Shown one piece after another: positions 1-64,000 of a DNA stretch of 64,000 nt; position 1 is the first letter of the stretch, and each line of letters starts with the position of its first letter. This DNA comes from a virus. A program made the position numbers and the translations under genes. The stretch covers positions 115,403 to 179,402 of the IMG/VR virus record IMGVR_UViG_3300027906_000002; one strand, written 5' to 3'. A model generated the notes under the pieces. The model worked only from the letters and a program-made list of their open reading frames with translations. It made no database searches and had not been told where the DNA came from.

Positions 1-2
1 CT

Positions 3-1418
3 CTAATTCTTACCAATGTAACTGGTAGCTTTACTGCCTCAGAAACTATTAGTGAGTCTGGTGGATTCACTGGTAGTGTAAGTAATGTAACTTACTCTGG
101 AGATGCTCGTGGTGCTTATCTAGCAAGTGTTCCTACATTCGCAGCAGATGATAAAGAGGTATTGATATACCATAGAAACCATTGTATGCACAACAGAACA
201 AATAATGTTACTGTTGAAGGTGCTGTATCAGAGATTGCTAATACAACATTAACAAGTGCGTTATCAATAGGAACTACTACCATTAACGTTGAAGATGGAA
301 CTAATTTCCATACTGTTGTTAATGGTGCAGCAATTAGTGCTAGTAATCCTGGATATCTTAAGATCGGTGATGAGATTGTTCAGTACGCTGCAGTTGCATC
401 TGATGGTAAATCTATTACAGTAGCTACTGGTGGTAGAGGTGCTAATAGTACTACTGAAGTTGCACACTCTTCAGGTGATATCGTAGAGTGTTATAACCTA
501 GATGGTATTCCACTTATTGATATTAATAAGACCCATACAAGTATATCTTGTCCTTGGTTAGATACTTATATGCTTCACATAACTGGTGTAGCAACAAATG
601 GTATACGTGGTGGTGGTGATCTAATTTGGGCTAGTCAGAATACACAATTTGAAACTATGACACCAAATGTTTCAGTAATGGATTTACCAGAAACTGACAT
701 TACTACTACTGTGAATACCACAAGTGCAACTTCTATTGGTAATGGAAGTACTAGTGTTGATCAAGCTTCATTTGTTAATGATGGAACATATGTTCCTATC
801 ACTCTTAATAATATGAACTTCTTTGATAACCCAAGAATGATTTGTTCTGAAGTTAATGAACTTGCTAAGTTGAGTGGTACTAAGTCACTGACAATGAGGA
901 TTCAATTATCCACAGAGAAGGCTTCATTATCTCCTGTTGTTGACCTTGACAGATGTTCAATGATTACTACAATGAACAGAATCAATAAGTGGCCAGGTGG
1001 TCCTGAAGCATATGGTCAGCAAAACAATATAGATACATCACAGGATGTTTCCGTATTACCATTCGGTGATCAGAATGACGCTGTTTATATAACTCGTCTT
1101 GCAAGATTAGCAAGAGAATCGAGATCTATAAGAGTTGATTTCCAAATGTCACGTCCTCCACAATCTGAAATTAGAGTATACTATAGAGTATTCATGACAG
1201 GAAGTGGTGATGATGTTGATTCAGTTGGTTGGACTTTAATGCCACCACCACTACAATATGATGATGCACCATCAGAAGAAATTCTGTGGAAGGATTATTA
1301 CTATGAAACTAGCGGATTGAACTTCAATGCATTCCAACTTAAGATTGTAATGAGATCTTCAAATCAAGCTAAAGTACCTTTAATCGCAGACTTACGTGCT
1401 ATTTGCCTTGCAACATAA
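3..1418 (+). CDS. C-terminal part of a large VrlC-like baseplate-region virion protein (5' truncated by the window)
   Basis: Frame is open from base 3 (LILTNVTGSFTASET...) through ORF 162..1418; beta-rich T/G/S composition; the C-terminus (FQLKIVMRSSNQAKVPLIADLRAICLA) and position before the fibre/gp13 match cyanomyophage VrlC-like proteins. Confidence 0.7.
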   Translation, partial: LILTNVTGSFTASETISESGGFTGSVSNVTYSGDARGAYLASVPTFAADDKEVLIYHRNHCMHNRTNNVTVEGAVSEIANTTLTSALSIGTTTINVEDGTNFHTVVNGAAISASNPGYLKIGDEIVQYAAVASDGKSITVATGGRGANSTTEVAHSSGDIVECYNLDGIPLIDINKTHTSISCPWLDTYMLHITGVATNGIRGGGDLIWASQNTQFETMTPNVSVMDLPETDITTTVNTTSATSIGNGSTSVDQASFVNDGTYVPITLNNMNFFDNPRMICSEVNELAKLSGTKSLTMRIQLSTEKASLSPVVDLDRCSMITTMNRINKWPGGPEAYGQQNNIDTSQDVSVLPFGDQNDAVYITRLARLARESRSIRVDFQMSRPPQSEIRVYYRVFMTGSGDDVDSVGWTLMPPPLQYDDAPSEEILWKDYYYETSGLNFNAFQLKIVMRSSNQAKVPLIADLRAICLAT

Positions 1419-1657
1419 TGAATCCAGACGACTTAATACCTGTTGATGGGAAAGAGGGTTGGTATCGGGATCCGAATACCAACGCTATAATCAATGCCAA
1501 TCAATCAGAATATGATAAATACATGGCGACTTACAATAAGCGTCAGAAAGAAATTTCGGAAAAGAAGGCTTTACAAAATGATGTTTCTGAGTTAAAATCA
1601 GAGATAAGTGAGATAAAGTCACTCTTGAAAACGTTAGCTAACAAAACCGTATCATGA
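1418..1657 (+). CDS. Small conserved cyanophage hypothetical protein with C-terminal coiled coil
   Basis: TAATG stop/start overlap at 1416-1420; MNPDDLIPVDGKEGWYRDPNTNAIIN... Confidence 0.7.
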   Translation: MNPDDLIPVDGKEGWYRDPNTNAIINANQSEYDKYMATYNKRQKEISEKKALQNDVSELKSEISEIKSLLKTLANKTVS

Positions 1658-1890
1658 CAGACCCAGTAGAAAAGGTATCGCAAGAAACGATGCTTGCTCA
1701 ATTTAAAGAGCGTTTGCAAAATTTGGTGAATGAAAACCAAGAAGCAGCAAAGAAGATTAAAGATAATGAAGTAGTTGCTTTGAAACTACAAGGTGCTATT
1801 GAGGCACTGGAATATTATCAAGAAAATCCACCAACACCCGAAGTGGATAACGTAGATATACCTGGTGATGATATCACCGACCAAGAATAA
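1654..1890 (+). CDS. Hypothetical coiled-coil protein
   Basis: ATGA overlap with the upstream stop; 78 aa ORF. Confidence 0.7.
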   Translation: MTDPVEKVSQETMLAQFKERLQNLVNENQEAAKKIKDNEVVALKLQGAIEALEYYQENPPTPEVDNVDIPGDDITDQE

Positions 1891-1892
1891 TT

Positions 1893-1918
1893 AAAGGGGG
1901 ATTAAGTTCCCCCTTTTT
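1893..1918 (+). terminator. Rho-independent terminator
   Basis: AAGGGGGA-TTAAGT-TCCCCCTT hairpin followed by a T run. Confidence 0.8.
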
Positions 1919-1925
1919 AATGACA

Positions 1926-1931
1926 TAAATA
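1926..1931 (+). promoter_or_regulatory. T4-type late promoter (TAAATA) for the fibre gene
   Basis: TAAATA about 37 nt upstream of the fibre ATG, just after the terminator. Confidence 0.65.
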
Positions 1932-1967
1932 ACTTGGAAGCATGTTTTATAGAGTTGTTCCAATAAA

Positions 1968-4900
1968 ATGGCAAATAGAATACAGTTAAGACGAGGTGGT
2001 GCTCAGGAATGGGCAAACTCAAACCCTACATTGGCACAAGGTGAATTAGGGATAGAATTAGACACTGGTCGATTTAAAATTGGAGATGGCGTTACAGCGT
2101 GGAACTCTTTGAGGTACGAGAGACCCGTTGAATCAACATCTAATACCGCAAATACTTTAGTACAAAGAGACGCAGACGGTAATTTCGCTGCAGGTACTAT
2201 AACATCAACTCTAATTGGTAATGCTTCAACTTCAACAAGACTTGCTTCAACTCGTCAGATTCAACTCTCCGACGACATTCAAGCTTCTGGTGTATTTGAT
2301 GGTTCTACAAACTTAAACTTATCAACATCTTTAGAGCTGATTTCAACCTTACCACATTATGATGGTACTGGTACTGCAGAAGGAACGTATACTAAAGTTA
2401 CTGTAGATGCTAAAGGAAGAATTAAAACAGCAACCAATCCAACTACTCTTGCCGCATATGGTTTAGATACAAGTATAGAAGGGTCTGGTGCTCAACCATA
2501 TGATAATGATCTTAATGCGATAGCAAGTCTTACTACAACTGGATTTATTTCTAGAACTAGTTCTGGTGCTACGAGTACTAGAACAATTACTGGTACTGCT
2601 ACAAGGATAGCTATTACTGAAGGTGCTGGTATTAATGATAACCCATCAATTGATCTTATCACGACTGCTGTTACTGCTGCTGAATATAATGCAGCATCAC
2701 TAACATCAATTGCAGGTTCAGAAACTGTTAACACTAATAACTATATTGTTGATTCTTATGGTAGATTAACATCATCTGTAACTCTACCAATTGCAACGGC
2801 AACTCAGGGAACTACTGCAGCTGCATATAATAATGGATCAACATATTCTAGAAATGATCAGATAACAAATGCATCTAATCTCTATCAAGCTATTGCAGAT
2901 GTAACTGCTGGAGCTGGAGCACCTACACATACAGATGCTACTGATGCTGGATCATGGAGATGGTTAGGTGCTAGTGCATCACCTCAGAAAGGACTTGCTT
3001 CATTTGACCAAGAAGATTTTGATGTATCTGCAGCAGGTCATGTTACATTCGCTGCTGGTGCTATTGATAATGATCAATTACAAAATAGTAGAATTTCCTT
3101 TGCTGACGGTAACTCTAAAGAGGACTTCGACCTAGATCAAGAACTAACTGCTACTACAGGATACCGTGGATTCAACTATCTCAACTATCTCAAGGTTAAT
3201 GATACAAGTGGTAATCTACTGTTTGGGGCAAATAATACGGGTGATGGTGGTGCTGGAGAAGTTGATATTAACGCAAGACTTTATTTTAGTGATGCAGACA
3301 TTACCCTCGATGGGGCGGTTGCACAAACTTTAGACAAGACTGGAGATGGTAATCTAACATTCCAGACTACACAGAACTCAACATCTGCTAGATCTTTAAG
3401 TATACTTGCAACTAACTCTGGTTCTGGTACAAGTACAGTAACTATTTCTGCAGAAGATGTAGTTGATATAGATGCATCAGATGCTGCTGGTAAAGTTCAT
3501 GTAGAGAACTTAAGGTTCCAAGGTAACTACATGGGTGGTACTGGTGATATTTTAATTGACCCTAATGATGATAGGGATATCACTGGATTGGTAACTATAC
3601 GAGGTAATTTACAAGTAGATGGAACAACGACAACCGTTAATTCAACAGTTACAACGTTGGATGATCCTATTATTACTCTTGGTGGCGATAGTGCTCCAGG
3701 TAGTGATGACAATAAGGATCGTGGAGTTGAGTTCCGTTACTATGACAGCTCAGCAAAAGTTGGATTCTTTGGCTACGATGATTCGTATTCAGATCTTGCA
3801 GGACATTCAGGGGGATTTAGATTCCTCTACGATGCCACAAATACCTCAGAAGTATTTGCTGGAACAGATGCAGGGGTCATCGGTGGAAACTTAAAACTTA
3901 CAACTGGTACAGCATCTACTACTAATACTACTGGTGACTTAGTGGTCGCAGGTGGTGCTGGAATCGGTGGTAGTGTCAATATTGGTGGTTCAGTAGATAT
4001 TGATACTAATCTCACTGTTCATGGTACAACTCTCCATGATGACAATATTGTTATCCAAGGTGCTTCTAAGGTTCTACAACTTAATAATGGTAGTGGAACT
4101 ACTAGAGTAGAACTACAATCAACAACTGGTAATGCATCATTCTATGGTGTTGTTGATATAACTAACAACCTTAATATTAATGCAACCAAGTTTAATGTTG
4201 TAGCAGCATCTGGTAATACTGCTATTGCTGGTACTCTAACAGTATCTGATGAAACTATAGTTAAAGCAGACAATAAGACCTTCAAAGTTCAGACTGCTGC
4301 TGGAGTAGATAAGTTTGTTGTTGATACCGATAATGGTGATACTAATACTGAAGGTAAATTAAATGTTGCTGACCTAGTTCATTTTGAATCAACAGACAAT
4401 CCTAATATTGTATCTGGTGCTCCACATACAATTGGGTCTGCTGACTACGGTGCATTAAGAGTAGATGGTGGTGGATACTTTGATAAGGACGTTCTGTTTA
4501 ATGGTGACTTATATCTAAACGGTGACTTTAACCAGCAAGAAGACGCAACTGAGAACTATGGTTTAAGGAACTACCTATCTGTAAGATACAAACTCCGTAC
4601 TGGTTCTGTTGCTGCATACACACCAAGTTATTCAAACCACAACACTTCTAACTTAAGAGTCTTTGGTGGTGCTGGTGTTAACACTTCATTACATGTTGGT
4701 GGTACTGGTTCTGGAGAAGGTTTCTTTGTAGGTAAGAAGAACTCTGGAGATTCAGTTAAGTTCCAAGTTCTAGGTGCTTCAGGAGATATCACATCTGAAG
4801 GTGATCTAGTACAAAATGGTAATTCGGAATTTAATGGTACTGTTGATGTTGATGCAGACTTTGCTGTTCGTTCTGGTACAACAGATAAATTCTTTGTTGA

Positions 4901-7900
4901 TAATGCTACTGGTGATACGAATATAGAAGGTACATTAACTGCTGATGGACATGTAGAATTTAATACAACACTTAATGTTGATGGTGCTACTACATTACAA
5001 GATAACGTAACTATCAATGCTGACAATAAGGCGTTTAAGATACAGAACAATAGTAATGTAGATAAGTTTGTTGTTGATACAGATAATGGTAATACAGAAA
5101 CACAAGGTACATTAACTGTACAAGGTCAAACAAATATTATTGATTCACTTGTAATTAATGCTGCTAACGAAAGTTTTGATGTTCAAAATGGATCTGCTGT
5201 ATCTAAGTTCTCAATTGATACTGATAATGGTAACACAAATATCATTGGTACATTAACCGTTGGTGATGCTACACAGATTAATGATACATTCCAAACATCT
5301 GGTGTTAATACATTTACTGCTAACACGCAACAAACATTAACAGGATCATACGCTGCTGATGGTGCTATTAGATTAACTGGTGGTGCTGCTATTGGTAAGA
5401 ATCTTGCGATTGGTGAAGGTTTAAGAGTATATGGTAATACAGAACTTAGTAGTGCATTAGATCTTAATGCTAGTGCTGATGTTTCAGGTAATTTTGTAAT
5501 TAGTAATACTGATGAAGCAACATCTCTTGCAGATAATTCAGTTGCTCTTCAAGTTTCTGGTGGTGCAACGATTGATAAGAACACCTATATTGGTGGAAAC
5601 TTTGTAGTTTATGATGGGACTAATACACGTTCAGCATTCACTGTAACTAATAGTTCAGGTGATGGTGAATTCCATAATGACCTTACAGTTGGAGGTAACT
5701 TAATAGTTAATGGATCAACAACTACTGTCAATAGTACGGTCACAACTCTCGATGACCCTATTATTACTCTGGGTGGTGACACAGCACCATCGTCTAACGA
5801 TGCTAAGGATAGGGGTGTTGAGTTCCGTTACTACGACGGCTCTGCTAAAATTGGGTTCTTCGGATACGACAGATCAGCAAACCAATTCGCATTCCTAACA
5901 ACTGTTACTAATACTGCTGAAGTAATGGCAGGAACAGATGGTGCTCTAAGAATTGGATCACTTAATGTAACTGGTGCTGGTACATCAGTTGATATTGACA
6001 ACAACTTAAATGTTGATGGCACTGCAACAGTAGATGGTCAGATTATATCTAATCTTACTACTGGTACTGCTCCATTCTCTATTGCTTCTACTACTAAGGT
6101 TAACAACTTAAACGTTGATTACCTTGATAACATGACAACTGCAAGTGCTAATACAGCATCTACTGTTGTTAATCGTGATGGATCTGGAGACTTTGCTGCT
6201 AATCAAATCACTGCTGCGAGTGCTGCAGGTGCAGGTGCAGGTTTCTTAGGTAATGCATCTTCTGCTGATATATGGAAGACTGCTAGAGTATTAACAATTG
6301 ATGGTGTTGTAAATGGTAATGTATCCATTGATGGTAGTGCTGCTGTTACTCTTACAACTACTTACGATGATGCTGATATAACTGCACTTGCTGCACAGTC
6401 TGGTACTGGGTACATGGTCAGGACTGCTGCAAACACTTATGCTCATAGAACATTTGGTGTAACAGCATCTTCTGGTATTACACTTACCAATGCTGATGGT
6501 ATATCAGGTAACACAACAATTAACGTTGCTTCTGCATCATCCAACGCTGCAAATAACTTAGTCATACGTGACGCATCTGGTGACTTTGCTGCTAATGAGA
6601 TTACTTCAGATTTAGTTGGTAACCTTACAGGTGCTACTTCTACTACTAAGGATCTTAATCCTGCTGCTGATAGCACATACGATCTTGGAACTAATACAGT
6701 TAGATGGCAAGGAATCTTTGCAGATGCTGCAAACATAACTGCTATTACTGGTGCGTTAACTGGTAACGTAACTGGTCAAGTTTCAGATATTTCTAATCAT
6801 AATACTGGTGCTTTAACAGAAGGATCTAATCTTTACTACACTAATGAGCGTGTAGATGATAGAGTCAATGCTCTTATAGTTGCTGGTACAGGTATAACTA
6901 AGGTTTATGATGATGCTGCTGGAACGTATACTCTTACAGTTACACAGGCAGATGTTAATACCGATAATGTAACAGAAGGTTCTACTAACCTCTTTACTAC
7001 TGCTGCAAGAACCAGAACACACTTCACATATGGTACTGGTATCACACATGATGGTTCAGGTGCTCTTTCTGTAACACAGGCAGACATTAACACAGATAAT
7101 GTAACTGAAGGTTCAACCAATCTCTTTACAACTGCTGCTAGAACTAGAACTCACTTCACATATGGTACAGGTATTAAACTTGCTACTGCTGACATAGCAA
7201 TAGACTTTACTGAGTTTAATACTGATAGCATAACTGAAGGATCATCTAATCTTTATTACACTGATGCTAGGGCAGACGCACGTATTGCTGCTGCTGATAC
7301 TGGAGATCTTACTGAGGGTAGTAACCTTTACTACACAGACGCTAGAGCAGATGCACGTATTGCTGCTGCTGATACTGATGATTTATCTGAAGGTTCAACA
7401 AATCTTTATTATACAGACGCAAGAGCAAATGTAAGAGTTGCAGCTGCTACTGGAGCAAACTTAGATCTATCAAGTAAATCTACAACTAACCTTTCTGAAG
7501 GAACTAATCAATATTATACAGAAGCAAGAGTACAAGCAAAACTTGATAATGCATTTGAGCAATTGAGTGCAATGCTTAATAACCTTGCAACTTCAACTAC
7601 ATTGGTACTAAATCTATCTGGAGATCCTACTCCTGGATCTGTTGTAACACTTGGATCAATTGTTACTAATGGTGTTGGTGGATTTACTAATGCAACTGGA
7701 GTTGCTACGAGTGGAGGTACTGGTTCTGGGTTAACTGTTGATACTACTACAGTAGGTGGAGTGGTTAGTGCAATCGCTCTGAATGCTGCTGGTTCTGGAT
7801 ATGAAGTTGGTGATACTTTAACACTTACTAACCCCAACCTTGGTGGTGTTTCTACACTTAACCTTGGTACTTTGGTAGGTGGTACTGGATACGTCACAGC

Positions 7901-8780
7901 AACTGGAGTTGCTACATCATCCTCTGGATCAGGAACAGGTGCTACTGTTAACATTACTGCTACAAACGGTGTTCTTACCAACGTCTCAGTTAATGCTGCT
8001 GGATCTGGATATGCAAACGGTGAGACATTAACTATTGCTAACGCTAATTCATCTGGTGTCAAGACTCTTGGATCAATTGCTACTGCTGGTACTGGATACT
8101 CTGCAGGAACTGTTGCTACAGGAGCAAGTGGATCTGGTGCTGGACTAACAGTTTCTATTAGTGTTGATGGTTCGGGTGCTGTAACTGGTGCGACTATCGT
8201 TAACGATGGTTTGAACTATGCTGCTTCTGAAGTTATTACACTAACAAATGCTAATGCATCTGGTGTTAAAACTCTTGGAACTATCTCTGCTGCTGGTACT
8301 GGATATACTGAAGGAACTACAACTGGAGTTGCTACATCATCCTCTGGATCAGGAACAGGATTGACAGTTGATGTAACTGCTAATGCTAGTGGAAATGTTA
8401 CTGCTGTTGCTATCAATGTTGATGGATTGAATTATGCAGCATCCGAAGTTATAACTATTACAGGTGGTGGTGGGGATGCTACTATCCCAGTTTCTGCTAT
8501 ACATGGTAATGGAGCAACAATCCCTGTTTCTGCTATACATGGCACAGGAGCTTCACTTAATACTTCAACTACCTTTACCAATGCTACATTCGCTCTATCT
8601 GACATCACAACGATGGAAGTTGGTGCAACTGTAACTGGTGGTACTTCAGGTTCAACAGGAGTTATCACTGCTCTAGGTGCTACTTCAGTTACCGTTGATA
8701 ATGTTGATGGATTCTTCAAGAAAGGAGAAACCGTTGGTGCTAATGATGTTACTAACTTGACTATCCAATCATTCGCTTAA
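1968..8780 (+). CDS. Long tail-fibre-like virion structural protein (2270 aa) with Mtd_N-like N-terminus and internal repeats
   Basis: N-terminal RIQLRRG..EW..NPTLAQGELGIELDTGRFKIGDG..W..L.Y motif; G/T/A/S-rich repeats; lies upstream of gp13. Confidence 0.8.
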   Translation: MANRIQLRRGGAQEWANSNPTLAQGELGIELDTGRFKIGDGVTAWNSLRYERPVESTSNTANTLVQRDADGNFAAGTITSTLIGNASTSTRLASTRQIQLSDDIQASGVFDGSTNLNLSTSLELISTLPHYDGTGTAEGTYTKVTVDAKGRIKTATNPTTLAAYGLDTSIEGSGAQPYDNDLNAIASLTTTGFISRTSSGATSTRTITGTATRIAITEGAGINDNPSIDLITTAVTAAEYNAASLTSIAGSETVNTNNYIVDSYGRLTSSVTLPIATATQGTTAAAYNNGSTYSRNDQITNASNLYQAIADVTAGAGAPTHTDATDAGSWRWLGASASPQKGLASFDQEDFDVSAAGHVTFAAGAIDNDQLQNSRISFADGNSKEDFDLDQELTATTGYRGFNYLNYLKVNDTSGNLLFGANNTGDGGAGEVDINARLYFSDADITLDGAVAQTLDKTGDGNLTFQTTQNSTSARSLSILATNSGSGTSTVTISAEDVVDIDASDAAGKVHVENLRFQGNYMGGTGDILIDPNDDRDITGLVTIRGNLQVDGTTTTVNSTVTTLDDPIITLGGDSAPGSDDNKDRGVEFRYYDSSAKVGFFGYDDSYSDLAGHSGGFRFLYDATNTSEVFAGTDAGVIGGNLKLTTGTASTTNTTGDLVVAGGAGIGGSVNIGGSVDIDTNLTVHGTTLHDDNIVIQGASKVLQLNNGSGTTRVELQSTTGNASFYGVVDITNNLNINATKFNVVAASGNTAIAGTLTVSDETIVKADNKTFKVQTAAGVDKFVVDTDNGDTNTEGKLNVADLVHFESTDNPNIVSGAPHTIGSADYGALRVDGGGYFDKDVLFNGDLYLNGDFNQQEDATENYGLRNYLSVRYKLRTGSVAAYTPSYSNHNTSNLRVFGGAGVNTSLHVGGTGSGEGFFVGKKNSGDSVKFQVLGASGDITSEGDLVQNGNSEFNGTVDVDADFAVRSGTTDKFFVDNATGDTNIEGTLTADGHVEFNTTLNVDGATTLQDNVTINADNKAFKIQNNSNVDKFVVDTDNGNTETQGTLTVQGQTNIIDSLVINAANESFDVQNGSAVSKFSIDTDNGNTNIIGTLTVGDATQINDTFQTSGVNTFTANTQQTLTGSYAADGAIRLTGGAAIGKNLAIGEGLRVYGNTELSSALDLNASADVSGNFVISNTDEATSLADNSVALQVSGGATIDKNTYIGGNFVVYDGTNTRSAFTVTNSSGDGEFHNDLTVGGNLIVNGSTTTVNSTVTTLDDPIITLGGDTAPSSNDAKDRGVEFRYYDGSAKIGFFGYDRSANQFAFLTTVTNTAEVMAGTDGALRIGSLNVTGAGTSVDIDNNLNVDGTATVDGQIISNLTTGTAPFSIASTTKVNNLNVDYLDNMTTASANTASTVVNRDGSGDFAANQITAASAAGAGAGFLGNASSADIWKTARVLTIDGVVNGNVSIDGSAAVTLTTTYDDADITALAAQSGTGYMVRTAANTYAHRTFGVTASSGITLTNADGISGNTTINVASASSNAANNLVIRDASGDFAANEITSDLVGNLTGATSTTKDLNPAADSTYDLGTNTVRWQGIFADAANITAITGALTGNVTGQVSDISNHNTGALTEGSNLYYTNERVDDRVNALIVAGTGITKVYDDAAGTYTLTVTQADVNTDNVTEGSTNLFTTAARTRTHFTYGTGITHDGSGALSVTQADINTDNVTEGSTNLFTTAARTRTHFTYGTGIKLATADIAIDFTEFNTDSITEGSSNLYYTDARADARIAAADTGDLTEGSNLYYTDARADARIAAADTDDLSEGSTNLYYTDARANVRVAAATGANLDLSSKSTTNLSEGTNQYYTEARVQAKLDNAFEQLSAMLNNLATSTTLVLNLSGDPTPGSVVTLGSIVTNGVGGFTNATGVATSGGTGSGLTVDTTTVGGVVSAIALNAAGSGYEVGDTLTLTNPNLGGVSTLNLGTLVGGTGYVTATGVATSSSGSGTGATVNITATNGVLTNVSVNAAGSGYANGETLTIANANSSGVKTLGSIATAGTGYSAGTVATGASGSGAGLTVSISVDGSGAVTGATIVNDGLNYAASEVITLTNANASGVKTLGTISAAGTGYTEGTTTGVATSSSGSGTGLTVDVTANASGNVTAVAINVDGLNYAASEVITITGGGGDATIPVSAIHGNGATIPVSAIHGTGASLNTSTTFTNATFALSDITTMEVGATVTGGTSGSTGVITALGATSVTVDNVDGFFKKGETVGANDVTNLTIQSFA
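3621..5880 (+). repeat. Two copies of a ~55-aa fibre module (TTTVNSTVTTLDDPIITLGGD...DRGVEFRYYD..AK.GFFGYD) at about 3621-3785 and 5712-5875
   Basis: Near-identical protein sequence with diverged synonymous sites. Confidence 0.85.
6805..7530 (+). repeat. Tandem TEGS.NL(Y/F)(Y/T)T..R fibre repeats (about 7 copies, including two VTQAD.NTDNVTEGSTNLFTTAARTRTHFTYGTGI units)
   Basis: Visible in translation and DNA. Confidence 0.85.
7900..8359 (+). repeat. Identical 40-nt direct repeat at 7900-7939 and 8320-8359 within the C-terminal G/S/T-rich fibre modules
   Basis: caactggagttgctacatcatcctctggatcaggaacagg occurs twice, 420 nt apart. Confidence 0.9.
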
Positions 8781-8785
8781 GATAA

Positions 8786-9592
8786 ATGTCAGCTACAAGA
8801 CCAGCAACTAAAACTGAGATAAAAGATTATGCTCTTCGTAGGTTAGGATATCCTACGATAGACATCAACGTTGCTACTGAGCAACTAGATGATCTTATTG
8901 AAGAAGCAATCGATTACTATCAGGAATATCATTATAATGGAAGTTATAAAACTTTCATGAGAGTTGAAGTTACACAGGCTATGTTGGATCAGGCAGAGGG
9001 ATTTACTCAGGAAGGTTCAACTTCGTGGTATGGTGCAGACAATTATATTGATACACCTCCAGGAATGTTAGGTATCAATCATGTGTATACCAATATTGGT
9101 ATGTCGAAAATGTCTGGTGGTAATATATTCAATATTAAATATCAACTCTTCTTGAATGATATGTACAATATGACGCATGGTCGTATTTTACATTACTTTA
9201 TGACTTCTCAATATCTTGAGACTTTAGATTGGGTGACCAACTCTCAAGCAAATCGTAGAATTAAATGGAACGAGCAACAAGGTCGACTTTATATGGACTT
9301 TGATTGGAAAGATATATCACCAGGTGATTATATTATGGTTGATTGTAACATGCGTCAAGACCCAGAAACTTATACTTCTATGTACAATGATAACTGGTTG
9401 AAGGATTATGTGGAAGCACTTTTCCAACAACAGTGGGGTCGTAACTTAAGTAAGTATGATGGCATTCAAATGCTAGGTGGTGTTACACTTAATGGTCGTC
9501 AGATTCTTGAGGATGCATCAACCTTTAAAGTGGATCTTGAAAAAGAACTGCGTGATCGTTATGAGTTACCACCATTAGATCTAGTAGGTTAA
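8786..9592 (+). CDS. gp13: Neck protein gp13
   Basis: LRRLGYPTIDINV..EQLDDLI; WGRNLSKYDGIQMLGGVTLNG motifs; synteny. Confidence 0.93.
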   Translation: MSATRPATKTEIKDYALRRLGYPTIDINVATEQLDDLIEEAIDYYQEYHYNGSYKTFMRVEVTQAMLDQAEGFTQEGSTSWYGADNYIDTPPGMLGINHVYTNIGMSKMSGGNIFNIKYQLFLNDMYNMTHGRILHYFMTSQYLETLDWVTNSQANRRIKWNEQQGRLYMDFDWKDISPGDYIMVDCNMRQDPETYTSMYNDNWLKDYVEALFQQQWGRNLSKYDGIQMLGGVTLNGRQILEDASTFKVDLEKELRDRYELPPLDLVG

Positions 9593-9595
9593 TGT

Positions 9596-10522
9596 ATGGC
9601 ATATTCAAATACACCAGCACAGGATTACGTTCAGTCAGACTATACTAATTCTGCAAGATTGAACATTAATGGTTCTGCTCAAGAGCAGAAGTTCATGGAA
9701 AACTTAGTTGTAGAGAGCATTGAAATTTACGGGCAAGATATTTACTACGTGCCGAGAACTATTGTCAACCGTGATACAGTCTTCGGAGAGGACTCTGATG
9801 GCAAATTTGAAAGTGCCAAAGCTATTCGTGCCTATGTCAATAATGTTGAAGGATGGGAAGGCCAAGGCGAGCTTCTTACGAAGTTTGGAATCCGCATCGA
9901 GGATAAGACAACGTTTATATTCTCCCGTGAAAAGTTTAAAGAAAAGGTTGATGACTCGACTGTACTCAATGTCGAAGGAAGACCCAACGAAGGGGATTTA
10001 ATTTGGTTCCCACTAACAAAACATTTATTTGAAATTAAGTTTGTAGAAGTCGAACGTCCTTTCTATCAGTTAGGTAAAGGGTATGTTTGGGAATGTCAGT
10101 GCGAACTCTTCGAGTATAGTGACGAAGAGATTGATACTGGTCTCGCTGCTCTTGATGCTATAGAGACTAACTTTGCTAATGCTATTACAGTTGGTCTTGT
10201 TGCTGGTGGGTCAGGAGACTTTACTGTTGGTGAGACTGTAACTGGTGGAACATCTAATGTTACTGCTGAAGTTAAGTCTTGGGATTCTGGTACAAGGACA
10301 CTTATTGTTATTAATCGCTCTGGTACGTTTACTATACCAGAGACAATTACAGGAGGTACATCCAGTGCATCTTGGACAACGGCTACATATAATACAGTAG
10401 ATAATAAGAATATTACCTACGATCAAAACTACGAGTTTGAAACAGCTGACAACGATATTATCGACTTTAGCGAATCTAATCCATTTGGTACAGTTGCATC
10501 ATCCACTGACTTGACAATCTAA
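9596..10522 (+). CDS. gp14: Neck protein gp14
   Basis: ESIEIYGQDIYYVPR; RPNEGDLIWFPL; FYQLGKGYVWECQCELFEYS; synteny. Confidence 0.93.
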   Translation: MAYSNTPAQDYVQSDYTNSARLNINGSAQEQKFMENLVVESIEIYGQDIYYVPRTIVNRDTVFGEDSDGKFESAKAIRAYVNNVEGWEGQGELLTKFGIRIEDKTTFIFSREKFKEKVDDSTVLNVEGRPNEGDLIWFPLTKHLFEIKFVEVERPFYQLGKGYVWECQCELFEYSDEEIDTGLAALDAIETNFANAITVGLVAGGSGDFTVGETVTGGTSNVTAEVKSWDSGTRTLIVINRSGTFTIPETITGGTSSASWTTATYNTVDNKNITYDQNYEFETADNDIIDFSESNPFGTVASSTDLTI

Positions 10523-11553
10523 TGCTAGGAACCTATTCATATCACGAGATATTTAGAAAGACTATTGTAGCTTTCGGAACAATGTTTAACAACATTGAAA
10601 TACGTCGCCAAGATGAGGTGATGAAAGTTCCATTGGCATATGGTCCTAAGCAGAAATTTTTAGCTCGTTTGGATCAGAACCCAGATCCTACAAACAAAAG
10701 GGTTCAAATTACTTTACCTAGATTATCATTTGAAATATCAGGTGTGTCTTATGATCCAGGTAGAAAGGTTTCACCTACACAAAAGATTAAATTTAAAAAG
10801 GATGTAAATGAAAACAAGAATGCTTTCATGCCCGTTCCATATAATATTAATTTTGAGTTAGCAATTATATCTAAAAATCAAGATGACGGATTACAAATCA
10901 TTGAGCAAATTCTTCCGTACTTTCAACCTCATTATAATCTCTCAGTTAAACTCGCAACGACAATCGGGGAGACCAAGGATGTCCCAGTAGTTTTACAGGA
11001 TATATCTTATGAGGATGACTATGAGGGAGACTTTGCAAATCGTAGAGCAATAATATATACACTTCAGTTTACTGCGAAAACTTATCTATACGGTCCTATT
11101 ACGGATGCGAAGACTATCAAGAAGTCTATTACAGATTACTATACCAGTACAGATACAACCAAAGCACCAAGAGAGAAACGTTACACCGTTACTCCTACTG
11201 CGTTAACAGATCAGGATGGAGTGGGACTTACTACTCTTACTGCTGCAATGGATATAAATGATGGTATAATATCTGTAGCTAGTGTATCATCTCTAGAACA
11301 AGGAGTTGATATTCAGATTGGTACTGAGGTTATGCATATCAACAGAGTTGTTGGTAGCACCCTTCATGTCAGTCGAGGATGGAATAACACAACCATTGCA
11401 GGGCATCAGAACGGTGCAGCTATTCTCAAGATAGATGAGGATGATGCAGCACTACTTGATTCTGATGATGACTTTGGGTTTGGTGAGTTATTCTCAGACT
11501 ATACTGATAATAAGAAACGCAATCCTGTTAGCGGTCAAGACGAAACAATTTAA
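10522..11553 (+). CDS. gp15: Tail sheath stabiliser / terminator gp15
   Basis: FGTMFNNI; VPLAYGPKQKFLARL; LPRLSFE; PVPYNINFEL; EQILPYFQP motifs. Confidence 0.93.
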   Translation: MLGTYSYHEIFRKTIVAFGTMFNNIEIRRQDEVMKVPLAYGPKQKFLARLDQNPDPTNKRVQITLPRLSFEISGVSYDPGRKVSPTQKIKFKKDVNENKNAFMPVPYNINFELAIISKNQDDGLQIIEQILPYFQPHYNLSVKLATTIGETKDVPVVLQDISYEDDYEGDFANRRAIIYTLQFTAKTYLYGPITDAKTIKKSITDYYTSTDTTKAPREKRYTVTPTALTDQDGVGLTTLTAAMDINDGIISVASVSSLEQGVDIQIGTEVMHINRVVGSTLHVSRGWNNTTIAGHQNGAAILKIDEDDAALLDSDDDFGFGELFSDYTDNKKRNPVSGQDETI

Positions 11554-11555
11554 TT

Positions 11556-12137
11556 ATGGCAAAAATTGAAACTCTTTATCCCACAGCCATGTATGTGGAA
11601 GATAGGATAGAGAACTTTGATGATGTTCAAAAAGAAATGGAAGAATGTCTAAAGGATGTTGAATATTCATTTCATGAAAGTTGGGGAACTCACTGGCTTT
11701 CTAATTTAGAATTTACTGAGAATAAACTATTACAATCTATGCCTTTATTTGCTGCAGAGTTATCTAAGCATATAGAGGCATATTGTAATACAATGAAGTT
11801 TTTTGATAAGACTTATGTTGAAATAATATCTTCATGGTTCTCTAAATTTGAAAAAGGTAACCATGCTCACATACACAATCATAAGGGTTCTGATATAAGT
11901 GGTGTGTATTATTTTAAAACTACTGGTGATGATGGTCATATATTCTTTACTACACCCAATCAGTATACTGAGATGAGTGATGTGTGGTCATCTGATAGGT
12001 TTAGTCATTCATCTGATGAAGGTAAATTACTTATATTTCCTTCATATTTAAAACATGGGGTTACTACTAACCTAACTAGTAGTACAAGAATAAGTTTTTC
12101 TTTTAATCTCAAAGTACATGAGTGGGTAAATGAATAA
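11556..12137 (+). CDS. 2OG-Fe(II) oxygenase (TIGR02466-like)
   Basis: HNH..SDISGVYY; EGKLLIFPSYLKHGV; RISFSFN. Confidence 0.85.
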   Translation: MAKIETLYPTAMYVEDRIENFDDVQKEMEECLKDVEYSFHESWGTHWLSNLEFTENKLLQSMPLFAAELSKHIEAYCNTMKFFDKTYVEIISSWFSKFEKGNHAHIHNHKGSDISGVYYFKTTGDDGHIFFTTPNQYTEMSDVWSSDRFSHSSDEGKLLIFPSYLKHGVTTNLTSSTRISFSFNLKVHEWVNE

Positions 12138-12549
12138 AGATTTCTCTGGATTAGACCAGGTATTTGGGGATGAACCAACCGATCTAGAACAACATGTAGA
12201 AAAAACAAAAGTTCTAAGAAAGAGTCAAACACCTGATGTGCAACAGGATTATGAAATTTCTCGTGCTCAGTTGCACAATCTAGTAATGAAAGGACAGGAG
12301 GCAGTAGATGGTATACTTGATGTGGCACGAGCAAGTGATCATCCTCGTGCTTATGAAGTTGCTGCAACGACAATCAAAGCAGTGGGAGATGTAGCAGATA
12401 AGTTGATAGACCTTCAAGGTAAGATGAAAGAGTTGGATAAGGAAGATAAGAAAGGTCCAACTAATGTAACCAATGCAATGTTTGTTGGGAGTACATCCGA
12501 CTTACAGAAGATGTTAAAAAACATAAATAAGACAGAAGAAACAACATAG
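12130..12549 (+). CDS. gp16: Terminase small subunit gp16
   Basis: DYEISRAQL; SDHPRAYEV; NAMFVGSTSDLQKML. Confidence 0.92.
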   Translation: MNKDFSGLDQVFGDEPTDLEQHVEKTKVLRKSQTPDVQQDYEISRAQLHNLVMKGQEAVDGILDVARASDHPRAYEVAATTIKAVGDVADKLIDLQGKMKELDKEDKKGPTNVTNAMFVGSTSDLQKMLKNINKTEETT

Positions 12550-12556
12550 ACACGAC

Positions 12557-13093
12557 ATGACAGTTCTCAACGTATTAAGTACCAACAGTGTGGCTGCTGG
12601 TGCTACCGAGTATCAAACGGTACAAACAGGATATTATAGAGTTGGTTCCACAGCAGGAGCTGCTACAGTTTCCTTTAATGGTGGTGCTGCAATTACTTTA
12701 GTTCAAAATGAATTCATTTTAATTAAAGGTGGTAAACCTGGTACAGCAAAGATCGTCAAGGCTATTGATGATGCAACTGCTGATTATTACGTTGGTGAGC
12801 ACATTCAAGATACATCACATAATCACCCATTCTCTGTGGGAGATTTTATTGCGATTGTAGATGATAGTACATCTCCAACAATTGATAGTAACTTCCTTTC
12901 TGCTGGCACTGCTGGTAAAAAGATTACTGCAATTTCAACCAATAATGTATTAACTACTGATGTAGATTCTTCTAGTGCTAGTGCTGATTACACCTGGGCA
13001 TCAGGTAGGAAAGCATTAATACAACGTGCTGTTAAGATAGTTGCTGCTACAAGTGCAGTTATTGTCGAAGAAGTTCAAGTGGTTGGAGGCTAA
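12557..13093 (+). CDS. Conserved cyanophage hypothetical, probably virion protein
   Basis: 178-aa beta-rich ORF directly after gp16. Confidence 0.65.
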   Translation: MTVLNVLSTNSVAAGATEYQTVQTGYYRVGSTAGAATVSFNGGAAITLVQNEFILIKGGKPGTAKIVKAIDDATADYYVGEHIQDTSHNHPFSVGDFIAIVDDSTSPTIDSNFLSAGTAGKKITAISTNNVLTTDVDSSSASADYTWASGRKALIQRAVKIVAATSAVIVEEVQVVGG

Positions 13094-13094
13094 G

Positions 13095-13763
13095 ATGCCT
13101 CTGGTTAATCAAAAGGCAGAGAAAATTGTTAGGGGTATGAAAAGACGTACCTCCGATTTTAAAAGACTCTATGGGAAACGTGACAAGGAAGTCATGTATG
13201 CGACTGCCAATAAGTTAGCTCAAAAAGAAAATCTTAAAGTTATGTACTATAAAGACTTTATCAAACTCGTTGAGGGTAACCCTACTACACGAATGCTCAC
13301 CAAGTCTAAGACTAAGGTGACTGGTAATATTTCTGCGGATCGTGGTAGTTCAGAATCCAAGAATCGAGAGAAACGTAAAGGACTTGAAAAGGATTTAAAA
13401 AAGAAAGGTATTGGATATAAGAAGGGTGTAGGTGAATACAAATATAAATCTGATGATGGAAAAGAAGGGACTGGAAGAGAGGTCTCTTACCAAACAAGTA
13501 AACCTGATAAGATGAGTAAGCGTAGGTTTGGTAAAACGATGAGAAGATTAGGACGTAAGCATGGACAGGAATCAGTTATCACTAAGGATAAAAAGAAACC
13601 TGCAAGACTACATGACACCCAATCCAAGAAACCAGGTAAATCAATTAATCTAGGTAAGTCTGCACCAGGCAAACATCCCAAAGGAGATGGAGAAACTTCA
13701 GGGACTAAAGTCAGGTCAGGTAAACTATCTAAAACTTCTAAAGCAGCATACCATTACAAATAA
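13095..13763 (+). CDS. Highly basic hypothetical protein, possible internal head protein
   Basis: ATG at 13095 after GGAGG; very K/R-rich. Confidence 0.65.
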   Translation: MPLVNQKAEKIVRGMKRRTSDFKRLYGKRDKEVMYATANKLAQKENLKVMYYKDFIKLVEGNPTTRMLTKSKTKVTGNISADRGSSESKNREKRKGLEKDLKKKGIGYKKGVGEYKYKSDDGKEGTGREVSYQTSKPDKMSKRRFGKTMRRLGRKHGQESVITKDKKKPARLHDTQSKKPGKSINLGKSAPGKHPKGDGETSGTKVRSGKLSKTSKAAYHYK

Positions 13764-13787
13764 GTAAATTTCTGGTAGGCAAATTAA

Positions 13788-13943
13788 ATGACTGATTCTG
13801 AAAAGAAGTACAGGGAAGAGCTTGATCGCTATAGACAACTCTTAAATCGTCAAGCTAAGCAACAAGAGGAGAAGGGATTAAAACCATATAGTCACCCAGA
13901 CCACTATGATAAATTGTGTTCAAAGGAGGATAATAGTAGTTAA
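13788..13943 (+). CDS. Small hypothetical protein (51 aa, MTDSEKKYREELDRYRQLL...)
   Basis: Read by hand; fills the intergenic gap. Confidence 0.55.
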   Translation: MTDSEKKYREELDRYRQLLNRQAKQQEEKGLKPYSHPDHYDKLCSKEDNSS

Positions 13944-13954
13944 TTATACTTACG

Positions 13955-13968
13955 TGCTATAATAAATA
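13955..13968 (+). promoter_or_regulatory. Overlapping extended -10 (TGCTATAAT) and late (TAAATA) promoter elements
   Basis: tgctataataaata upstream of 13994. Confidence 0.6.
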
Positions 13969-13993
13969 AGTACATCATTGGGATTGAAAGATC

Positions 13994-14200
13994 ATGCCCC
14001 AGACTCATTATACCGTAGGGTATCACGATGTTAATCGAAAGCATCACGAAATCTGCGAGTACGCTACAGATTCATACGAAGCAATAAAGCATTCACAAGA
14101 GGATGTTCCTATGTTAAAGGAGCATCCTTCTTTTGTTGACTACTGTACTAATAATACAGGGTTAGATTATCTTATGGGCATTGTGCCTATGGGACGTTAA
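13994..14200 (+). CDS. Small conserved hypothetical protein
   Basis: MPQTHYTVGYHD...HEICEYATDSYEAI; 68 aa. Confidence 0.65.
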   Translation: MPQTHYTVGYHDVNRKHHEICEYATDSYEAIKHSQEDVPMLKEHPSFVDYCTNNTGLDYLMGIVPMGR

Positions 14201-14203
14201 CTT

Positions 14204-14584
14204 ATGACTACATTAATAATACGTCACAAGCATGAGATTATGTGGTGGATGAGTAGAATAACTATTATGCTTACCGCATTATTCTTATCATTTTCATTAG
14301 CACAATCTGCATATGCTACTGAGATACAAATGGGTTACAATGGCAATCTAGTCTTTGAACCCAATGAGGTTACAGTTAATGCAGGTGAGACAGTTACCTT
14401 TGTTAATAACGCATTACCTCCTCATAATATCATTGTAGATGGTAGAGCAGATCTATCAAGAGAAGCATTGATGTTTAGTCCTGGTGAGACACAAGAGATT
14501 GTATTTGCTGATACTGGAGACTTTAATTTTAAGTGTGCACCTCATGAAGGAGCTGGTATGAAAGGCGTTATACATGTTAAATAA
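14204..14584 (+). CDS. petE: Plastocyanin
   Basis: Signal peptide ending AQSAYA; FVNNALPPHN; C-x2-H-x4-M copper site (CAPHEGAGM). Confidence 0.95.
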   Translation: MTTLIIRHKHEIMWWMSRITIMLTALFLSFSLAQSAYATEIQMGYNGNLVFEPNEVTVNAGETVTFVNNALPPHNIIVDGRADLSREALMFSPGETQEIVFADTGDFNFKCAPHEGAGMKGVIHVK

Positions 14585-14608
14585 ATAACATTGCCTTGTA
14601 TAAATTAA

Positions 14609-14899
14609 ATGGCTACTGTAACACTTAAGTCATCAGACGGTTCAATAGAAACTTTTGAATGTGATGAAGAAACTCCTATATTAGAAGCTGCAGAAGAAGC
14701 AGGTATAGATCATCCATATTCTTGTCGTGCTGGTTCATGTTCTTCATGTTGTATGAAGCTTGAGGATGGTACAGTCAATCAGGAAGATCAATTCTTCTTA
14801 GATGATGATCAATTAGAATCTGGATTTGTTCTTACTTGCGTTGCACTACCAACTAGTGCTACAATAACCTTATTAACAGAGCAAGAAGAAAATCTTTAA
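14609..14899 (+). CDS. petF: Plant-type [2Fe-2S] ferredoxin
   Basis: PYSCRAGSCSSC ... VLTCVA. Confidence 0.95.
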   Translation: MATVTLKSSDGSIETFECDEETPILEAAEEAGIDHPYSCRAGSCSSCCMKLEDGTVNQEDQFFLDDDQLESGFVLTCVALPTSATITLLTEQEENL

Positions 14900-15888
14900 T
14901 GGCACAATTAAATGATTTCGAGCCCCTCGATTTTAAAAAAGAAGGTATTGTACTTGACTATAAAACTGCTGGCGTTGATATTGATGCTGGTAATAGTTTT
15001 GTAGAAGATCTTAAAACTAAAGTTCCTGGCCTTGGTGGCTTTGGAGGAATGATAAAGGTTCCCGTAGGATACGAGGAACCTATTTTAGTATCTGGAGCTG
15101 ACGGTGTTGGAACTAAATTAAACATAGCACAGGTTGCGAATGACTTCACAACCATAGGTCAAGACTTAGTTGCTATGTGTGTTAACGATGTTATTACTTG
15201 TGGTGCTAATCCGTTATATTTTTTAGACTATATTTCTACTCAGAAATTAGATAATAATATAGCAGATATTATGATAGGAGTTTTAAAAGGATGTGAGATA
15301 GCAGGTATGGATCTCTTAGGTGGAGAGACTGCTGAACATCCAAGACAACTTCATTATGATATGGCAGGGTTCTGTACTGGTATAGTAGATAAGAAGGATA
15401 TTGTAGATGGGTCTGCTATTAAACCAAGTGATAAAGTTATTGGTTTGGCAAGTAGTGGTCTTCATAGTAATGGATATAGTCTTGTTAACTATCTCTTGAC
15501 TAGGCATCAGATATTTTATTCTGAACATCCTGAACTACTTACTCCCACTACCATCTATGCACCTGTAGTTAAGAAACTGTTGAAAGAGTTTGATGATATA
15601 TTTGGTATGGCACATATCACAGGTGGTGGTATTCCTGAGAACTTACCCAGATGCTTACCAAAAGGATTGAAAGTAAATGTAGATTATAATGCATGGTCTG
15701 TACCAGAAATCTTTAAGAAGATTCAACTTAAAGGTAATGTTGAAGAATCTGAAATGAGAAGAGTATTTAACCTTGGTATTGGATACTGTGTAGTTGTTCC
15801 TGATAATATTAAGTATTATGTGATGGATGTTATTAGACAGGAAGGTATTGATTGTTGGGAGATAGGGGAAGTATATGAAGGGATATAG
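14899..15888 (+). CDS. purM: Phosphoribosylaminoimidazole (AIR) synthetase
   Basis: YKTAGVDIDAG; DGVGTKL; AMCVND; GGETAE; SGLHSNGYSL; AHITGGG; FNLGIG. Confidence 0.96.
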   Translation: MAQLNDFEPLDFKKEGIVLDYKTAGVDIDAGNSFVEDLKTKVPGLGGFGGMIKVPVGYEEPILVSGADGVGTKLNIAQVANDFTTIGQDLVAMCVNDVITCGANPLYFLDYISTQKLDNNIADIMIGVLKGCEIAGMDLLGGETAEHPRQLHYDMAGFCTGIVDKKDIVDGSAIKPSDKVIGLASSGLHSNGYSLVNYLLTRHQIFYSEHPELLTPTTIYAPVVKKLLKEFDDIFGMAHITGGGIPENLPRCLPKGLKVNVDYNAWSVPEIFKKIQLKGNVEESEMRRVFNLGIGYCVVVPDNIKYYVMDVIRQEGIDCWEIGEVYEGI

Positions 15889-16141
15889 TAAAGAAGATAT
15901 TAAAAGGATCTTGGGATCTTCTTGGCCTACTATGCCTGAAGACTATGAGACTGGTAATGAGATGAGAAAGAGAAAGGGTAGAGAGATGAGAGCAGGGAAA
16001 ATACCTTATCCCACATACCCTGCAAAGAAGGTAGGTCCAAACTTTGATGAGAATGGAAAATATATTTACCCTGAAGGTAGTGGGTTTAATTATATGGAGA
16101 GACTGGATCCTAATTCTGAATGGGGTGGTAAAGTATCATGA
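15875..16141 (+). CDS. Hypothetical protein
   Basis: 88 aa; overlaps the purM stop. Confidence 0.6.
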   Translation: MKGYSKEDIKRILGSSWPTMPEDYETGNEMRKRKGREMRAGKIPYPTYPAKKVGPNFDENGKYIYPEGSGFNYMERLDPNSEWGGKVS

Positions 16142-16317
16142 CTCAAGTAGTATGGTCAGTAATAATACTATTAACAATACTACTTGCAACTGTCACTTGG
16201 TATATCTACTATATACTTCGTATGGCCTATGCGGAGATGAATGATGGGAGCGATGACACCACCGAGTCGGAAGAGTTGTTACAACTTTCGAGTGACGAAA
16301 ATAGACAAGGTGCTTGA
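16138..16317 (+). CDS. Small membrane protein (59 aa, MTQVVWSVIILLTILLATVTWYIYYILRMAY...) overlapping the 5' end of the nuclease gene
   Basis: Read by hand; ATGA coupling to the upstream stop; one TM helix and an acidic tail. Confidence 0.6.
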   Translation: MTQVVWSVIILLTILLATVTWYIYYILRMAYAEMNDGSDDTTESEELLQLSSDENRQGA

Positions 16318-16705
16318 TGGTGATACTATCGATGTTACTATTGACCTCGGCTTTGATCTATACAAGAAAGAAAGAGTTAGAATTGCAGGAGTTGATACGC
16401 CAGAGAAGAGAACGAGAGATAAGGAAGAGAAGGCACTGGGAATAGATGCTACCAACTGGTTAAAAGAAAAACTTACTGAGACTATTAAAGGTGATGATGA
16501 ACTCACTATTAGAACTGAACTTAAGGGTGGGGTTGGGAAGTATGGTAGGCTTCTTGGTTGGCTCTATGTTGGCGAATCTACTCTTTCACTAAATGAACAA
16601 ATGATTACAGAGGGTTATGCTTGGGAATATGATGGCGGCACTAAACAGAAAGATTTTGAGGTCTTACGTGAAATTAGGAGATCGTTTGGGACTCTGGTCG
16701 AGTAA
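16241..16705 (+). CDS. Staphylococcal-nuclease (SNase/thermonuclease)-like protein
   Basis: KVLDGDTIDV; RVRIAGVDTPE; GKYGRLLG; LNEQMITEGYAWEY. Confidence 0.9.
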   Translation: MMGAMTPPSRKSCYNFRVTKIDKVLDGDTIDVTIDLGFDLYKKERVRIAGVDTPEKRTRDKEEKALGIDATNWLKEKLTETIKGDDELTIRTELKGGVGKYGRLLGWLYVGESTLSLNEQMITEGYAWEYDGGTKQKDFEVLREIRRSFGTLVE

Positions 16706-16796
16706 CGATCAAGTAACACTCAACATAGAAGGTGTGACCACCAGACGTTTATATGCTGAGTGGATTATAACTAAAGAAGAATACGAGAATGAGTAA
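16617..16796 (+). CDS. Small hypothetical protein (MLGNMMAALNRKILRSY...) overlapping the 3' end of the nuclease gene and coupled to gp17
   Basis: Read by hand; its stop overlaps the gp17 start region. Confidence 0.5.
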   Translation: MLGNMMAALNRKILRSYVKLGDRLGLWSSNDQVTLNIEGVTTRRLYAEWIITKEEYENE

Positions 16797-18441
16797 AACA
16801 CAAGAGATATACTTAGGTAATCCTAATCTTAAAAAGGCTAATGTCGCATATGATTTTAGTAAAGATGATGTTGCCGAGTATTTAAAGTGTGCTAAGAATC
16901 CTGTATACTTTATAAGAAACTATATCAAAATTGTTTCTTTGGATGAAGGTGTCATACCCTTTACCATGTATGATTTTCAGGAAACAATGGTAGAAAGTTT
17001 TCATAAACATAGATTTAATATTGCTAAACTACCTAGACAGTCTGGTAAATCTACAATTGTAACAGCATATCTATTATGGTATGTACTCTTTAATGATAAT
17101 GTAAATGTCGCAATCCTCGCAAACAAAGCAGCCACTGCAAGAGAAATGCTGGGCCGCTTACAACTTTCTTATGAGAATCTCCCTAAATGGATGCAACAGG
17201 GTATTGTCGGATGGAACAAAGGGAGCTTGGAGTTGGAGAACGGTAGTAAGATCTTGGCTGCTTCTACTTCTGCTAGTGCTGTACGGGGTATGTCCTTTAA
17301 CATTATATTTCTGGACGAATTCGCATTCGTTCCGAATCATATTGCAGAGCAGTTTTTTAGTTCTGTGTATCCTACTATATCTTCTGGTCAAAAAACAAAA
17401 GTTATTATTATTTCTACCCCTCATGGGATGAATATGTTTTACAAACTCTGGCATGATGCAGAACGTAAAGCAAATGAATATATTCCTACAGAAGTACATT
17501 GGTCTCAAGTTCCTGGTAGGGATGAGGTATGGAAGGAACAAACTATTAGAAATACTTCTGAACAACAGTTCAGAGTTGAGTTTGATTGTGAGTTCTTAGG
17601 ATCAGTTGATACTCTTATTAGTCCAAGTAAGTTGAGGATCATGCCCTATGAGGATCCCATTAAACAAAATAGGGGGTTGGCAGTTTATGAACAAACAGTT
17701 GAAGATCATAACTATATTGTTACTGTTGATGTATCACGTGGTATTGGTGGGGATTACTCTGCGTTTTGTGTCATGGATACAACTACACTACCGTATACTT
17801 TAGTTGCAAGATATAAAAATAATGAAATTAAACCTATTATATTACCTAACATTATAGTTGATGTAGCTAAGAATTATAATAATGCTTACATACTCTGTGA
17901 GGTAAATGATATTGGAGGACAGGTAGCAGACATCATTCAGTACGATTTAGAATATGAAAATTTATTGATGGTTGCTATGAGAGGTAGAGCAGGGCAACAA
18001 CTTGGACAGGGATTCTCAGGTAAGAAGACACAACTTGGTGTGAAGATGAGTACTGCTGTTAAACAAGTTGGATGCTCTAACCTTAAAGCATTAATAGAAG
18101 ATGATAAATTAATCATTAAAGATTATGATACTATTGCAGAATTGACTACCTTTATTCAGAAGGGTCAATCATTCCAAGCAGAAGACGGATGTCATGACGA
18201 TCTTGCTATGTGTTTGGTTATGTTTGCGTGGATGGCTATGCAAGAGTACTTTAAAGAGATGCACGATAATGATGTAAGAGCTAGAATATATGCGGATCAA
18301 AGAGATTCAATAGAACAAGACATGGCCCCATTTGGGTTTATCAATGACGGTCAAGAGGAAGATGTCATCGTAGATGCTCAAGGAGAACGATGGGAAGTTG
18401 CGGAATATGGTGACGTACAACACATGCTAGACTTTAGGTGA
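16789..18441 (+). CDS. gp17: Terminase large subunit gp17
   Basis: YLGNPNLK; Walker A PRQSGKST; IFLDEFAF; STPHG; DVSRG; HDDLAM. Confidence 0.97.
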   Translation: MSKTQEIYLGNPNLKKANVAYDFSKDDVAEYLKCAKNPVYFIRNYIKIVSLDEGVIPFTMYDFQETMVESFHKHRFNIAKLPRQSGKSTIVTAYLLWYVLFNDNVNVAILANKAATAREMLGRLQLSYENLPKWMQQGIVGWNKGSLELENGSKILAASTSASAVRGMSFNIIFLDEFAFVPNHIAEQFFSSVYPTISSGQKTKVIIISTPHGMNMFYKLWHDAERKANEYIPTEVHWSQVPGRDEVWKEQTIRNTSEQQFRVEFDCEFLGSVDTLISPSKLRIMPYEDPIKQNRGLAVYEQTVEDHNYIVTVDVSRGIGGDYSAFCVMDTTTLPYTLVARYKNNEIKPIILPNIIVDVAKNYNNAYILCEVNDIGGQVADIIQYDLEYENLLMVAMRGRAGQQLGQGFSGKKTQLGVKMSTAVKQVGCSNLKALIEDDKLIIKDYDTIAELTTFIQKGQSFQAEDGCHDDLAMCLVMFAWMAMQEYFKEMHDNDVRARIYADQRDSIEQDMAPFGFINDGQEEDVIVDAQGERWEVAEYGDVQHMLDFR

Positions 18442-18452
18442 GTATTCAAAAA

Positions 18453-18460
18453 TATAAATA
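18453..18460 (+). promoter_or_regulatory. T4 late promoter TATAAATA
   Basis: Exact consensus upstream of gp18. Confidence 0.8.
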
Positions 18461-18503
18461 ATCTTAGTCTAACCAAATCGGGATTTAATCGGAGTTTATA
18501 AAC

Positions 18504-20750
18504 ATGGCAGCCAATCAATCATCGCCAGGTATAGTTGTTCAGGAAAGAGACCTGACCACTATTACCAGCTTAGCAACAGCAAATGTGGGTGTATTAGCAG
18601 CTCCATTTGAATTAGGTCCTGTTGAAGAGGTAGTTCAGGTCTCGTCTGAAAGAGGTTTGGCAGAAATATTTGGAGAGCCTAACGAGTATAACTATGAGTA
18701 TTGGTTTACTGCGTCACAGTATCTTGCATACGGTGGTGTTCTTAAAACAATTAGGGTTGCATCTACTGCACTGAAGAATGGTGTTAATACAGGTACTGCT
18801 CCACTGATTAAAAATATTGATGATTATGAAGCAAATTACGAGGCTAGTGCTAACGGTTGGGAATTTGCTGCAAGAACTCCTGGTAGTAAAGGTAACTCGA
18901 TTGGTGTATTTGTAACAGATGCTGGTGCTGACCAGATTGCTGTTCTCCCTGCTCCTGGTTCAGGTAACGAGCATGAGTTTGTAGCAGACGCTGCAGTATC
19001 TGCTGCTTCTGGTGCTGCTGGTAAAGTATTTAAATATAGTATATTATTAACAGTTGATACTGTTGTTGGATCATTTACTCCTGGAGCAACTACAACAATT
19101 AACATTGGTGGTTCTCAAGAATCAGTTGATGTTCTTGCTTATGACGCTGCTAATAAGAAACTTGAAATTGGTCTTCCTAGTGGTGGTGTAACAGGTATTC
19201 TTACTGATGATCAAGTAATCACACAGGGTACTAACACTGCTGCAATTAATGCAACTATCGAACGTCGTCTATACGTTGGTTTAGATAACGCTAGTATTGA
19301 GTTTGTTGCTACTGATAGCATTCAAGATACTAACTCAACCGCAATTGCAATAGATTCAGTTCGTGGTGAGTACGCAGAGCGTGAGTATCTTCCTGGATTT
19401 AAGTGGATTAATGCTGGTGTCCGTCCTGGAACTTCTCAGTATGCAACAGCTGCTGGTGGTAGAAACGATGAAATTCATGTTCTTGTAATTGACGTTGATG
19501 GTAAAATCACTGGTACTGCTGGTGCAGTTCTTGAGAAATTTGTTGGTCTATCTAAAGCAGTTGATGCTAAGACTTCAGTTGGTGAAACAAACTACTACCC
19601 AACAGTAATTAAGCAAAGATCTGGTTACATCTATTGGGGATCACACGAAGCAACAGGATTTGCTGCAACTGGTACTTCATCTGATGGAGATTGGGGTCAG
19701 GATGCTGCACGTCAGTTTAACTTACTACGTTCATCTGGTGGTACTACAGATTTCCCTGGTGGAGTTACAACAGTTGGTTCTAAAAATAATGCAACATGGT
19801 ACTATCGTTTAGTAAGTGGTGCTGACTATACAGTTGCTGGAACTAACTATACTGTAGGTAGTTCTGATGTTCAATCAGCATATGAATTAGTTTCTGACCC
19901 TGAGTCACAAACAATCGACTTCATCCTTACTGGACCTTCTGGTGCTGATGATGCTTCCGCTATCGCTAAGATAACTTCACTGGTTAACATCGTTGAAGAG
20001 CGTAGAGATTGCATGTTATTTGTTTCTCCACGTAGAGCAAACGTTGTTGGTGTAAGTAACACAGGTACTGCAACAAATAACCTTGTTGATTTCTTTGATC
20101 AACTTCCAAGTTCTTCTTACGTTGTATTCGATTCTGGATACAAGTACATGTATGACAAGTACAATGATGTATATCGCTACGTTCCATGTAACGGTGACAT
20201 TGCTGGACTATGTTTACAGACAACAGAAGTTGCAGAACCTTGGTTCTCACCTGCTGGTTTCCAACGTGGTGGTATAAGAAATGCAATCAAACTTGCATAC
20301 ACACCTAACAAGACTCAGCGTGATACACTATACAGTTCAAGGATTAACCCAATAGTCGCATTCCCAGGACAAGGAATTGTTCTTTACGGTGATAAGACTG
20401 CACAATCATTTGCTAGTGCATTCGACAGAATTAACGTTCGTCGTCTGTTCCTTACAATTGAGCGTGTTATTGGTGGTGCTGCTAAGTCACAACTCTTCGA
20501 GCAAAACGATGAAGCACAAAGAGGTTTATTCCTTAACATCGTCGAACCATACATGAGAGATGTACAAGGTCGTCGTGGTGTAACTGACTTCTTAGTCAAG
20601 TGTGACGAGAGTAATAACCCAGCTGATGCAGTTGATCGTGGTGAATTCTACGCAGAAGTATATGTTAAGCCAACACGTACTATCAACTTCATTACACTAA
20701 CATTTGTTGCTACACGTACAGGTGTTTCCTTCGCTGAGGTTGCAAGCTAA
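18504..20750 (+). CDS. gp18: Tail sheath protein gp18
   Basis: SPGIVVQERD; WFSPAG; INPIVAFPGQG; FDRINVRRLF. Confidence 0.97.
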   Translation: MAANQSSPGIVVQERDLTTITSLATANVGVLAAPFELGPVEEVVQVSSERGLAEIFGEPNEYNYEYWFTASQYLAYGGVLKTIRVASTALKNGVNTGTAPLIKNIDDYEANYEASANGWEFAARTPGSKGNSIGVFVTDAGADQIAVLPAPGSGNEHEFVADAAVSAASGAAGKVFKYSILLTVDTVVGSFTPGATTTINIGGSQESVDVLAYDAANKKLEIGLPSGGVTGILTDDQVITQGTNTAAINATIERRLYVGLDNASIEFVATDSIQDTNSTAIAIDSVRGEYAEREYLPGFKWINAGVRPGTSQYATAAGGRNDEIHVLVIDVDGKITGTAGAVLEKFVGLSKAVDAKTSVGETNYYPTVIKQRSGYIYWGSHEATGFAATGTSSDGDWGQDAARQFNLLRSSGGTTDFPGGVTTVGSKNNATWYYRLVSGADYTVAGTNYTVGSSDVQSAYELVSDPESQTIDFILTGPSGADDASAIAKITSLVNIVEERRDCMLFVSPRRANVVGVSNTGTATNNLVDFFDQLPSSSYVVFDSGYKYMYDKYNDVYRYVPCNGDIAGLCLQTTEVAEPWFSPAGFQRGGIRNAIKLAYTPNKTQRDTLYSSRINPIVAFPGQGIVLYGDKTAQSFASAFDRINVRRLFLTIERVIGGAAKSQLFEQNDEAQRGLFLNIVEPYMRDVQGRRGVTDFLVKCDESNNPADAVDRGEFYAEVYVKPTRTINFITLTFVATRTGVSFAEVAS

Positions 20751-20776
20751 ATAATTTCGAGTTCGAGATGGATTCA

Positions 20777-20803
20777 AATAGCGGAGTTTTCTCCGCTATT
20801 TTT
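20777..20803 (+). terminator. Rho-independent terminator
   Basis: AATAGCGGAG-TTTT-CTCCGCTATT followed by TTT. Confidence 0.85.
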
Positions 20804-20865
20804 ATGTCTAAAAATATTAATAATACTAAATATAAACGAAAGGTTTTAACGTTAGGAATTTTCTC

Positions 20866-21483
20866 ATGGCTCAAAGAGGTAATATTGATACATTCAAATC
20901 GAATGTATACTCAGATTTCGCAAGACCCAATCTGTTCCAGGTGGATATAAATTTTCCTACTGACATTGGAGTAACTAATGCAGCAGCATTAAAAACATTA
21001 GGAAACTTTGTTGTTAGAGCAGCGAACTTACCAGCATCACAGATAGGTGTTGTTGAAGTTCCTTTTAGAGGACGTGTTTTGAAACTTGCTGGAGATCGTA
21101 CATTTGAACCTTGGACAATTACAATTCAGAACGATAGCGACTTTCAATTGAGAACTGCATTTGAAACTTGGATGCAGAAGATACAAGAGTATGATGAAAA
21201 CTATACTGCTGTTGCAACATCTACTACTAGTACTAGTAATACAGTTGGTTACTTTGCAGATATGGATGTTCATCAGTTATCTAGAAATGAAAAAGGTACT
21301 GCTAGTGGAACTACTGGAGGACAAGATACATCACATAAAGTGATTAAGTCTTATAAGTTCTTCCAATGCTTCCCAAGCAATATTGCAGCAATAGATTTGG
21401 ACTTCGGAAATAATGATGCTGTTGAAGAATTCACTGTAGAGTTACAAGTCCAGTACTGGAAGCCAACAGCAGTTGCTTCATAA
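20866..21483 (+). CDS. gp19: Tail tube protein gp19
   Basis: ARPNLFQV; VPFRGRVLKLAGDRTFEPWTITI; late promoter TAAATA at 20827. Confidence 0.96.
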   Translation: MAQRGNIDTFKSNVYSDFARPNLFQVDINFPTDIGVTNAAALKTLGNFVVRAANLPASQIGVVEVPFRGRVLKLAGDRTFEPWTITIQNDSDFQLRTAFETWMQKIQEYDENYTAVATSTTSTSNTVGYFADMDVHQLSRNEKGTASGTTGGQDTSHKVIKSYKFFQCFPSNIAAIDLDFGNNDAVEEFTVELQVQYWKPTAVAS

Positions 21484-21534
21484 GTAGCGTTCTGGAAATT
21501 GTCTAAATAGAGTAGGAACAATAAGTTTTAAATA

Positions 21535-23151
21535 ATGTCGCAGCTCTTTGGATTTAGTTTAGAGAGGGCAAAGAAGGTTCCCAAGGGGCCTTCTTTTGTT
21601 CAAAAGGATAGTCTAGATGGATCACAACCTATCGTAGGTGGTGGTTACTATGGCTATTCGGTTGATTTTGATGGTACAGTTCGTAATGATTATGAACTCA
21701 TCACCCGATATAGGGAGATGGTTTTACAACCAGAATGTGATAGTGCAGTTGATGATGTAGTTAACGAGACTATCTGTGGTAATTTCGATGATGTTCCTAT
21801 AGCAGTAGAGCTATCAAATCTAAAACAATCAGAAAAAATTAAGAAGTTGATACGTGAGGAGTTCGATGAAATCCTCCGTCTTCTTGATTTTGATAATAGA
21901 TCTTACGAAATCTTCCGTCGATGGTATGTTGATGGGAGATTATTTTTTCATAAAGTAATCGATCCTAAAAACCCTAGAGGTGGGATGATCGAACTTAGAT
22001 ATATTGACCCTCGTAAGATTCGCAAGGTAACTGAGTATGAGGAAAAGAAACCTGGTGAGTTAAGAGGTGTTGATCTTAATACTCAACTTACACAGAAGTC
22101 AGCATCATATTTCTTATACAATCCAAAAGGATTGAAGAATAGTACCAACCAAGGTATGAGGATTGCTCCTGATTCTGTGACATATTGTCACTCTGGTATA
22201 CAAGATCTCAACAAGAATATGGTCTTGTCTCATTTGCATAAAGCAATTAAGGCAGTCAATCAGTTAAGAATGATTGAAGACTCTCTTGTTATCTACAGAT
22301 TATCAAGAGCACCAGAAAGAAGAATTTTTTATATTGATGTAGGTAACCTTCCAAAGAATAAAGCGGAACAATACTTACGTGAAGTAATGGGTCGTTACAG
22401 GAACAAACTTGTATACGATGCAAACACTGGTGAGATAAAGGATGACAAGAAGTTCATGTCCATGTTGGAAGACTTCTGGTTACCTAGAAGAGAAGGTGGA
22501 AGAGGAACTGAGATTACTACATTACCTGGTGGTCAGAACCTTGGAGAACTAGAAGACGTTAAGTACTTCCAGAAGAAACTATACAAATCACTGAACGTTC
22601 CTAACTCAAGATTAGAGACAGAGACTACATTTAACATTGGTCGTGCTGCTGAGATCACAAGAGATGAGGTTAAGTTCCAGAAGTTTGTAGCAAGACTGCG
22701 TAAGAGATTTGGTGAATTATTCATAGATCTCCTTAAAACACAATTAGTTTTAAAGGGTATTGTTTCCATTGAAGAATGGGAAGAGATGAAAGAGCACATT
22801 CAATTCGATTATATTGCTGATAACTATTTCACAGAACTAAAAGAGATAGAAATCCGTAACGAAAGAATGAATGAAGTTAACCAAATAGATCCTTATGTTG
22901 GTAAATACTTCTCTATTGAGTATGTCAGGAAGCAGGTTCTTAAACAAACTGATATCGAAGTTAAAGAAATTGATAAGCAAATCGAAAGGGAAATGGCAGA
23001 AGGTTTAATATCCGATCCTGCAATGGAAATGGAGATGATGCAAGCTGGTGAAGTTGGTCCTGGAGGTACTCCTGCAGCTCCAGATGGTGCTCTTGCACCA
23101 GACTCATCTTCCGTAGTTACACCTGCTGATCAGCGCAAAGGTGAATTTTAG
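21535..23151 (+). CDS. gp20: Portal vertex protein gp20
   Basis: RRWYVDGR; YRLSRAPERRIFYIDVGNLPK; EDFWLPRREGGRGTEI; late promoter at 21504. Confidence 0.97.
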   Translation: MSQLFGFSLERAKKVPKGPSFVQKDSLDGSQPIVGGGYYGYSVDFDGTVRNDYELITRYREMVLQPECDSAVDDVVNETICGNFDDVPIAVELSNLKQSEKIKKLIREEFDEILRLLDFDNRSYEIFRRWYVDGRLFFHKVIDPKNPRGGMIELRYIDPRKIRKVTEYEEKKPGELRGVDLNTQLTQKSASYFLYNPKGLKNSTNQGMRIAPDSVTYCHSGIQDLNKNMVLSHLHKAIKAVNQLRMIEDSLVIYRLSRAPERRIFYIDVGNLPKNKAEQYLREVMGRYRNKLVYDANTGEIKDDKKFMSMLEDFWLPRREGGRGTEITTLPGGQNLGELEDVKYFQKKLYKSLNVPNSRLETETTFNIGRAAEITRDEVKFQKFVARLRKRFGELFIDLLKTQLVLKGIVSIEEWEEMKEHIQFDYIADNYFTELKEIEIRNERMNEVNQIDPYVGKYFSIEYVRKQVLKQTDIEVKEIDKQIEREMAEGLISDPAMEMEMMQAGEVGPGGTPAAPDGALAPDSSSVVTPADQRKGEF

Positions 23152-23178
23152 ATAAATAAATAAGAAAGTGGAGTTATT

Positions 23179-23538
23179 ATGCCTAGTGAAATAGCACAAT
23201 CTATTGTGAATAGTATCTTTGCCGATGAGAAATCTAAGGCAATAGAGACAACTAATGATGCTTTGAGTGCAGCTACCTATGATGCAATTCAAGCAAAGAA
23301 GCTTGAGTTTGCTAAGGACTGGGGTTTCGACCTTGGTGATACAGGACAAGCTGCTGCAGATGATATTGCTGCCAAAGTTTCTGATGGTCAAGAACCACCA
23401 GAGCTTGCACCTACTGCTGGTGAAATAGCAAATCAAGAAGCAGAACAGGAAGAAGTTCCTGATCCACTACCACCAAATACCGCAGTGGTAGATTCTATCG
23501 AACCTATAGAGGAACCAACAGATGAGACTAATAGCTGA
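23179..23538 (+). CDS. Prohead core protein (gp67/gp68 position)
   Basis: Acidic 119-aa ORF between gp20 and gp21; late promoter TAAATA at 23153. Confidence 0.6.
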   Translation: MPSEIAQSIVNSIFADEKSKAIETTNDALSAATYDAIQAKKLEFAKDWGFDLGDTGQAAADDIAAKVSDGQEPPELAPTAGEIANQEAEQEEVPDPLPPNTAVVDSIEPIEEPTDETNS

Positions 23539-24166
23539 AGAAATAACCGAAGTTAACTTTTTATCCGAAGAAAAGGATGGGAAGAAGTCACACTTTATAG
23601 AAGGTGTCTTTCTACAGGCAGAGATATCAAATAAGAATGGTCGCAGGTATCCATTCAAAACTCTCGAAAGAGAAGTTGCTAAATATGATGAGGGTTATAT
23701 CCGTAAGGGTCGTGCTCTTGGTGAGTTAGGACATCCCGATGGACCTTCCATCAATCTGGATAAAGTATCTCACAAAATAGAATCTCTTAAAGCAGAAGGT
23801 AATAACTTTATTGGACGTGCAAAGATTCTTGATACACCTATGGGCAACATTGCCAAGTCATTACTCGATGAGGGTGTGAGTCTTGGTGTTTCTAGTCGTG
23901 GTATGGGTTCTCTTCGTAAAGAAGGTAACACTAATATAGTACAGGATGACTTTATGCTTGCAACTGCTGCCGATATAGTAGCAGATCCATCAGCACCAGA
24001 TGCTTTTGTTGATGGAATTATGGAAGGAAAGGAATGGGTTTGGGATAATGGACTACTAAAAGAGTCTGCAGTTACTCAAATCAAGAAAGAAATTGATCAA
24101 GCAACTCTTATAAACATTCAAGAACGGAAGGTTTCCGCATTTGACAAGTTTTTAAGAAGTTTGTAA
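23522..24166 (+). CDS. gp21: Prohead protease gp21
   Basis: IEGVFLQ; NKNGRRY; ALGELGHP; GVSSRGMGS; DIVADPSAPDA. Confidence 0.96.
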   Translation: MRLIAEEITEVNFLSEEKDGKKSHFIEGVFLQAEISNKNGRRYPFKTLEREVAKYDEGYIRKGRALGELGHPDGPSINLDKVSHKIESLKAEGNNFIGRAKILDTPMGNIAKSLLDEGVSLGVSSRGMGSLRKEGNTNIVQDDFMLATAADIVADPSAPDAFVDGIMEGKEWVWDNGLLKESAVTQIKKEIDQATLINIQERKVSAFDKFLRSL

Positions 24167-24213
24167 TTTATAAATAAACATAGACAAACGCTAATACGAC
24201 GGAGTTTAAACAA

Positions 24214-25299
24214 ATGTCTGAGACCTCTACTAAAGAGTTAGATTCAATGGAAAACGTGACTGAAGACGCAGCTACTGGTTCTACAGCAATCAAGAAAGGC
24301 GCAACTGCAGGAGAAAAAATCGATACTTCTGGAGCAAAACATACTAATATTGGTGGAACAGATAGTTCATCGGAAGAAGGTGCTAAGGGTACGAAGAACC
24401 TTGGTGCATCTGCTGCTGGATCTACTTCTGTTGAAGGAGATAAGTCAATTAAGACTAAGCCTTCTGACGCAGGTACTGGTAACGTAGGTGCTGCTTTGTC
24501 TAATAAGATCTTCGATTCGGAAGAGAAAGATGGGGAAACAATCCAAGAAGAGCCAAGCACTGAAGAAGCCAAGTACGACTTTAGTGAAGATGTTGACGCT
24601 CTTGTCGCTGGTGAAGAACTCTCAGAAGACTTCCGAGTAAAAGCGAAGACACTTTTTGAGGCGGTTGTTACTCAAAGAGTTAACGAAGAGACTAAAACTC
24701 TTCAAGAGGCTTATGAATCTGCCTTGACTGAAGAAGTCGAAAAGGTTAAAACAGAATTGGCCGAGAAGGTTGATGACTACATCTCTTATGCTGCAAAGCA
24801 GTGGTTGGAAGAAAACGCACTTGCTGTAGAGCATGGTATCAGAGTGGAGATGGCAGAATCATTTACTGAAGGGCTCAAAAAGTTATTCGTGGAACAGAAC
24901 TTTACTGTTCCCGAAGAAAAATTCAACCTACTTGACGGTATGGCTGAAGAGTTAAATGGTATGGAAACAAAGCTCAACGAACAGATCGACACCAACGTCT
25001 CATTGAATAAGAGAATTGGTGAGTTTGTTAAAATGGAAATTGTGAACGAATGTGCTACTGGACTTGCTGAAACCCAAAAGGAGAAGCTTGTTTCATTGGC
25101 AGAAGGGGTTGAGTTTGAAAATGAATCAGACTTTAAAAAGAAAGTCGAAACTATCAAGGAATCATACTTCACTAGGAAGGCTGAGTCTGCAGAAACTGCA
25201 GTCGAACCCACCGAAGAAGCTTCTGCACCTTTGGTAGAAAACAACGAAACTGGCACGATGTCTAAGTACGTCGATGCGATTTCTCGTTGGTCCAAATAA
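24214..25299 (+). CDS. gp22: Prohead scaffold protein gp22
   Basis: ELSEDFRVKAKTLFEA; KVDDYISY; acidic coiled coil; TATAAATA at 24169. Confidence 0.92.
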   Translation: MSETSTKELDSMENVTEDAATGSTAIKKGATAGEKIDTSGAKHTNIGGTDSSSEEGAKGTKNLGASAAGSTSVEGDKSIKTKPSDAGTGNVGAALSNKIFDSEEKDGETIQEEPSTEEAKYDFSEDVDALVAGEELSEDFRVKAKTLFEAVVTQRVNEETKTLQEAYESALTEEVEKVKTELAEKVDDYISYAAKQWLEENALAVEHGIRVEMAESFTEGLKKLFVEQNFTVPEEKFNLLDGMAEELNGMETKLNEQIDTNVSLNKRIGEFVKMEIVNECATGLAETQKEKLVSLAEGVEFENESDFKKKVETIKESYFTRKAESAETAVEPTEEASAPLVENNETGTMSKYVDAISRWSK

Positions 25300-25327
25300 T
25301 AAATCACTTTAAGGAATTATAAAACTA

Positions 25328-26728
25328 ATGTCTAACATTAAACAACTCCAAGAAAAGTGGGCCCCTGTTCTTAATCACGATGCTCTTCCAGAGATCGAGG
25401 ATACTTATAAGAAAGGCGTTGTAGCCCAACTTCTTGAAAACCAGGAAAAAGCACAGATCGAAGAAGGAAACATTCTTAACGAAACTCTTCAGACTGTAGG
25501 TACAGGTGGATATGGTGCTGGTAGTACCGCCACAGGTCCAGTTGCTGGTTTCGACCCCGTTCTAATCAGTCTTATCCGTCGTTCAATGCCTAAGCTAATT
25601 GCTTATGACATTGCTGGTGTTCAACCAATGACAGGTCCAACAGGACTTATCTTTGCGATGAGAACCAACTACGGTACAGAAAGAGATGCTACAGACTCTG
25701 ATTACAGAGAGGCATTCTTCAATGAGCCTAACGCTGGATTCTCTGGTGGCCCAGGTAATCGTCTTGCTGACTATGATCCTAGTGCTTCTGGTTCTGCAAT
25801 CAACGATGCTGAAGGTACTAACCCTGCATTGCTTAACGACTCTTCACCAGGAACTTACGAGTTAACAGGTGATGCCACTGGAATGGCAACAACCACTGCT
25901 GAAGCACTGGATGACAGCTCTGCTGCAACAGCCTTCAGAGAAATGGGTTTCTCAATCGAGAAAGTAACAGTTACTGCGAAGTCACGTGCTTTAAAGGCTG
26001 AGTACTCAATCGAACTAGCTCAAGACTTGAAAGCAATTCATGGTCTAGATGCCGAGCAAGAGTTATCAAACATTCTCTCAACAGAGATACTTGCTGAAAT
26101 CAACAGAGAAGTTGTTCGTACTATCTACGTTAATGCTGTAGAAGGTGCTCAGAACAATACTGCTGATGCTGGTATATTTGACCTAGACGTTGACTCCAAT
26201 GGTAGATGGTCAGTTGAGAAGTTCAAAGGACTACTCTTCCAAATCGAAAGAGATGCTAACGCTATCGGACAGCAAACTCGTCGTGGAAAGGGCAACATCT
26301 TGGTCTGTTCTGCAGACGTTGCTTCTGCTCTAGGAATGGCTGGTGTACTTGATTACACTCCTGCTCTTAATGGCAACAACGCTCTTACTGGTGTTGATGA
26401 TACTGCAAGCACACTTGTTGGTACTCTTAACGGTAAGATCAAGGTTTATGTTGATCCTTATTCTGCTAACGTTGCTGACAAGCACTTCTACGTTGCTGGA
26501 TACAAAGGTACTTCACCTTATGACGCTGGATTATTCTATTGCCCATATGTACCTCTACAGCAGGTCAGAGCAATTAATCCTAACACCTTCCAACCAAAAA
26601 TTGGCTTTAAGACTCGTTACGGAATGGTTTCTAACCCATTTGCTCAAGGTCTTACACAAGGTTCTGGTGCTCTTACAGCTAACACCAACAAGTACTACAG
26701 ACGTGTACAAGTTGCAAACATAATGTAA
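25328..26728 (+). CDS. gp23: Major capsid protein gp23
   Basis: LQEKWAPVL; GVQPMTGPTGLIFAMR; ELAQDLKAIHGLDAE; QPKIGFKTRYG. Confidence 0.98.
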   Translation: MSNIKQLQEKWAPVLNHDALPEIEDTYKKGVVAQLLENQEKAQIEEGNILNETLQTVGTGGYGAGSTATGPVAGFDPVLISLIRRSMPKLIAYDIAGVQPMTGPTGLIFAMRTNYGTERDATDSDYREAFFNEPNAGFSGGPGNRLADYDPSASGSAINDAEGTNPALLNDSSPGTYELTGDATGMATTTAEALDDSSAATAFREMGFSIEKVTVTAKSRALKAEYSIELAQDLKAIHGLDAEQELSNILSTEILAEINREVVRTIYVNAVEGAQNNTADAGIFDLDVDSNGRWSVEKFKGLLFQIERDANAIGQQTRRGKGNILVCSADVASALGMAGVLDYTPALNGNNALTGVDDTASTLVGTLNGKIKVYVDPYSANVADKHFYVAGYKGTSPYDAGLFYCPYVPLQQVRAINPNTFQPKIGFKTRYGMVSNPFAQGLTQGSGALTANTNKYYRRVQVANIM

Positions 26729-26750
26729 TGTGATTCTTTTCACACATTTT

Positions 26751-26779
26751 AAAGAGACCCCAAAGGGGTCTCTTTTTTT
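26751..26779 (+). terminator. Rho-independent terminator after gp23
   Basis: AAAGAGACCCC-AAA-GGGGTCTCTTT followed by a T run. Confidence 0.88.
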
Positions 26780-26783
26780 ATGC

Positions 26784-26789
26784 TAAATA
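26784..26789 (+). promoter_or_regulatory. Late promoter TAAATA for the aaRS-like gene and tRNA
   Basis: Directly downstream of the gp23 terminator, about 20 nt before ATG 26810. Confidence 0.65.
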
Positions 26790-26809
26790 GATTAGTTTGA
26801 CTAAAAATA

Positions 26810-27601
26810 ATGACAAGCTTGATTGATCCAAAGAAATATACTGAGACAGTGGGGCGTTTACGCTCCTTTTTTTTAGCCAAAGGATTCTATGAAGTACATA
26901 CACAAAACCGTTTAAGTATACTTGCTGCTTGTGAAGATCCAGAAACAGTAGCAACATATAATTACGGTGGTAATATATGGCCACTACCACAAACAGGTCA
27001 GATGTGGCTTGAACATGAATTACTTTCTAACCCTTCAGCAGAAGGGTTTTTCTGTGTCTCAACGTCTTATAGGGCAGAACCAAACCCAGTACCAGGAAGA
27101 CATGAAACGATCTTCCCTATGTTTGAGTTTGAAATGAAGGGGGATGTAGAAGATCTTAAGAGCATGGAGATTGATCTATGCAAATATCTAGGACTTCCTG
27201 AGTTAGATATAGAAACTTATGAAGACTGGTCTAATAAATTCAACACGAAAGAACTAGACCATGACCATGAAAAGGCAATTGGTTCTGGTATGATTACAGA
27301 GTTCCCTGAATGGACATCACCTTTCTGGAACATGTCTAGGAACGATGATGGAACCAGTAGAAAGATTGATGTTATCTTAGGTGGCATGGAAACCATTGGT
27401 AGTGCAGAACGCAGTACTGATAAAGAACAGATGCGTAATACCTTCTACACCATATCTGATGGTGGGTATGCTCAACTTATTATCGATAAGTTTGGTAGAA
27501 GTAGAGTAGAGAAAGAACTAGAAGACTTCCTCTCATTTGATTTCTTCCCTCGTTCTGGAGGTGGGATAGGAGTCCAACGTCTAATGTCAGCCCTTTCATA
27601 G
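26810..27601 (+). CDS. Class IIb aminoacyl-tRNA synthetase (Asp/Asn/Lys family) catalytic-domain-only paralogue
   Basis: Motif 1 LRSFFLAKGFYEVHT; motif 2 SYRAE...GRH..IFPMFEFE; ETIGSAER; motif 3 PRSGGGIGVQRL; 263 aa, with no N-terminal OB anticodon-binding domain. Confidence 0.88.
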   Translation: MTSLIDPKKYTETVGRLRSFFLAKGFYEVHTQNRLSILAACEDPETVATYNYGGNIWPLPQTGQMWLEHELLSNPSAEGFFCVSTSYRAEPNPVPGRHETIFPMFEFEMKGDVEDLKSMEIDLCKYLGLPELDIETYEDWSNKFNTKELDHDHEKAIGSGMITEFPEWTSPFWNMSRNDDGTSRKIDVILGGMETIGSAERSTDKEQMRNTFYTISDGGYAQLIIDKFGRSRVEKELEDFLSFDFFPRSGGGIGVQRLMSALS

Positions 27602-27609
27602 GGCTACAT

Positions 27610-27695
27610 TGTGAGGTGACGAAATTGGTAAACGTGTCAGTCTGTTTAACTGATGTTCCTGGCGGGACTTGAAGGTTCGACTCCTTCCCTCACAG
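27610..27695 (+). tRNA. tRNA with GTT (Asn) anticodon and long variable arm, 86 nt, no encoded CCA
   Basis: Acceptor TGTGAGG/CCTCACA + G73; D arm ACG/CGT with GG; anticodon stem TCAGT/ACTGA, loop CTGTTTA; variable arm GTTCC-TGGC-GGGAC; T arm GAAGG-TTCGACT-CCTTC. Confidence 0.9.
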
Positions 27696-27727
27696 TTTAT
27701 GCATATATAATATACTTGATATTTATT

Positions 27728-28234
27728 ATGAATCATAGGGTAGTTGATAATTTTTTAACCCATCATGAGTTGGCACATCTACAAGAAGTATATCTTGAAG
27801 ATGACTTTCCTTGGTTTTGGGGACCAACAACTGTACCTTATGAGGGATCCAATTGTGAAAATGAATTAGATAACTATCAATTCTACCATCCATTTTATGT
27901 TCCAGGAATGTATAATAATACACCGTACTGGAACATACTCGATCCTATAATAAAAAAACTTGGTGTTAGATCTCTTCTAAGAATAAAGGGAAACTTAACT
28001 ACAAGAACTACAGAAATAGTTGAACATGGATATCATGTAGATTTTAAATGGGATGATTCTTTAACAGCAATTTACTATGTTAATAGTAATGATGGGTATA
28101 CCATATTTGAAGATGGTACTAAAATAGAAAGTGTAGAGAACCGTATTGTCATCTTCCCAGTCCATCATAAACATAGTGGTACTAGTTGTACTAACGAAAA
28201 AAGAAGAGTTATTATTAATTTCAATTACTTCTAA
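27728..28234 (+). CDS. 2OG-Fe(II) oxygenase (prolyl 4-hydroxylase-like)
   Basis: VVDNFL start; HVD...TAIYYVNSNDGYT; NRIVIF; H.GT; R.IINFNYF; true start placed after the tRNA. Confidence 0.85.
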   Translation: MNHRVVDNFLTHHELAHLQEVYLEDDFPWFWGPTTVPYEGSNCENELDNYQFYHPFYVPGMYNNTPYWNILDPIIKKLGVRSLLRIKGNLTTRTTEIVEHGYHVDFKWDDSLTAIYYVNSNDGYTIFEDGTKIESVENRIVIFPVHHKHSGTSCTNEKRRVIINFNYF

Positions 28235-28259
28235 ATAGTCCGTAACCTTTCTCAACATT

Positions 28260-28523
28260 ATGATATTTTTAATCTCAATAATGTCATTTGCAAACTTTGT
28301 ATTTTATCCTTTAGTGATAGGATGTATAGTTGCATTCGTTATTGAATCTATTTTCAGAGCACAAGATAAAGCACCTCAAGTGCTTCGATCTATGGCAGTT
28401 AGAAAGTACTTCTGGAGACAAGCATGGTTATTCAACATCATTTGGTTTGTTGGATATTTTATATTGTTGATAACAAATAGACCAGGCACACAAGCAATGC
28501 CTGATATGATATGGCAGGGTTAA
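28260..28523 (+). CDS. Hypothetical membrane protein
   Basis: Two hydrophobic segments; TAAATA at 28232. Confidence 0.65.
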   Translation: MIFLISIMSFANFVFYPLVIGCIVAFVIESIFRAQDKAPQVLRSMAVRKYFWRQAWLFNIIWFVGYFILLITNRPGTQAMPDMIWQG

Positions 28524-28718
28524 ATGATGCAATTTCATGAAAAGGATATATCACGTATACTACATGCATGTGAGTATTACAGAAGCATTGTGAGAAGTCA
28601 GGATGAGGATCTTGCTTCTAAGTATGATAAGGTTATACATAAAATACATAGTTATAAAGAAGAAATGGAATGCCCAAACTGTTGGGATCCAGAATCGGTA
28701 TGTAATTTACACTTATGA
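28524..28718 (+). CDS. Hypothetical protein
   Basis: 64 aa; abuts both neighbours. Confidence 0.55.
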   Translation: MMQFHEKDISRILHACEYYRSIVRSQDEDLASKYDKVIHKIHSYKEEMECPNCWDPESVCNLHL

Positions 28719-29014
28719 AATACACAGATTTTAAAGAACCTAAGTACGGTTCTAATAAAGAGGGGATAGAAGTTATAGGTGGTGGAAAAGAGAAAGATTT
28801 CACCTTAGACATACTATCAGATAAAATTCATTATTACCATGCTGCTATATCAGCAAAGGAAGCTAGGTCTCTTTTAGAAAAGGAAGTTAAAGAATGGGAA
28901 GTTAAAAAAAATATATCCGATGTAGATTTTTGGCTGAACTACTTACCAGAATTAACAATATTCCTTTCTAGACAACCTTTATCTAAGGTAAGGAAGTGGA
29001 TTGAAGATAAATAA
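28715..29014 (+). CDS. Hypothetical protein
   Basis: 99 aa; ATGA coupling. Confidence 0.55.
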   Translation: MKYTDFKEPKYGSNKEGIEVIGGGKEKDFTLDILSDKIHYYHAAISAKEARSLLEKEVKEWEVKKNISDVDFWLNYLPELTIFLSRQPLSKVRKWIEDK

Positions 29015-29100
29015 TGTTTGTAACCTTGTTTCCATTTTTGTTAACTGCACTGTTAGTAACAGGAATGCACATGGCATGGCCGCTTAAGCATCGAGGATAA
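29014..29100 (+). CDS. 28-aa hydrophobic peptide (MFVTLFPFLLTALLVTGMHMAWPLKHRG)
   Basis: Read by hand; TAATG coupling at both ends. Confidence 0.55.
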   Translation: MFVTLFPFLLTALLVTGMHMAWPLKHRG

Positions 29101-29675
29101 TGGCAAATTGGTATCAGGACCAACTTACAAATAAGAATTTCTTATCACCTATAGGATTTGTCTTCTTGCTTGAGAAAGCGAGGAAGACTTCTTTCTTGTG
29201 TCAGAAAGCAGAGATACCATCAATAACTTTAGGTAAAGTTGATATTCCTACTAGGGGTATGGTTTCAATTCCTATAGAAGGTAATGTACAATATGGGGAA
29301 TTGAATATAGAATTTATTGTTGATGAGGATCTTAGAAATTATATGGAACTCCATAATTGGATAAGAGCTCTTGGTGTTCCACAAGGAGATGCTGTATCAA
29401 CTGAAGCATTTAAAAATGCCCATAGAAATCCAAGGATACCAACAGGTCAATATAAGGGATATAATGATTATAGATATTCAGATGCAACGTTACAAGTATT
29501 GAATAATAATAATTTAGTTAACTTTGATGTAGTATTTAAAGATGTATTTCCAGTAGCATTATCCACTATGCCCTTTGATGTTACTGGAACGGATAATGAT
29601 TATTTAACAGCTACAGCAACCTTCGAGTATGTACTGTACGAAGTCAGAGAAACGAACCAACAGAAATTGAGGTAG
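29100..29675 (+). CDS. gp3: Tail completion / sheath stabiliser gp3
   Basis: NKNFLSPIGF; CQKAEIPSI; FIVDEDLRNYMELHNW; FKDVFPVALS. Confidence 0.9.
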   Translation: MANWYQDQLTNKNFLSPIGFVFLLEKARKTSFLCQKAEIPSITLGKVDIPTRGMVSIPIEGNVQYGELNIEFIVDEDLRNYMELHNWIRALGVPQGDAVSTEAFKNAHRNPRIPTGQYKGYNDYRYSDATLQVLNNNNLVNFDVVFKDVFPVALSTMPFDVTGTDNDYLTATATFEYVLYEVRETNQQKLR

Positions 29676-29676
29676 T

Positions 29677-29705
29677 TGCAAAATTTCTAGATCTGTGGTA
29701 CTATT
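29677..29705 (+). promoter_or_regulatory. Sigma70-like promoter TTGCAA-N17-TACTAT
   Basis: In the gap upstream of 29744; extended -10 TG present. Confidence 0.6.
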
Positions 29706-29743
29706 GAAAGACTATACATATTGTGGTATGGGAGGTCTAGGGA

Positions 29744-30025
29744 ATGGCATTAAGAAAAGGAGATCGGTTGCCTAAGCAACCAAAGAAAAAACCTATCACA
29801 GAATGGGATGATTCTAACTGGAGACAGGAAGCAAAGGGTTACACCACCAACACTCTCCATCTAGAGTTGCTTGAGAATGGACCTAAGAGTCTATCTCAAT
29901 CATGGATAATGAATGCTTTAAAGCAAAAGTGGATGAAGATGAAAGGGTATGCTCATCCAGAACCACCTGATGTATCATCATCGATGAAAGAATTTTTTGC
30001 AAAAACTAAAGATCAAGGTATATGA
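29744..30025 (+). CDS. Conserved cyanophage hypothetical protein
   Basis: SD GGAGG; LENGPKSLSQSW motif; 93 aa. Confidence 0.7.
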   Translation: MALRKGDRLPKQPKKKPITEWDDSNWRQEAKGYTTNTLHLELLENGPKSLSQSWIMNALKQKWMKMKGYAHPEPPDVSSSMKEFFAKTKDQGI

Positions 30026-30303
30026 TATTCTGGATTGGTTTCACCCTCATGTTTTTCAATGAGGGTTTTGTTATGATGAGACATGTATCACCGTGGTTCT
30101 CAAAGCAAAGAGATAAGTTTATTGATAAGTATGGTGCTAATGTATGGTACAGATTTCACGGTACATTAGATTATACTTGGATAGGACTTGTGACAATTGG
30201 ATTGATAGTTAATCCTAATAAGTTATTACACATAGCAGCATTAGTAGCATTTTGGACTACTTCATTTTTAATATTCTATGCACCAAGGTGGATTAAAAGA
30301 TAA
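30022..30303 (+). CDS. Hypothetical membrane protein
   Basis: Hydrophobic segments; ATGA/TAATG coupling. Confidence 0.65.
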   Translation: MIFWIGFTLMFFNEGFVMMRHVSPWFSKQRDKFIDKYGANVWYRFHGTLDYTWIGLVTIGLIVNPNKLLHIAALVAFWTTSFLIFYAPRWIKR

Positions 30304-30731
30304 TGAATTTAGAAAATCTTCAGGAGATGTGGAAGACTGATAGTATCATAGATACTGAGAAGTATGGTGAAGAATCAGTAAGGATACCTCAACTCCATAT
30401 GAGATATATGGAGTTTTTTAATACCTTCTCTCTAATGAAAAAAGATAGAGAGTCTGAAATGAGAATGATGGTTAGAGATAAATGGGTATTTTATAAAGGG
30501 AAAGCACCAGCAAGTGTATACAAAGAAGTACCGTTTGATTTAAAACTTACTACAAACGATGAGATTAAAATGTTTATTGCTGCTGATGATGAGGTCAGAA
30601 AGCTACAACTGAAGATCGACTATATAGAACAAACGATCTTCTTTCTTGATGGTGTGTTACGTCAAATTAATGGCCGTAACTACCAAATTAAAAATGCTAT
30701 TGAGTGGGAGAGATTTCAAAGTGGAATGTAA
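30303..30731 (+). CDS. uvsY: Recombination mediator UvsY
   Basis: MWKTDS; IPQLHMRY; YKGKAP; RNYQIKNAIEW. Confidence 0.92.
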   Translation: MNLENLQEMWKTDSIIDTEKYGEESVRIPQLHMRYMEFFNTFSLMKKDRESEMRMMVRDKWVFYKGKAPASVYKEVPFDLKLTTNDEIKMFIAADDEVRKLQLKIDYIEQTIFFLDGVLRQINGRNYQIKNAIEWERFQSGM

Positions 30732-30734
30732 ATC

Positions 30735-32207
30735 ATGGCAGATCTCGTTATTCAGAAGAAGAACGAAGTTTATTTAAAGATACAAGCAGAGCCTCATCTC
30801 CACAAAGAGGCAGCAGAATATTTTACATTTGAAATACCTTCTGCAAAATACATGCAGAAGACAAGAAGATATAAAGGTTGGGACGGTAAAGTAAGATTAT
30901 ACTCACCTGCTACTGGAGAGATCTATTGCGGTTTAATAAATTATCTAACTGACTGGGCAAAGGAAAAGGGATATCATTATGAGTATTTGGAATCTCAACA
31001 CTTTGGTCATCCCAAGGATCAGAATGATCTAATAACTCCTGAGTCTGTAGTTGGATTTGTAAAAGCTTTACGTCTTCCTGTAAAGGTTCGGGACTACCAG
31101 TACGCAGCAATATACGAGTCCCTACGATACAACAGAGCACTCCTATTGTCGCCAACTGCAAGCGGGAAAAGCCTAATGATTTATTCATTGGTTCGATTTC
31201 ATGTGAATGTTAAAAGGAATGTACTTATTATAGTACCAACTACCTCTCTTGTCGAACAAATGTATAAAGACTTTAAAGAGTATGGTTGGAATGTTAAAGA
31301 TCATTGCCATAGAATTTATGGTGGTAAAGAAAAGTATACAGACCATGATGTAGTTATATCAACTTGGCAATCAATTTATAAGGAACCACGTAAATGGTTT
31401 GAAAGGTTTGATGTTGTGATTGGTGATGAGGCTCATTTATTTAAAGCTAAATCGCTTACTGCAATTATGAATAAGTTGCATAGTTGTAAATATCGTATTG
31501 GATTTACTGGTACTTTAGATGGTACTGAATGTAATCAGTTAGTGTTGGAAGGTGTGTTTGGTAAATGTTCTAAGATTACTAGGACATCTGATCTAATGAA
31601 GAAGGGGTATGTTGCTAAGTTAAAGGTGGAGGTTATTGTATTAAAACATGATGAACAAATCTTTGAAGGGTATCAAGATGAAATGGAATATCTTTGTGAG
31701 CATGAACAACGTAATCATTTTATCCGTAACCTAGTATGTGATCTTAAGGGAAACACATTGGTACTATTCAACTACGTGGAGAAGCACGGGCTACCTTTGT
31801 ATGAGATGATAAATAGTCATACCGACAGACCAGTACATTTAGTTTATGGTGGAGTGGATGTCGATGACCGAGAACAAATTCGTAAATTAGTAGAACATGA
31901 AAACAACTCAATTATTGTTGCCTCTTATGGCACTTTCAGTACTGGGATTAACATTAGGCGGTTGCACAACCTCGTCTTCGCCAGTCCCTCCAAGTCCAGA
32001 GTCCGTAATCTCCAATCAATTGGAAGGGTTCTCAGGAATTCCAGAGACAAAGTAGAAGCAACTTTATATGATATAGCTGACGATATTAGTAGAGATAATG
32101 GGAAGAACTATACTCTTCTCCATCTCTTTGAAAGATTGAAAATATATAAAGAAGAAAATTTTAATTATGAAATTGTAGAGATTAAACTCAAACCTCATGG
32201 CAATTAA
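30735..32207 (+). CDS. uvsW: SF2 helicase UvsW
   Basis: RDYQ; SPTASGKS; DEAH; GFTGT; QSIGRVLR. Confidence 0.96.
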   Translation: MADLVIQKKNEVYLKIQAEPHLHKEAAEYFTFEIPSAKYMQKTRRYKGWDGKVRLYSPATGEIYCGLINYLTDWAKEKGYHYEYLESQHFGHPKDQNDLITPESVVGFVKALRLPVKVRDYQYAAIYESLRYNRALLLSPTASGKSLMIYSLVRFHVNVKRNVLIIVPTTSLVEQMYKDFKEYGWNVKDHCHRIYGGKEKYTDHDVVISTWQSIYKEPRKWFERFDVVIGDEAHLFKAKSLTAIMNKLHSCKYRIGFTGTLDGTECNQLVLEGVFGKCSKITRTSDLMKKGYVAKLKVEVIVLKHDEQIFEGYQDEMEYLCEHEQRNHFIRNLVCDLKGNTLVLFNYVEKHGLPLYEMINSHTDRPVHLVYGGVDVDDREQIRKLVEHENNSIIVASYGTFSTGINIRRLHNLVFASPSKSRVRNLQSIGRVLRNSRDKVEATLYDIADDISRDNGKNYTLLHLFERLKIYKEENFNYEIVEIKLKPHGN

Positions 32208-32634
32208 TTACGCTAGACATGAAGAAGAATTTCATGGAGTTTTCAAACTCGTCAGTGGAGAGGAAGTGCTTGCCAAGGCTGTATTAACAAATGAAAATGA
32301 AGAGACTCTATGTTTTCTTCAAGACCCTGTATGTATACAAGTGGTCAATCAGGATATGGGTAAAGGGAAAATGATGAGAGGTATGGGATTTCACAAGTGG
32401 ATGCAATTATCTGATGAAGACTTTTTTATAGTTAGAGAAAAGGATGTGTTAAGTGTTGCCTCTATGTCTAAAGAAGTTATGTTTATGTATGAAGGATTTT
32501 TAGCGAACGAGGAAGCACCACATAAAACAGCCGAGCGTACGGCTCGTAGAGAAACAGAATTAAAAAAGACTCAAGGATACATAGGATCCATTAAACAAGC
32601 TAGACAAATATTTGAAAAACTATATTACTCATAG
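32197..32634 (+). CDS. Conserved T4-like hypothetical protein (Sm-like fold)
   Basis: VFKLVSGEEVLA motif; usual position between uvsW and gp55. Confidence 0.7.
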   Translation: MAINYARHEEEFHGVFKLVSGEEVLAKAVLTNENEETLCFLQDPVCIQVVNQDMGKGKMMRGMGFHKWMQLSDEDFFIVREKDVLSVASMSKEVMFMYEGFLANEEAPHKTAERTARRETELKKTQGYIGSIKQARQIFEKLYYS

Positions 32635-32673
32635 TATATCCCTGAACCCTTAACATGGTTAGTCTATATAAAT

Positions 32674-32702
32674 TTGACAACTTTGTCAAGCTCTATTATA
32701 AT
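32674..32702 (+). promoter_or_regulatory. Consensus sigma70 promoter TTGACA-N17-TATAAT for gp55
   Basis: Exact consensus; the -35 is part of the inverted repeat TTGACAA-CT-TTGTCAA. Confidence 0.85.
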
Positions 32703-32724
32703 GTAATCATAATCGAACACCGAT

Positions 32725-33195
32725 ATGAAAAGAGTTGCTAAGAAGAAAGAACACTATGTTAATAATGCAGACTTCCTAGCTGCCATTGTTAAGTATAAGG
32801 ATAAGGTTGAGATTGCTGAGAAGCAAGGTCTGCCTAAACCTCGTGTCAATAATTATATTGGGGGATGCTTTTTAAAGATAGCAACACACCTATCTTATAG
32901 ACCAAACTTTATCAACTACATGTATAAAGATGATATGGTTTGTGATGGCATAGAAAATTGTATACAGTACATAGATAATTTTGATCCAGCAAAGAGTAAA
33001 AATCCATTTGCATATTTTACACAGATAGTGTATTATGCGTTCCTACGTCGTATTGCTAAAGAGAAACGCCAGATGGACATCAAAGATAAAATTTTAGAGA
33101 AGTCTGGATACGAGCATGTATTCTCAACTGATGGTGATACTAGTGCTGATTATGGTGGCATAAAGAATCGTGTTGAAATGAATCAGAAGAGATGA
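32725..33195 (+). CDS. gp55: Late-transcription sigma factor gp55
   Basis: HYVNNADFL; RPNFINYMYKDDMVCDGIENC; NPFAYFTQI. Confidence 0.96.
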   Translation: MKRVAKKKEHYVNNADFLAAIVKYKDKVEIAEKQGLPKPRVNNYIGGCFLKIATHLSYRPNFINYMYKDDMVCDGIENCIQYIDNFDPAKSKNPFAYFTQIVYYAFLRRIAKEKRQMDIKDKILEKSGYEHVFSTDGDTSADYGGIKNRVEMNQKR

Positions 33196-34223
33196 AGATC
33201 TTACTGATAACAGATCAACACTTCGGTGTCCGTAATGACAATCTTCATTTTGTTGAGCACTATAGAAAGTTCTATAGTAAAATTGTAATACCCTTTCTTA
33301 AAGCATCGGGTATTAAAGAGATTATAAATTTAGGTGATACGTTTGATAGACGTAAGTATGTTAACTTTATGTCTCTTGAAGCAGCGAAGGAGATGTGGTT
33401 TGATCCTGTTAAAGAATTAGGATGTAAGATGACTGCCTTGGTTGGTAATCATGACATATATTATAAGAACACATTAAGGATTAACTCACCAGATGAGTTG
33501 TTAGGAGGATATGATATAGATGTTATCACTGAACCCAGTACCCGTAATTTTGACGGTACTGACATTCTATTACTTCCTTGGATATGTGATGAGAACTACG
33601 ACAGAACCTTACGAAGCATCGCAGAAAGTACTGCACCTGTCTGTATGGGCCATCTTGAGCTTAACGGCTTTGAAGCTCATCCAGGTCATGTCATGAATAC
33701 TGGTATTGATATGACTATGTTTAAACAGTTTGAGAAGGTATTCTCAGGACACTATCACACTAAATCTAATAGGGATAATTGTTATTATCTCGGTAACCCA
33801 TATCAATTATATTGGAATGACTACGGACAAAAAAGAGGGTTCCATGTCTTTGATACAGAGACTCTACGAACTACTTTCTATAGAAATCCCTTTGACACTT
33901 TTCATAAGTTGTATTATAATGGTGGAGTTACTATCCCGCCTGAAGAAGAAATTAAAGGAACCTTCGTCAAACTCATAGTAGAGGACAAGGGTGATTATGC
34001 TAAGTTTGATTATGTAGTGAGGCAACTCCAAGATATTGGTTTAGCCGATCTTAAGATTGTAGAAGATTTGAGTGTTGATTTAGAAAGGGGTGATTCGGTT
34101 GTAGAGACTGAGGACACCATGACATTACTAGACAACTACGTCGATGAAATTGATCTTAAGGTTAATCGAAATAATGTTAAAAACATTATGAGATCATTGT
34201 ACTTAGAAGCTTCTGAACTTTAA
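33192..34223 (+). CDS. gp47: Recombination endonuclease subunit gp47 (Mre11-like)
   Basis: TDQHFG; LGDTFD; GNHD; FSGHYH; YLGNPYQ. Confidence 0.96.
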   Translation: MKILLITDQHFGVRNDNLHFVEHYRKFYSKIVIPFLKASGIKEIINLGDTFDRRKYVNFMSLEAAKEMWFDPVKELGCKMTALVGNHDIYYKNTLRINSPDELLGGYDIDVITEPSTRNFDGTDILLLPWICDENYDRTLRSIAESTAPVCMGHLELNGFEAHPGHVMNTGIDMTMFKQFEKVFSGHYHTKSNRDNCYYLGNPYQLYWNDYGQKRGFHVFDTETLRTTFYRNPFDTFHKLYYNGGVTIPPEEEIKGTFVKLIVEDKGDYAKFDYVVRQLQDIGLADLKIVEDLSVDLERGDSVVETEDTMTLLDNYVDEIDLKVNRNNVKNIMRSLYLEASEL

Positions 34224-34483
34224 TGTTTATTTTAACTGAGAAAGATACTGGTGGCGTATACGCTCTTCCAAATAATGATAACGTTAAAACCGTTCATATG
34301 TTTGAGCAAGAGGATGACGCTGTAAGATATCTTGAACAGTTACAAGCTATCGATTACAAAAGAACACTAGAATTAATGGAAATAGATGTTGATGCTGTTG
34401 CCATTAATTGTGATAAATTTGGATATGCTTATTCAATAGTCACTAAAAATGATTTAATTTTACCTCCAACTAAATCGGAATGA
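34223..34483 (+). CDS. Conserved cyanophage hypothetical protein
   Basis: MFILT..GGVYA...FEQEDDAVRY; between gp47 and gp46. Confidence 0.7.
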   Translation: MFILTEKDTGGVYALPNNDNVKTVHMFEQEDDAVRYLEQLQAIDYKRTLELMEIDVDAVAINCDKFGYAYSIVTKNDLILPPTKSE

Positions 34484-36195
34484 TTACATTTGAAAGTATT
34501 AAGTGGAAGAATTTTCTTTCCACTGGTGATCAATGGACTGAAATACAACTTAATGACATTCCTTCCACTTTAATTGTTGGGACTAATGGTGCTGGAAAGA
34601 GTACCATGTTAGATGCTTTATGTTTTGGCCTTTTCAATAAACCATTTAGAAAAATTAATCGAGGGCAATTAGTTAACAGTATAAATGAAAAGGGTTTAAA
34701 AGTTGAAGTATGTTTTTCTATTGGTAAAGATGAATACAGAGTTTTCCGAGGTGCGAAACCAAACCTATTTGAGGTTTATAAAAATAACAAGATGGTTGAC
34801 CAAGACGCTGCTGCCAAAGACACGCAGAAGTATCTGGAACAATCAGTCCTTAAACTCAACTACAAAAGTTTTACCCAAGTTGTCATACTTGGTTCATCCA
34901 CATTTGTACCCTTCATGCAATTGGGAGCAAGTGTCAGGAGAGAAGTTATCGAAGATCTACTCGATATCCAGATCTTCTCACACATGAATACTCTGTTAAA
35001 AGACAGAGTTAGAAGTCAAATTTCAAAAAATAGAGACACTATTTATTTAAAAGAAATTGCAGAAGAGAGAGTTTTATCTCAGGAAAGATTAATTAATTCT
35101 TTAAAAGAAGTTAATACAAATAGGAAGGATGAAAAGAAAGAGAAATATGAACTAAATGAAACTAAAATAAAAGAAAAAAGTAAACAAAAAAAATCAAAGC
35201 AACGGAAGTTAAAGAAATTAGAAGACGGTTGTCAGGGGATTGAAACACAGCGTACGTTATTACAGGGGTTGCGTGATAAACAAACTGAAAACAAAACTGA
35301 ATTAAAGAGACTTACTAAAGAGATTACCTTTCTTGAGACTAATGATGAGTGTCCTACATGTACTCAGGTTATTAGTGATGAGTTTAAAGGAGTTAGGATG
35401 TCATCGTTAACTAATAGTGGATCTATATTAACTAAAGATGCTGAAGGTTTAACAAAAAATATTGATGAGGCTGTAGATATTATTAATAAGATAGAAAAAA
35501 TATGTGAGGAAATGTATAATGTTAGAAGTGAAGTGTCATCTTTAGAGAGGGATGTAGTTAGATTAGAAAAGGAAAATTTGAATATAGATAAAGAATTAGA
35601 GAATTTAACTAGTCCTAAGATTGATGAAGAGAGTGAGGAATTAGACAAATTAACTGAACAACTTAACTTAATAGAAAATGATTGTGCAAACTCTAGTCAG
35701 ACATTGGATGAGTATAATATTATTGGAAAGTTACTGAAAGATTCTGGTATTAAGAAGCAGATCATAAAGAAATATATTCCTATATTTAATGGACTCATCA
35801 ATAAATATCTTCATACAATGGATTTCTTTGTTAACTTCACTCTCGACGAGGAGTTTAATGAAGTAATTAAAAGTAGATTTAGAGATGAGTTTAGTTACGC
35901 TTCTTTCTCCGAAGGTGAGAAACAGAAGATTGACTTGGCTCTTCTTTTTACATGGAGAGAAGTTGCACGTATGAAAAACTCTGCTGCAACTAATCTTCTC
36001 ATACTTGATGAAGTATTTGATAGTTCCTTAGATGCTTCTGCTACTAGTGAATTACTTTCTATACTTTTGAAGTTGGGAGGAGGAACTAATCTATTTGTTA
36101 TATCACATAAGGGTGATATACTTATGGACAAATTTAAGAGATGTCTTAGATTTGAAAAGGTCAATGATTTTTCAAAACTATTAGAGGAGGAATGA
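34480..36195 (+). CDS. gp46: Recombination endonuclease subunit gp46 (Rad50-like)
   Basis: GTNGAGKST; CPTC zinc hook; FSEGEK; LILDEVFD. Confidence 0.96.
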   Translation: MITFESIKWKNFLSTGDQWTEIQLNDIPSTLIVGTNGAGKSTMLDALCFGLFNKPFRKINRGQLVNSINEKGLKVEVCFSIGKDEYRVFRGAKPNLFEVYKNNKMVDQDAAAKDTQKYLEQSVLKLNYKSFTQVVILGSSTFVPFMQLGASVRREVIEDLLDIQIFSHMNTLLKDRVRSQISKNRDTIYLKEIAEERVLSQERLINSLKEVNTNRKDEKKEKYELNETKIKEKSKQKKSKQRKLKKLEDGCQGIETQRTLLQGLRDKQTENKTELKRLTKEITFLETNDECPTCTQVISDEFKGVRMSSLTNSGSILTKDAEGLTKNIDEAVDIINKIEKICEEMYNVRSEVSSLERDVVRLEKENLNIDKELENLTSPKIDEESEELDKLTEQLNLIENDCANSSQTLDEYNIIGKLLKDSGIKKQIIKKYIPIFNGLINKYLHTMDFFVNFTLDEEFNEVIKSRFRDEFSYASFSEGEKQKIDLALLFTWREVARMKNSAATNLLILDEVFDSSLDASATSELLSILLKLGGGTNLFVISHKGDILMDKFKRCLRFEKVNDFSKLLEEE

Positions 36196-36758
36196 AGAAA
36201 CTATTAACTGCAGTAATTGCAGCATCGATGTTACTACCTACTGGGGTACTAGCATCATCTATTAGACCAGGCTCGAATGTAAAACGACCAGCACCTAAAG
36301 GACCAACTTGCCTTGTGCTAGTAGATGATGGTGAATTTGTGGAAGAGAAGTGGAAGAAATGTGAGGTAGTAATAGATGAGACAGGTGTAACACATCCAAT
36401 AGGTAAGATAATAAACGTAGTACAATGGAGTACCGAAGAAGAAAAATTTGAAGTGGGAGGAGCAATCGTTGGTGGTGTTGCTGGCACAGGTGTAGGATTT
36501 GCTGCTGGATTGGGTAGTTGTGCTTTTCTAGGACCATTCTGTTTGATTGCAGCACCAGCAATAATGCAAACTGGTACAATGGCAGGAGCAGGTGCTGGTG
36601 GTAAACGTTTTGGAAAGTTCTTTACTGTCATTGGTGATGATATTGATGGTAGAAGATTGATTCAAGAGTTTCGACACCCCTCAAAGAAATTAACTAAGAT
36701 TACAGAGAGGCAACTACTAGATACAACTAAATTAGCAGAGGGTGAAACAAGAAAATGA
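36192..36758 (+). CDS. Hypothetical secreted/membrane protein with glycine-zipper segment
   Basis: Signal peptide MKKLLTAVIAASMLLPTGVLA; GGAIVGGVAGTGVG. Confidence 0.65.
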   Translation: MKKLLTAVIAASMLLPTGVLASSIRPGSNVKRPAPKGPTCLVLVDDGEFVEEKWKKCEVVIDETGVTHPIGKIINVVQWSTEEEKFEVGGAIVGGVAGTGVGFAAGLGSCAFLGPFCLIAAPAIMQTGTMAGAGAGGKRFGKFFTVIGDDIDGRRLIQEFRHPSKKLTKITERQLLDTTKLAEGETRK

Positions 36759-37075
36759 GATTTAAAGCAACTGTTAATGTGAAGCTCAGAGGATCTGTAT
36801 CAGATGCTGCTGGTAATGCTGTTATGAATAACACTAAGCGAGTGGCTCCTAGTCTTAAATCAAACTTGTTAAGGATTGGTAAGGTTATTGATTATTGGTT
36901 TGAAGCACCAGATAAGGAGACAGCAGAAAAAGAATTGCATACTCTCACTGATTTATTTTTGGCTAATACTGTGGTAGAAGATTGGGAATATGAATTCCAT
37001 GAAACCGAAGAGACTGGCATTGGAAATATATCAAATGATAATGCTGGTACATCTAAGCACAGTTTATTTGAGTGA
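36755..37075 (+). CDS. purS: FGAM synthase subunit PurS
   Basis: V.VKLRGSVSDAAGNAV; LRIGKVI; LANTVVEDW. Confidence 0.85.
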   Translation: MRFKATVNVKLRGSVSDAAGNAVMNNTKRVAPSLKSNLLRIGKVIDYWFEAPDKETAEKELHTLTDLFLANTVVEDWEYEFHETEETGIGNISNDNAGTSKHSLFE

Positions 37076-37332
37076 CTAAACTATGGAGGATTTGGAAGTA
37101 TGCATTGGGTAGTTTTTCTGACGAAAAAACTGAACCCTACGACAACTACGTTGTTCTGGTACGTTCTATTATTTTCGTTTCTTATCTCGTTACTAATTGT
37201 TTTATTACTGCAGGGGTCATAAGACACTGGGGTGACAGTAAACAAACTGTCACACTGTCACATCACACACCCAAAGAGTTTGCTATACTAGATGCATACG
37301 AGAGGGATTATGACAATCAACGCAGAAGTTAA
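37072..37332 (+). CDS. Small membrane hypothetical protein
   Basis: WRIWKYALGSFSDEKT; TNCFITAGVIRHW. Confidence 0.6.
   Translation: MTKLWRIWKYALGSFSDEKTEPYDNYVVLVRSIIFVSYLVTNCFITAGVIRHWGDSKQTVTLSHHTPKEFAILDAYERDYDNQRRS
37234..37289 (+). promoter_or_regulatory. Palindrome GACAG-N8-CTGTC plus extended -10 TGCTATACT
   Basis: GTGACAGT-aaacaa-ACTGTCAC at 37232-37253; -10 at 37284. Confidence 0.6.
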
Positions 37333-39430
37333 AGGGATCCTTGCAAAGCTCCTAGCAACAGAGAATCTCACAGTAGAGCATCGTCAAGTACAGACGGCTT
37401 CATTCGATGTGAATAATCGTGTTCTTACCTTACCTATATGGAAGGATGCTTCTGGTACGATCTACGATCTTCTAGTTGGACATGAGGTTGGTCATGCTTT
37501 ATATACTCCCAATATACCTGTTGATGCTCCCAAGGGATTTGTTAACGTTATAGAAGATGCTCGTATTGAGCGTATGATGAAGCATACATATCCTGGTCTT
37601 AAGAAGTCATTCTTTGAAGGGTATAGAGAACTATGGCATAAGGATTTCTTTGGTGTTGCAGATGAGGAGATATCAGAACTAGCATTCATTGATCGTATCA
37701 ATCTATTCTTCAAAGGTAATAATGAAATAGAATTTACTGAAGAAGAGGGAGACTGGGTTCATCGTGTAGCAACTACAAAGACATTTGAAGATGTTCTAGA
37801 ACTCTCTAGAGAATTGTATGAGTGGGCAGAAAGTAAAGAACAAGATAAAAAACCAGATCTACCTGAACAGATTAATATTGATTGGAATAATCCTGTTGCT
37901 GGTAATGAGATAGAGCAAGAGATTGATTCTGAAAATAAAGAAGATGGACAAGGTGAAGGTGAAGATCAAAGACCTAACAATCAAAAGTCAATTGAAGATA
38001 GACTTGATGAATTGGAAGATGCTATGTATGAGGATGATATAACTGGTGGTACTGAAGCTTCTCCTGATGAGACTGAGTGTGTTACAGATAAAGCATTGCA
38101 AGAATCATTAGAAACTTTAGTGGATGATGATGCTAGAGAGTGGGTTTATTTAAACCTTCCTAAGATAGATCTTAATAAAACAATTGTTGGACATAAGAAA
38201 ATCCAAGAAGATCTTCACTTTGGTTTATATGGACAAGCTTGTAGGGATAAGCAGTTCCATGATTACTATTATGATAGTCTTAATTATGCTGAGAAGCACT
38301 ATGAATCATATAAAAAAGAAGCACAACGTAGTGTTAATTATCTTTTAAAACAGTTTGAGATGAAGAAGTCTGCTGCTGAGTATAAGAGAGCAGCAACATC
38401 TAAGACTGGTGTTATTGATACACAGTCTTTATACAAGTACAAGATAAGTGATGATATCTTTAGAAGGATTACAGTAGTTCCAGAAGGTAAGAATCATGGA
38501 TTAGTATTCTACCTTGATTGGTCTGGGTCTATGAATCATGTATTGTTAGATACTCTTAAGCAGACTTACAATTTAGTATGGTTCTGTAGGAAAGCACAAA
38601 TACCATTTAGAGTATATGGATTCCAAAATGGATGGGACAATCATTCATCTCATCCTGCTATAAAGGAAGAAGCAAATGTTTTAGGATTCTGTAGTGGATT
38701 TAAACTTCTAGAATTCTTTTCATCACAGCAGAATAAGAAGTCACTAGAGAGATCAATGCAGTATGTATACATGCAAGCATTTGCTATGAACAATCATAGG
38801 ATAGGATATGTTCAAGAGTACGGTCTTGGTGGTACTCCTCTTGGTGAGGCAGTCTTATGTTCAAGACAAATAGTAGAGCAAATCAGAAGGGTTGAGAGAG
38901 TTGATAAGGTTAATGTAGTTTGTTTAACTGATGGTGAATCCAATCCATTAACTGCTGTATTAGAATGTGATTATAATGGATTGAGTACAAGGCAATTACG
39001 TCCTTCAAAAGTTTATGTACTAAGAGATCCTAGAACTGGATACACTCGTGAATTAAAATCAAGTCCATACTTAACAACGAAAGAGATTGTTAGTTTCTTT
39101 AAAGAGATTACTGATTTCAATTGGATAGGTATGCGTATCTGCTCTAAGAATGAACTTAAGAGAAGTCTTCGCATTCTAGATTATGAAGAGTCTGATAGAA
39201 TGGAGAAGCAATGGACTAAACAAAAGTTTGCATCTTCTCTACTTTTAGGTTATACTGAAGCATTCTTCATACCTTATCAAGGCATGGGTGAAGGCACTCA
39301 AGACCTTGAAGTTAAACAGAAGGGTGAAGAAGCAACCAGAGCAGAACTAACACGTGCATTTAAAAAGCACATGGGTTCTAAGATGACAAACAAAACTATC
39401 TTAAACAAATTTGTGGAGCAAATAGCATGA
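37310..39430 (+). CDS. Metallopeptidase-like (HExxH) plus VWA-domain protein, CobT-like partner of the MoxR ATPase
   Basis: HEVGH; NVIEDARIE; MIDAS DWSGS; GGTP; LTDGE. Confidence 0.85.
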   Translation: MTINAEVKGILAKLLATENLTVEHRQVQTASFDVNNRVLTLPIWKDASGTIYDLLVGHEVGHALYTPNIPVDAPKGFVNVIEDARIERMMKHTYPGLKKSFFEGYRELWHKDFFGVADEEISELAFIDRINLFFKGNNEIEFTEEEGDWVHRVATTKTFEDVLELSRELYEWAESKEQDKKPDLPEQINIDWNNPVAGNEIEQEIDSENKEDGQGEGEDQRPNNQKSIEDRLDELEDAMYEDDITGGTEASPDETECVTDKALQESLETLVDDDAREWVYLNLPKIDLNKTIVGHKKIQEDLHFGLYGQACRDKQFHDYYYDSLNYAEKHYESYKKEAQRSVNYLLKQFEMKKSAAEYKRAATSKTGVIDTQSLYKYKISDDIFRRITVVPEGKNHGLVFYLDWSGSMNHVLLDTLKQTYNLVWFCRKAQIPFRVYGFQNGWDNHSSHPAIKEEANVLGFCSGFKLLEFFSSQQNKKSLERSMQYVYMQAFAMNNHRIGYVQEYGLGGTPLGEAVLCSRQIVEQIRRVERVDKVNVVCLTDGESNPLTAVLECDYNGLSTRQLRPSKVYVLRDPRTGYTRELKSSPYLTTKEIVSFFKEITDFNWIGMRICSKNELKRSLRILDYEESDRMEKQWTKQKFASSLLLGYTEAFFIPYQGMGEGTQDLEVKQKGEEATRAELTRAFKKHMGSKMTNKTILNKFVEQIA

Positions 39431-40050
39431 GCATTTGGGATGGATATCGGGAGGCAGTATTCAATACGTTTCCTGATTTGATATACAACTTCAATCATAC
39501 AGATTGGACTAACAAAAGAGGTGTTAATCTGACTGCTGATCTATATTCTGGTAAGCATTTTATCAAGTCTAGGCACGTTGATATATGGGATGGTACTGTT
39601 GATATCCATAACAATATAATGTATCCTAAGACTGGACATAACCTTCCTTGCTTTGGTATGGATTTGATGGGATTCAATAAGAAGAAATGTATCATAGTAT
39701 TTGACTTCCAACATCCAGTAGAAAATTATCTATTGAAAGTTCCACCATTACCTCAGACAACAGAGACCTATCGTTTCTTTGAGAAGGGTAATCATTTCTC
39801 TGATAATATCTTTGTAAGGTATTGTGAGATGGATGGAGTTGATACATTCCTACCAACATTCAAATACTATCTGTCACTCTATAAGGAAATGATAGATAAA
39901 GCAAAACCAACTGAAGAAGATACAACAGTCTATAAAGACTTTGATTCTTATATGATTAAGTTAGACCCTATCTCAGGTTATCTTTCTAGTCAATTTGGTA
40001 AAGATGAATCTGAAAAATTAATCAAGGAGTTCTTTTTTAGCTATGCCTGA
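39427..40050 (+). CDS. pebS: Phycoerythrobilin synthase (ferredoxin-dependent bilin reductase)
   Basis: YPKTGHNLPCFGMDLM; VFDFQHP; YRFFEKGNHFS; YM.KLDP.SGY, as recalled for P-SSM2 PebS. Confidence 0.9.
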   Translation: MSIWDGYREAVFNTFPDLIYNFNHTDWTNKRGVNLTADLYSGKHFIKSRHVDIWDGTVDIHNNIMYPKTGHNLPCFGMDLMGFNKKKCIIVFDFQHPVENYLLKVPPLPQTTETYRFFEKGNHFSDNIFVRYCEMDGVDTFLPTFKYYLSLYKEMIDKAKPTEEDTTVYKDFDSYMIKLDPISGYLSSQFGKDESEKLIKEFFFSYA

Positions 40051-40744
40051 TTTAGTACAAGATATAGCAGTCTTACTTTCATACACTATGCAGGACATTA
40101 AGGGTGTTAAACCATTAGAGTGTCCTATACCAGAAGTAAAGAAAGATGATCTGACTATTAAGAATACAATGTATACAGCACCTGGTCTCAGGAAGATACA
40201 TTTAGAGTTGGCAGAATTAAAAGGAATGAAGATACTACATTGTGTATTCTTCCCTGATCCAAATTATAATCTTCCTATCTTTGGATGTGATATTGTTGCT
40301 ACGGAGAAAGTAATCACTGCTGCTATCGTTGATATATCTCCTGTACGAGGTTTCGATGATTGGGATGAGGTACGAGAGATTAGTAATGAATTTAATATTG
40401 GTGAGAGGAGACCTCTTCCATTATGGGGTGATGAAATATTCTCTCCTTATTGTAAGTTCATGCGTCTTACTGAAGAGATTGATATGGCAAATTTCTACTG
40501 TCTTGTTTTAAACTATCTTGGTATATATTGTAAGTTACATAGTAAGGCTATAAGGGATCCAGATTGGTGTGCAGCAATGCTTAGGTATGATGATCAGATT
40601 TATTATTGTGATCAGCAAAGAAAGAATGATAAGACTCGTGGCATTTTAGAGAAATGGTTTGATAACGAATGGACAAACGATTATATAGATAAGGTACTAT
40701 TTGATAAACCATCATCCGATGATATAAAATATGGAAGCAATTAA
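40043..40744 (+). CDS. pcyA: Phycocyanobilin:ferredoxin oxidoreductase
   Basis: GLRKIHLE; ILHCVFFPDPNYNLPIFGCDIV; RPLPLWG.EIFSPYC; Q.KNDKTR.IL. Confidence 0.9.
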   Translation: MPDLVQDIAVLLSYTMQDIKGVKPLECPIPEVKKDDLTIKNTMYTAPGLRKIHLELAELKGMKILHCVFFPDPNYNLPIFGCDIVATEKVITAAIVDISPVRGFDDWDEVREISNEFNIGERRPLPLWGDEIFSPYCKFMRLTEEIDMANFYCLVLNYLGIYCKLHSKAIRDPDWCAAMLRYDDQIYYCDQQRKNDKTRGILEKWFDNEWTNDYIDKVLFDKPSSDDIKYGSN

Positions 40745-40898
40745 ATGGGAAGCTTATATACTATTACCTTCTAATAGATTACAGAAGGTTGAGTTTATGT
40801 GTGAGTCAAATCTTAGACAAGATGCTGAGAATAGATGTAGATCAATGTTCGGTGTGTCTGACGTTAGGCAGTTGAAAAGGATATGGACAGATCATTAA
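40731..40898 (+). CDS. Small hypothetical protein (55 aa, MEAIKWEAYILLPSNRL...)
   Basis: Read by hand; fills the gap before the cobS promoter. Confidence 0.55.
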   Translation: MEAIKWEAYILLPSNRLQKVEFMCESNLRQDAENRCRSMFGVSDVRQLKRIWTDH

Positions 40899-40940
40899 GT
40901 GTCCATAGGTTATTGATTTGAAGTTCAATTCTGCTATAAT
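40886..40940 (+). promoter_or_regulatory. Palindrome GACAG-N8-GTGTC plus sigma70 promoter (TTGATT...TGCTATAAT)
   Basis: TGGACA...TGTCCA at 40884-40905; -10 at 40935. Confidence 0.65.
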
Positions 40941-40964
40941 AAGCATATAAAACAAAGGGGTCGT

Positions 40965-42041
40965 ATGCCAATCAAGTCAGAAGTTACTACTGAACAAATT
41001 ATTTCCTTCCTTAAGGATAAGCATGGGTCTAATGCTAAAGTTGATACTATCGACTTGAGAGCAGCAGGTAACAAGTTTAAGTTATCTTACCCCACTGTTA
41101 ACAAAAGACTTAAAGCATATAAGTCAGATAGAGGTACTTGGGATTTAACTGCCTTAGATATTGAGAAGGTATATAAAGCACCTTCTGCAGAACCTGCTGT
41201 AAGAGTTACATATGTTCCAGAAAATGATCCGAACTATGTACCCTTTGGGAACTCTAAAGCTCTTAAGAAGGTTGTTGGTTCTAGACAGTTTTACCCTGTG
41301 TTTATTACTGGTCTTAGTGGTAACGGTAAGACATTGGGAGTAGAACAAACTTGTGCTGCTCTAAATAGAGAATTGATACGTGTTAATATAACAATTGAAA
41401 CAGACGAGGATGATCTTATTGGTGGCTTCCGTCTTGTCAATGGTGATACTGTTTTTCATAACGGACCAGTGGTCGAGGCTTTGGAGAGGGGAGCTGTACT
41501 TCTTCTAGATGAGATTGACTTAGCATCTAATAAGATTCTATGTTTGCAATCAGTACTAGAAGGTAAGGGTGTATACCTTAAGAAGACTGGTAGGTATGTT
41601 AAACCTGCTGCTGGATTCACTGTCATTGCTACTGCTAATACAAAAGGTAAGGGTTCTGATGATGGGCGTTTCGTAGGAACTAATGTTCTTAATGAAGCTT
41701 TCCTCGAAAGATTCCCTGTAACCTTTGAGCAAGATTATCCATCACCTGTTATTGAACAGAAGATTCTAAAGAATGTTGGTTGCGACTTGCAATTTTCTGA
41801 AAATCTGGTAAAATGGGCAGGAGTGATAAGAAAGACATTCTTCGATGGAGGAGTGGATGAAGTTATCACAACACGTCGTCTTGTACATATCGCACAAGCA
41901 TACAATATATTTGGTGACCGCCTTGTTGCTATCACCAATTGTGTTAACAGATTTGATGATGATACTAAACAATCATTCTTAGATCTTTATACTAAAGTTG
42001 ATGCTGGTGAAGAAACCGAAACCCCCGAAGGAGAATTTTAA
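40965..42041 (+). CDS. cobS: MoxR-family AAA+ ATPase (annotated CobS in cyanophages)
   Basis: GLSGNGKT; LLLDEID; ATANTKGKG; NEAFLERF. Confidence 0.9.
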   Translation: MPIKSEVTTEQIISFLKDKHGSNAKVDTIDLRAAGNKFKLSYPTVNKRLKAYKSDRGTWDLTALDIEKVYKAPSAEPAVRVTYVPENDPNYVPFGNSKALKKVVGSRQFYPVFITGLSGNGKTLGVEQTCAALNRELIRVNITIETDEDDLIGGFRLVNGDTVFHNGPVVEALERGAVLLLDEIDLASNKILCLQSVLEGKGVYLKKTGRYVKPAAGFTVIATANTKGKGSDDGRFVGTNVLNEAFLERFPVTFEQDYPSPVIEQKILKNVGCDLQFSENLVKWAGVIRKTFFDGGVDEVITTRRLVHIAQAYNIFGDRLVAITNCVNRFDDDTKQSFLDLYTKVDAGEETETPEGEF

Positions 42042-42248
42042 ATGCACGGAGATTTAGAACCAGAAGAACATCATCCAGATAGGGATTGGGAACACCATCC
42101 CCACGTGAATGATCTCTGGGAAGACATGGACAGACTCAATGCTTTATATGAAGAATTGATGTGGCCATATGATGATGTGTTAGAATTTATACCCGACCAT
42201 GAGAATGATCGGATCATTATTCAGAACAAGTCTAGAAAAGGTTTATGA
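42042..42248 (+). CDS. Hypothetical protein
   Basis: MHGDLEPEE...; 68 aa; SD GGAG. Confidence 0.6.
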   Translation: MHGDLEPEEHHPDRDWEHHPHVNDLWEDMDRLNALYEELMWPYDDVLEFIPDHENDRIIIQNKSRKGL

Positions 42249-42553
42249 AGTACAATGAAAATGAGATTCTCAAAGAGGTCTCAGACTATATTAGTCAGAC
42301 TTACAGGGGTCACTACTCTTCAAACAATGTTCAGACTCTGGACTTGATTGATTCAGTAGGTGACGCAGAGGCATTCTGTAGGTCTAACATATTGAAATAT
42401 GCCTCAAGGTATGATAGAAAGGGTTCAGCACGTAAGGACATCATCAAGATTATCCACTATGCTGTACTCCTTCTACACTTTAACGACAAGACTGCAGCAT
42501 CCAATGCTCTCCAGTCTGGTTCCACCGCTTTTTCCGTTGATTATGACAAGTAA
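42245..42553 (+). CDS. DUF3310-like protein (T7 gp1.7/SaV-related)
   Basis: HY...QTLDLI; FCRSNILKYASRY.RKG..RKDIIK..HY. Confidence 0.7.
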   Translation: MKYNENEILKEVSDYISQTYRGHYSSNNVQTLDLIDSVGDAEAFCRSNILKYASRYDRKGSARKDIIKIIHYAVLLLHFNDKTAASNALQSGSTAFSVDYDK

Positions 42554-43213
42554 ATGACTGTATTATCCAAACCAACAATTGAAGTATTAAAGAACTTTTG
42601 TTCTATTAACAAATCTATTGTTATCAATCCTGGTAACAAGTTAAGCACATTGAGTATTAATAAAAACATTCTTGCTATAGCTGATATAGAAGAACAGTTT
42701 GAATCTCAATTGTCGATTTATGATCTTGGTGTATTCCTTGGTGGGTTATCTTTGTTTGAACAACCAACCATTGATACATCAAAGGATAACTATGTCACTG
42801 TGAGTGACACTAAGGGTAGATCTAAGACCAGGTTCTTTTATGCTGATCCTGATATTATTACTCAACCACCTGAGAAAGAGATATCTCTTCCTTCAGATGA
42901 TGTTAAGTTTAGATTAGAGTCTAGTACCTTACAGCAATTACAACGTGCTGCTAGTGTATATCAGTTACCAGATCTATGTTTGTATGGTGATGGTAGTGAG
43001 ATGAGTTTACGTGTAACGGATAAGAAGAATGAAACATCCAATAGTTATTCAGTAACAGTTGGTGAAACAGAAGATGATTTCTGTTATTGTTTTAAGGTCG
43101 AGAACCTGAAGTTGCTTATTGGTGACTACAATGTAACGTTGAGTAAGTCTAACGTTGCTCTCTTTCAAGGTGAAGGAATCAAGTACTTCATTGCTCTGGA
43201 ACCTAATACATGA
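42554..43213 (+). CDS. gp45: Sliding clamp gp45
   Basis: LKNFCSINKS; IYDLGVFL; FKVENL; YFIALE. Confidence 0.94.
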   Translation: MTVLSKPTIEVLKNFCSINKSIVINPGNKLSTLSINKNILAIADIEEQFESQLSIYDLGVFLGGLSLFEQPTIDTSKDNYVTVSDTKGRSKTRFFYADPDIITQPPEKEISLPSDDVKFRLESSTLQQLQRAASVYQLPDLCLYGDGSEMSLRVTDKKNETSNSYSVTVGETEDDFCYCFKVENLKLLIGDYNVTLSKSNVALFQGEGIKYFIALEPNT

Positions 43214-43470
43214 AACGTTGGATCGATCTAAAGCATCCTACTCCTTGGCATAAGAACCCAGAAGATGAGGATTACATCCCATCAGGTCCAGAGTATTATA
43301 AGAAGGGAAGTTTTCATAATAAGGTTGGAATGACCTTGATGTGGATTTTCTACGGTATTGTTATTGTACAAGTGATTCATGCAATGACAGTCTTACCATT
43401 CTTTCCAATTCCATTTACAATCCTATTAGGATTAGCCACCATCGTATACGTAGCATGGAGAGCAACATGA
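43210..43470 (+). CDS. Hypothetical membrane protein
   Basis: Two TM segments; ATGA coupling. Confidence 0.6.
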   Translation: MKRWIDLKHPTPWHKNPEDEDYIPSGPEYYKKGSFHNKVGMTLMWIFYGIVIVQVIHAMTVLPFFPIPFTILLGLATIVYVAWRAT

Positions 43471-44156
43471 CAACAATCCTACAAGGAAAAGTGAAGACTG
43501 TGTTCAGTACATCTGAACCTGATAAAGTTCTCATACAATATGAGGATAAGGTTACTGCAGGTAATGGTAGGAAAGTAGATTTTCCTGAAGGTAAAGGTGA
43601 AGTATGCTGTAGGATATCTCAATTGCTTTTTGAGCATTTAGAGAAGTATGGTATTAGGACTCATTACCTTAATACATTTCCAAGAGCTATTATGTCTTGT
43701 AAGACAGTGGAGATTATTCCGATAGAGGTGGTAGTAAGAAATGTTGCTGCTGGTTCTATAGTCAGAGAGACAAACATTAAAGAAGGTACGGACTTTGGTT
43801 GGCCATTGGTTGAGTGGTATTTGAAGGATGATGAGAAGAATGATCCATTACTAACAGAGGCTCGTATATGGGCAATGGGCAACTTTCCCTTAAGGGATAT
43901 GGAACAGACTGCTAGAGAAGTGAATGGTATTGTAGGGAAATTATTTGACCAGATTGGTCTTACACTTGTTGATTTTAAATTGGAGTTCGGTTATGATCTT
44001 GACCAAAATTTACTCCTTGCTGATGAATTATCACCTGACTCGATGCGACTCTGGAAAGATGGTAAGAGTTTTGACAAGGACTTGTTTAGAAAAGGAGAAG
44101 GTGATATAGTAGAAGCATACACATACATCCTTGAAGAATTGAGGAAGATTACGTGA
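43467..44156 (+). CDS. purC: SAICAR synthetase
   Basis: GKVKTV; D.VTAGNG; IPIEVVVRNVAAGS; LKDDEKNDP; LVDFKLEFG; LADELSPDSMRLW; DKDLFR. Confidence 0.95.
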   Translation: MTTILQGKVKTVFSTSEPDKVLIQYEDKVTAGNGRKVDFPEGKGEVCCRISQLLFEHLEKYGIRTHYLNTFPRAIMSCKTVEIIPIEVVVRNVAAGSIVRETNIKEGTDFGWPLVEWYLKDDEKNDPLLTEARIWAMGNFPLRDMEQTAREVNGIVGKLFDQIGLTLVDFKLEFGYDLDQNLLLADELSPDSMRLWKDGKSFDKDLFRKGEGDIVEAYTYILEELRKIT

Positions 44157-45094
44157 ATGATTTTTTATGGGTAGAGAAGTATAGACCTCAGAAAGTTGAG
44201 GACTGTATACTTCCTACAGAAGTGAAGACCACCTTTAAGAGTTTCATAGAGCAAGGAGAGATACCAAATCTCCTACTCTCTGGAACTGCTGGAGTTGGCA
44301 AGACAACCATTGCGAAAGCATTATGTAAAGAGTTAGGAGTAGATTCTTATGTCATTAATGGGTCTGATGAGGGTAGATTCCTGGACACTGTACGCAATCA
44401 GGCAAAGACCTTTGCTGCTACTGTTTCTCTTACATCTAGCAGTCGTCACAAAGTTCTCATTATTGATGAGGCAGATAATACAACGCCAGATGTCCAACTC
44501 CTCTTACGTGCGTCAATTGAGGAATTCCAGAAGAATTGTAGGTTCATATTCACGTGTAACTTTAAGAATAAAATAATAGAACCATTACATAGTAGAACAA
44601 CAGTAATTGATTTCAATGTCCGTGGAAAAACTAAACAAAATCTTGCAGCACAGTTCTTTGAACGGTGTAGAGACATCCTTACCAGAGAGGAGATACGGTA
44701 CAATGACAAAGTGGTTGCCACAGTTGTCCAAAAGTACTTCCCAGATTTCAGAAGAACACTCAATGAACTCCAAAGATATAGTTCAACAGGTTCTATCGAT
44801 ACTGGAATCCTCGCAGCATTAGGTGATGTTAAGATTGATACTCTTGTAGATCATCTTAGGAATAAGAAGTTTAATGATGTCAAGAAGTGGGTAACACAGA
44901 ATTTAGATAGTGATCCTACTGCTATAATGAGGAATCTATACGACAGTCTATCCTCTGTGATGGATGGTCCTAGTGTTGCTGCAGCAGTATTAATTATTGC
45001 TGAGTATCAATACAAGTCTGCCTTCGTGGTGGATCAAGAGATTAATTTGTTAGCATGTCTCACACAGATTATGTTGGAGTGTAATTTTAAATGA
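44153..45094 (+). CDS. gp44: Clamp loader large subunit gp44
   Basis: LWVEKYRP; GTAGVGKTT; IIDEAD; SR; GTG start. Confidence 0.96.
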   Translation: MNDFLWVEKYRPQKVEDCILPTEVKTTFKSFIEQGEIPNLLLSGTAGVGKTTIAKALCKELGVDSYVINGSDEGRFLDTVRNQAKTFAATVSLTSSSRHKVLIIDEADNTTPDVQLLLRASIEEFQKNCRFIFTCNFKNKIIEPLHSRTTVIDFNVRGKTKQNLAAQFFERCRDILTREEIRYNDKVVATVVQKYFPDFRRTLNELQRYSSTGSIDTGILAALGDVKIDTLVDHLRNKKFNDVKKWVTQNLDSDPTAIMRNLYDSLSSVMDGPSVAAAVLIIAEYQYKSAFVVDQEINLLACLTQIMLECNFK

Positions 45095-45651
45095 GACAAT
45101 TAGATAATCCAAAAACAAAATTGTATTATCAATTTAAGAATTTTGTTTTGTCTAAATCTTTTCCTTGGTACATGTATGAACAGCAACAGAGTGATGATTT
45201 TCATAAATCTGATCCTTTGGCAAAGACTAAGTTCTATCATCCATCTATGAATTTAGATAGGATGGGACATGCTAGAACTTTTATACATGGTTTATTAGGA
45301 AGACCAACATTCAATGAACCTTATTCTCAACCAGAAAGATATTTTGATCATGCTTTAGATGTGTGTAAAGAAATTTTTGATCACAATGAGTTTAGAATAA
45401 ATTCCTTTTTAAGGATGGCTGTTAACATGGTCTTCCCTGATCCCAATATTGATACTACATATATTCATGTAGATCATCGTCATGAGCATCATAATATGTT
45501 AATATACTTAACAGATGCTGGTGGTGAAACCATAGCGGAAAGTGGATACCATGATCCTAAAGAAGATGACATTGTTATCTTTGATGGATATCATACTCAC
45601 AATGTACCAAAGACAAAACCTAGAGTGGTTCTTGTCGCAACCTTTATTTAA
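45091..45651 (+). CDS. 2OG-Fe(II) oxygenase
   Basis: FPWY; HVD; LIYLTDAGGET; H.H..P; RVVLV. Confidence 0.8.
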   Translation: MRQLDNPKTKLYYQFKNFVLSKSFPWYMYEQQQSDDFHKSDPLAKTKFYHPSMNLDRMGHARTFIHGLLGRPTFNEPYSQPERYFDHALDVCKEIFDHNEFRINSFLRMAVNMVFPDPNIDTTYIHVDHRHEHHNMLIYLTDAGGETIAESGYHDPKEDDIVIFDGYHTHNVPKTKPRVVLVATFI

Positions 45652-45653
45652 TT

Positions 45654-45857
45654 ATGACAACACAATCTGAAAAACAAAGAGCACAAGTTAAGTCAAGATT
45701 TTATTATCTTTTCTGGGGTGCTGCAACAGTATCTGTATTAGCAGGACAACTATATGTTGGATCTGGGTATAGAGCATATGCAGGAGCATTGCTTAGAATA
45801 TTTGATGCTGTTGAGTTAGAAGTAAATAGAGGTATAGATAGCGAGAGGTACTACTAA
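45654..45857 (+). CDS. Small membrane hypothetical protein
   Basis: RAQVKSRFYYLFWGAATVSVLAGQLYVGSGYR. Confidence 0.65.
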   Translation: MTTQSEKQRAQVKSRFYYLFWGAATVSVLAGQLYVGSGYRAYAGALLRIFDAVELEVNRGIDSERYY

Positions 45858-46030
45858 TGGTTTTAGTATACATTATTATTGGTCTTCTTTTATTTTTACT
45901 TGGTTGGGGTATATATCTTACCTTTGGACCTGGTGCAGAAGGAGTAAGAGACCCTATTGACGAGCATGCTAAGATGCATGAGCTAGGAATAGCACATGGT
46001 CATACTCCTAAAGGGGTTATTAAAAAATGA
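45857..46030 (+). CDS. psbN: PsbN-like small membrane protein (57 aa)
   Basis: Read by hand: TM helix then GIYLTFGPGAEGVRDPIDEH, matching the PsbN Y.AFG.....RDPFEEH motif. Confidence 0.65.
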   Translation: MVLVYIIIGLLLFLLGWGIYLTFGPGAEGVRDPIDEHAKMHELGIAHGHTPKGVIKK

Positions 46031-46206
46031 TATTAAAACAAGAAGTCATTGACAAAATTCAATTGGCAATGCTACACACCAAAAAGAATGGTGATATGAA
46101 TTGGTTAGATGGTGATGAGATTGATGTATGTCTTGCTGGTACATTTGCAGGAGATAAATTCATTACTATAATAAACAGAACACGAAGTAACACTACTAAA
46201 AAATGA
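46027..46206 (+). CDS. Small conserved hypothetical protein (59 aa, MILKQEVIDKIQLAM...)
   Basis: Read by hand; ATGA coupling at both ends. Confidence 0.6.
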   Translation: MILKQEVIDKIQLAMLHTKKNGDMNWLDGDEIDVCLAGTFAGDKFITIINRTRSNTTKK

Positions 46207-47030
46207 AATCATTGAAAACCCCTCTTCGTTATCCTGGTGGTAAGTCACGTGCTATCACAAAGATGGCACATTACTTACCAGAGATGAGTATGTACAATGA
46301 GTACAGAGAACCTTTTCTTGGAGGTGGTTCTGTTGCTCTATACATGACAAAGCAGTTCCCTCATTTGAAAGTGTGGGTGAATGATTTATATAAACCTTTG
46401 GCAAACTTTTGGCAAACCCTACAACATGAAGGAGATGAAATTACGACCAGGCTCAGAACTTTTAAAACAGCATACTCAACACCAGAAAAAGCAAAAGACC
46501 TTTTTTTGGAAAGTAAAGAATTGGTTAACGATGCCTCAGCCAGTGTCATTACCCGTGCTGTTAGTTTTTATATTGTTAATAAGTGTTCTTTCTCTGGTCT
46601 CACCGAATCGAGTTCCTTCTCCAAACAAGCCAGTGAATCCAACTTCAGTCTTCGAGGTATAGAAAAGTTACCAGAGTATTCTAAGTTGATAGAGAATTGG
46701 AAGATAACTAATCTTTCTTATGAAGAGTTGAAAACTGATAATAAGAATATCTTTACCTATTTCGATCCTCCTTATGAGATTGGAATACCTATCTATGGTA
46801 AGAGGGGTGATATGCATAAGTATTTTGATCATGATAAGTTTGCATCAGATTGTGATGGACAGACTAACCATCAGATGATATCATATAATAGTACTCAGGT
46901 CATACGAAATAGATTTAAAAATTGGTATGCTTCTGAGTTTGATTTGACATATAGTATGCGTTCTACAGGTGACTATATGAAAGAGCAAGCAGAACGTAAA
47001 GAACTTGTGTTAACTAACTATGCCATATGA
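46203..47030 (+). CDS. dam: DNA adenine methyltransferase (D12 class)
   Basis: LRYPGGKS; EPFLGGGSV; NDL; DPPY. Confidence 0.93.
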   Translation: MKSLKTPLRYPGGKSRAITKMAHYLPEMSMYNEYREPFLGGGSVALYMTKQFPHLKVWVNDLYKPLANFWQTLQHEGDEITTRLRTFKTAYSTPEKAKDLFLESKELVNDASASVITRAVSFYIVNKCSFSGLTESSSFSKQASESNFSLRGIEKLPEYSKLIENWKITNLSYEELKTDNKNIFTYFDPPYEIGIPIYGKRGDMHKYFDHDKFASDCDGQTNHQMISYNSTQVIRNRFKNWYASEFDLTYSMRSTGDYMKEQAERKELVLTNYAI

Positions 47031-47418
47031 TGATCGTTATCCTTTAAAGGATTACTTGAATAGTATTAATTTTAACAAGGAAGATCTTATGCAAGATGAT
47101 CCTGGTTGGGAAAAGAACTACTCTCCTTATGTCATTAACAAATGTCTGTCACACCATATGGACACACTAGCATTTGCTAATGAGATGAATTGTTATCCTA
47201 ACTTGGATAAGAAATTACAATATTCTTTTTATCTAAATACAGTGAGACCGAAGAAGAGATTCTCTCCTTGGGGCAAAAAAGAAAAAGTGAAAGATCTTGA
47301 CCTTGTGAAAAAATACTATGGTTATAGTAATGAAAAAGCAATTCAAGCCTTAAGGATCTTAACTCCAAAACAACTAGATTACATTAAAGAAAAACTGAAT
47401 AAAGGAGGTAAGAAATGA
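47020..47418 (+). CDS. gp62: Clamp loader small subunit gp62
   Basis: LKDYLNSIN; YVINKCLS; ANEMN; YYGYSNEKA. Confidence 0.92.
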   Translation: MPYDDRYPLKDYLNSINFNKEDLMQDDPGWEKNYSPYVINKCLSHHMDTLAFANEMNCYPNLDKKLQYSFYLNTVRPKKRFSPWGKKEKVKDLDLVKKYYGYSNEKAIQALRILTPKQLDYIKEKLNKGGKK

Positions 47419-47840
47419 ATGAAGTCGAAGTCCAATGGACCAAAGACGACATGGTGGAGGTGAGTTTGAAAGAACCAGACGATTTTCTGAAGGTTCGTGA
47501 AACTCTTACTCGCATAGGTGTTGCTTCTCGTAAGGAAAAGAAATTATACCAATCGTGTCACATCCTTCATAAGAAGGGACAGTATTACATAGTACATTTT
47601 AAAGAACTGTTTGCTTTAGATGGTAAGAAAGCAAACTTATCTGAGAATGATTTGCAGAGACGGAATAGAATTATAAAACTATTATCTGATTGGGGATTAG
47701 TTAACGTTGTTAAAGAATCTACTATTACTGATGCAGCACCACTTAGTCAGATAAAGGTTATTGCATACAAAGAGAAGAGTGAATGGACTCTTGAATCTAA
47801 GTATAATATTGGTAAGAAGAAGCAACCTACAACTTTATAA
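47415..47840 (+). CDS. regA: Translational repressor RegA
   Basis: DDFLKVRETLTRIG; LYQSCHILHK; YYIVHFKELF. Confidence 0.97.
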   Translation: MNEVEVQWTKDDMVEVSLKEPDDFLKVRETLTRIGVASRKEKKLYQSCHILHKKGQYYIVHFKELFALDGKKANLSENDLQRRNRIIKLLSDWGLVNVVKESTITDAAPLSQIKVIAYKEKSEWTLESKYNIGKKKQPTTL

Positions 47841-47864
47841 ATAGGGCCAGTTAGAATTACTTTC

Positions 47865-48341
47865 ATGGCTGAAGAGATTAAAGATGATGTAGTAGAGGAG
47901 GTAGTAGAGGAGAAGAAGAAAGGTTTCTTTGGTAAAGCAAAGGCTGCTATTCTTCCCGATGCTGACGAACAAGCTGCTATCATCAGCACAATGGTCAGAA
48001 TTACCGTCCTTGCCTGGTCGGGTGGAATATTGACTCTTAATTATGTTGCCATACCAGGAGTACCACAACAAAAAATAGATCCAACTTTTATAGCGTCGGT
48101 GTTTACTGGGGTTTTAGCTAGCTTTGGGATTCAGACTGCTTCTAAGAAGGGTGATGGTACTATGAAGATGGATAAGAACGGCAATGCTGTCAATGGTAAT
48201 GGCACTCCACCTGTCACTGCAAAGGATATTGAAGCTATCATAGCAAAGGCTGGTCCTACTCAGACTATTCGTATTGAACAAGCACCTCTCAAAATAATAG
48301 GTGTATCCGATACAGATAACAAAGAACCATATAAATTATAG
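47865..48341 (+). CDS. Hypothetical membrane protein
   Basis: Two TM segments (LAWSGGILTLNY; FIASVFTGVLASFGI); TATAAATA at 47836. Confidence 0.7.
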   Translation: MAEEIKDDVVEEVVEEKKKGFFGKAKAAILPDADEQAAIISTMVRITVLAWSGGILTLNYVAIPGVPQQKIDPTFIASVFTGVLASFGIQTASKKGDGTMKMDKNGNAVNGNGTPPVTAKDIEAIIAKAGPTQTIRIEQAPLKIIGVSDTDNKEPYKL

Positions 48342-48351
48342 GAGAAAAACT

Positions 48352-48627
48352 ATGTGTCAGAAAATTGTAAATGGAATTGCTATTGCATCTGGTGTTGTAT
48401 CTATCGCCTTGGTTGGTACTGTTGGGGTTGTATACCTCAACAAGGATGCTATTATCGATAACATCAAAAAGCAAGCGATTGAAGCAGTAACAGGAGGTAT
48501 GGGTGGTGCTCTAGGTGGTGGTGCTCTTACAGGAGACATAGGTCTTCCTGGAGATACTGCTGATGCTGGTGCTCCAGGTACTAGTGGTCAGAGTATGGGA
48601 CTTCCTGTTCCAGGATCACCGTTCTAA
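48352..48627 (+). CDS. Hypothetical membrane-anchored protein
   Basis: SD AGGAG; MCQKIVNGIAIASGVVS; N-terminal TM helix, Gly-rich tail. Confidence 0.7.
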   Translation: MCQKIVNGIAIASGVVSIALVGTVGVVYLNKDAIIDNIKKQAIEAVTGGMGGALGGGALTGDIGLPGDTADAGAPGTSGQSMGLPVPGSPF

Positions 48628-48884
48628 TGGACTTTCAAAAGATTGCATCTACTGGAACCGCAGTAGTTGTAGTCGGTACTGGTGCAGTTGTTGGTGGCAA
48701 TCAAGCCATTGACAACTATACTGGTGGTCCTCAGAAAAGACAAGACGCAAAGACAGAAGAGATCAGACAGATAGTGGCTGAAGAAGTATACTATCAATTG
48801 ATTAAAGCATATCCTAAGACTACTGGACCTGTTAAGGGTATGGTTAAGAAACCCATAGATTATAAAAAGGAGATACCTAAATGA
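48627..48884 (+). CDS. Hypothetical membrane-anchored protein
   Basis: TAATG coupling; N-terminal hydrophobic Gly/Val segment. Confidence 0.65.
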   Translation: MDFQKIASTGTAVVVVGTGAVVGGNQAIDNYTGGPQKRQDAKTEEIRQIVAEEVYYQLIKAYPKTTGPVKGMVKKPIDYKKEIPK

Positions 48885-49084
48885 TTAACTTATTAGCAGC
48901 CGCTTCACTGGATCTTAATGAAGCATGGAACCTGTCATGGGGTGAAGGCATTCAATTTATTATTGTACTTGCCTTTGTATATTGGTTGAAGGTAAAGATA
49001 GACACACGTGCTGGTCTAGGTAAGAAGAAATTGAGACAGTTGAAGACTGTAATAAAAGAAGCTATTGAAGAAACTAAAGGTTAA
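48881..49084 (+). CDS. Small membrane hypothetical protein
   Basis: One TM helix, basic C-terminus. Confidence 0.6.
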   Translation: MINLLAAASLDLNEAWNLSWGEGIQFIIVLAFVYWLKVKIDTRAGLGKKKLRQLKTVIKEAIEETKG

Positions 49085-49098
49085 ATGGATACTTACTT

Positions 49099-49995
49099 AT
49101 GGATCCTATTCGTGACATACCTAATATTACTACTAGTGGACTTGGTATTCCTAACATCACTATTCGGCAACAATCAATCAATATTGGTGGGATTTGGGTA
49201 AGGAAACCTCAAATAAGAGAGATAGGAATTGGTACTATAGCTGATAGAAGTTGGATGATGAATTCTCCAACTGCTACACCACCAGATGTTCCTGTTACTC
49301 AAAGGGTAGGTACACCTATTGTTAATATGCCTGGTTGTGTTAAGGTTCATAAGGAGAACGCAAAGAATCCAACCAACAAGAATAAGATGTTGGTTAATGA
49401 TGACCCTAAGCAGAACGTGGTGTTATGTGATGCTGGTATGCCTTACTATCAACCACCCGAATATGATTATAGAGAATTAAGTTGGCAGACAATTAACCCA
49501 AATGAAGAGGAAGTTGATGAAGGTGTTGATACTGGAGATGAAGTTCCTCCACCAGATCTAGACACTCCAGAACCTCCTGTAACACCTCCTACAGGAAGTA
49601 AGGAGATAGAATGCCCTGAACCTAATGCACAGAGGATTGGAGACCTATCTCAGAGTGGTAAGGAGAGAGTTAAAGGATATAAGTTAAGTGTCGATAAAAA
49701 AATATGCATAAAAGAATGGGAGGATGTTCCTTTCGTGGACGCATACCTCCCAAGTGCTAGTATTGTAACTACTACGGCTGGGATTGCAGCAGTGGCGACG
49801 ACATCAGCCCTACTTGCCAAACCCCTAGCAGACTTGCTCCTGAAGGTTGTGAAGCCTGTGATAAAGAAAGTGATTGGGAAGGTGAAGGAGAAGTTAGGGA
49901 AGAAACCTCCTGTTCTGTCGAAGAGGGAACGACTTCTGAAGCAGAAGGAGGCGAATGCTGCTGTGAAGGCTGCTCGGATGTTGAAGGGGGGTTAA
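49099..49995 (+). CDS. Pro-rich hypothetical protein with C-terminal hydrophobic anchor
   Basis: Cys pairs (PGCV, VLCD, ECP, ICI); TAGIAAVATTSALLAKPL segment. Confidence 0.7.
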   Translation: MDPIRDIPNITTSGLGIPNITIRQQSINIGGIWVRKPQIREIGIGTIADRSWMMNSPTATPPDVPVTQRVGTPIVNMPGCVKVHKENAKNPTNKNKMLVNDDPKQNVVLCDAGMPYYQPPEYDYRELSWQTINPNEEEVDEGVDTGDEVPPPDLDTPEPPVTPPTGSKEIECPEPNAQRIGDLSQSGKERVKGYKLSVDKKICIKEWEDVPFVDAYLPSASIVTTTAGIAAVATTSALLAKPLADLLLKVVKPVIKKVIGKVKEKLGKKPPVLSKRERLLKQKEANAAVKAARMLKGG

Positions 49996-50835
49996 ACTGA
50001 GGATCTGGTAATACGTGTGTGTGCGGTAGTATCTTTCCACCTGGAGTTGTTACTACTACATCAGCACATACAGATGCATAGGGTGATTTGGGGTGGAACA
50101 TTATTCCAGCCTTCATCAATTCACCACAATTTTTAAGTCTTGCGATCTCAAAGTCTAATCTTTTGTTGGCAGTTAACTGAGTCTGCATTGTTATCTGAGC
50201 ATTTGCTGCTTCATGACATTGCCGTTGGAATTTTCTATTCAGTGGTATTGATAGTGTTGCAGATATACCAGCATTAAAGGACTGGTTTGCTTTCATATCA
50301 GTACGGATAGGTTTCATCCATGTAGGTGTCATAGTACCACCACTATTAACTATGTCAGGTACACCATCTGCACCATCAACGTCTATTTCTATTTGTATAT
50401 CTTCTCCATCAGGGAACCATCTAGTTCCATCTGCTTTAGTACGATCATCATACCATTCTTCCCAAGGATAGTTCTTTACAGTGACTGTTTGTTTAGTTGT
50501 CTTTCCTGAGACATCAGTCATATTGTACTGTGGCTCATCATAGAAGTCCTCCCAAGGGTCTTTACGTGAATCAGCAAACTGTATATAGGGAGTGAGGTTG
50601 AACGTACTACCTTGACATGACACACCACCACCGTAGGTGTTAGTCACGTATGGACCTTGTAAAACTTGTATTGCCTGGTTCGTTACTGAGCCCGAACTGT
50701 TGGCGATTGGATTAGCAGTAGCACTTACACCACCAACACCTTCTGCTAAGGCTTTCATTGGTAGTAAAGAATTAAGTACGAGACCCGTTGCTATTACTGG
50801 GTAAAGGTACTTGTTGTGTCTGTTACCGATTGTAT
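49772..50835 (-). CDS. Secreted hypothetical protein; start codon uncertain
   Basis: Signal-peptide-like RHNKYLYPVIATGLVLNSLLPMKALA; core SATANPIANSSGSVTNQAIQV...LDFEIARLKNCGEL. Confidence 0.7.
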
Positions 50836-51315
50836 GCTTGTTACTCTTTGTATTATTGTTTGGTTGGTTAGCCCTGGTCCTTGATAACTCTGTACGAATT
50901 GAAATGCCTCGCCTGGAGTTGTTATTGTGAAGGTTGGAGACGTTGAGAAGTCCAATGAGTCGTAGGAACTTGTTACGTTTCCTGTTATGGATGCTCCGTT
51001 GGTTCCCGTTGCCGAGCCCACGCTTGGTGTCACTGTCACCGTTGATGTGTTCACGTTGGGGTTGAGTGCGTTTCCGTCTGCCGAAATGCCTACCCCACTC
51101 ACTGTGTATTCCCATCCTGTCCTATAATCAATTGAGTTTATTGTCTCCGTGACTGTGCTTTCAGTCTCGGTATGACTCGTCATCGAGCCCTGCTGGAAGT
51201 TCGGGACCACAGGGACCGCCAGGACAGGTACAGCATTTACAAGTGCACCAACCGCAGCGATCACATATGGGGCAATCATCCACCTCATCTTTTTTAAACC
51301 AAGAGATGATAACAT
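50794..51315 (-). CDS. Secreted Thr/Ser-rich hypothetical protein
   Basis: Signal peptide ending AVPVLA; mature VPVVPNFQQGSMTS... Confidence 0.75.
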   Translation of the reverse strand: MLSSLGLKKMRWMIAPYVIAAVGALVNAVPVLAVPVVPNFQQGSMTSHTETESTVTETINSIDYRTGWEYTVSGVGISADGNALNPNVNTSTVTVTPSVGSATGTNGASITGNVTSSYDSLDFSTSPTFTITTPGEAFQFVQSYQGPGLTNQTIIQRVTSIQSVTDTTSTFTQ

Positions 51316-51327
51316 TATGTAGCATCC

Positions 51328-51855
51328 CTAGCGTATGGTCACTTCTGTGACAAATTGTCCCGTAGCCGAAGTTCCAGCTCCACCAGCTGTTAACGTCATA
51401 GCACCTGACGACAATATAGTTCCTGCAAGGCTTCCTGCACTTCCTGGTCCTGTCGATACTATGTTGGAGTAACCTTGCACATCACCTACATCAGCAGCAG
51501 TAGTGACTATACTGTCACCTAACGACACTGATTGTGTAAATGAGTATGCATTTCCTTGAGTTGTCTGTGCTGCATCAGGTAGAGCAAAAGTTGCTGCACC
51601 AGAAGTTGCCACAGATTGAATGCCACCTAGATCACTAGTAGCACTACCACCTGAAGGAGTAATAGTTGTAGATACACCAGACCCACTGGTGCTGTATGAA
51701 TTAGCTGCTCTTGAAACCTGTGTGTAACCAGCATCTACTTGCAGTTGAGTTGAACTACTAAGTCTATGTGTAAGGTCTGCTTTTGCAGGGGATACAGCAA
51801 TACCACTCATCATAAGCATAATAATAGGTAGTAATTTCTTCATTCCTTTTGACAC
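51328..51855 (-). CDS. Secreted beta-rich hypothetical protein
   Basis: Signal peptide MKKLLPIIMLMMSGIAVSPAKA; ends GQFVTEVTIR. Confidence 0.75.
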   Translation of the reverse strand: MSKGMKKLLPIIMLMMSGIAVSPAKADLTHRLSSSTQLQVDAGYTQVSRAANSYSTSGSGVSTTITPSGGSATSDLGGIQSVATSGAATFALPDAAQTTQGNAYSFTQSVSLGDSIVTTAADVGDVQGYSNIVSTGPGSAGSLAGTILSSGAMTLTAGGAGTSATGQFVTEVTIR

Positions 51856-51936
51856 TGTTACCTAGATCTATATAGGTGTTTATAACCCCCCAAATTATAC
51901 GGTACTGCACACTTCATAAAATCTTAAGATGGTGAT

Positions 51937-51994
51937 TAAATAGTAGTGTCGCCTTATAGGGACACAATTTACACTCGCTTATTAAAGGAGAATT
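51937..51994 (+). promoter_or_regulatory. Late promoter plus structured 5' leader of hsp20 (ROSE-like)
   Basis: TAAATA at 51937; hairpin GTGTC(G)CCT-TAT-AGGGACAC; hairpin CTC(G)CTT-ATTA-AAGGAG sequestering the SD. Confidence 0.6.
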
Positions 51995-52435
51995 ATGACT
52001 AACATTCAAAGGTATCATGCAGCCGATCTTCCAGAATTAATGGATAAGATCACTAAAAACAGTATTGGATTAGATGATTATTTCAATGACTTTTTTAAAC
52101 TCAATACAACATCTAACTACCCACCCTTCAATTTAGTACAACTAAATAATCATGAATCGAAATTGGAGGTAGCACTTGCGGGCTTTAAGAAAGATGAAGT
52201 TAAAGTCTATACAGAGTTTGGAAAACTACATGTGGAAGGCATCAAAGAAGAAAAGGAAACAGATGCAGAGTATACACACAGGGGCTTGGCACAACGTTCA
52301 TTCAAACGCTCTTGGCAACTCAGCGATGATTGCGAAGTACGACAGGTCGTATTTGCCGATGGACTCCTCACCGTGGATTTAGGAAAGATAGTTCCTGAAA
52401 AGCATGCTCGTAAGGATTACTTGACAGACGATTAA
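51995..52435 (+). CDS. hsp20: Small heat-shock protein (Hsp20/IbpA family)
   Basis: SNYPPFNL; EVALAGF; YTHRGLAQRSFKRSW; DGLLTV. Confidence 0.95.
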   Translation: MTNIQRYHAADLPELMDKITKNSIGLDDYFNDFFKLNTTSNYPPFNLVQLNNHESKLEVALAGFKKDEVKVYTEFGKLHVEGIKEEKETDAEYTHRGLAQRSFKRSWQLSDDCEVRQVVFADGLLTVDLGKIVPEKHARKDYLTDD

Positions 52436-52449
52436 GATTGGATTAAACT
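52420..52449 (+). promoter_or_regulatory. Putative Pho box upstream of pstS
   Basis: CTTGACAG-acg-ATTAAGAT-tgg-ATTAAACT: three 8-mers at 11-bp spacing resembling the cyanobacterial YTTAAYYW repeats. Confidence 0.5.
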
Positions 52450-52481
52450 GCTCTATATAAAGAGCCCTTAAGCGGATCCTA

Positions 52482-53444
52482 ATGAAAAGGCTTATCGCAT
52501 TAGCAGCACTTGCTGCCCTAGTACCTGGTTGTGCAGAAGCACGAACAAGACTTAGTGGAGCAGGTGCTTCTTTTCCGTCTAAAATATACAGTAGATGGTT
52601 TTCTGACTACGCAAAGTCAGGTGGTAACAGAGTAAACTATCAAGCAGTTGGTAGTGGTTCAGGTCGAAAAGCATTCTTAGATGAGACAGTGGACTTCGGA
52701 GCATCCGATGATCCTATGAAGCAAGGTGATATTGCTAAAGCAAAACGAGGACTAGTCCAGATACCTATGACTGGAGGCACGATTGCTTTCGGTTATAATA
52801 TGCCTGGTTGTGATTTGAAACTTACACAAGAGCAAGCAGTTCAAGTTGCTATTGGTGAGATAAACAACTGGTCACAGGTAGGATGTGATGACCAAGCAAT
52901 GACTTGGGTATATAGATCTGATGGGTCTGGTACTACTGCTGCATTTACAAACTCAATGCAAGCATTCAGTAAGAAGTGGAAACTGGGTGTAGGTAAGTCT
53001 GTTGCTTGGCCAGTGGGCATAGGTAACAAAGGTAATGCTGGTGTTGCTGGTAATATCAGAAACCAAGTAGGTGCTATCGGTTATGTAAATCAATCTTATG
53101 TTAAAGGTGAAGTCAGAGCTGCTGCTCTTCAGAATAAATCTGGTGAGTTCATTACACCATCAGTTGAGTCGGGTTCTGTGGCACTCAATGGTATTACACT
53201 CGATGAGAACCTCGCAGGGACAGACCCTAACCCTACAGCAGAAGGTGCTTACCCCATTGCTACGCTTACATGGGTACTTGCTTATGAAACTGGTAATGGT
53301 AACAAGACTGAAGCAGTAAAAGAAACCTTTAGAACGTTACTTAGTGATGAGTATCAAGAGAAGGCATCTGTCTTAGGTTATATACCATTGAGAGGTGACA
53401 TCCTTGAGAAGTCTCGTGCTGCTGTGGAGAGAATTGGTAACTAA
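52482..53444 (+). CDS. pstS: Phosphate ABC transporter substrate-binding protein
   Basis: GAGASFP; YQAVGSGSG; DFGASD; RSDGSGTT; AIGYV; YPIATLTW. Confidence 0.96.
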   Translation: MKRLIALAALAALVPGCAEARTRLSGAGASFPSKIYSRWFSDYAKSGGNRVNYQAVGSGSGRKAFLDETVDFGASDDPMKQGDIAKAKRGLVQIPMTGGTIAFGYNMPGCDLKLTQEQAVQVAIGEINNWSQVGCDDQAMTWVYRSDGSGTTAAFTNSMQAFSKKWKLGVGKSVAWPVGIGNKGNAGVAGNIRNQVGAIGYVNQSYVKGEVRAAALQNKSGEFITPSVESGSVALNGITLDENLAGTDPNPTAEGAYPIATLTWVLAYETGNGNKTEAVKETFRTLLSDEYQEKASVLGYIPLRGDILEKSRAAVERIGN

Positions 53445-54058
53445 TGTCTGCACCTACATTAACTGATCTGATATATCTAAAGAAAAACTATTTGACTAAG
53501 GATCAGTGTGAAATTATTATTAATGAATTTGAGGCAAGCTCACAAAAACCTGATCAGGAACATTGTGGGCATGCCTTTAATAATTTGGATGTATACTCTA
53601 CCTTTAAAGTTAAGGAGTCTAAGGTAGGTACTGATAGTTTTAATATAATACATCAGACTATTGAGAATATGATTAATGAGTATCATGATTACCTTGATAC
53701 CTTTAATGCATTTCATGTTGCTAGGAGAGGTAGTATGTTACATCCTCATAAGTATCGTCTTATGAGATATGATAAAGGTGCTTGGATACATCCTCATATA
53801 GATCATGATGTTACCATATATGGTAGTTGTACTATCAATTTAAATGATGAGTATGAAGGTGGTGACTTTGCGTTCTGGGGTGGTAAGCATAAATTGAAAT
53901 TAGGATTAGGTGATGTGATGATCTGGCCAGCAGATTTCTTTTGGGTGCATGAGGTAGAAGAAATAACAGATGGTACTAGGTACTCTGCAAATACTTTTTT
54001 ATGTTCTACACCAAAAACATTACCTGAAACTGTAAGATATAATGTGAGGGGTGTATGA
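53444..54058 (+). CDS. 2OG-Fe(II) oxygenase (P4H-like)
   Basis: HID; INLNDEYEGG; WVHEV; RYS. Confidence 0.88.
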   Translation: MSAPTLTDLIYLKKNYLTKDQCEIIINEFEASSQKPDQEHCGHAFNNLDVYSTFKVKESKVGTDSFNIIHQTIENMINEYHDYLDTFNAFHVARRGSMLHPHKYRLMRYDKGAWIHPHIDHDVTIYGSCTINLNDEYEGGDFAFWGGKHKLKLGLGDVMIWPADFFWVHEVEEITDGTRYSANTFLCSTPKTLPETVRYNVRGV

Positions 54059-55590
54059 AAACTATTGCTATTGTTGGTGGTGGTACTGCTGGATGGATTA
54101 CTGCTCATCAATTTCTTAGAAAAATAAATCCAGAAATAAAAATACTTGTAGTGTCTTCCTCACAAGTTCCTGTTATAGGAGTGGGTGAAGGAACTACAGG
54201 TCTTTTTACTGAGTTGATCCATGAACTGTTTGATGAGAAAGAATTTTTAAAAGAAACAGAATCTACTTATAAGATAGGTATTAGACATAGTGATTGGGAT
54301 CAAGTAGGAAAATCTTTTTGGTCACCATTAGGTGATGAATACTCTGGTGAGTCTTCCTTCCCTTCACCAGACTATGATGATGTTAGGGTGTGGCATATTG
54401 CTAATGGATTAGAATATGATAAGTCATTTCAATCTCGTTTGATGGCAGAGAATAGACTCCATATTTCAAATGGTGAAAGTATATACACTAAGATACATGA
54501 GGAACAAGATGGGTATAGTATACCTGTTGCATATCATTTAGATAGTCGTAAGGTTGGGGAGTATTTAAAAAGGAAAGCATTAGAAAAATCTAATTGTTCT
54601 CATGTTGAAGGTAAAGTAGTAGCTCTCGCTCAAGATAGAGATGGTTCTATACATCATCTTGTCTTAGATGATGATAGAGAAGTTGAAGCTGATTTTTATA
54701 TAGATTGTTCTGGGTTCTCTAGAATATTAATTAATAATATTACAGATAATAATTTTATATCATATGATAATAATCTTTTAGTAGATAGTGCTTTAGTTTT
54801 TACTAGAGATTCTCGTGAGATGTGGTATGAAGATCCAAAGAATGACATCAGAAACTACACTCATGCTCATGCATTAAAGAATGGATGGATGTGGGAGATA
54901 CCTACTCAAACTAGGATGGGATGTGGATATACTTTTAGTAGTAAGTTTACTGATAAGGATAAGGCATATGATGAGTTAGGTGATGTGGAGATAACAAAAC
55001 ATATTACATTTAACTCTGGAAGAATAGAAAAGCATTGGTTTAAGAATGTATTATCAACAGGTCTTGCTAGTGGATTCGTTGAACCATTGGAAGCTATTTC
55101 TATTCATGCTACCATCTTACAGAATCAAGAGTTCTTAGATAATTATTTTAAACCTAGTTTAGATCTAACTTGTGATGCTATTCAAGAACAGTATAATGAA
55201 GATGTGAATTATATGTGGGATAATTTTAGAGACTTTCTTGTGTTCCATTACATTTCACATAGAAGAGATACTGATTTCTGGATTGAATCTTCTAGTCCAG
55301 AAAGATGGAGTCCTAGATTAACTAGACTAATGAAAATATGGGGATGTAGAATGCCAAGGGTTACCGATTTTAAAATTGGTAAGAGTAATGATTTTCATGC
55401 TATGGGTAATCCGTTATGGTATAACATTGCTATTGGTATGAACATATTAGATCCATTACTTGCTTTACAAGAGTTGAATGACTATGGCATATATGATGCA
55501 ACAGAAACTCATTGTAAAAATACATTTGATGCTATAGAGAAAGCACTACCATCTATGGTTAAAACAACTGATTATTATGTGCATATATAA
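54055..55590 (+). CDS. prnA: Flavin-dependent (tryptophan) halogenase family protein
   Basis: IVGGGTAGW; IGVGEGT; TYKIGI; YIDCSGF; GWMWEIP; GFVEPLEA. Confidence 0.9.
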   Translation: MKTIAIVGGGTAGWITAHQFLRKINPEIKILVVSSSQVPVIGVGEGTTGLFTELIHELFDEKEFLKETESTYKIGIRHSDWDQVGKSFWSPLGDEYSGESSFPSPDYDDVRVWHIANGLEYDKSFQSRLMAENRLHISNGESIYTKIHEEQDGYSIPVAYHLDSRKVGEYLKRKALEKSNCSHVEGKVVALAQDRDGSIHHLVLDDDREVEADFYIDCSGFSRILINNITDNNFISYDNNLLVDSALVFTRDSREMWYEDPKNDIRNYTHAHALKNGWMWEIPTQTRMGCGYTFSSKFTDKDKAYDELGDVEITKHITFNSGRIEKHWFKNVLSTGLASGFVEPLEAISIHATILQNQEFLDNYFKPSLDLTCDAIQEQYNEDVNYMWDNFRDFLVFHYISHRRDTDFWIESSSPERWSPRLTRLMKIWGCRMPRVTDFKIGKSNDFHAMGNPLWYNIAIGMNILDPLLALQELNDYGIYDATETHCKNTFDAIEKALPSMVKTTDYYVHI

Positions 55591-55598
55591 TGTACAAC

Positions 55599-55624
55599 AA
55601 AAGAGACCCAAGAGGTCTCTTTTT
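55599..55624 (+). terminator. Rho-independent terminator
   Basis: AAAAGAGACC-CAAGA-GGTCTCTTTT. Confidence 0.85.
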
Positions 55625-55638
55625 ATATGGAGACTTAA

Positions 55639-55869
55639 ATGAATGTCTATTTGAATTTAAAACCTAATCATCATAATGGCGAATCAGACCTCTTGACACT
55701 TGATGTACCTTCGGGTTATACTGAAGAACTATTACGCTATGTCAGACCTATTGCCGAAGAAAAAAATGTTCCTGAGTCACGTATACTCAAGGATATAATC
55801 AAAGAATCAATTAACGAAATACAAAGGAGAAACTATGAGCGTAAGAGTCGTAAGAACCAGAAGCGGTGA
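55639..55869 (+). CDS. Hypothetical protein
   Basis: SD GGAG; 76 aa. Confidence 0.65.
   Translation: MNVYLNLKPNHHNGESDLLTLDVPSGYTEELLRYVRPIAEEKNVPESRILKDIIKESINEIQRRNYERKSRKNQKR
55693..55722 (+). promoter_or_regulatory. Sigma70-like promoter TTGACA-N18-TATACT upstream of the polymerase cluster
   Basis: Near-consensus, lies inside ORF 55639. Confidence 0.6.
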
Positions 55870-56242
55870 TGACGTTATCTGTGATTTGTTTGAGGTTACC
55901 ACTAAAGACGATACTGAAAAACCAGTTGCTTTTCAACTAGTTAATCCTTATTATCTTTATTTGGTTGATCCTAATCCTGATATTGAAATCGAAGGTGGTG
56001 GAGAAATAAATAAAATTTCTAAACCAGAAATAAAATTTGAACCTTTTGTTCCTTTCTGTAAGGAGGATAGGGTCATGGTTAAATTAGATGAGGTAGTCAC
56101 TGCATATGAAACGCATGATGAAGTCATCACCAAGTACAATCAATTAGTGGAGGCCACACGTGGAAGAGGAGATGATTCAACAGCAGTTGAAAGTGATACT
56201 GCTGAAACAGAGATCGGAATATCTGTTAGGGAAGGTAACTGA
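55835..56242 (+). CDS. Conserved T4-like hypothetical protein (Sm-like)
   Basis: MSVRVVRTRSGDDVIC. Confidence 0.7.
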   Translation: MSVRVVRTRSGDDVICDLFEVTTKDDTEKPVAFQLVNPYYLYLVDPNPDIEIEGGGEINKISKPEIKFEPFVPFCKEDRVMVKLDEVVTAYETHDEVITKYNQLVEATRGRGDDSTAVESDTAETEIGISVREGN

Positions 56243-56417
56243 ACTAGATGAAGAACCTTCTATCCTTGTAGAAGGATGTTATGAGATAGTGTCTGATGAG
56301 GAGATCAAACCATTTCCTTCATTTACATCTCAACGTGATGTCTTCTTGACATCTGATACTATTATGAGTATACTAGATCCAAGTCAAAATTTGATTGATC
56401 TATACGGCAAGAAATGA
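56160..56417 (+). CDS. Hypothetical protein (start may be 56172)
   Basis: Coupled to the gp43 start. Confidence 0.65.
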   Translation: MEEEMIQQQLKVILLKQRSEYLLGKVTELDEEPSILVEGCYEIVSDEEIKPFPSFTSQRDVFLTSDTIMSILDPSQNLIDLYGKK

Positions 56418-58903
56418 GTCAGTTCTACACCAACGTACAACTAGCTGGTGACACTATCCTCTATAGGGGATATCAAGATGGAACTCCAGTGCAGTTTCGT
56501 GGTAAATTTTCTCCTACATTATATGTTGCTTCTCAAAAGGATGAGAAGTATAAGACACTTGATGGTAGATCAGTTGCTCCTATGGAGTTCTTAACTGCTA
56601 GAGATGCTAGAGAATTTATTAAAACGTATGATGGTGTAGAAGGATTTGAAGTGCATGGGTATGAGCGTTTTGTATATCAGTATATAAGACGTGAGTTTCC
56701 AGGCGAGATTGATTATAATATCAATCAGATGAAGATCTTTGCACTGGACATTGAGGTTCAATGTGAGAATGGATTCCCTGATGTAGAAGCAGCAGCAGAA
56801 GAAATGCTTTCGATTACCATTAAAGATATGGTGACGAAAGAATTTTTCGTATGGGCTGTTAGAGAGTTTGAAGTACCTGATGGTGTCAAAGCATATATCT
56901 ATGACACTGAAAGGGAAATGCTTACCCACTTTATTAAGTGGTGGGTAGAGAATACACCAGACATACTTACAGGATGGAATGTCAATCTATATGATGTACC
57001 ATATATTGCTCGTCGTGTAAATAGGACGTTGGGTGAGAAGTGGATGAAGTCTTTATCACCGTGGAATAGAGCAAACGAAAGAGAAGTCTATGTACAAGGA
57101 AGGAAAAATTATGCTTATGATGTGTCTGGGATCAACATCCTTGACTATCTTGATCTTTACCGTAAGTTTACTTATAGTAACCAGGAATCATATAGACTCG
57201 ATCACATCGCTTTTGTTGAACTAGGTCAGCGTAAGGTTGATCATAGTGAATATGACAACTTTAAAGATTTCTATACATCTGATTGGCAGAAGTTTATTGA
57301 GTACAACATCCAAGACGTTGAGTTGATTGACAGATTGGAAGATAAGATGAAGTTATTAGAACTAGCCATAACAATGGCTTATGATGCCAAGGCAAACTTT
57401 GAGGATGTATATTCTCAGGTTCGCATGTGGGATACTATTATTTACAATTACCTAAGTGATATCAATGTCGTTGTTCCACCCCGTAAGGGATCTAAAAAGG
57501 ATGAAAAATACGCAGGTGCTTATGTCAAGGAACCGATTCCAGGAAAGTATGATTGGGTGGTCAGTTTTGATCTCAATTCTTTGTACCCTCATCTTATTAT
57601 GCAGTACAATATCAGTCCAGAAACCCTCTGGGAGACTAGACATCCCAGCTCGAGCGTTGAACGGATTCTAAATCAAGAGATTGATTTTAGTGATTGTAAA
57701 TTTTCTGTGTGTGCTAATGGTGCTCAGTATCGTAAGGACGTGCATGGATTCTTACCGAAGATCATGCAAAAGATTTACGATGAACGTACCATCTATAAGA
57801 AGTTGATGCTTAAAGCAAAGAGTGCGTATGAGATTAACCCAAGTGAGAAACTGAAGAAGGATATTAGTAAGTATAATAACATTCAGATGGCACGTAAGAT
57901 TCAATTGAACAGTGCTTATGGTGCTATTGGTAATCAATACTTCAGATATTATAACCTAGCAAACGCAGAGGCAATTACTTTGTCGGGTCAGGTTAGTATC
58001 AGATGGATTGAAGGTAAGATGAATCAGTACCTTAATACGGTACTTAAAACTGAGGAGGAAGATTATGTTATTGCTAGTGATACTGATAGTATCTACCTCA
58101 ACCTTGGTCCTTTGGTTGAAAATGTATACAAGGGCAGAGAGAAAACTAATGAGAGCGTTGTTAGGTTCATTGACAAGGTGTGTGAAACTAAACTTGAGCC
58201 TTATATTGAAAGTTCTTATGAAGAACTGGCCGAGTACGTTGGAGCATACGAACAGAAGATGATCATGAAGAGGGAGAACATAGCCGACAAAGGTATATGG
58301 ACTGCCAAGAAGAGATACATTCTTAACGTATGGGATTCGGAAGGTGTTAGGTATACTAAACCTAAACTTAAAGTTATGGGTATTGAGTGTGTTAAATCCT
58401 CCACACCTGGTGCTTGTAGAGATAAGATTAAGGAGTGTCTAACTGTTATTATGAATGAAGATGAAGAAGCAGCACAGAATTTTATTAAAACTTTCAGAGA
58501 TAATTTTTCCGAGTTACCCGTTGAAGATATATCATTTCCCAGAGGTTGTAATAATCTAAATAAGTGGGCGAATCCATCAAGTATATACAGTAAAGGCACA
58601 CCCATACATGTGCGTGGTGCTTTATTGTTTAATCATTACAATAAGAAGAACAAATTAACACATAAGTATCCCTTAATACAGGATGGCGAAAAGATTAAAT
58701 TTGTTTATCTCAAGACTCCAAATAAAATTAGTGAGAATGTAGTCTCTTTTCTGAGTACATTCCCAACAGAGTTTGGGCTTGACAAACATGTAGACTATGA
58801 CCTACAATTCTCTAAGAGTTTCTTAGACCCTATCAAGGTCATCATGGATACTATTGGATGGAAACCCGAAAAAGTTGCTAACCTTGAATTTCTATTCGGA
58901 TGA
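56414..58903 (+). CDS. gp43: Family B DNA polymerase gp43
   Basis: DIEV; GWN...D; SFDLNSLYP; KIQLNSAYG; SDTDS; KKRY. Confidence 0.98.
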   Translation: MSQFYTNVQLAGDTILYRGYQDGTPVQFRGKFSPTLYVASQKDEKYKTLDGRSVAPMEFLTARDAREFIKTYDGVEGFEVHGYERFVYQYIRREFPGEIDYNINQMKIFALDIEVQCENGFPDVEAAAEEMLSITIKDMVTKEFFVWAVREFEVPDGVKAYIYDTEREMLTHFIKWWVENTPDILTGWNVNLYDVPYIARRVNRTLGEKWMKSLSPWNRANEREVYVQGRKNYAYDVSGINILDYLDLYRKFTYSNQESYRLDHIAFVELGQRKVDHSEYDNFKDFYTSDWQKFIEYNIQDVELIDRLEDKMKLLELAITMAYDAKANFEDVYSQVRMWDTIIYNYLSDINVVVPPRKGSKKDEKYAGAYVKEPIPGKYDWVVSFDLNSLYPHLIMQYNISPETLWETRHPSSSVERILNQEIDFSDCKFSVCANGAQYRKDVHGFLPKIMQKIYDERTIYKKLMLKAKSAYEINPSEKLKKDISKYNNIQMARKIQLNSAYGAIGNQYFRYYNLANAEAITLSGQVSIRWIEGKMNQYLNTVLKTEEEDYVIASDTDSIYLNLGPLVENVYKGREKTNESVVRFIDKVCETKLEPYIESSYEELAEYVGAYEQKMIMKRENIADKGIWTAKKRYILNVWDSEGVRYTKPKLKVMGIECVKSSTPGACRDKIKECLTVIMNEDEEAAQNFIKTFRDNFSELPVEDISFPRGCNNLNKWANPSSIYSKGTPIHVRGALLFNHYNKKNKLTHKYPLIQDGEKIKFVYLKTPNKISENVVSFLSTFPTEFGLDKHVDYDLQFSKSFLDPIKVIMDTIGWKPEKVANLEFLFG

Positions 58904-59049
58904 CCACATACATTGTTGAATATCAGAAAGCCTTCGGTGCTGGTGCAATGCCAGAGGAGAAGGAATTCTTTGATAAAGACGAGGCTAAATGGTTTGAACG
59001 TGCTATGAAACGTTCCAATCACATTACAAAATTACTTAAGAAAAGTTAA
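58900..59049 (+). CDS. Small hypothetical protein (49 aa, [15 protein letters not shown]...)
   Basis: Read by hand; coupled at both ends. Confidence 0.6.
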
Positions 59050-60059
59050 TGAGTTTTTTACAAGATGTAGTAAAGGAGATCGGAAATGAGTACGCTTCTC
59101 TCGTTAGTGATGGTGTTGCTGCTGGTGACACTAATAATTTTATCGATACAGGTTCGTACATCTTTAACGGACTTGTATCAGGAAGCATCTACGGAGGTAT
59201 TCCAGGGAACAAGATCACAGCTATTGCAGGTGAGTCAAGTACTGGCAAAACATTTTTCTGCCTTGGTGTGGTACAGCATTTTCTCGAATCTAATACTGAT
59301 GCTGGCGTTATTTATTTTGAGTCTGAGAGTGCATTAAGTAAACAGCAGATTGAAGAGAGGGGTATAGATTCTTCTCGTATGATGATTGTTCCTGTCACTA
59401 CAGTACAAGAATTTAGAACACAATCCATCAGAATATTAGACAAATATTTAGAACAGCCTGTAGATAAGAGAAAACCCTTAATGTTTGTTTTAGATTCTCT
59501 TGGTATGTTATCCACAACTAAGGAAGTTGAGGATGCTGAAGCAGGTAAAGAGACTCGTGATATGACGAGAGCACAGATTGTTAAGTCAATCTTTAGAGTT
59601 CTAACATTAAAGTTAGGTAAAGCAAACGTCCCAATGTTAGTTACTAATCATACATATGATGTAGTTGGTGCATACATTCCTACAAAGGAAATGGGAGGTG
59701 GAAGTGGACTTAAATACGCAGCAAGCACAATCATATATCTTACGAAGAAGAAAGAGAAGGATGGTAAAGAGGTTGTGGGAAATATTATTAAATGCAAAAC
59801 AGCTAAAGCTAGACTAACCAAAGAAAACAATCAAGTAGAGGTACGACTTTATTATGACACAGGACTTGATAAGTATTACGGACTATTGGAATTGGGTGAG
59901 AAGCATGGAGTATTTGAACGAAAGGGCAATCGCATTAGTATCGGTGGGTCTAATGTTTATCCTTCGGCCATTCTTGCCGACCCAGAAAAATACTTCACCC
60001 CCGAATTAATGCAAGCATTAGATGAATGTGCCTCAAAGGAGTTTAAATATGGCAACTAA
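59049..60059 (+). CDS. uvsX: RecA-like recombinase UvsX
   Basis: AGESSTGKT; LDSLG; TNHTY; MGGGSG. Confidence 0.96.
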
Positions 60060-60618
60060 ATTAACTGACTACATTAAGTGCTATGATAACATGGTCAATG
60101 ATTCTCTTTGTAATGAGATCATTGATGCATTTAAAGAATCAGGTACTACCTATGTTAATAGGGAACAACGACCAACTTTTCACGAACTTAATATATCTAA
60201 GAAGTTCAAAGCAAAGGATCCTCTATGGGAAAAACCCCAGAGTATATTGACAGAAACATTTATTGATGTTGTCAATCTTTATATGGAAGATCTAGAAATT
60301 GCTAGAGATTTTCCTGTAAAGTATACTTTTGAGGAGTACCGTATGAAACGGTATGAGGCTAATGACTATGATCAATTTAAAGATCATGTTGATGTACAGG
60401 ATTATAGTTCTGCACGTCGTTTCGTTGTTATATTTCTCTATTTGAATGATGTTTTGGAAGGTGGTGAGTCAAACTTTCCTAAATTAGACTTGGCAATTAC
60501 ACCAAAACAAGGTAGAATACTTGTGTTCCCTGCTAACTGGCAGTACAGACATGCAGGTCTTCCTGTAAAGTCTAACGACAAATACATTATCGGATCTTAT
60601 CTCCACTATCTAGAATGA
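60049..60618 (+). CDS. 2OG-Fe(II) oxygenase (P4H-like)
   Basis: HVD; [10 protein letters not shown]; YRHAG; KYIIGSYL. Confidence 0.88.
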
Positions 60619-61982
60619 CTTTAGAAGTTACTATCCTTAGTAATTTAATCTACAATGAAAAGTATACTCGTAAGGTAATACCTTTTCTTAAGTCAGATTA
60701 TTTTACTACGAAGTCTCATAAAGTAATCTTCTTAGAGATACATGAGTATGTTGGTAACTATAATGCGTTACCTTCTTTGAATGCTTTAGGAATTGAATGT
60801 CAAGAACGTACTGATCTATCTGAAGATCAGTTCAAAGATATCATGGAGGTACTAAGTGCGTTATCGAAGGAGGAAACAGACTTTGATTGGATCGTTGATA
60901 CAACAGAGAAGTGGTGTCAAGAGAGAGCGATTTATCTCTCGCTTATGGAGAGTGTCAAGATCGCTGACGGTCAGGATGAGAAGAGAGATAAGGGGGCTAT
61001 TCCACAGATATTAAGTGATGCATTAGGTGTATCATTTGATCAACATGTAGGACATGATTACTTACAGAACTACCAAGAACGATTTGACTTCTATCATAAG
61101 AAAGAGTCCAAGATTCCTTTTGATCTGGAATTCTTTAACCGTATTACAAAAGGTGGCATTCCGAATAAAACACTTAACATTGCTCTCGCTGGTACTGGTG
61201 TTGGTAAGTCTTTGTTTATGTGTCATGTCGCAGCTTCAGTTCTTCTACAAGGAAAGAATGTACTATACATTACGCTTGAGATGGCTGAAGAAAAAATTGC
61301 AGAGAGAATTGATGCTAATCTTTTAAACGTACCTATTCAAAAATTACCTGAGTTACCTCATGTAATGTATGAGAATAAGATTAATAAGTTGATGAAGAAG
61401 ACAAAGGGTAAGTTAATTATTAAAGAGTACCCTACTGCATCAGCACATGTTGGACACTTCAAATCATTATTACAAGAATTGTCATTGAAGAGAAGTATTA
61501 AACCTGATATTATATTCATTGATTACCTAAACATATGTGCCTCTCAAAGGTACAAGGGATCTATTGTTAATTCGTATACTTATGTCAAAGCAATCGCAGA
61601 AGAACTACGGGGTCTCGCAGTTGAGGCGAACGTTCCGATTGTATCTGCCACTCAAACTACTCGTAGCGGCTACGGTAGTAGCGATGTCGACCTTACTGAC
61701 ACCTCTGAATCTTTTGGACTCCCTGCTACTGCTGACCTTATGTTTGCCCTTATTTCTACAGAAGAGTTGGAAGAGCAGAATCAAATAATGGTCAAGCAAT
61801 TAAAGAATAGATACTATGACCCTACTCTAAACAAAAGATTTGTCATAGGTATTGACAGATCTAAGATGAGGCTGTATGATGTCGAAGACGCTCAGAAAGA
61901 TCTAGTTGATTCTGGTGCTGAAGAGAAAGTCGTTAAAACAATACAGGGTAAAAAATCCTTCGCAGAATTAAAGTATGATTGA
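60615..61982 (+). CDS. gp41: Replicative helicase gp41
   Basis: AGTGVGKS; TLEMAEE; IDYL; SATQTTR; QLKNRY. Confidence 0.97.
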   Translation: MTLEVTILSNLIYNEKYTRKVIPFLKSDYFTTKSHKVIFLEIHEYVGNYNALPSLNALGIECQERTDLSEDQFKDIMEVLSALSKEETDFDWIVDTTEKWCQERAIYLSLMESVKIADGQDEKRDKGAIPQILSDALGVSFDQHVGHDYLQNYQERFDFYHKKESKIPFDLEFFNRITKGGIPNKTLNIALAGTGVGKSLFMCHVAASVLLQGKNVLYITLEMAEEKIAERIDANLLNVPIQKLPELPHVMYENKINKLMKKTKGKLIIKEYPTASAHVGHFKSLLQELSLKRSIKPDIIFIDYLNICASQRYKGSIVNSYTYVKAIAEELRGLAVEANVPIVSATQTTRSGYGSSDVDLTDTSESFGLPATADLMFALISTEELEEQNQIMVKQLKNRYYDPTLNKRFVIGIDRSKMRLYDVEDAQKDLVDSGAEEKVVKTIQGKKSFAELKYD

Positions 61983-62376
61983 TTTTAAACATTATGAAGA
62001 GTTTGTAGATGCTGTCACATCCGATAGTTCTAAAGATTTTGTCAGTCTTGCTGACCGTTTGGGTGACCTTGACCGCCAGGGTGCCAATATTGAACGTCTT
62101 ACCACTGCTGGTGTTGGGCTTGCTGCTGAGTCTGGTGAGTTCCTTGAGATCGTTAAGAAGATGGTATTCCAGGGTAAGCCTTGGAACAACGATAACAGAG
62201 AGCATCTTATTATTGAGTTGGGTGACGTTATGTGGTATGTGGCACAAGCTTGTATGGCATTAGAGATTGACTTTGATGATGTCATTAAAGGTAACATTAA
62301 GAAGTTAGAGAAGAGATATCCTGGTGGTAGTTTTAATATCGGACACTCTGAAAACAGAGCAGCAGGAGATCGCTAA
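61975..62376 (+). CDS. mazG: MazG-like nucleotide pyrophosphohydrolase
   Basis: GLAAESGEFLE; ELGDVMWY; NIKKLEKRYP. Confidence 0.92.
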   Translation: MIDFKHYEEFVDAVTSDSSKDFVSLADRLGDLDRQGANIERLTTAGVGLAAESGEFLEIVKKMVFQGKPWNNDNREHLIIELGDVMWYVAQACMALEIDFDDVIKGNIKKLEKRYPGGSFNIGHSENRAAGDR

Positions 62377-62465
62377 TGCATTTAGTTTTACCTATCATTT
62401 GTATTGGACTTATCTGTTTGGTTATAGTCTATTCAGTTATTCAACGATACGATCCTCATTCATGA
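62376..62465 (+). CDS. 29-aa membrane peptide (MHLVLPIICIGLICLVIVYSVIQRYDPHS)
   Basis: Read by hand; TAATG and ATGA coupling. Confidence 0.6.
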   Translation: MHLVLPIICIGLICLVIVYSVIQRYDPHS

Positions 62466-63136
62466 ATACTGCAGACCGTTACTTACCACTATTCTCATCT
62501 AATGTATTTCAATTACATATAGATTATGATTTGGATGTATTGAAAACCAATAAGAGTTTTATCTATGCAGCTAATCAGAATAAAAAATATGAAGATGAAA
62601 ATTATAGAGCATTGGAAATGTTTCCAAATGTTAGAGATCATCTTACAGAGAGATTTAGTGAACTTGCTAAGGATTTTTTAAAATTAGATTCTAATTTTAC
62701 TATAACTACATCTTGGTTTACTATTACTGAAGAAGGTGATGGAGGTGATTCACAATATCATTTTCATAAGAATAGTTTTTATAGTGGTGTTGTATATTAT
62801 GATGATTATAAAGAAGATAGTGCTCCTATAGAATTCATGACTCCCTTGGAGTTTCATTCTGATTTTTATTTGGAACCAAGAGAATATGATCTAGCTACTT
62901 CAACCTCTTGGAAGATTCAACCTCAGAAAAATATGCTTGTATTATTTCCAAGTTACTTAAAGCATCAGGTAGGAAAACATATGGGAACTGACCCAAGATA
63001 TTCTTTAGCATTTAATATTGTTCCTACAGGATCTTATGGTACATCAGATTCTTCTATACACACTGAATGGTTGAGTGGAAAATCATCTACACATGAGTTG
63101 GAGATGGGGTATAGAACAGGAGGTAGTAGATTATAA
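62462..63136 (+). CDS. 2OG-Fe(II) oxygenase (TIGR02466-like)
   Basis: HFHKNSFYSGVVY; LFPSYLKHQV; RYSLAFN. Confidence 0.88.
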   Translation: MNTADRYLPLFSSNVFQLHIDYDLDVLKTNKSFIYAANQNKKYEDENYRALEMFPNVRDHLTERFSELAKDFLKLDSNFTITTSWFTITEEGDGGDSQYHFHKNSFYSGVVYYDDYKEDSAPIEFMTPLEFHSDFYLEPREYDLATSTSWKIQPQKNMLVLFPSYLKHQVGKHMGTDPRYSLAFNIVPTGSYGTSDSSIHTEWLSGKSSTHELEMGYRTGGSRL

Positions 63137-63633
63137 AGATACTTGATGATTTTTTAACCCATAAAGACTTTGAGAAAGTCTTTATGAAATATTCTGGTAG
63201 GGGTCATGAAAGTGTATGGGGAATACAAAGAGGTGGTAATGATCATCAAGGATCAGAGTTTTTATTTTCTCATATAGAAGATGATTCTTTCTTTAGTGAT
63301 TACTTGTTCTCTAAAGTTGTAGATCAATTAGATAAAGGTTCATATGAATTAGAAAGAGTATACTTTAATGGTCAATGGAGTGGAAGGGAATCGGATTTAC
63401 ATAATGATGGGTGTGATATAACAGCACTACTTTATATGCATAATAGATATCAGTATGGATGGGGTGGATTTACTGAGATTATAACTAAACCAAATCCAAT
63501 TTTAATACATCCTATACCTAACAGACTATTAATATTTCCTGGTATGAATTCACATAAGGCATACTCTTTTGCATACCAAACATGTCCTTTAAGAGTCACT
63601 CTGGCTTTTAAAATAAATAATAACAGCAGGTGA
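63130..63633 (+). CDS. 2OG-Fe(II) oxygenase; probable non-AUG start (ATT 63130 or ATA 63133)
   Basis: HND...ALLY; WGG.T; NRLLIFPG; H.A; RVTLAFK; in-frame IKILDDFL upstream of the first ATG (63184). Confidence 0.8.
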   Translation: MIKILDDFLTHKDFEKVFMKYSGRGHESVWGIQRGGNDHQGSEFLFSHIEDDSFFSDYLFSKVVDQLDKGSYELERVYFNGQWSGRESDLHNDGCDITALLYMHNRYQYGWGGFTEIITKPNPILIHPIPNRLLIFPGMNSHKAYSFAYQTCPLRVTLAFKINNNSR

Positions 63634-63845
63634 AAATTATGAGAGAAGATTCTATTTCAGACGCTTGGTCTGAGTCAAGAATTGATAAACCAAAAAAGTA
63701 TAACATGCCTATTTGGTTAACTGATGAAGACTTTGATTATATTGTATTAGCACTTTGGAAATGCCGTAAGAATGGTGGTGAATCTAAATGTGCTGAATTA
63801 TATACTAGGTTTAAAGCAATACAAGACACTGCCAAGAATAAATAA
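63630..63845 (+). CDS. Small hypothetical protein
   Basis: GTG start overlapping the upstream stop; 71 aa. Confidence 0.55.
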   Translation: MKIMREDSISDAWSESRIDKPKKYNMPIWLTDEDFDYIVLALWKCRKNGGESKCAELYTRFKAIQDTAKNK

Positions 63846-63868
63846 TTCAGGAGACCTGTGTCTGACTA

Positions 63869-64000
63869 ATGGCAATAAAACAAGAGAGTGATCTACTTAA
63901 ATTAAACAGAGCACTTCAAGAATTTCAAAGGAATGCTAAGGACATTGATGATGTTGAAGAACAAGTCAAGGTAAAACAAGCTGGAAAGACGGTAGTAAAA
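63869..64000 (+). CDS. 5' part of a hypothetical protein (truncated by the window)
   Basis: MAIKQESDLLKLNRALQEF... open to the window end; TAAATA at 63839. Confidence 0.55.
   Translation, partial: MAIKQESDLLKLNRALQEFQRNAKDIDDVEEQVKVKQAGKTVVK

Follow-up and report, generated by a model that had tools for sequence, protein, structure and literature searches.

Among the closest described systems, AS-AR (P. abyssi, 3P8T/3REU) is a stand-alone truncated core of the AsnRS/AspRS type which, like AsnA, produces Asn from Asp and NH3 with the use of ATP, independently of tRNA; in this fold the beta-carboxyl group of Asp is activated. EpmA (GenX/PoxA) is a class IIb core derived from LysRS, with the anticodon domain absent, and it lysylates EF-P, a partner shaped like a tRNA. 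We know of no dedicated tRNA for AS-AR, and of no link between it and pyrimidine genes. Syntheses of amino acids on tRNA (Sec, Sep-to-Cys) are also systems for comparison, as is the indirect pathway to Asn, which uses a non-discriminating AspRS and GatCAB; to our knowledge, no pathway hands Asn-tRNA to an AsnRS-like core.

The locus described here lies in the window, a 64,000-nt stretch of the complete 179,402-bp genome of a marine cyanobacterial virus, and places a class IIb core beside a tRNA. The ORF for gp23, the major capsid protein (25328-26728), is followed by an intrinsic terminator that closes its transcript (26751-26775, plus strand; an 11-bp stem with six G-C pairs, then a T run) and forms the upstream boundary of the cassette in the present genome. 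A T4-type late-promoter-like box read from the sequence, CTAAATA (26783-26789, plus strand), precedes by about 20 nt the ATG of a 263-aa class IIb synthetase core (26810-27601, plus strand). An 86-nt tRNA with the anticodon GUU (27610-27695, plus strand) begins 8 nt past the TAG stop of the enzyme, and the next gene, whose real start is at 27728 and which ends at 28234, encodes a 2OG-Fe(II) oxygenase (PF13640). Terminator, late-promoter-like box, synthetase core and tRNA all lie where the original prediction had placed them, and its reading of the core as a class II protein without an OB-fold, and of the oxygenase as the following gene, is confirmed. A TAAATA box, similarly spaced from the start codon and at most 60 nt 5' of it, recurs in 81 of 83 related loci, in differing upstream contexts, and we infer that CTAAATA acts as a promoter. 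The neighbors of the cassette change from locus to locus: gp23 immediately precedes it in only 9 of 62 related loci, which suggests that the cassette is mobile, and the oxygenase directly follows it in just 2 of 66, which rules out the oxygenase as a member of the module and leaves its proposed part in modifying the tRNA or the amino acid unsupported.

The synthetase core

A Pfam search of the 263-aa protein returned the class II D/K/N core (PF00152) alone (E 2.9e-13, residues 14-262) and no N-terminal OB-fold anticodon-binding domain. The protein begins at motif 1, and its predicted model aligns with AsnRS from residue ~115 (bacterial and archaeal) or ~230 (human) onward. Class II motifs 1-3 and the catalytic set of Arg, Glu and Asp residues are present; motif 2 is YRAEPNPVPGRHETIFPMFEFE, in agreement with the earlier reading, and motif 3 is GGGIG..R257. 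Alignments place an AsnRS-type pocket at E42, Q61/Q64/E68, R88, E90, R97-H98, E106/E108, D187, E193, R200 and R257, residues whose roles we take to be those of their counterparts in published AsnRS and AspRS structures. In a structure search with the AF2 model of the enzyme (pLDDT 96.8), the top matches were AsnRS (Z 26.4; rmsd 2.1 Å, 240 aa) and archaeal AspRS (Z 25.4), followed by AS-AR (Z 23.4-24.0) and GenX (Z 23.5). In a profile search of the PDB, AsnRS matched at E 6e-15, and AS-AR (3P8T), at E 1e-6, more weakly than AsnRS and AspRS. Kinship to AsnRS, AspRS and AS-AR is read from these profile and structure searches, the maximum-likelihood (ML) tree mentioned below being unrooted and free of those reference rows.

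Compared with the AsnRS structures from human (8H53/8TC9), P. horikoshii (1X54) and Brugia (2XTI), the phage enzyme shares the fold and motifs 1-3 at 22-24% identity, as well as the Glu that binds the alpha-amino group, the QxxQ..LE and ExE signatures, and the Arg of GSAER in place of GGSQR. It differs in lacking the OB-fold and hinge (263 aa versus ~430-550 aa), in lacking the motif-1 proline, in having a proline-rich motif-2 loop (PNPVPG), and in having relatives that are fused to pyrimidine enzymes. Like AS-AR it is a truncated core that stands alone, although it is nearer to AsnRS in sequence than to AS-AR. EpmA likewise consists of a class IIb core, but has a Lys-type pocket and EF-P as its partner, whereas the phage enzyme has an Asx-type pocket (QTGQMWLE) and RNA as its proposed partner.

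The NCBIfam models for asnS (TIGR00457, 19.2 bits against a cut-off of 342.6; NF003037, 20.6 against 414), AS-AR (NF005055, 25.2 against 389) and EpmA (TIGR00462, 15.2 against 287; NF006828, 17.3 against 264) all score below their cut-offs, and in the same NCBIfam search the model for bacterial AsnA, TIGR00669, gave no match to the enzyme. With scores of 15-28 bits against cut-offs of 264-414, orthology to AS-AR, AsnA or EpmA is rejected. With PF00152 as the sole domain and the residues of the AsnRS type retained, the evidence supports the predicted class IIb paralogue that consists of the catalytic core only, with an intact active site of the AsnRS type.

The enzyme matches PHROG 29758 over its full length (E 4.1e-159; residues 1-262 aligned to positions 1-265 of the 267-position profile), a phage family that carries the label 'tRNA ligase' in P-SSM2 and P-SSM7. 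Our literature search found no functional study of this family, only a 'tRNA ligase' row (PMC3037559). The protein is strongly acidic (pI 4.7, net charge -17). A comparison of the cyanophage enzyme with its tRNA-less relatives revealed neither an extra RNA-binding domain nor a clade-specific gain of basic residues; K/R residues have been lost rather than gained.

The tRNA and its linkage to the enzyme

ARAGORN reports the tRNA as tRNA-Asn(GTT) at 27609-27696, and Rfam model RF00005 matches 27610-27695 with 52.5 bits (gathering score 29); it is the sole tRNA of the complete genome. It has a class II body of the leucine type, with U1:A72, G73, U8 G9, a 3-bp D stem, the anticodon loop C32 U33 G34 U35 U36 U37 A38, and a variable arm of 17 nt that includes a 5-bp stem; CCA is not encoded. 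Across 53 distinct tRNAs of this kind, 99.9% of helix cells are paired, 19 of 24 pairs have changed on both sides, and covariation, at a level attained by 0 of 500 shuffles, is seen in all five helices. Unlike acceptor-stem pairs 2-7, all of which covary, U1:A72 is fixed, as are G73 and G34-U35-U36-U37. Position 33 is C or G in some lineages, and the variable arm differs between copies both in length (~9 to ~37 nt) and in sequence. The cloverleaf, variable arm included, is therefore strongly backed by covariation, and the tRNA is indeed atypical, as had been proposed; the accompanying idea that the enzyme recognizes the variable arm in the manner of SerRS finds no support, given an arm so variable and an acidic protein with no extra domain.

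Compared with canonical tRNA-Asn, the phage tRNA has the GUU anticodon, G73 and U1:A72, but departs from it in the long variable arm, in U37 rather than a purine (t6A) and in a D stem of 3 rather than 4 bp. Compared with bacterial tRNA-Leu, the body fits and the discriminator does not (G73 in all copies, not A73). R1, a covariance model built from the odd-tRNA sequences, gives phage tRNA-Leu 51-64 bits, and host tRNA-Leu has a similar D arm. With its leucine-type body, U37 and, in some lineages, C33, the tRNA should be poor at decoding.

The enzyme and the tRNA are adjacent in P-SSM7, P-SSM2, P-SSM5 and each metagenomic locus with sufficient flanking DNA. Starting from the enzyme, ARAGORN detected the tRNA in 57 of 60 loci, and the remaining three have the tRNA or end at a contig edge; starting from the tRNA, the enzyme lies 5' of all 76 true GUU-U37 tRNAs that have upstream room, at a distance of 10-42 nt in 74 and of 172 nt in two. 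Loss of one of the two genes was never seen in ~160 marine viral loci spanning 60-100% protein identity, and the genomic context of P-SSM2 and P-SSM5 differs from that of P-SSM7 and the window. The two genes move as a single cassette, linked both ways, and the adjacency expected across Kyanoviridae and marine viromes is borne out over these ~160 contigs. A second linked lineage, P0127, has an enzyme of 54% identity and, 420 nt downstream, a related tRNA (65 bits with R1) with U1:A72, G73 and the loop CGGUCAC; in the ML tree it falls outside the clade of cyanophage enzymes, which has 97/93 support. As a caveat to any joint function, genes 8 nt apart can remain joined by descent alone.

Among the enzyme-bearing viruses examined, the odd tRNA is confined to the cyanophage and P0127 lineages, which counts against the reading that we favor below. 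Of 15 divergent viral loci with the enzyme, and of 8 viral records searched whole, none has it, and the high R1 matches in these tRNA-less carriers are ordinary tRNA-Leu or tRNA-Ser. A dedicated tRNA for every member of the family is rejected, the jumbo phages LR756501 and LR756508 having none. Related odd tRNAs (GUC, U37) also occur without the enzyme in 20 viral records, 5 of them at least 90% complete, so that each part can evidently work alone.

Pyrimidine-linked relatives and the host asparagine supply

The closest relatives of the enzyme, at ~55% identity, match it exactly in all catalytic motifs, the motif-2 loop among them, and lack the odd tRNA. Giant viruses encode DHODH::core fusions of ~590 aa with 55% identity to the phage enzyme, whose DHODH part scores 298 bits as a class 1A dihydroorotate oxidase, and in one giant-virus bin (G027) a single 765-aa ORF for PyrE, OMP decarboxylase and DHODH begins 68 nt past the core gene. 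These pyrimidine-tied forms and the cyanophage enzymes belong to a common starred clade of the ML tree; the enzyme is also found without the tRNA in jumbo phages and bacteria, and the family has degenerate members with bacterial carriers. The present phage encodes PyrE, but the gene lies ~100 kb from the cassette, and neither DHODH nor OMP decarboxylase was found in the phage genome; a local pyrimidine link in this genome is rejected, and the missing enzymes weigh against a pyrimidine role. The neighbors in jumbo phage LR756501, a RimK-like ATP-grasp protein, a weak PRT-domain protein and an RNA-repair HAD domain, suggest no clear pathway.

Three complete Prochlorococcus genomes and Synechococcus RCC307 yielded no asnS match above the cut-off; the strongest matches to the profile, at 106-118 bits, are on ORFs of ~510 and ~600 aa, which we take to be LysRS and AspRS. 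The gatB gene is present in six of six host genomes, and asnA is absent from the host genomes searched. AsnB-type genes occur in three of four host genomes, so free Asn may exist in the hosts, a point against the favored reading. Host tRNA-Asn, located with RF00005 and ARAGORN, is 72 nt long with A37 and a 5-nt variable loop, and has U1:A72, G73 and GUU as in the phage tRNA; host tRNA-Asp, in contrast, has G1:C72. In keeping G34 U35 U36, G73 and U1:A72, the phage tRNA resembles a substrate of the indirect pathway, from which its leucine-type body and U37 set it apart, and as a long-armed special tRNA that may bear an amino acid made on it, it recalls tRNA-Sec.

Possible functions of the cassette

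The constant linkage, the absence of AsnRS from the host and the occurrence of relatives among pyrimidine genes of giant viruses suggest that this putative enzyme-tRNA system probably does more than ordinary tRNA charging. We tentatively favor a pyrimidine-linked ligase with an AsnRS core, fed by a carrier tRNA that is loaded with Asn through the indirect pathway of the host. The mobile late-gene cassette would consist of two parts working jointly, the enzyme being a viral AsnRS-derived core that would activate, at the expense of ATP, a substrate of the asparagine or aspartate type, and not a normal translation synthetase. Its giant-virus members, situated in the late pyrimidine pathway, would most likely supply dihydroorotate or the immediate precursor. 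In marine picocyanobacteria, Asn for translation would arise only on tRNA, by way of a non-discriminating AspRS and then GatCAB; with AsnRS missing from these hosts and Asn made on tRNA, the cyanophage version would need to bring its own tRNA. The marks that host enzymes would read (G34 U35 U36, G73 and U1:A72) are retained, and we infer that the host loads this tRNA with Asn, which the phage enzyme would take as its substrate and remove from the 3' end; the chemical route by which Asn would become a pyrimidine precursor, the presumed product, is our own proposal. This comes close to the non-ribosomal use of the tRNA that the original prediction had raised. A tRNA-dependent pyrimidine shortcut, in which Asn on a non-decoding carrier tRNA, loaded by host AspRS and GatCAB, would react with ATP and CO2 on the core to give dihydroorotate, is distinctly unlikely in our estimation. 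It would bypass the feedback-controlled carbamoyl-phosphate, ATCase and DHOase steps, and family members in giant viruses of algae would work on free Asn.

Perhaps the two parts have no direct interplay, a possible though rather unlikely arrangement in which a tRNA-independent metabolic ligase is accompanied by a tRNA that helps translation, or resists nucleases, and is charged through the AspRS and GatCAB of the host. The enzyme could then be an AS-AR-like ammonia-dependent asparagine synthetase, as the AS-AR matches at Z 24 would allow, or an ATP-driven enzyme that forms dihydroorotate; Roy et al. (PNAS, 2003) are said to have described free Asn produced by truncated AsnRS paralogues. All host identity elements for the indirect pathway are present in the tRNA, the enzyme occurs without it in giant viruses, jumbo phages and bacteria, and tRNAs of this type occur without the enzyme; the two would be together through common descent of a cassette with a gap of 8 nt, and cyanophage tRNA genes are known from mobile, non-syntenic spots (PMC3037559). 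The absence of single-gene loss over so wide a range of protein identity argues against such independence, as does the phylogenetically separate P0127 enzyme, which also adjoins a related odd tRNA; free Asn would be useless for translation in a host with no AsnRS, and U37 and a non-U33 are not expected of a decoding tRNA. It is very improbable that the enzyme modifies the amino acid on the tRNA, for example standing in alone for GatCAB by amidating Asp-tRNA(GUU) to Asn-tRNA via a beta-aspartyl-adenylate, or that it transfers the activated amino acid to another acceptor, with the tRNA as scaffold. The AS-AR match indicates the fold of Asp-activating enzymes, U1:A72 is a mark of transamidation substrates and the linkage is tight, but GatB is already present in the host, and this reading would leave the pyrimidine fusions unexplained.

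We regard as unlikely a private charging pair, in which the core would aminoacylate the adjacent tRNA, probably with Asn, through G73 and U1:A72 and not the anticodon, and would thereby open a direct route to Asn-tRNA, for the Asn-rich proteins of the phage, in a host that has no AsnRS. The intact class II site, the AsnRS signatures (QxxQ..LE, ExE and the Arg of GSAER), AsnRS as the top structural match, the linkage both ways behind a common candidate late promoter, the status of the tRNA as the only one in the genome and the invariance of G73 and U1:A72 all speak for such a pair. The tRNA may in addition be altered to escape host tRNA nucleases: AriB of the PARIS system cuts tRNA-Asn(GUU) near a U36-A37-A38-U39 stretch that recurs in its other targets, and PARIS defence is blocked when T5 variants of tRNA-Lys, -Thr and -Asn are overexpressed (PMC12409363). 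U37 would disrupt this motif, and the phage tRNA(GUU) is thus changed beside it; T5 tRNAs, however, have normal bodies and no linked synthetase-like gene. Set against a private pair, the nearest relatives with identical motifs are tRNA-less and pyrimidine-fused, in viruses of eukaryotes that already have AsnRS, and the identity extends to the motif-2 loop, the acceptor-end contact in class II enzymes. U37, with C33 or G33 in some lineages, is ill-suited to decoding; the protein is acidic, has no RNA-binding addition and has lost K/R residues; related odd tRNAs persist without the enzyme; and hosts that lack AsnB, MIT 9302 for example, may have little free Asn. The orthogonal charging for translation that was originally proposed is weakened by the tRNA-less, pyrimidine-tied relatives and by the enzyme-less odd tRNAs.

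The gene pair is very abundant in viruses of Earth's most numerous photosynthetic cells: clustering of the protein at 90% identity gives at least 8,000 clusters across marine metagenomes. The database label of the enzyme is 'tRNA ligase' only. If the pyrimidine reading is true, it would represent an undescribed enzyme step common to cyanophages and giant viruses, together with a new metabolic role for a charged tRNA, and the shortcut, if true, would open a new route to a nucleotide precursor and put an aminoacyl-tRNA to a new use outside translation. A private pair, if true, would provide an orthogonal synthetase-tRNA system of natural origin and minimal size, in which a class IIb core selects its tRNA without an anticodon domain. 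Either reading would lengthen the list of synthetase paralogues with other jobs and bears on how viruses cope with hosts whose Asn arises only on tRNA.

Locus and active site of the enzyme

The window covers the right-hand 64 kb of a T4-like cyanophage record that is complete at 179,402 bp and whose psbA protein has 93% identity to its counterpart in Prochlorococcus MIT 1012. In the window, gp23 (25328-26728) is followed by a strong intrinsic terminator (26751-26775), and a CTAAATA box (26783-26789) lies between this terminator and the ORF of the 263-aa enzyme (26810-27601), an AsnRS-like class IIb catalytic core that lacks an anticodon-binding domain. Eight bases past its TAG stop begins an 86-nt tRNA with a GUU anticodon (27610-27695; detected by ARAGORN and by Rfam, 52.5 bits), the sole tRNA of the whole phage genome, with a 2OG-Fe(II) oxygenase (27728-28234) downstream. 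The original prediction was right on every point of this layout, as terminator, box, ORF, tRNA, and oxygenase are all present. The oxygenase matches phrog_274 (E 3e-50), whose PHROGs label, 'DNA endonuclease V', appears misapplied to a family of cyanophage oxygenases. A (C)AGTTTG box between TAAATA and the start codon (26790-26809 in the window) is conserved in nearly all of the related loci listed; it could be a translation or a processing signal.

PF00152, the class II Asp/Lys/Asn core, is the only Pfam domain of the enzyme (residues 14-262), which belongs to PHROG 29758, a family of unknown function; its homologs in P-SSM2, P-SSM5, and P-SSM7 are annotated merely as 'tRNA ligase' (PMC3037559). 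The AlphaFold model, built from 62 diverse relatives, is confident (pLDDT 96.8), and its top structural matches are the catalytic domains of AsnRS (Z 26.4, rmsd 2.1 Å over 240 residues), followed by archaeal-type AspRS (Z 25.4), the archaeal asparagine synthetase AS-AR (24.0), and GenX (23.5). A family profile search returned AsnRS (6e-15) and archaeal AspRS (3.5e-14), with AS-AR (1e-6) and EpmA (1e-4) well behind. Orthology to any named enzyme is ruled out, because all curated NCBIfam models score 14-28 bits against cut-offs of 264-468.

The active site is intact and Asn-type. In alignments, E42 falls on the Glu that binds the alpha-amino group, QTGQMWLE resembles the QxxQLxLE of AsnRS and the lysine of AspRS is missing, motif 2 supplies R88 and R97-H98, and E106-x-E108 occupies the place of the AspRS D-x-E; D187 and E193 are present, R200 is the Arg of GSAER, and motif 3 reads GGGIG..R257. 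The roles of these residues are carried over from published structures and presumably apply here.

Pyrimidine-linked relatives

At 50% identity the wider family forms 664 clusters, of which 174 reach E <= 1e-30; most of its members stand alone and are 260-300 aa long. A search for longer members returned ~590-aa proteins in which the core, at 55% identity, is joined to a class 1A dihydroorotate oxidase, on contigs that also hold RING, TBP-like, and thymidine-kinase genes. In the giant-virus bin G027 (L191, G027:C1:46915-49993), 68 nt separate a stand-alone core gene, P0125, from a downstream 765-aa ORF that is a single fusion of PyrE, OMP decarboxylase, and DHODH. These pyrimidine-linked forms and the cyanophage enzymes fall in one clade of the maximum-likelihood tree (support 97/93). 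The two groups agree residue for residue across the catalytic motifs, the motif-2 loop among them; fixed differences are few and conservative, with three basic residues lost in the cyanophage clade. Given the identical motifs, the same chemistry would be expected in both. The cyanophage encodes PyrE outside the window (G000:C1:39222-39713; 125 bits versus a cut-off of 107), and no DHODH or OMP decarboxylase was found in its genome. An odd tRNA was found neither in these pyrimidine-linked viruses nor in two jumbo phages.

Other members occur in different surroundings. Downstream of the core gene in the 735-kb jumbo phage LR756501.1 (L103:6158-11504) lie genes for a RimK-like ATP-grasp ligase of 520 aa, a protein of 669 aa whose phosphoribosyltransferase domain is weak, and a protein carrying an RNA-repair HAD domain, a neighborhood that may represent another pathway context. 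Some bacterial members have lost the arginines of motifs 2 and 3, among them P0164 (L089:3001-3870) and P0218 (L090:3001-3849), whose neighbors are ftsA/ftsZ and alr, or lpxB and rpmB/rpmG; both look like inactive pseudo-enzymes.

The tRNA and its linkage to the enzyme

Covariation among 53 distinct tRNA sequences supports each of the five helices, that of the variable arm among them: pairing holds in 99.9% of helix cells, 19 of 24 pairs show changes on both sides, and no shuffled alignment or slid register approaches this support. U1:A72, G73, U8 G9, and G34 U35 U36 U37 are invariant, position 33 is U, replaced by C in a single subclade, the length of the variable region is ~9 to 27 nt, and CCA is not encoded. 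The body is of the leucine type; phage tRNA-Leu reaches 51-64 bits under R1, a covariance model derived from these tRNAs, and the D arm of host tRNA-Leu is nearly identical to that of the phage tRNA. Host tRNA-Asn shares U1:A72, G73, and CUGUU with the phage molecule but is of ordinary build, 72 nt long, with A37 and a variable loop of 5 nt, whereas host tRNA-Asp has G1:C72.

In P-SSM7, P-SSM2, and P-SSM5, and in all 80 IMG/VR loci with sufficient downstream DNA, the tRNA comes after the enzyme, as it does for a 60%-identical relative. When viral contigs were scanned with a pattern drawn from the D arm and anticodon of the tRNA itself, the enzyme was upstream of all 76 true tRNA matches having upstream room (74 at 10-42 nt, two at 172 nt); the remaining 31 pattern matches, without the enzyme, are not tRNAs. 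Enzyme and tRNA are linked in both directions across these marine viral loci. One cyanophage contig has a ~90-nt insert with a long inverted repeat between enzyme stop and tRNA (L079:2436-2525); elsewhere the gap is 8-15 nt.

The cassette carries a TAAATA box of its own in 81 of 83 loci, with gp23 upstream in only 9 of 62 and the oxygenase downstream in only 2 of 66. Enzyme and tRNA therefore move as one unit, and the oxygenase, once suggested to act with them, is next to them by chance. One relative, P0282, was called as a GIY-YIG/NUMOD3 homing-endonuclease module fused to the core; this agrees with mobility of the cassette, and could be gene-calling run-through.

Related tRNAs occur beyond the cassette. 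P0127, a phage enzyme at 54% identity that falls outside the 97/93 clade, has one 420 nt downstream (R1, 65 bits) with U1:A72, G73, a very long arm (variable region ~37 nt in this lineage), and the loop CGGUCAC, which is a tRNA-Asp loop with G33. In other phages, tRNAs of the same kind have the loop NNGUCU(C/A), that is, GUC with U37, and U, G, or A at position 33, on a leucine-type body with mostly U1:A72, G73, and variable arms of 20 to ~90 nt. Twenty viral records with a GUC-U37 tRNA lack the enzyme, and for five of these completeness is at least 90%; loci of this kind include L229:2909-3003(-), L231:384-477(-), L254:9069-9167(-), L263:7373-7524(-), and L210:1437-1531(-).

Host asparagine supply and the role of the pair

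No asnS over the cut-off was found in three complete Prochlorococcus genomes and Synechococcus RCC307, where the best matches (106-118 bits) fall on ORFs of ~510 and ~600 aa, taken to be LysRS and AspRS; asnA was found in none of the four, and gatB is present in all host genomes checked. These hosts therefore form Asn-tRNA by the indirect route, known to read the anticodon together with G73 and U1:A72. Three of the four carry AsnB-type genes; Prochlorococcus MIT 1012, a host without AsnRS, has two AsnB-type amidotransferase genes ~3 kb apart (G001:C1:736107-741999), and MIT 9302 has none.

That the two-way linkage is tight and recurs in two separate enzyme lineages speaks for an enzyme and a tRNA that work together. 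The pyrimidine fusions, whose active sites are identical, speak against an enzyme that is simply a translation synthetase. The tRNA keeps the marks that host AspRS and GatCAB read, although the phage enzyme has no anticodon-reading part, and its changes at positions 37 or 33 should hamper decoding. Linkage, fusions, host marks, and these changes are best fitted by a host-loaded tRNA that is an Asn carrier for a pyrimidine-linked enzyme, a reading we favor tentatively, as possible rather than probable. Less likely is that the two do not interact directly, a metabolic ligase and a translational or nuclease-resistant tRNA being linked by descent; slightly less likely again is a private charging pair, as first proposed. 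Both alternatives are kept alive by work on the PARIS defense, in which tRNA-Asn(GUU) is a nuclease target, U36-A37-A38-U39 is a conserved stretch close to the site that AriB cleaves, and phage tRNA variants neutralize the defense (PMC12409363).

In the favored reading, the odd tRNA would be charged by the host and would then deliver Asn to the phage enzyme. In the chemistry that we infer, Asn would be adenylated, or drawn from the tRNA ester, its amine would capture CO2, and ring closure with the side-chain amide would yield dihydroorotate; alternatively, the enzyme might use ATP to drive the ring closure of carbamoyl-aspartate. The carrier would serve in cells where Asn for translation arises solely on tRNA, and algal viruses would use free Asn instead.

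Follow-up and report, generated by a model that had tools for sequence, protein, structure and literature searches.

A tRNA gene at positions 27610..27695 of a cyanophage sequence and the gene whose stop codon lies 8 nt upstream of it, which encodes a 263-aa class IIb aminoacyl-tRNA-synthetase catalytic core (26810..27601; the ligase), may form a phage-owned enzyme/tRNA pair for asparagine codons, a reading to which we assign a probability of roughly 45%. Both genes, like every other feature located below, lie on the + strand of the window, by which is meant the whole stretch of 64,000 nt that was analyzed, itself part of a 179-kb record of a T4-like cyanomyovirus. Upstream of the cassette stand the portal gene gp20, gp21, gp22 and the capsid gene gp23 (25328-26728), and an intrinsic-terminator-like hairpin 3' of gp23 (26751..26775; an 11-bp stem, then a run of T) separates this capsid operon from the ligase and the tRNA. 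A CTAAATA box (26783..26789), which we take to resemble the T4-type late promoter of T4-like phages, is located about 20 nt 5' of the ligase start and may serve as the promoter of the cassette; no terminator was found between ligase and tRNA. No second tRNA was detected when the whole phage record was searched with a covariance model of the tRNA family at E values up to 10, and P-SSM2 likewise possesses a single tRNA (PMC3037559). Asparagine codons occur at 58.6 per 1000 in the phage versus 55.9 per 1000 in the host (a small host sample), and plain codon compensation was set aside as a weak motive, given these similar frequencies and the fact that this is the sole tRNA of the phage.

The structure of the tRNA is well defined by ARAGORN, Rfam, fold and covariation. 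ARAGORN calls a single tRNA in the window, a tRNA-Asn(gtt) at 27609-27696, in keeping with the GUU anticodon, and Rfam RF00005 matches 27610-27695 with 52.5 bits against a gathering score of 29. In the Rfam register, which is used for all tRNA numbering here and consists of a 7-bp acceptor stem followed by U8 and G9, positions 27610-27616 pair with 27688-27694, the D stem (ACG/CGT) comprises 3 bp and the D loop 11 nt, the anticodon stem comprises 5 bp, and the T arm (GAAGG/CCTTC) encloses the loop TTCGACT. The anticodon loop CUGUUUA (27642..27648) places GUU at 27644-27646 and U37 at 27647; the variable arm (27654..27670) is 17 nt long and has a stem of its own, which covaries in the family alignment; and the discriminator G73 (27695) is followed by TTTA, so that CCA is not encoded. 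Every tRNA feature that a sequence-only reading had described was recovered at its position by ARAGORN, Rfam, the sequence itself and the fold. An 8-bp acceptor stem that recruits base -1 was rejected, as this base is T in 51 sources and A in 29, and a shifted anticodon (Lys UUU, or four-base calls) was likewise rejected, such calls being errors that ARAGORN makes where a variant has a longer variable arm. The program also misses family tRNAs whose variable arms span approximately 25-45 nt, or labels them Lys or '???' (loci L018, L037, L052-L054, L058, L081, L360, L366 and L367), and the family will therefore be undercounted by annotation pipelines. The listed start of a 2OG-Fe(II) oxygenase ORF (27653-28234) falls within the tRNA; since its PHROG match begins at residue 26, the true start is probably the in-frame ATG at 27728.

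In its composition the tRNA combines a Leu-like frame with asparagine ends. A GUU anticodon, G73 and a U1-A72 first pair are shared with canonical bacterial tRNA-Asn, and the type I body of the latter (4-bp D stem, 4-5 nt variable loop) and its A37, the t6A site in tRNAs that read ANN codons, are lacking. The host tRNA-Asn is a 72-nt molecule with a 4-bp D stem, a 5-nt variable loop and the anticodon loop CUGUUAA with A37; the phage tRNA resembles it in GUU, G73 and U1-A72, and differs from it by its 3-bp D stem, 11-nt D loop, 17-nt variable arm and U37. With bacterial tRNA-Leu it shares the 3-bp D stem, the Leu-type D loop and the long variable arm, whereas its G73 in place of A73, its first pair U1-A72 and its anticodon GUU are not those of tRNA-Leu. 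The family covariance model gives the window tRNA 108.5 bits, and the best matches outside the family are tRNA-Leu genes at 50-63 bits (54-59 bits in Prochlorococcus, 50-63 bits in huge phages). Upon alignment the phage D arm is nearly equal to that of host tRNA-Leu, and the acceptor end and anticodon (U1-A72, G73, GUU) are equal to those of host tRNA-Asn. Charging by LeuRS was rejected on account of the discriminator, which is G73 and not A73. The earlier description of the molecule as a chimera is thus borne out, with a body that scores as Leu and with U1-A72, G73 and GUU in common with host tRNA-Asn, and the roles once proposed for it fare unevenly: a mismatched amino acid appears less likely, because U1, G73 and GUU are invariant and A72 varies once while the rest of the molecule drifts; a role outside decoding is less favored, because it does not easily explain a GUU that is unchanged in 95 variants; and evasion of nucleases by way of the altered loop is possible.

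Strong structural selection acts on the tRNA, and its pairing lies far beyond chance, as 99.9% of cells form standard pairs among 53 distinct tRNAs of the close clade and 19 of 24 pairs show compensatory double changes among these homologs, in contrast to the 40-49% of cells that pair in controls in which the 3' partners were slid by 1-3 columns. Invariant in the close clade are U1, A72, G73, U8, G18, G19, parts of the T loop and G34-U35-U36-U37; positions 32, 33 and 38 are variable. The nucleotides upon which the tertiary fold of a normal L-shaped tRNA depends (U8, A14, G18, G19 and the TΨC loop) are retained. A wider sample of 42 further distinct tRNAs, whose ligases are 54-68% identical to that of the window, preserves U1 (42/42), A72 (41/42), G73 (42/42) and GUU (52/52), such that U1, G73 and GUU are found in all of 95 distinct tRNA variants and A72 in all but one. 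These are the identity nucleotides of tRNA-Asn according to established knowledge of tRNA identity; the markers of tRNA-Asn are thus fixed, and the body and the flanks of the anticodon are free to be unusual. At position 37 the wider sample has U in 29, G in 8 and A in 5, and at position 33 U in 30, A in 6 and C in 6. Across the family U37 is the majority state and not a universal one (94 of 105 distinct tRNAs), with a fully canonical loop, CUGUUAA, in some members. A purine occupies position 37 in 81 of 83 distinct other tRNAs from the same loci, which served as an internal control, the remaining two being ARAGORN mis-registrations; the peculiarity of U37, to which the sequence-only reading had drawn attention, is accordingly real. 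Within the family the variable region measures between about 5 and 39 nt and is short in one sub-clade (approximately 7 nt by hand count), and CCA is encoded by a majority of the more remote family members, unlike in the window's tRNA. In one ligase sub-clade (loci L369, L378, L385, L388, L402, L408 and L410) most of the linked tRNAs carry A33 (loops CAGUUUA and CAGUUAA) instead of the near-universal U33, and L388 carries C33 (loop CCGUUUA); the A33 state persists through considerable divergence within this sub-clade.

The ligase and the tRNA travel together as one unit. The same two genes, annotated as 'tRNA ligase' and 'tRNA-Asn', are present in P-SSM7, P-SSM2 and P-SSM5, and that the pair moves as a unit follows from the differing surroundings of the cassette, which follows gp23 in the window and in P-SSM7 and neighbors a lipase gene in the other two phages, P-SSM2 and P-SSM5. 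When IMG/VR was scanned with the ligase, at least 590 viral contigs proved to contain the cassette or a relative of it, of which the best 80 loci were examined together with the isolates. In this ligase-chosen sample the tRNA was present in 80 of 80 sources with sufficient downstream sequence, 10-20 nt from the last aligned ligase codon in 79 and 97 nt from it in one; the only sources without it were one huge phage and four contigs whose sequence stops too soon. A second sample was chosen by a tRNA-specific pattern made without reference to the ligase, and here the ligase lay directly upstream in 71 of 71 true tRNAs with room upstream, two seeming exceptions proving to be chance pattern matches with no tRNA; the scan thus found no tRNA without a ligase. 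Among more distant ligases (54-68% identical to the window's) the family tRNA follows downstream in 52 of 60 loci. In a maximum-likelihood tree, obtained by a quick search and not a careful one, the ligases linked to the tRNA fall into one clade (55 rows, 50 with the tRNA; SH-aLRT 91), with a few losses of the tRNA inside it and the tRNA-less forms outside.

The ligase itself is recognizable by fold and motifs as the core of a class IIb synthetase. It matches Pfam tRNA-synt_2, the class II D/K/N catalytic domain (E 2.9e-13, residues 14-262), and in PHROGs it matches phrog_29758, a family of unknown function. AlphaFold2 models it as a single domain with a pLDDT of 96.8, and a Foldseek search with this model ranks the cores of AsnRS (P. 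horikoshii, human and Brugia) and AspRS first and an archaeal asparagine synthetase at rank 44. The family profile matches AsnRS with an E value of 6e-15, AspRS with 1.5e-13, the archaeal asparagine synthetase AS-AR with 1e-6 and EpmA with 2e-5; in the ESM Atlas the only matches are 'viral tRNA ligase' clusters. None of the curated NCBIfam cut-offs is approached, as asnS scores 19-21 bits against cut-offs of 343-414, the best model, aspartate--tRNA(Asn) ligase, 28.5 against 353, and asparagine synthetase, with which the ligase has a core-only layout in common, 25 bits against 389. An N-terminal OB-fold anticodon-binding domain is absent from the 263 residues, according to the Pfam span and the single-domain model. 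When aligned with cyanobacterial AsnRS and with host AspRS and LysRS, the ligase retains class II motifs 2 and 3 and displays AsnRS-type residues in LExE after GQ, in ExE on the second strand of motif 2, and in the Arg of the ETIGSAER (GGSxR-like) strand; the Lys and Asp that mark AspRS, where they bind the aspartate carboxylate, are lacking. As judged from these residues, the pocket looks AsnRS-like. An EpmA-like enzyme acting on EF-P was rejected, in view of a pocket that is of the Asx and not the Lys type and of the weak EpmA match. As a stand-alone class IIb core of similar size with no OB-fold the ligase is comparable to AS-AR (PDB 3p8t, 3rex), AsnA and EpmA/PoxA, which act on no tRNA and, unlike it, have no linkage to a tRNA gene.

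The hosts bear upon the question as well. No AsnRS above the cut-off of the curated model was found in three complete Prochlorococcus genomes and Synechococcus RCC307, and the matches to this model in the four marine genomes are LysRS and AspRS only; as a positive control, the same model recovers AsnRS at 670-696 bits in Chlorogloeopsis, Synechocystis and Anabaena. With AsnRS not found and gatB present in 4/4 of the marine genomes, these hosts must make Asn-tRNA indirectly, and an infected cell would gain through the phage an AsnRS-like activity that it otherwise lacks. Genes of the AsnB family were above cut-off in only three of the four genomes, the exception being the high-light Prochlorococcus MIT 9302, which, unlike the other three, has no AsnB-family asparagine synthetase above cut-off.

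From these observations we infer charging by the ligase, the amino acid attached, decoding and the biological purpose in the following manner. The ligase and tRNA would be co-transcribed late in infection, as suggested by the late-promoter-like box and the uninterrupted stretch between the two genes, whereupon the tRNA would be processed and provided with CCA by a host enzyme. The ligase core would recognize the acceptor end (U1-A72, G73) and charge the tRNA, most likely with asparagine because of its AsnRS-like pocket, and the unchanged GUU of the charged tRNA would then decode AAC and AAU on the ribosome. The pair would add a direct route for asparagine, for example recycled asparagine, beside the non-discriminating AspRS and GatCAB of the host, and the Leu-like D arm, the long variable arm and the odd loop (U37, C33/A33) may keep host enzymes off. 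Such a phage-owned pair is favored because the tRNA is never found alone, the acceptor-end and anticodon nucleotides are fixed, and the host is without a matching enzyme. In addition, the invariant tRNA positions are those read by a class IIb enzyme and by the asparagine pathway, which counts in its favor, as do the structural selection on the tRNA and the CCA encoded by most of its distant relatives. Against the pair, a ligase without an anticodon-binding domain cannot itself explain the invariant GUU, which decoding must explain, and a supply of free asparagine is in doubt with AsnB-family genes above cut-off in only three of the four host genomes. U37, joined in some clades by C33 or A33, is poor for a decoding tRNA and likewise speaks against the pair, as do the tRNA-less sister clades of the ligase, its fusions to dihydroorotate dehydrogenase (DHODH) and OMP decarboxylase, and its acidity regardless of linkage.

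These last points are the substance of the alternative that survives best, which we nevertheless consider unlikely, namely that the tRNA is charged by the host, with AspRS reading GUU and G73 and GatCAB reading U1-A72, and that the ligase is a separate metabolic enzyme, AsnA/AS-AR-like or otherwise aspartate-activating, linked to the tRNA only by a shared pathway or a shared mobile cassette. The invariant nucleotides are indeed those that the host pathway reads, core-only archaeal asparagine synthetases match the ligase in profile and fold, and the ligase family extends beyond the tRNA-linked clade. The search for the ligase yielded at least 8000 protein clusters at 90% identity, and the family comprises 664 clusters at 50% identity with E values up to 0.001. 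Sister clades typified by P0130 and P0272 have no tRNA within 2-3 kb, and the tRNA-less sister ligases, counting these two types and those of huge phages, are about 47-58% identical. In two huge phages, LR756508 (484 kb) and LR756501 (735 kb), a homolog of approximately 47% identity has no adjacent tRNA; both phages have tRNA gene clusters elsewhere, and LR756508 possesses an ordinary 74-nt tRNA-Asn. Other relatives, about 55% identical, are fused at the N-terminus to DHODH, one of them verified as a single 597-aa ORF, and one relative is fused at the C-terminus to OMP decarboxylase; these two separate kinds of pyrimidine-enzyme fusion (P0271-P0277, P0123 and P0152; L422:2501-4294), none of which has a nearby tRNA, hint at a small-molecule, aspartate-linked activity. 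The motif 2 loop looks similar in tRNA-linked ligases and in one tRNA-less, DHODH-fused member, among the few sequences aligned. The ligases are very acidic, with a median pI of about 4.8 and a net charge of about -19, and neither value differs between tRNA-linked and tRNA-less members as grouped by a quick tRNA detector that misassigned a few loci. No matches were obtained when viral contigs were scanned with P0164, P0218 or the ORF of the huge phage as single-protein queries. A deoxyhypusine-synthase-family gene (L202:5471-6442) is found two genes from a tRNA-less ligase homolog on a 178-kb viral contig. The data agree with the tRNA having been acquired once, by an enzyme that was functional before the acquisition, and the ancestral work may have been either the charging of host tRNA-Asn or a small-molecule reaction.

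Against charging by the host, a host-charged tRNA needs no ligase, and yet the tRNA was never found without one. Further, free asparagine made by a synthetase would be unusable for translation in a host without AsnRS, and the ligase profile gives E values of 6e-15 to 1e-13 to AsnRS and AspRS compared with 1e-6 to AS-AR. The long variable arm and 11-nt D loop of the tRNA, to judge from known complexes, may in addition not fit AspRS or GatCAB.

It is also conceivable, if improbable, that the tRNA serves as a replacement in defense, its altered loop and foreign body resisting an anticodon nuclease or freeing the tRNA of host modification, and that a ligase reserved for it keeps the phage tRNA charged when host tRNA-Asn is cut. 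The positions flanking GUU are non-canonical while GUU is kept, and this is the sole tRNA of the phage. However, to our knowledge no Asn-specific tRNA nuclease has been described in Prochlorococcus, some family members have the canonical CUGUUAA loop, and the proposal overlaps with that of a phage-owned pair rather than replacing it. Phage tRNAs that escape nucleases through changes in the anticodon loop are documented, which lends the proposal some precedent (PMC10264068, PMC11555353). As in the tRNA described here, their loops depart from that of the host and the anticodon is kept; in contrast, they have a normal body and are served by host synthetases, with neither a dedicated ligase nor a type II body among their features.

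Equally doubtful is a function of the tRNA outside decoding, as a scaffold or as a substrate for modification. The ligase might amidate tRNA-bound aspartate in place of GatCAB, or add an amino acid to the anticodon loop in the manner of GluQRS; the tRNA might otherwise donate its amino acid to another acceptor, act as a decoy, or form a processing element at the 3' end of an mRNA. Truncated synthetase paralogs with such roles are known (GluQRS, AsnA and EpmA), GUU, mostly with U37, is invariant despite a ligase without an anticodon-binding domain, and U33 is not kept. If the ligase did use the tRNA as a scaffold or target, which we likewise hold to be a slim prospect, either as a one-protein, ATP-driven replacement of GatCAB or as a GluQRS-like modifier of the GUU(U) loop, then recognition by the enzyme, and not decoding, would account for the constancy of GUU, for the frequency of U37 and for the absence of U33 from some clades, and the fusions to DHODH and OMP decarboxylase (PyrD/PyrF) would reflect an ancestral chemistry that activates the side-chain carboxylate of aspartate. 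However, all nucleotides of the tertiary fold of an L-shaped tRNA are retained, CCA is encoded in distant members, GUU would be needless for a processing element, and no candidate acceptor gene is linked to the cassette across the differing genomic contexts of the window, P-SSM7, P-SSM2 and P-SSM5.

The nearest published system is ProRSx/tRNA-ProX of Streptomyces and Kitasatospora, in which the gene for a synthetase isoform lies beside a hybrid tRNA gene whose acceptor identity is Pro and whose anticodon is that of Ala, Thr or Asn, and for which mistranslation has been shown (PMC10404621). Pipelines name tRNA-ProX by the anticodon alone, and one member is annotated as tRNA-Asn (PMC10404621). 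The phage cassette similarly consists of a synthetase-like gene and an unusual tRNA gene that are adjacent and co-inherited, with annotation based upon the anticodon and with enzyme and tRNA clades that track each other. It differs in that acceptor end and anticodon both indicate Asn, the body being the sole foreign part, and in that the enzyme is a bare catalytic core of viral origin with a putative function. Deliberate mistranslation by the phage tRNA, through a charge other than Asn (unconverted Asp, or Ser attached by host SerRS, which reads G73 and a long variable arm) that would partly recode the AAY codons of late proteins, is very unlikely, for although the type II body with G73, the resemblance of the cassette to ProRSx/tRNA-ProX (PMC10404621) and an odd D loop that might block GatCAB would favor it, the identity elements of acceptor end and anticodon both indicate Asn, the sub-clade with a variable region of some 7 nt deprives SerRS of a general handle, the ligase pocket is without the Lys and Asp of AspRS, and the A73 needed by LeuRS is absent.

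The literature search yielded no functional study of the phage tRNA or the ligase, the only mention found being a table row, 'tRNA ligase', for P-SSM2 and P-SSM7 (PMC3037559). The cassette is common in ocean viromes and is carried by the well-known Prochlorococcus phages P-SSM2, P-SSM5 and P-SSM7, and as culturable phage-host pairs exist, the question is directly testable in the laboratory. If the two genes do form a phage-owned pair, they would represent a naturally occurring class IIb synthetase of minimal size that is blind to the anticodon, together with a tRNA partner that host enzymes may not recognize, which would bear upon the evolution of tRNA identity and offer a ready-made pair for engineering of the genetic code. 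The virus would thereby add direct Asn-charging to hosts that possess only indirect transamidation, with relevance to the nitrogen economy of infected Prochlorococcus, and a tRNA would be seen to stay functional under selection with U37 and, in some clades, without U33. In P-SSM7 a further tRNA of 73 nt (L001:2897-2969), with the Leu anticodon UAA and no long variable arm, is situated just upstream of the ligase, and is in this respect the mirror image of an Asn tRNA with a Leu-like body.
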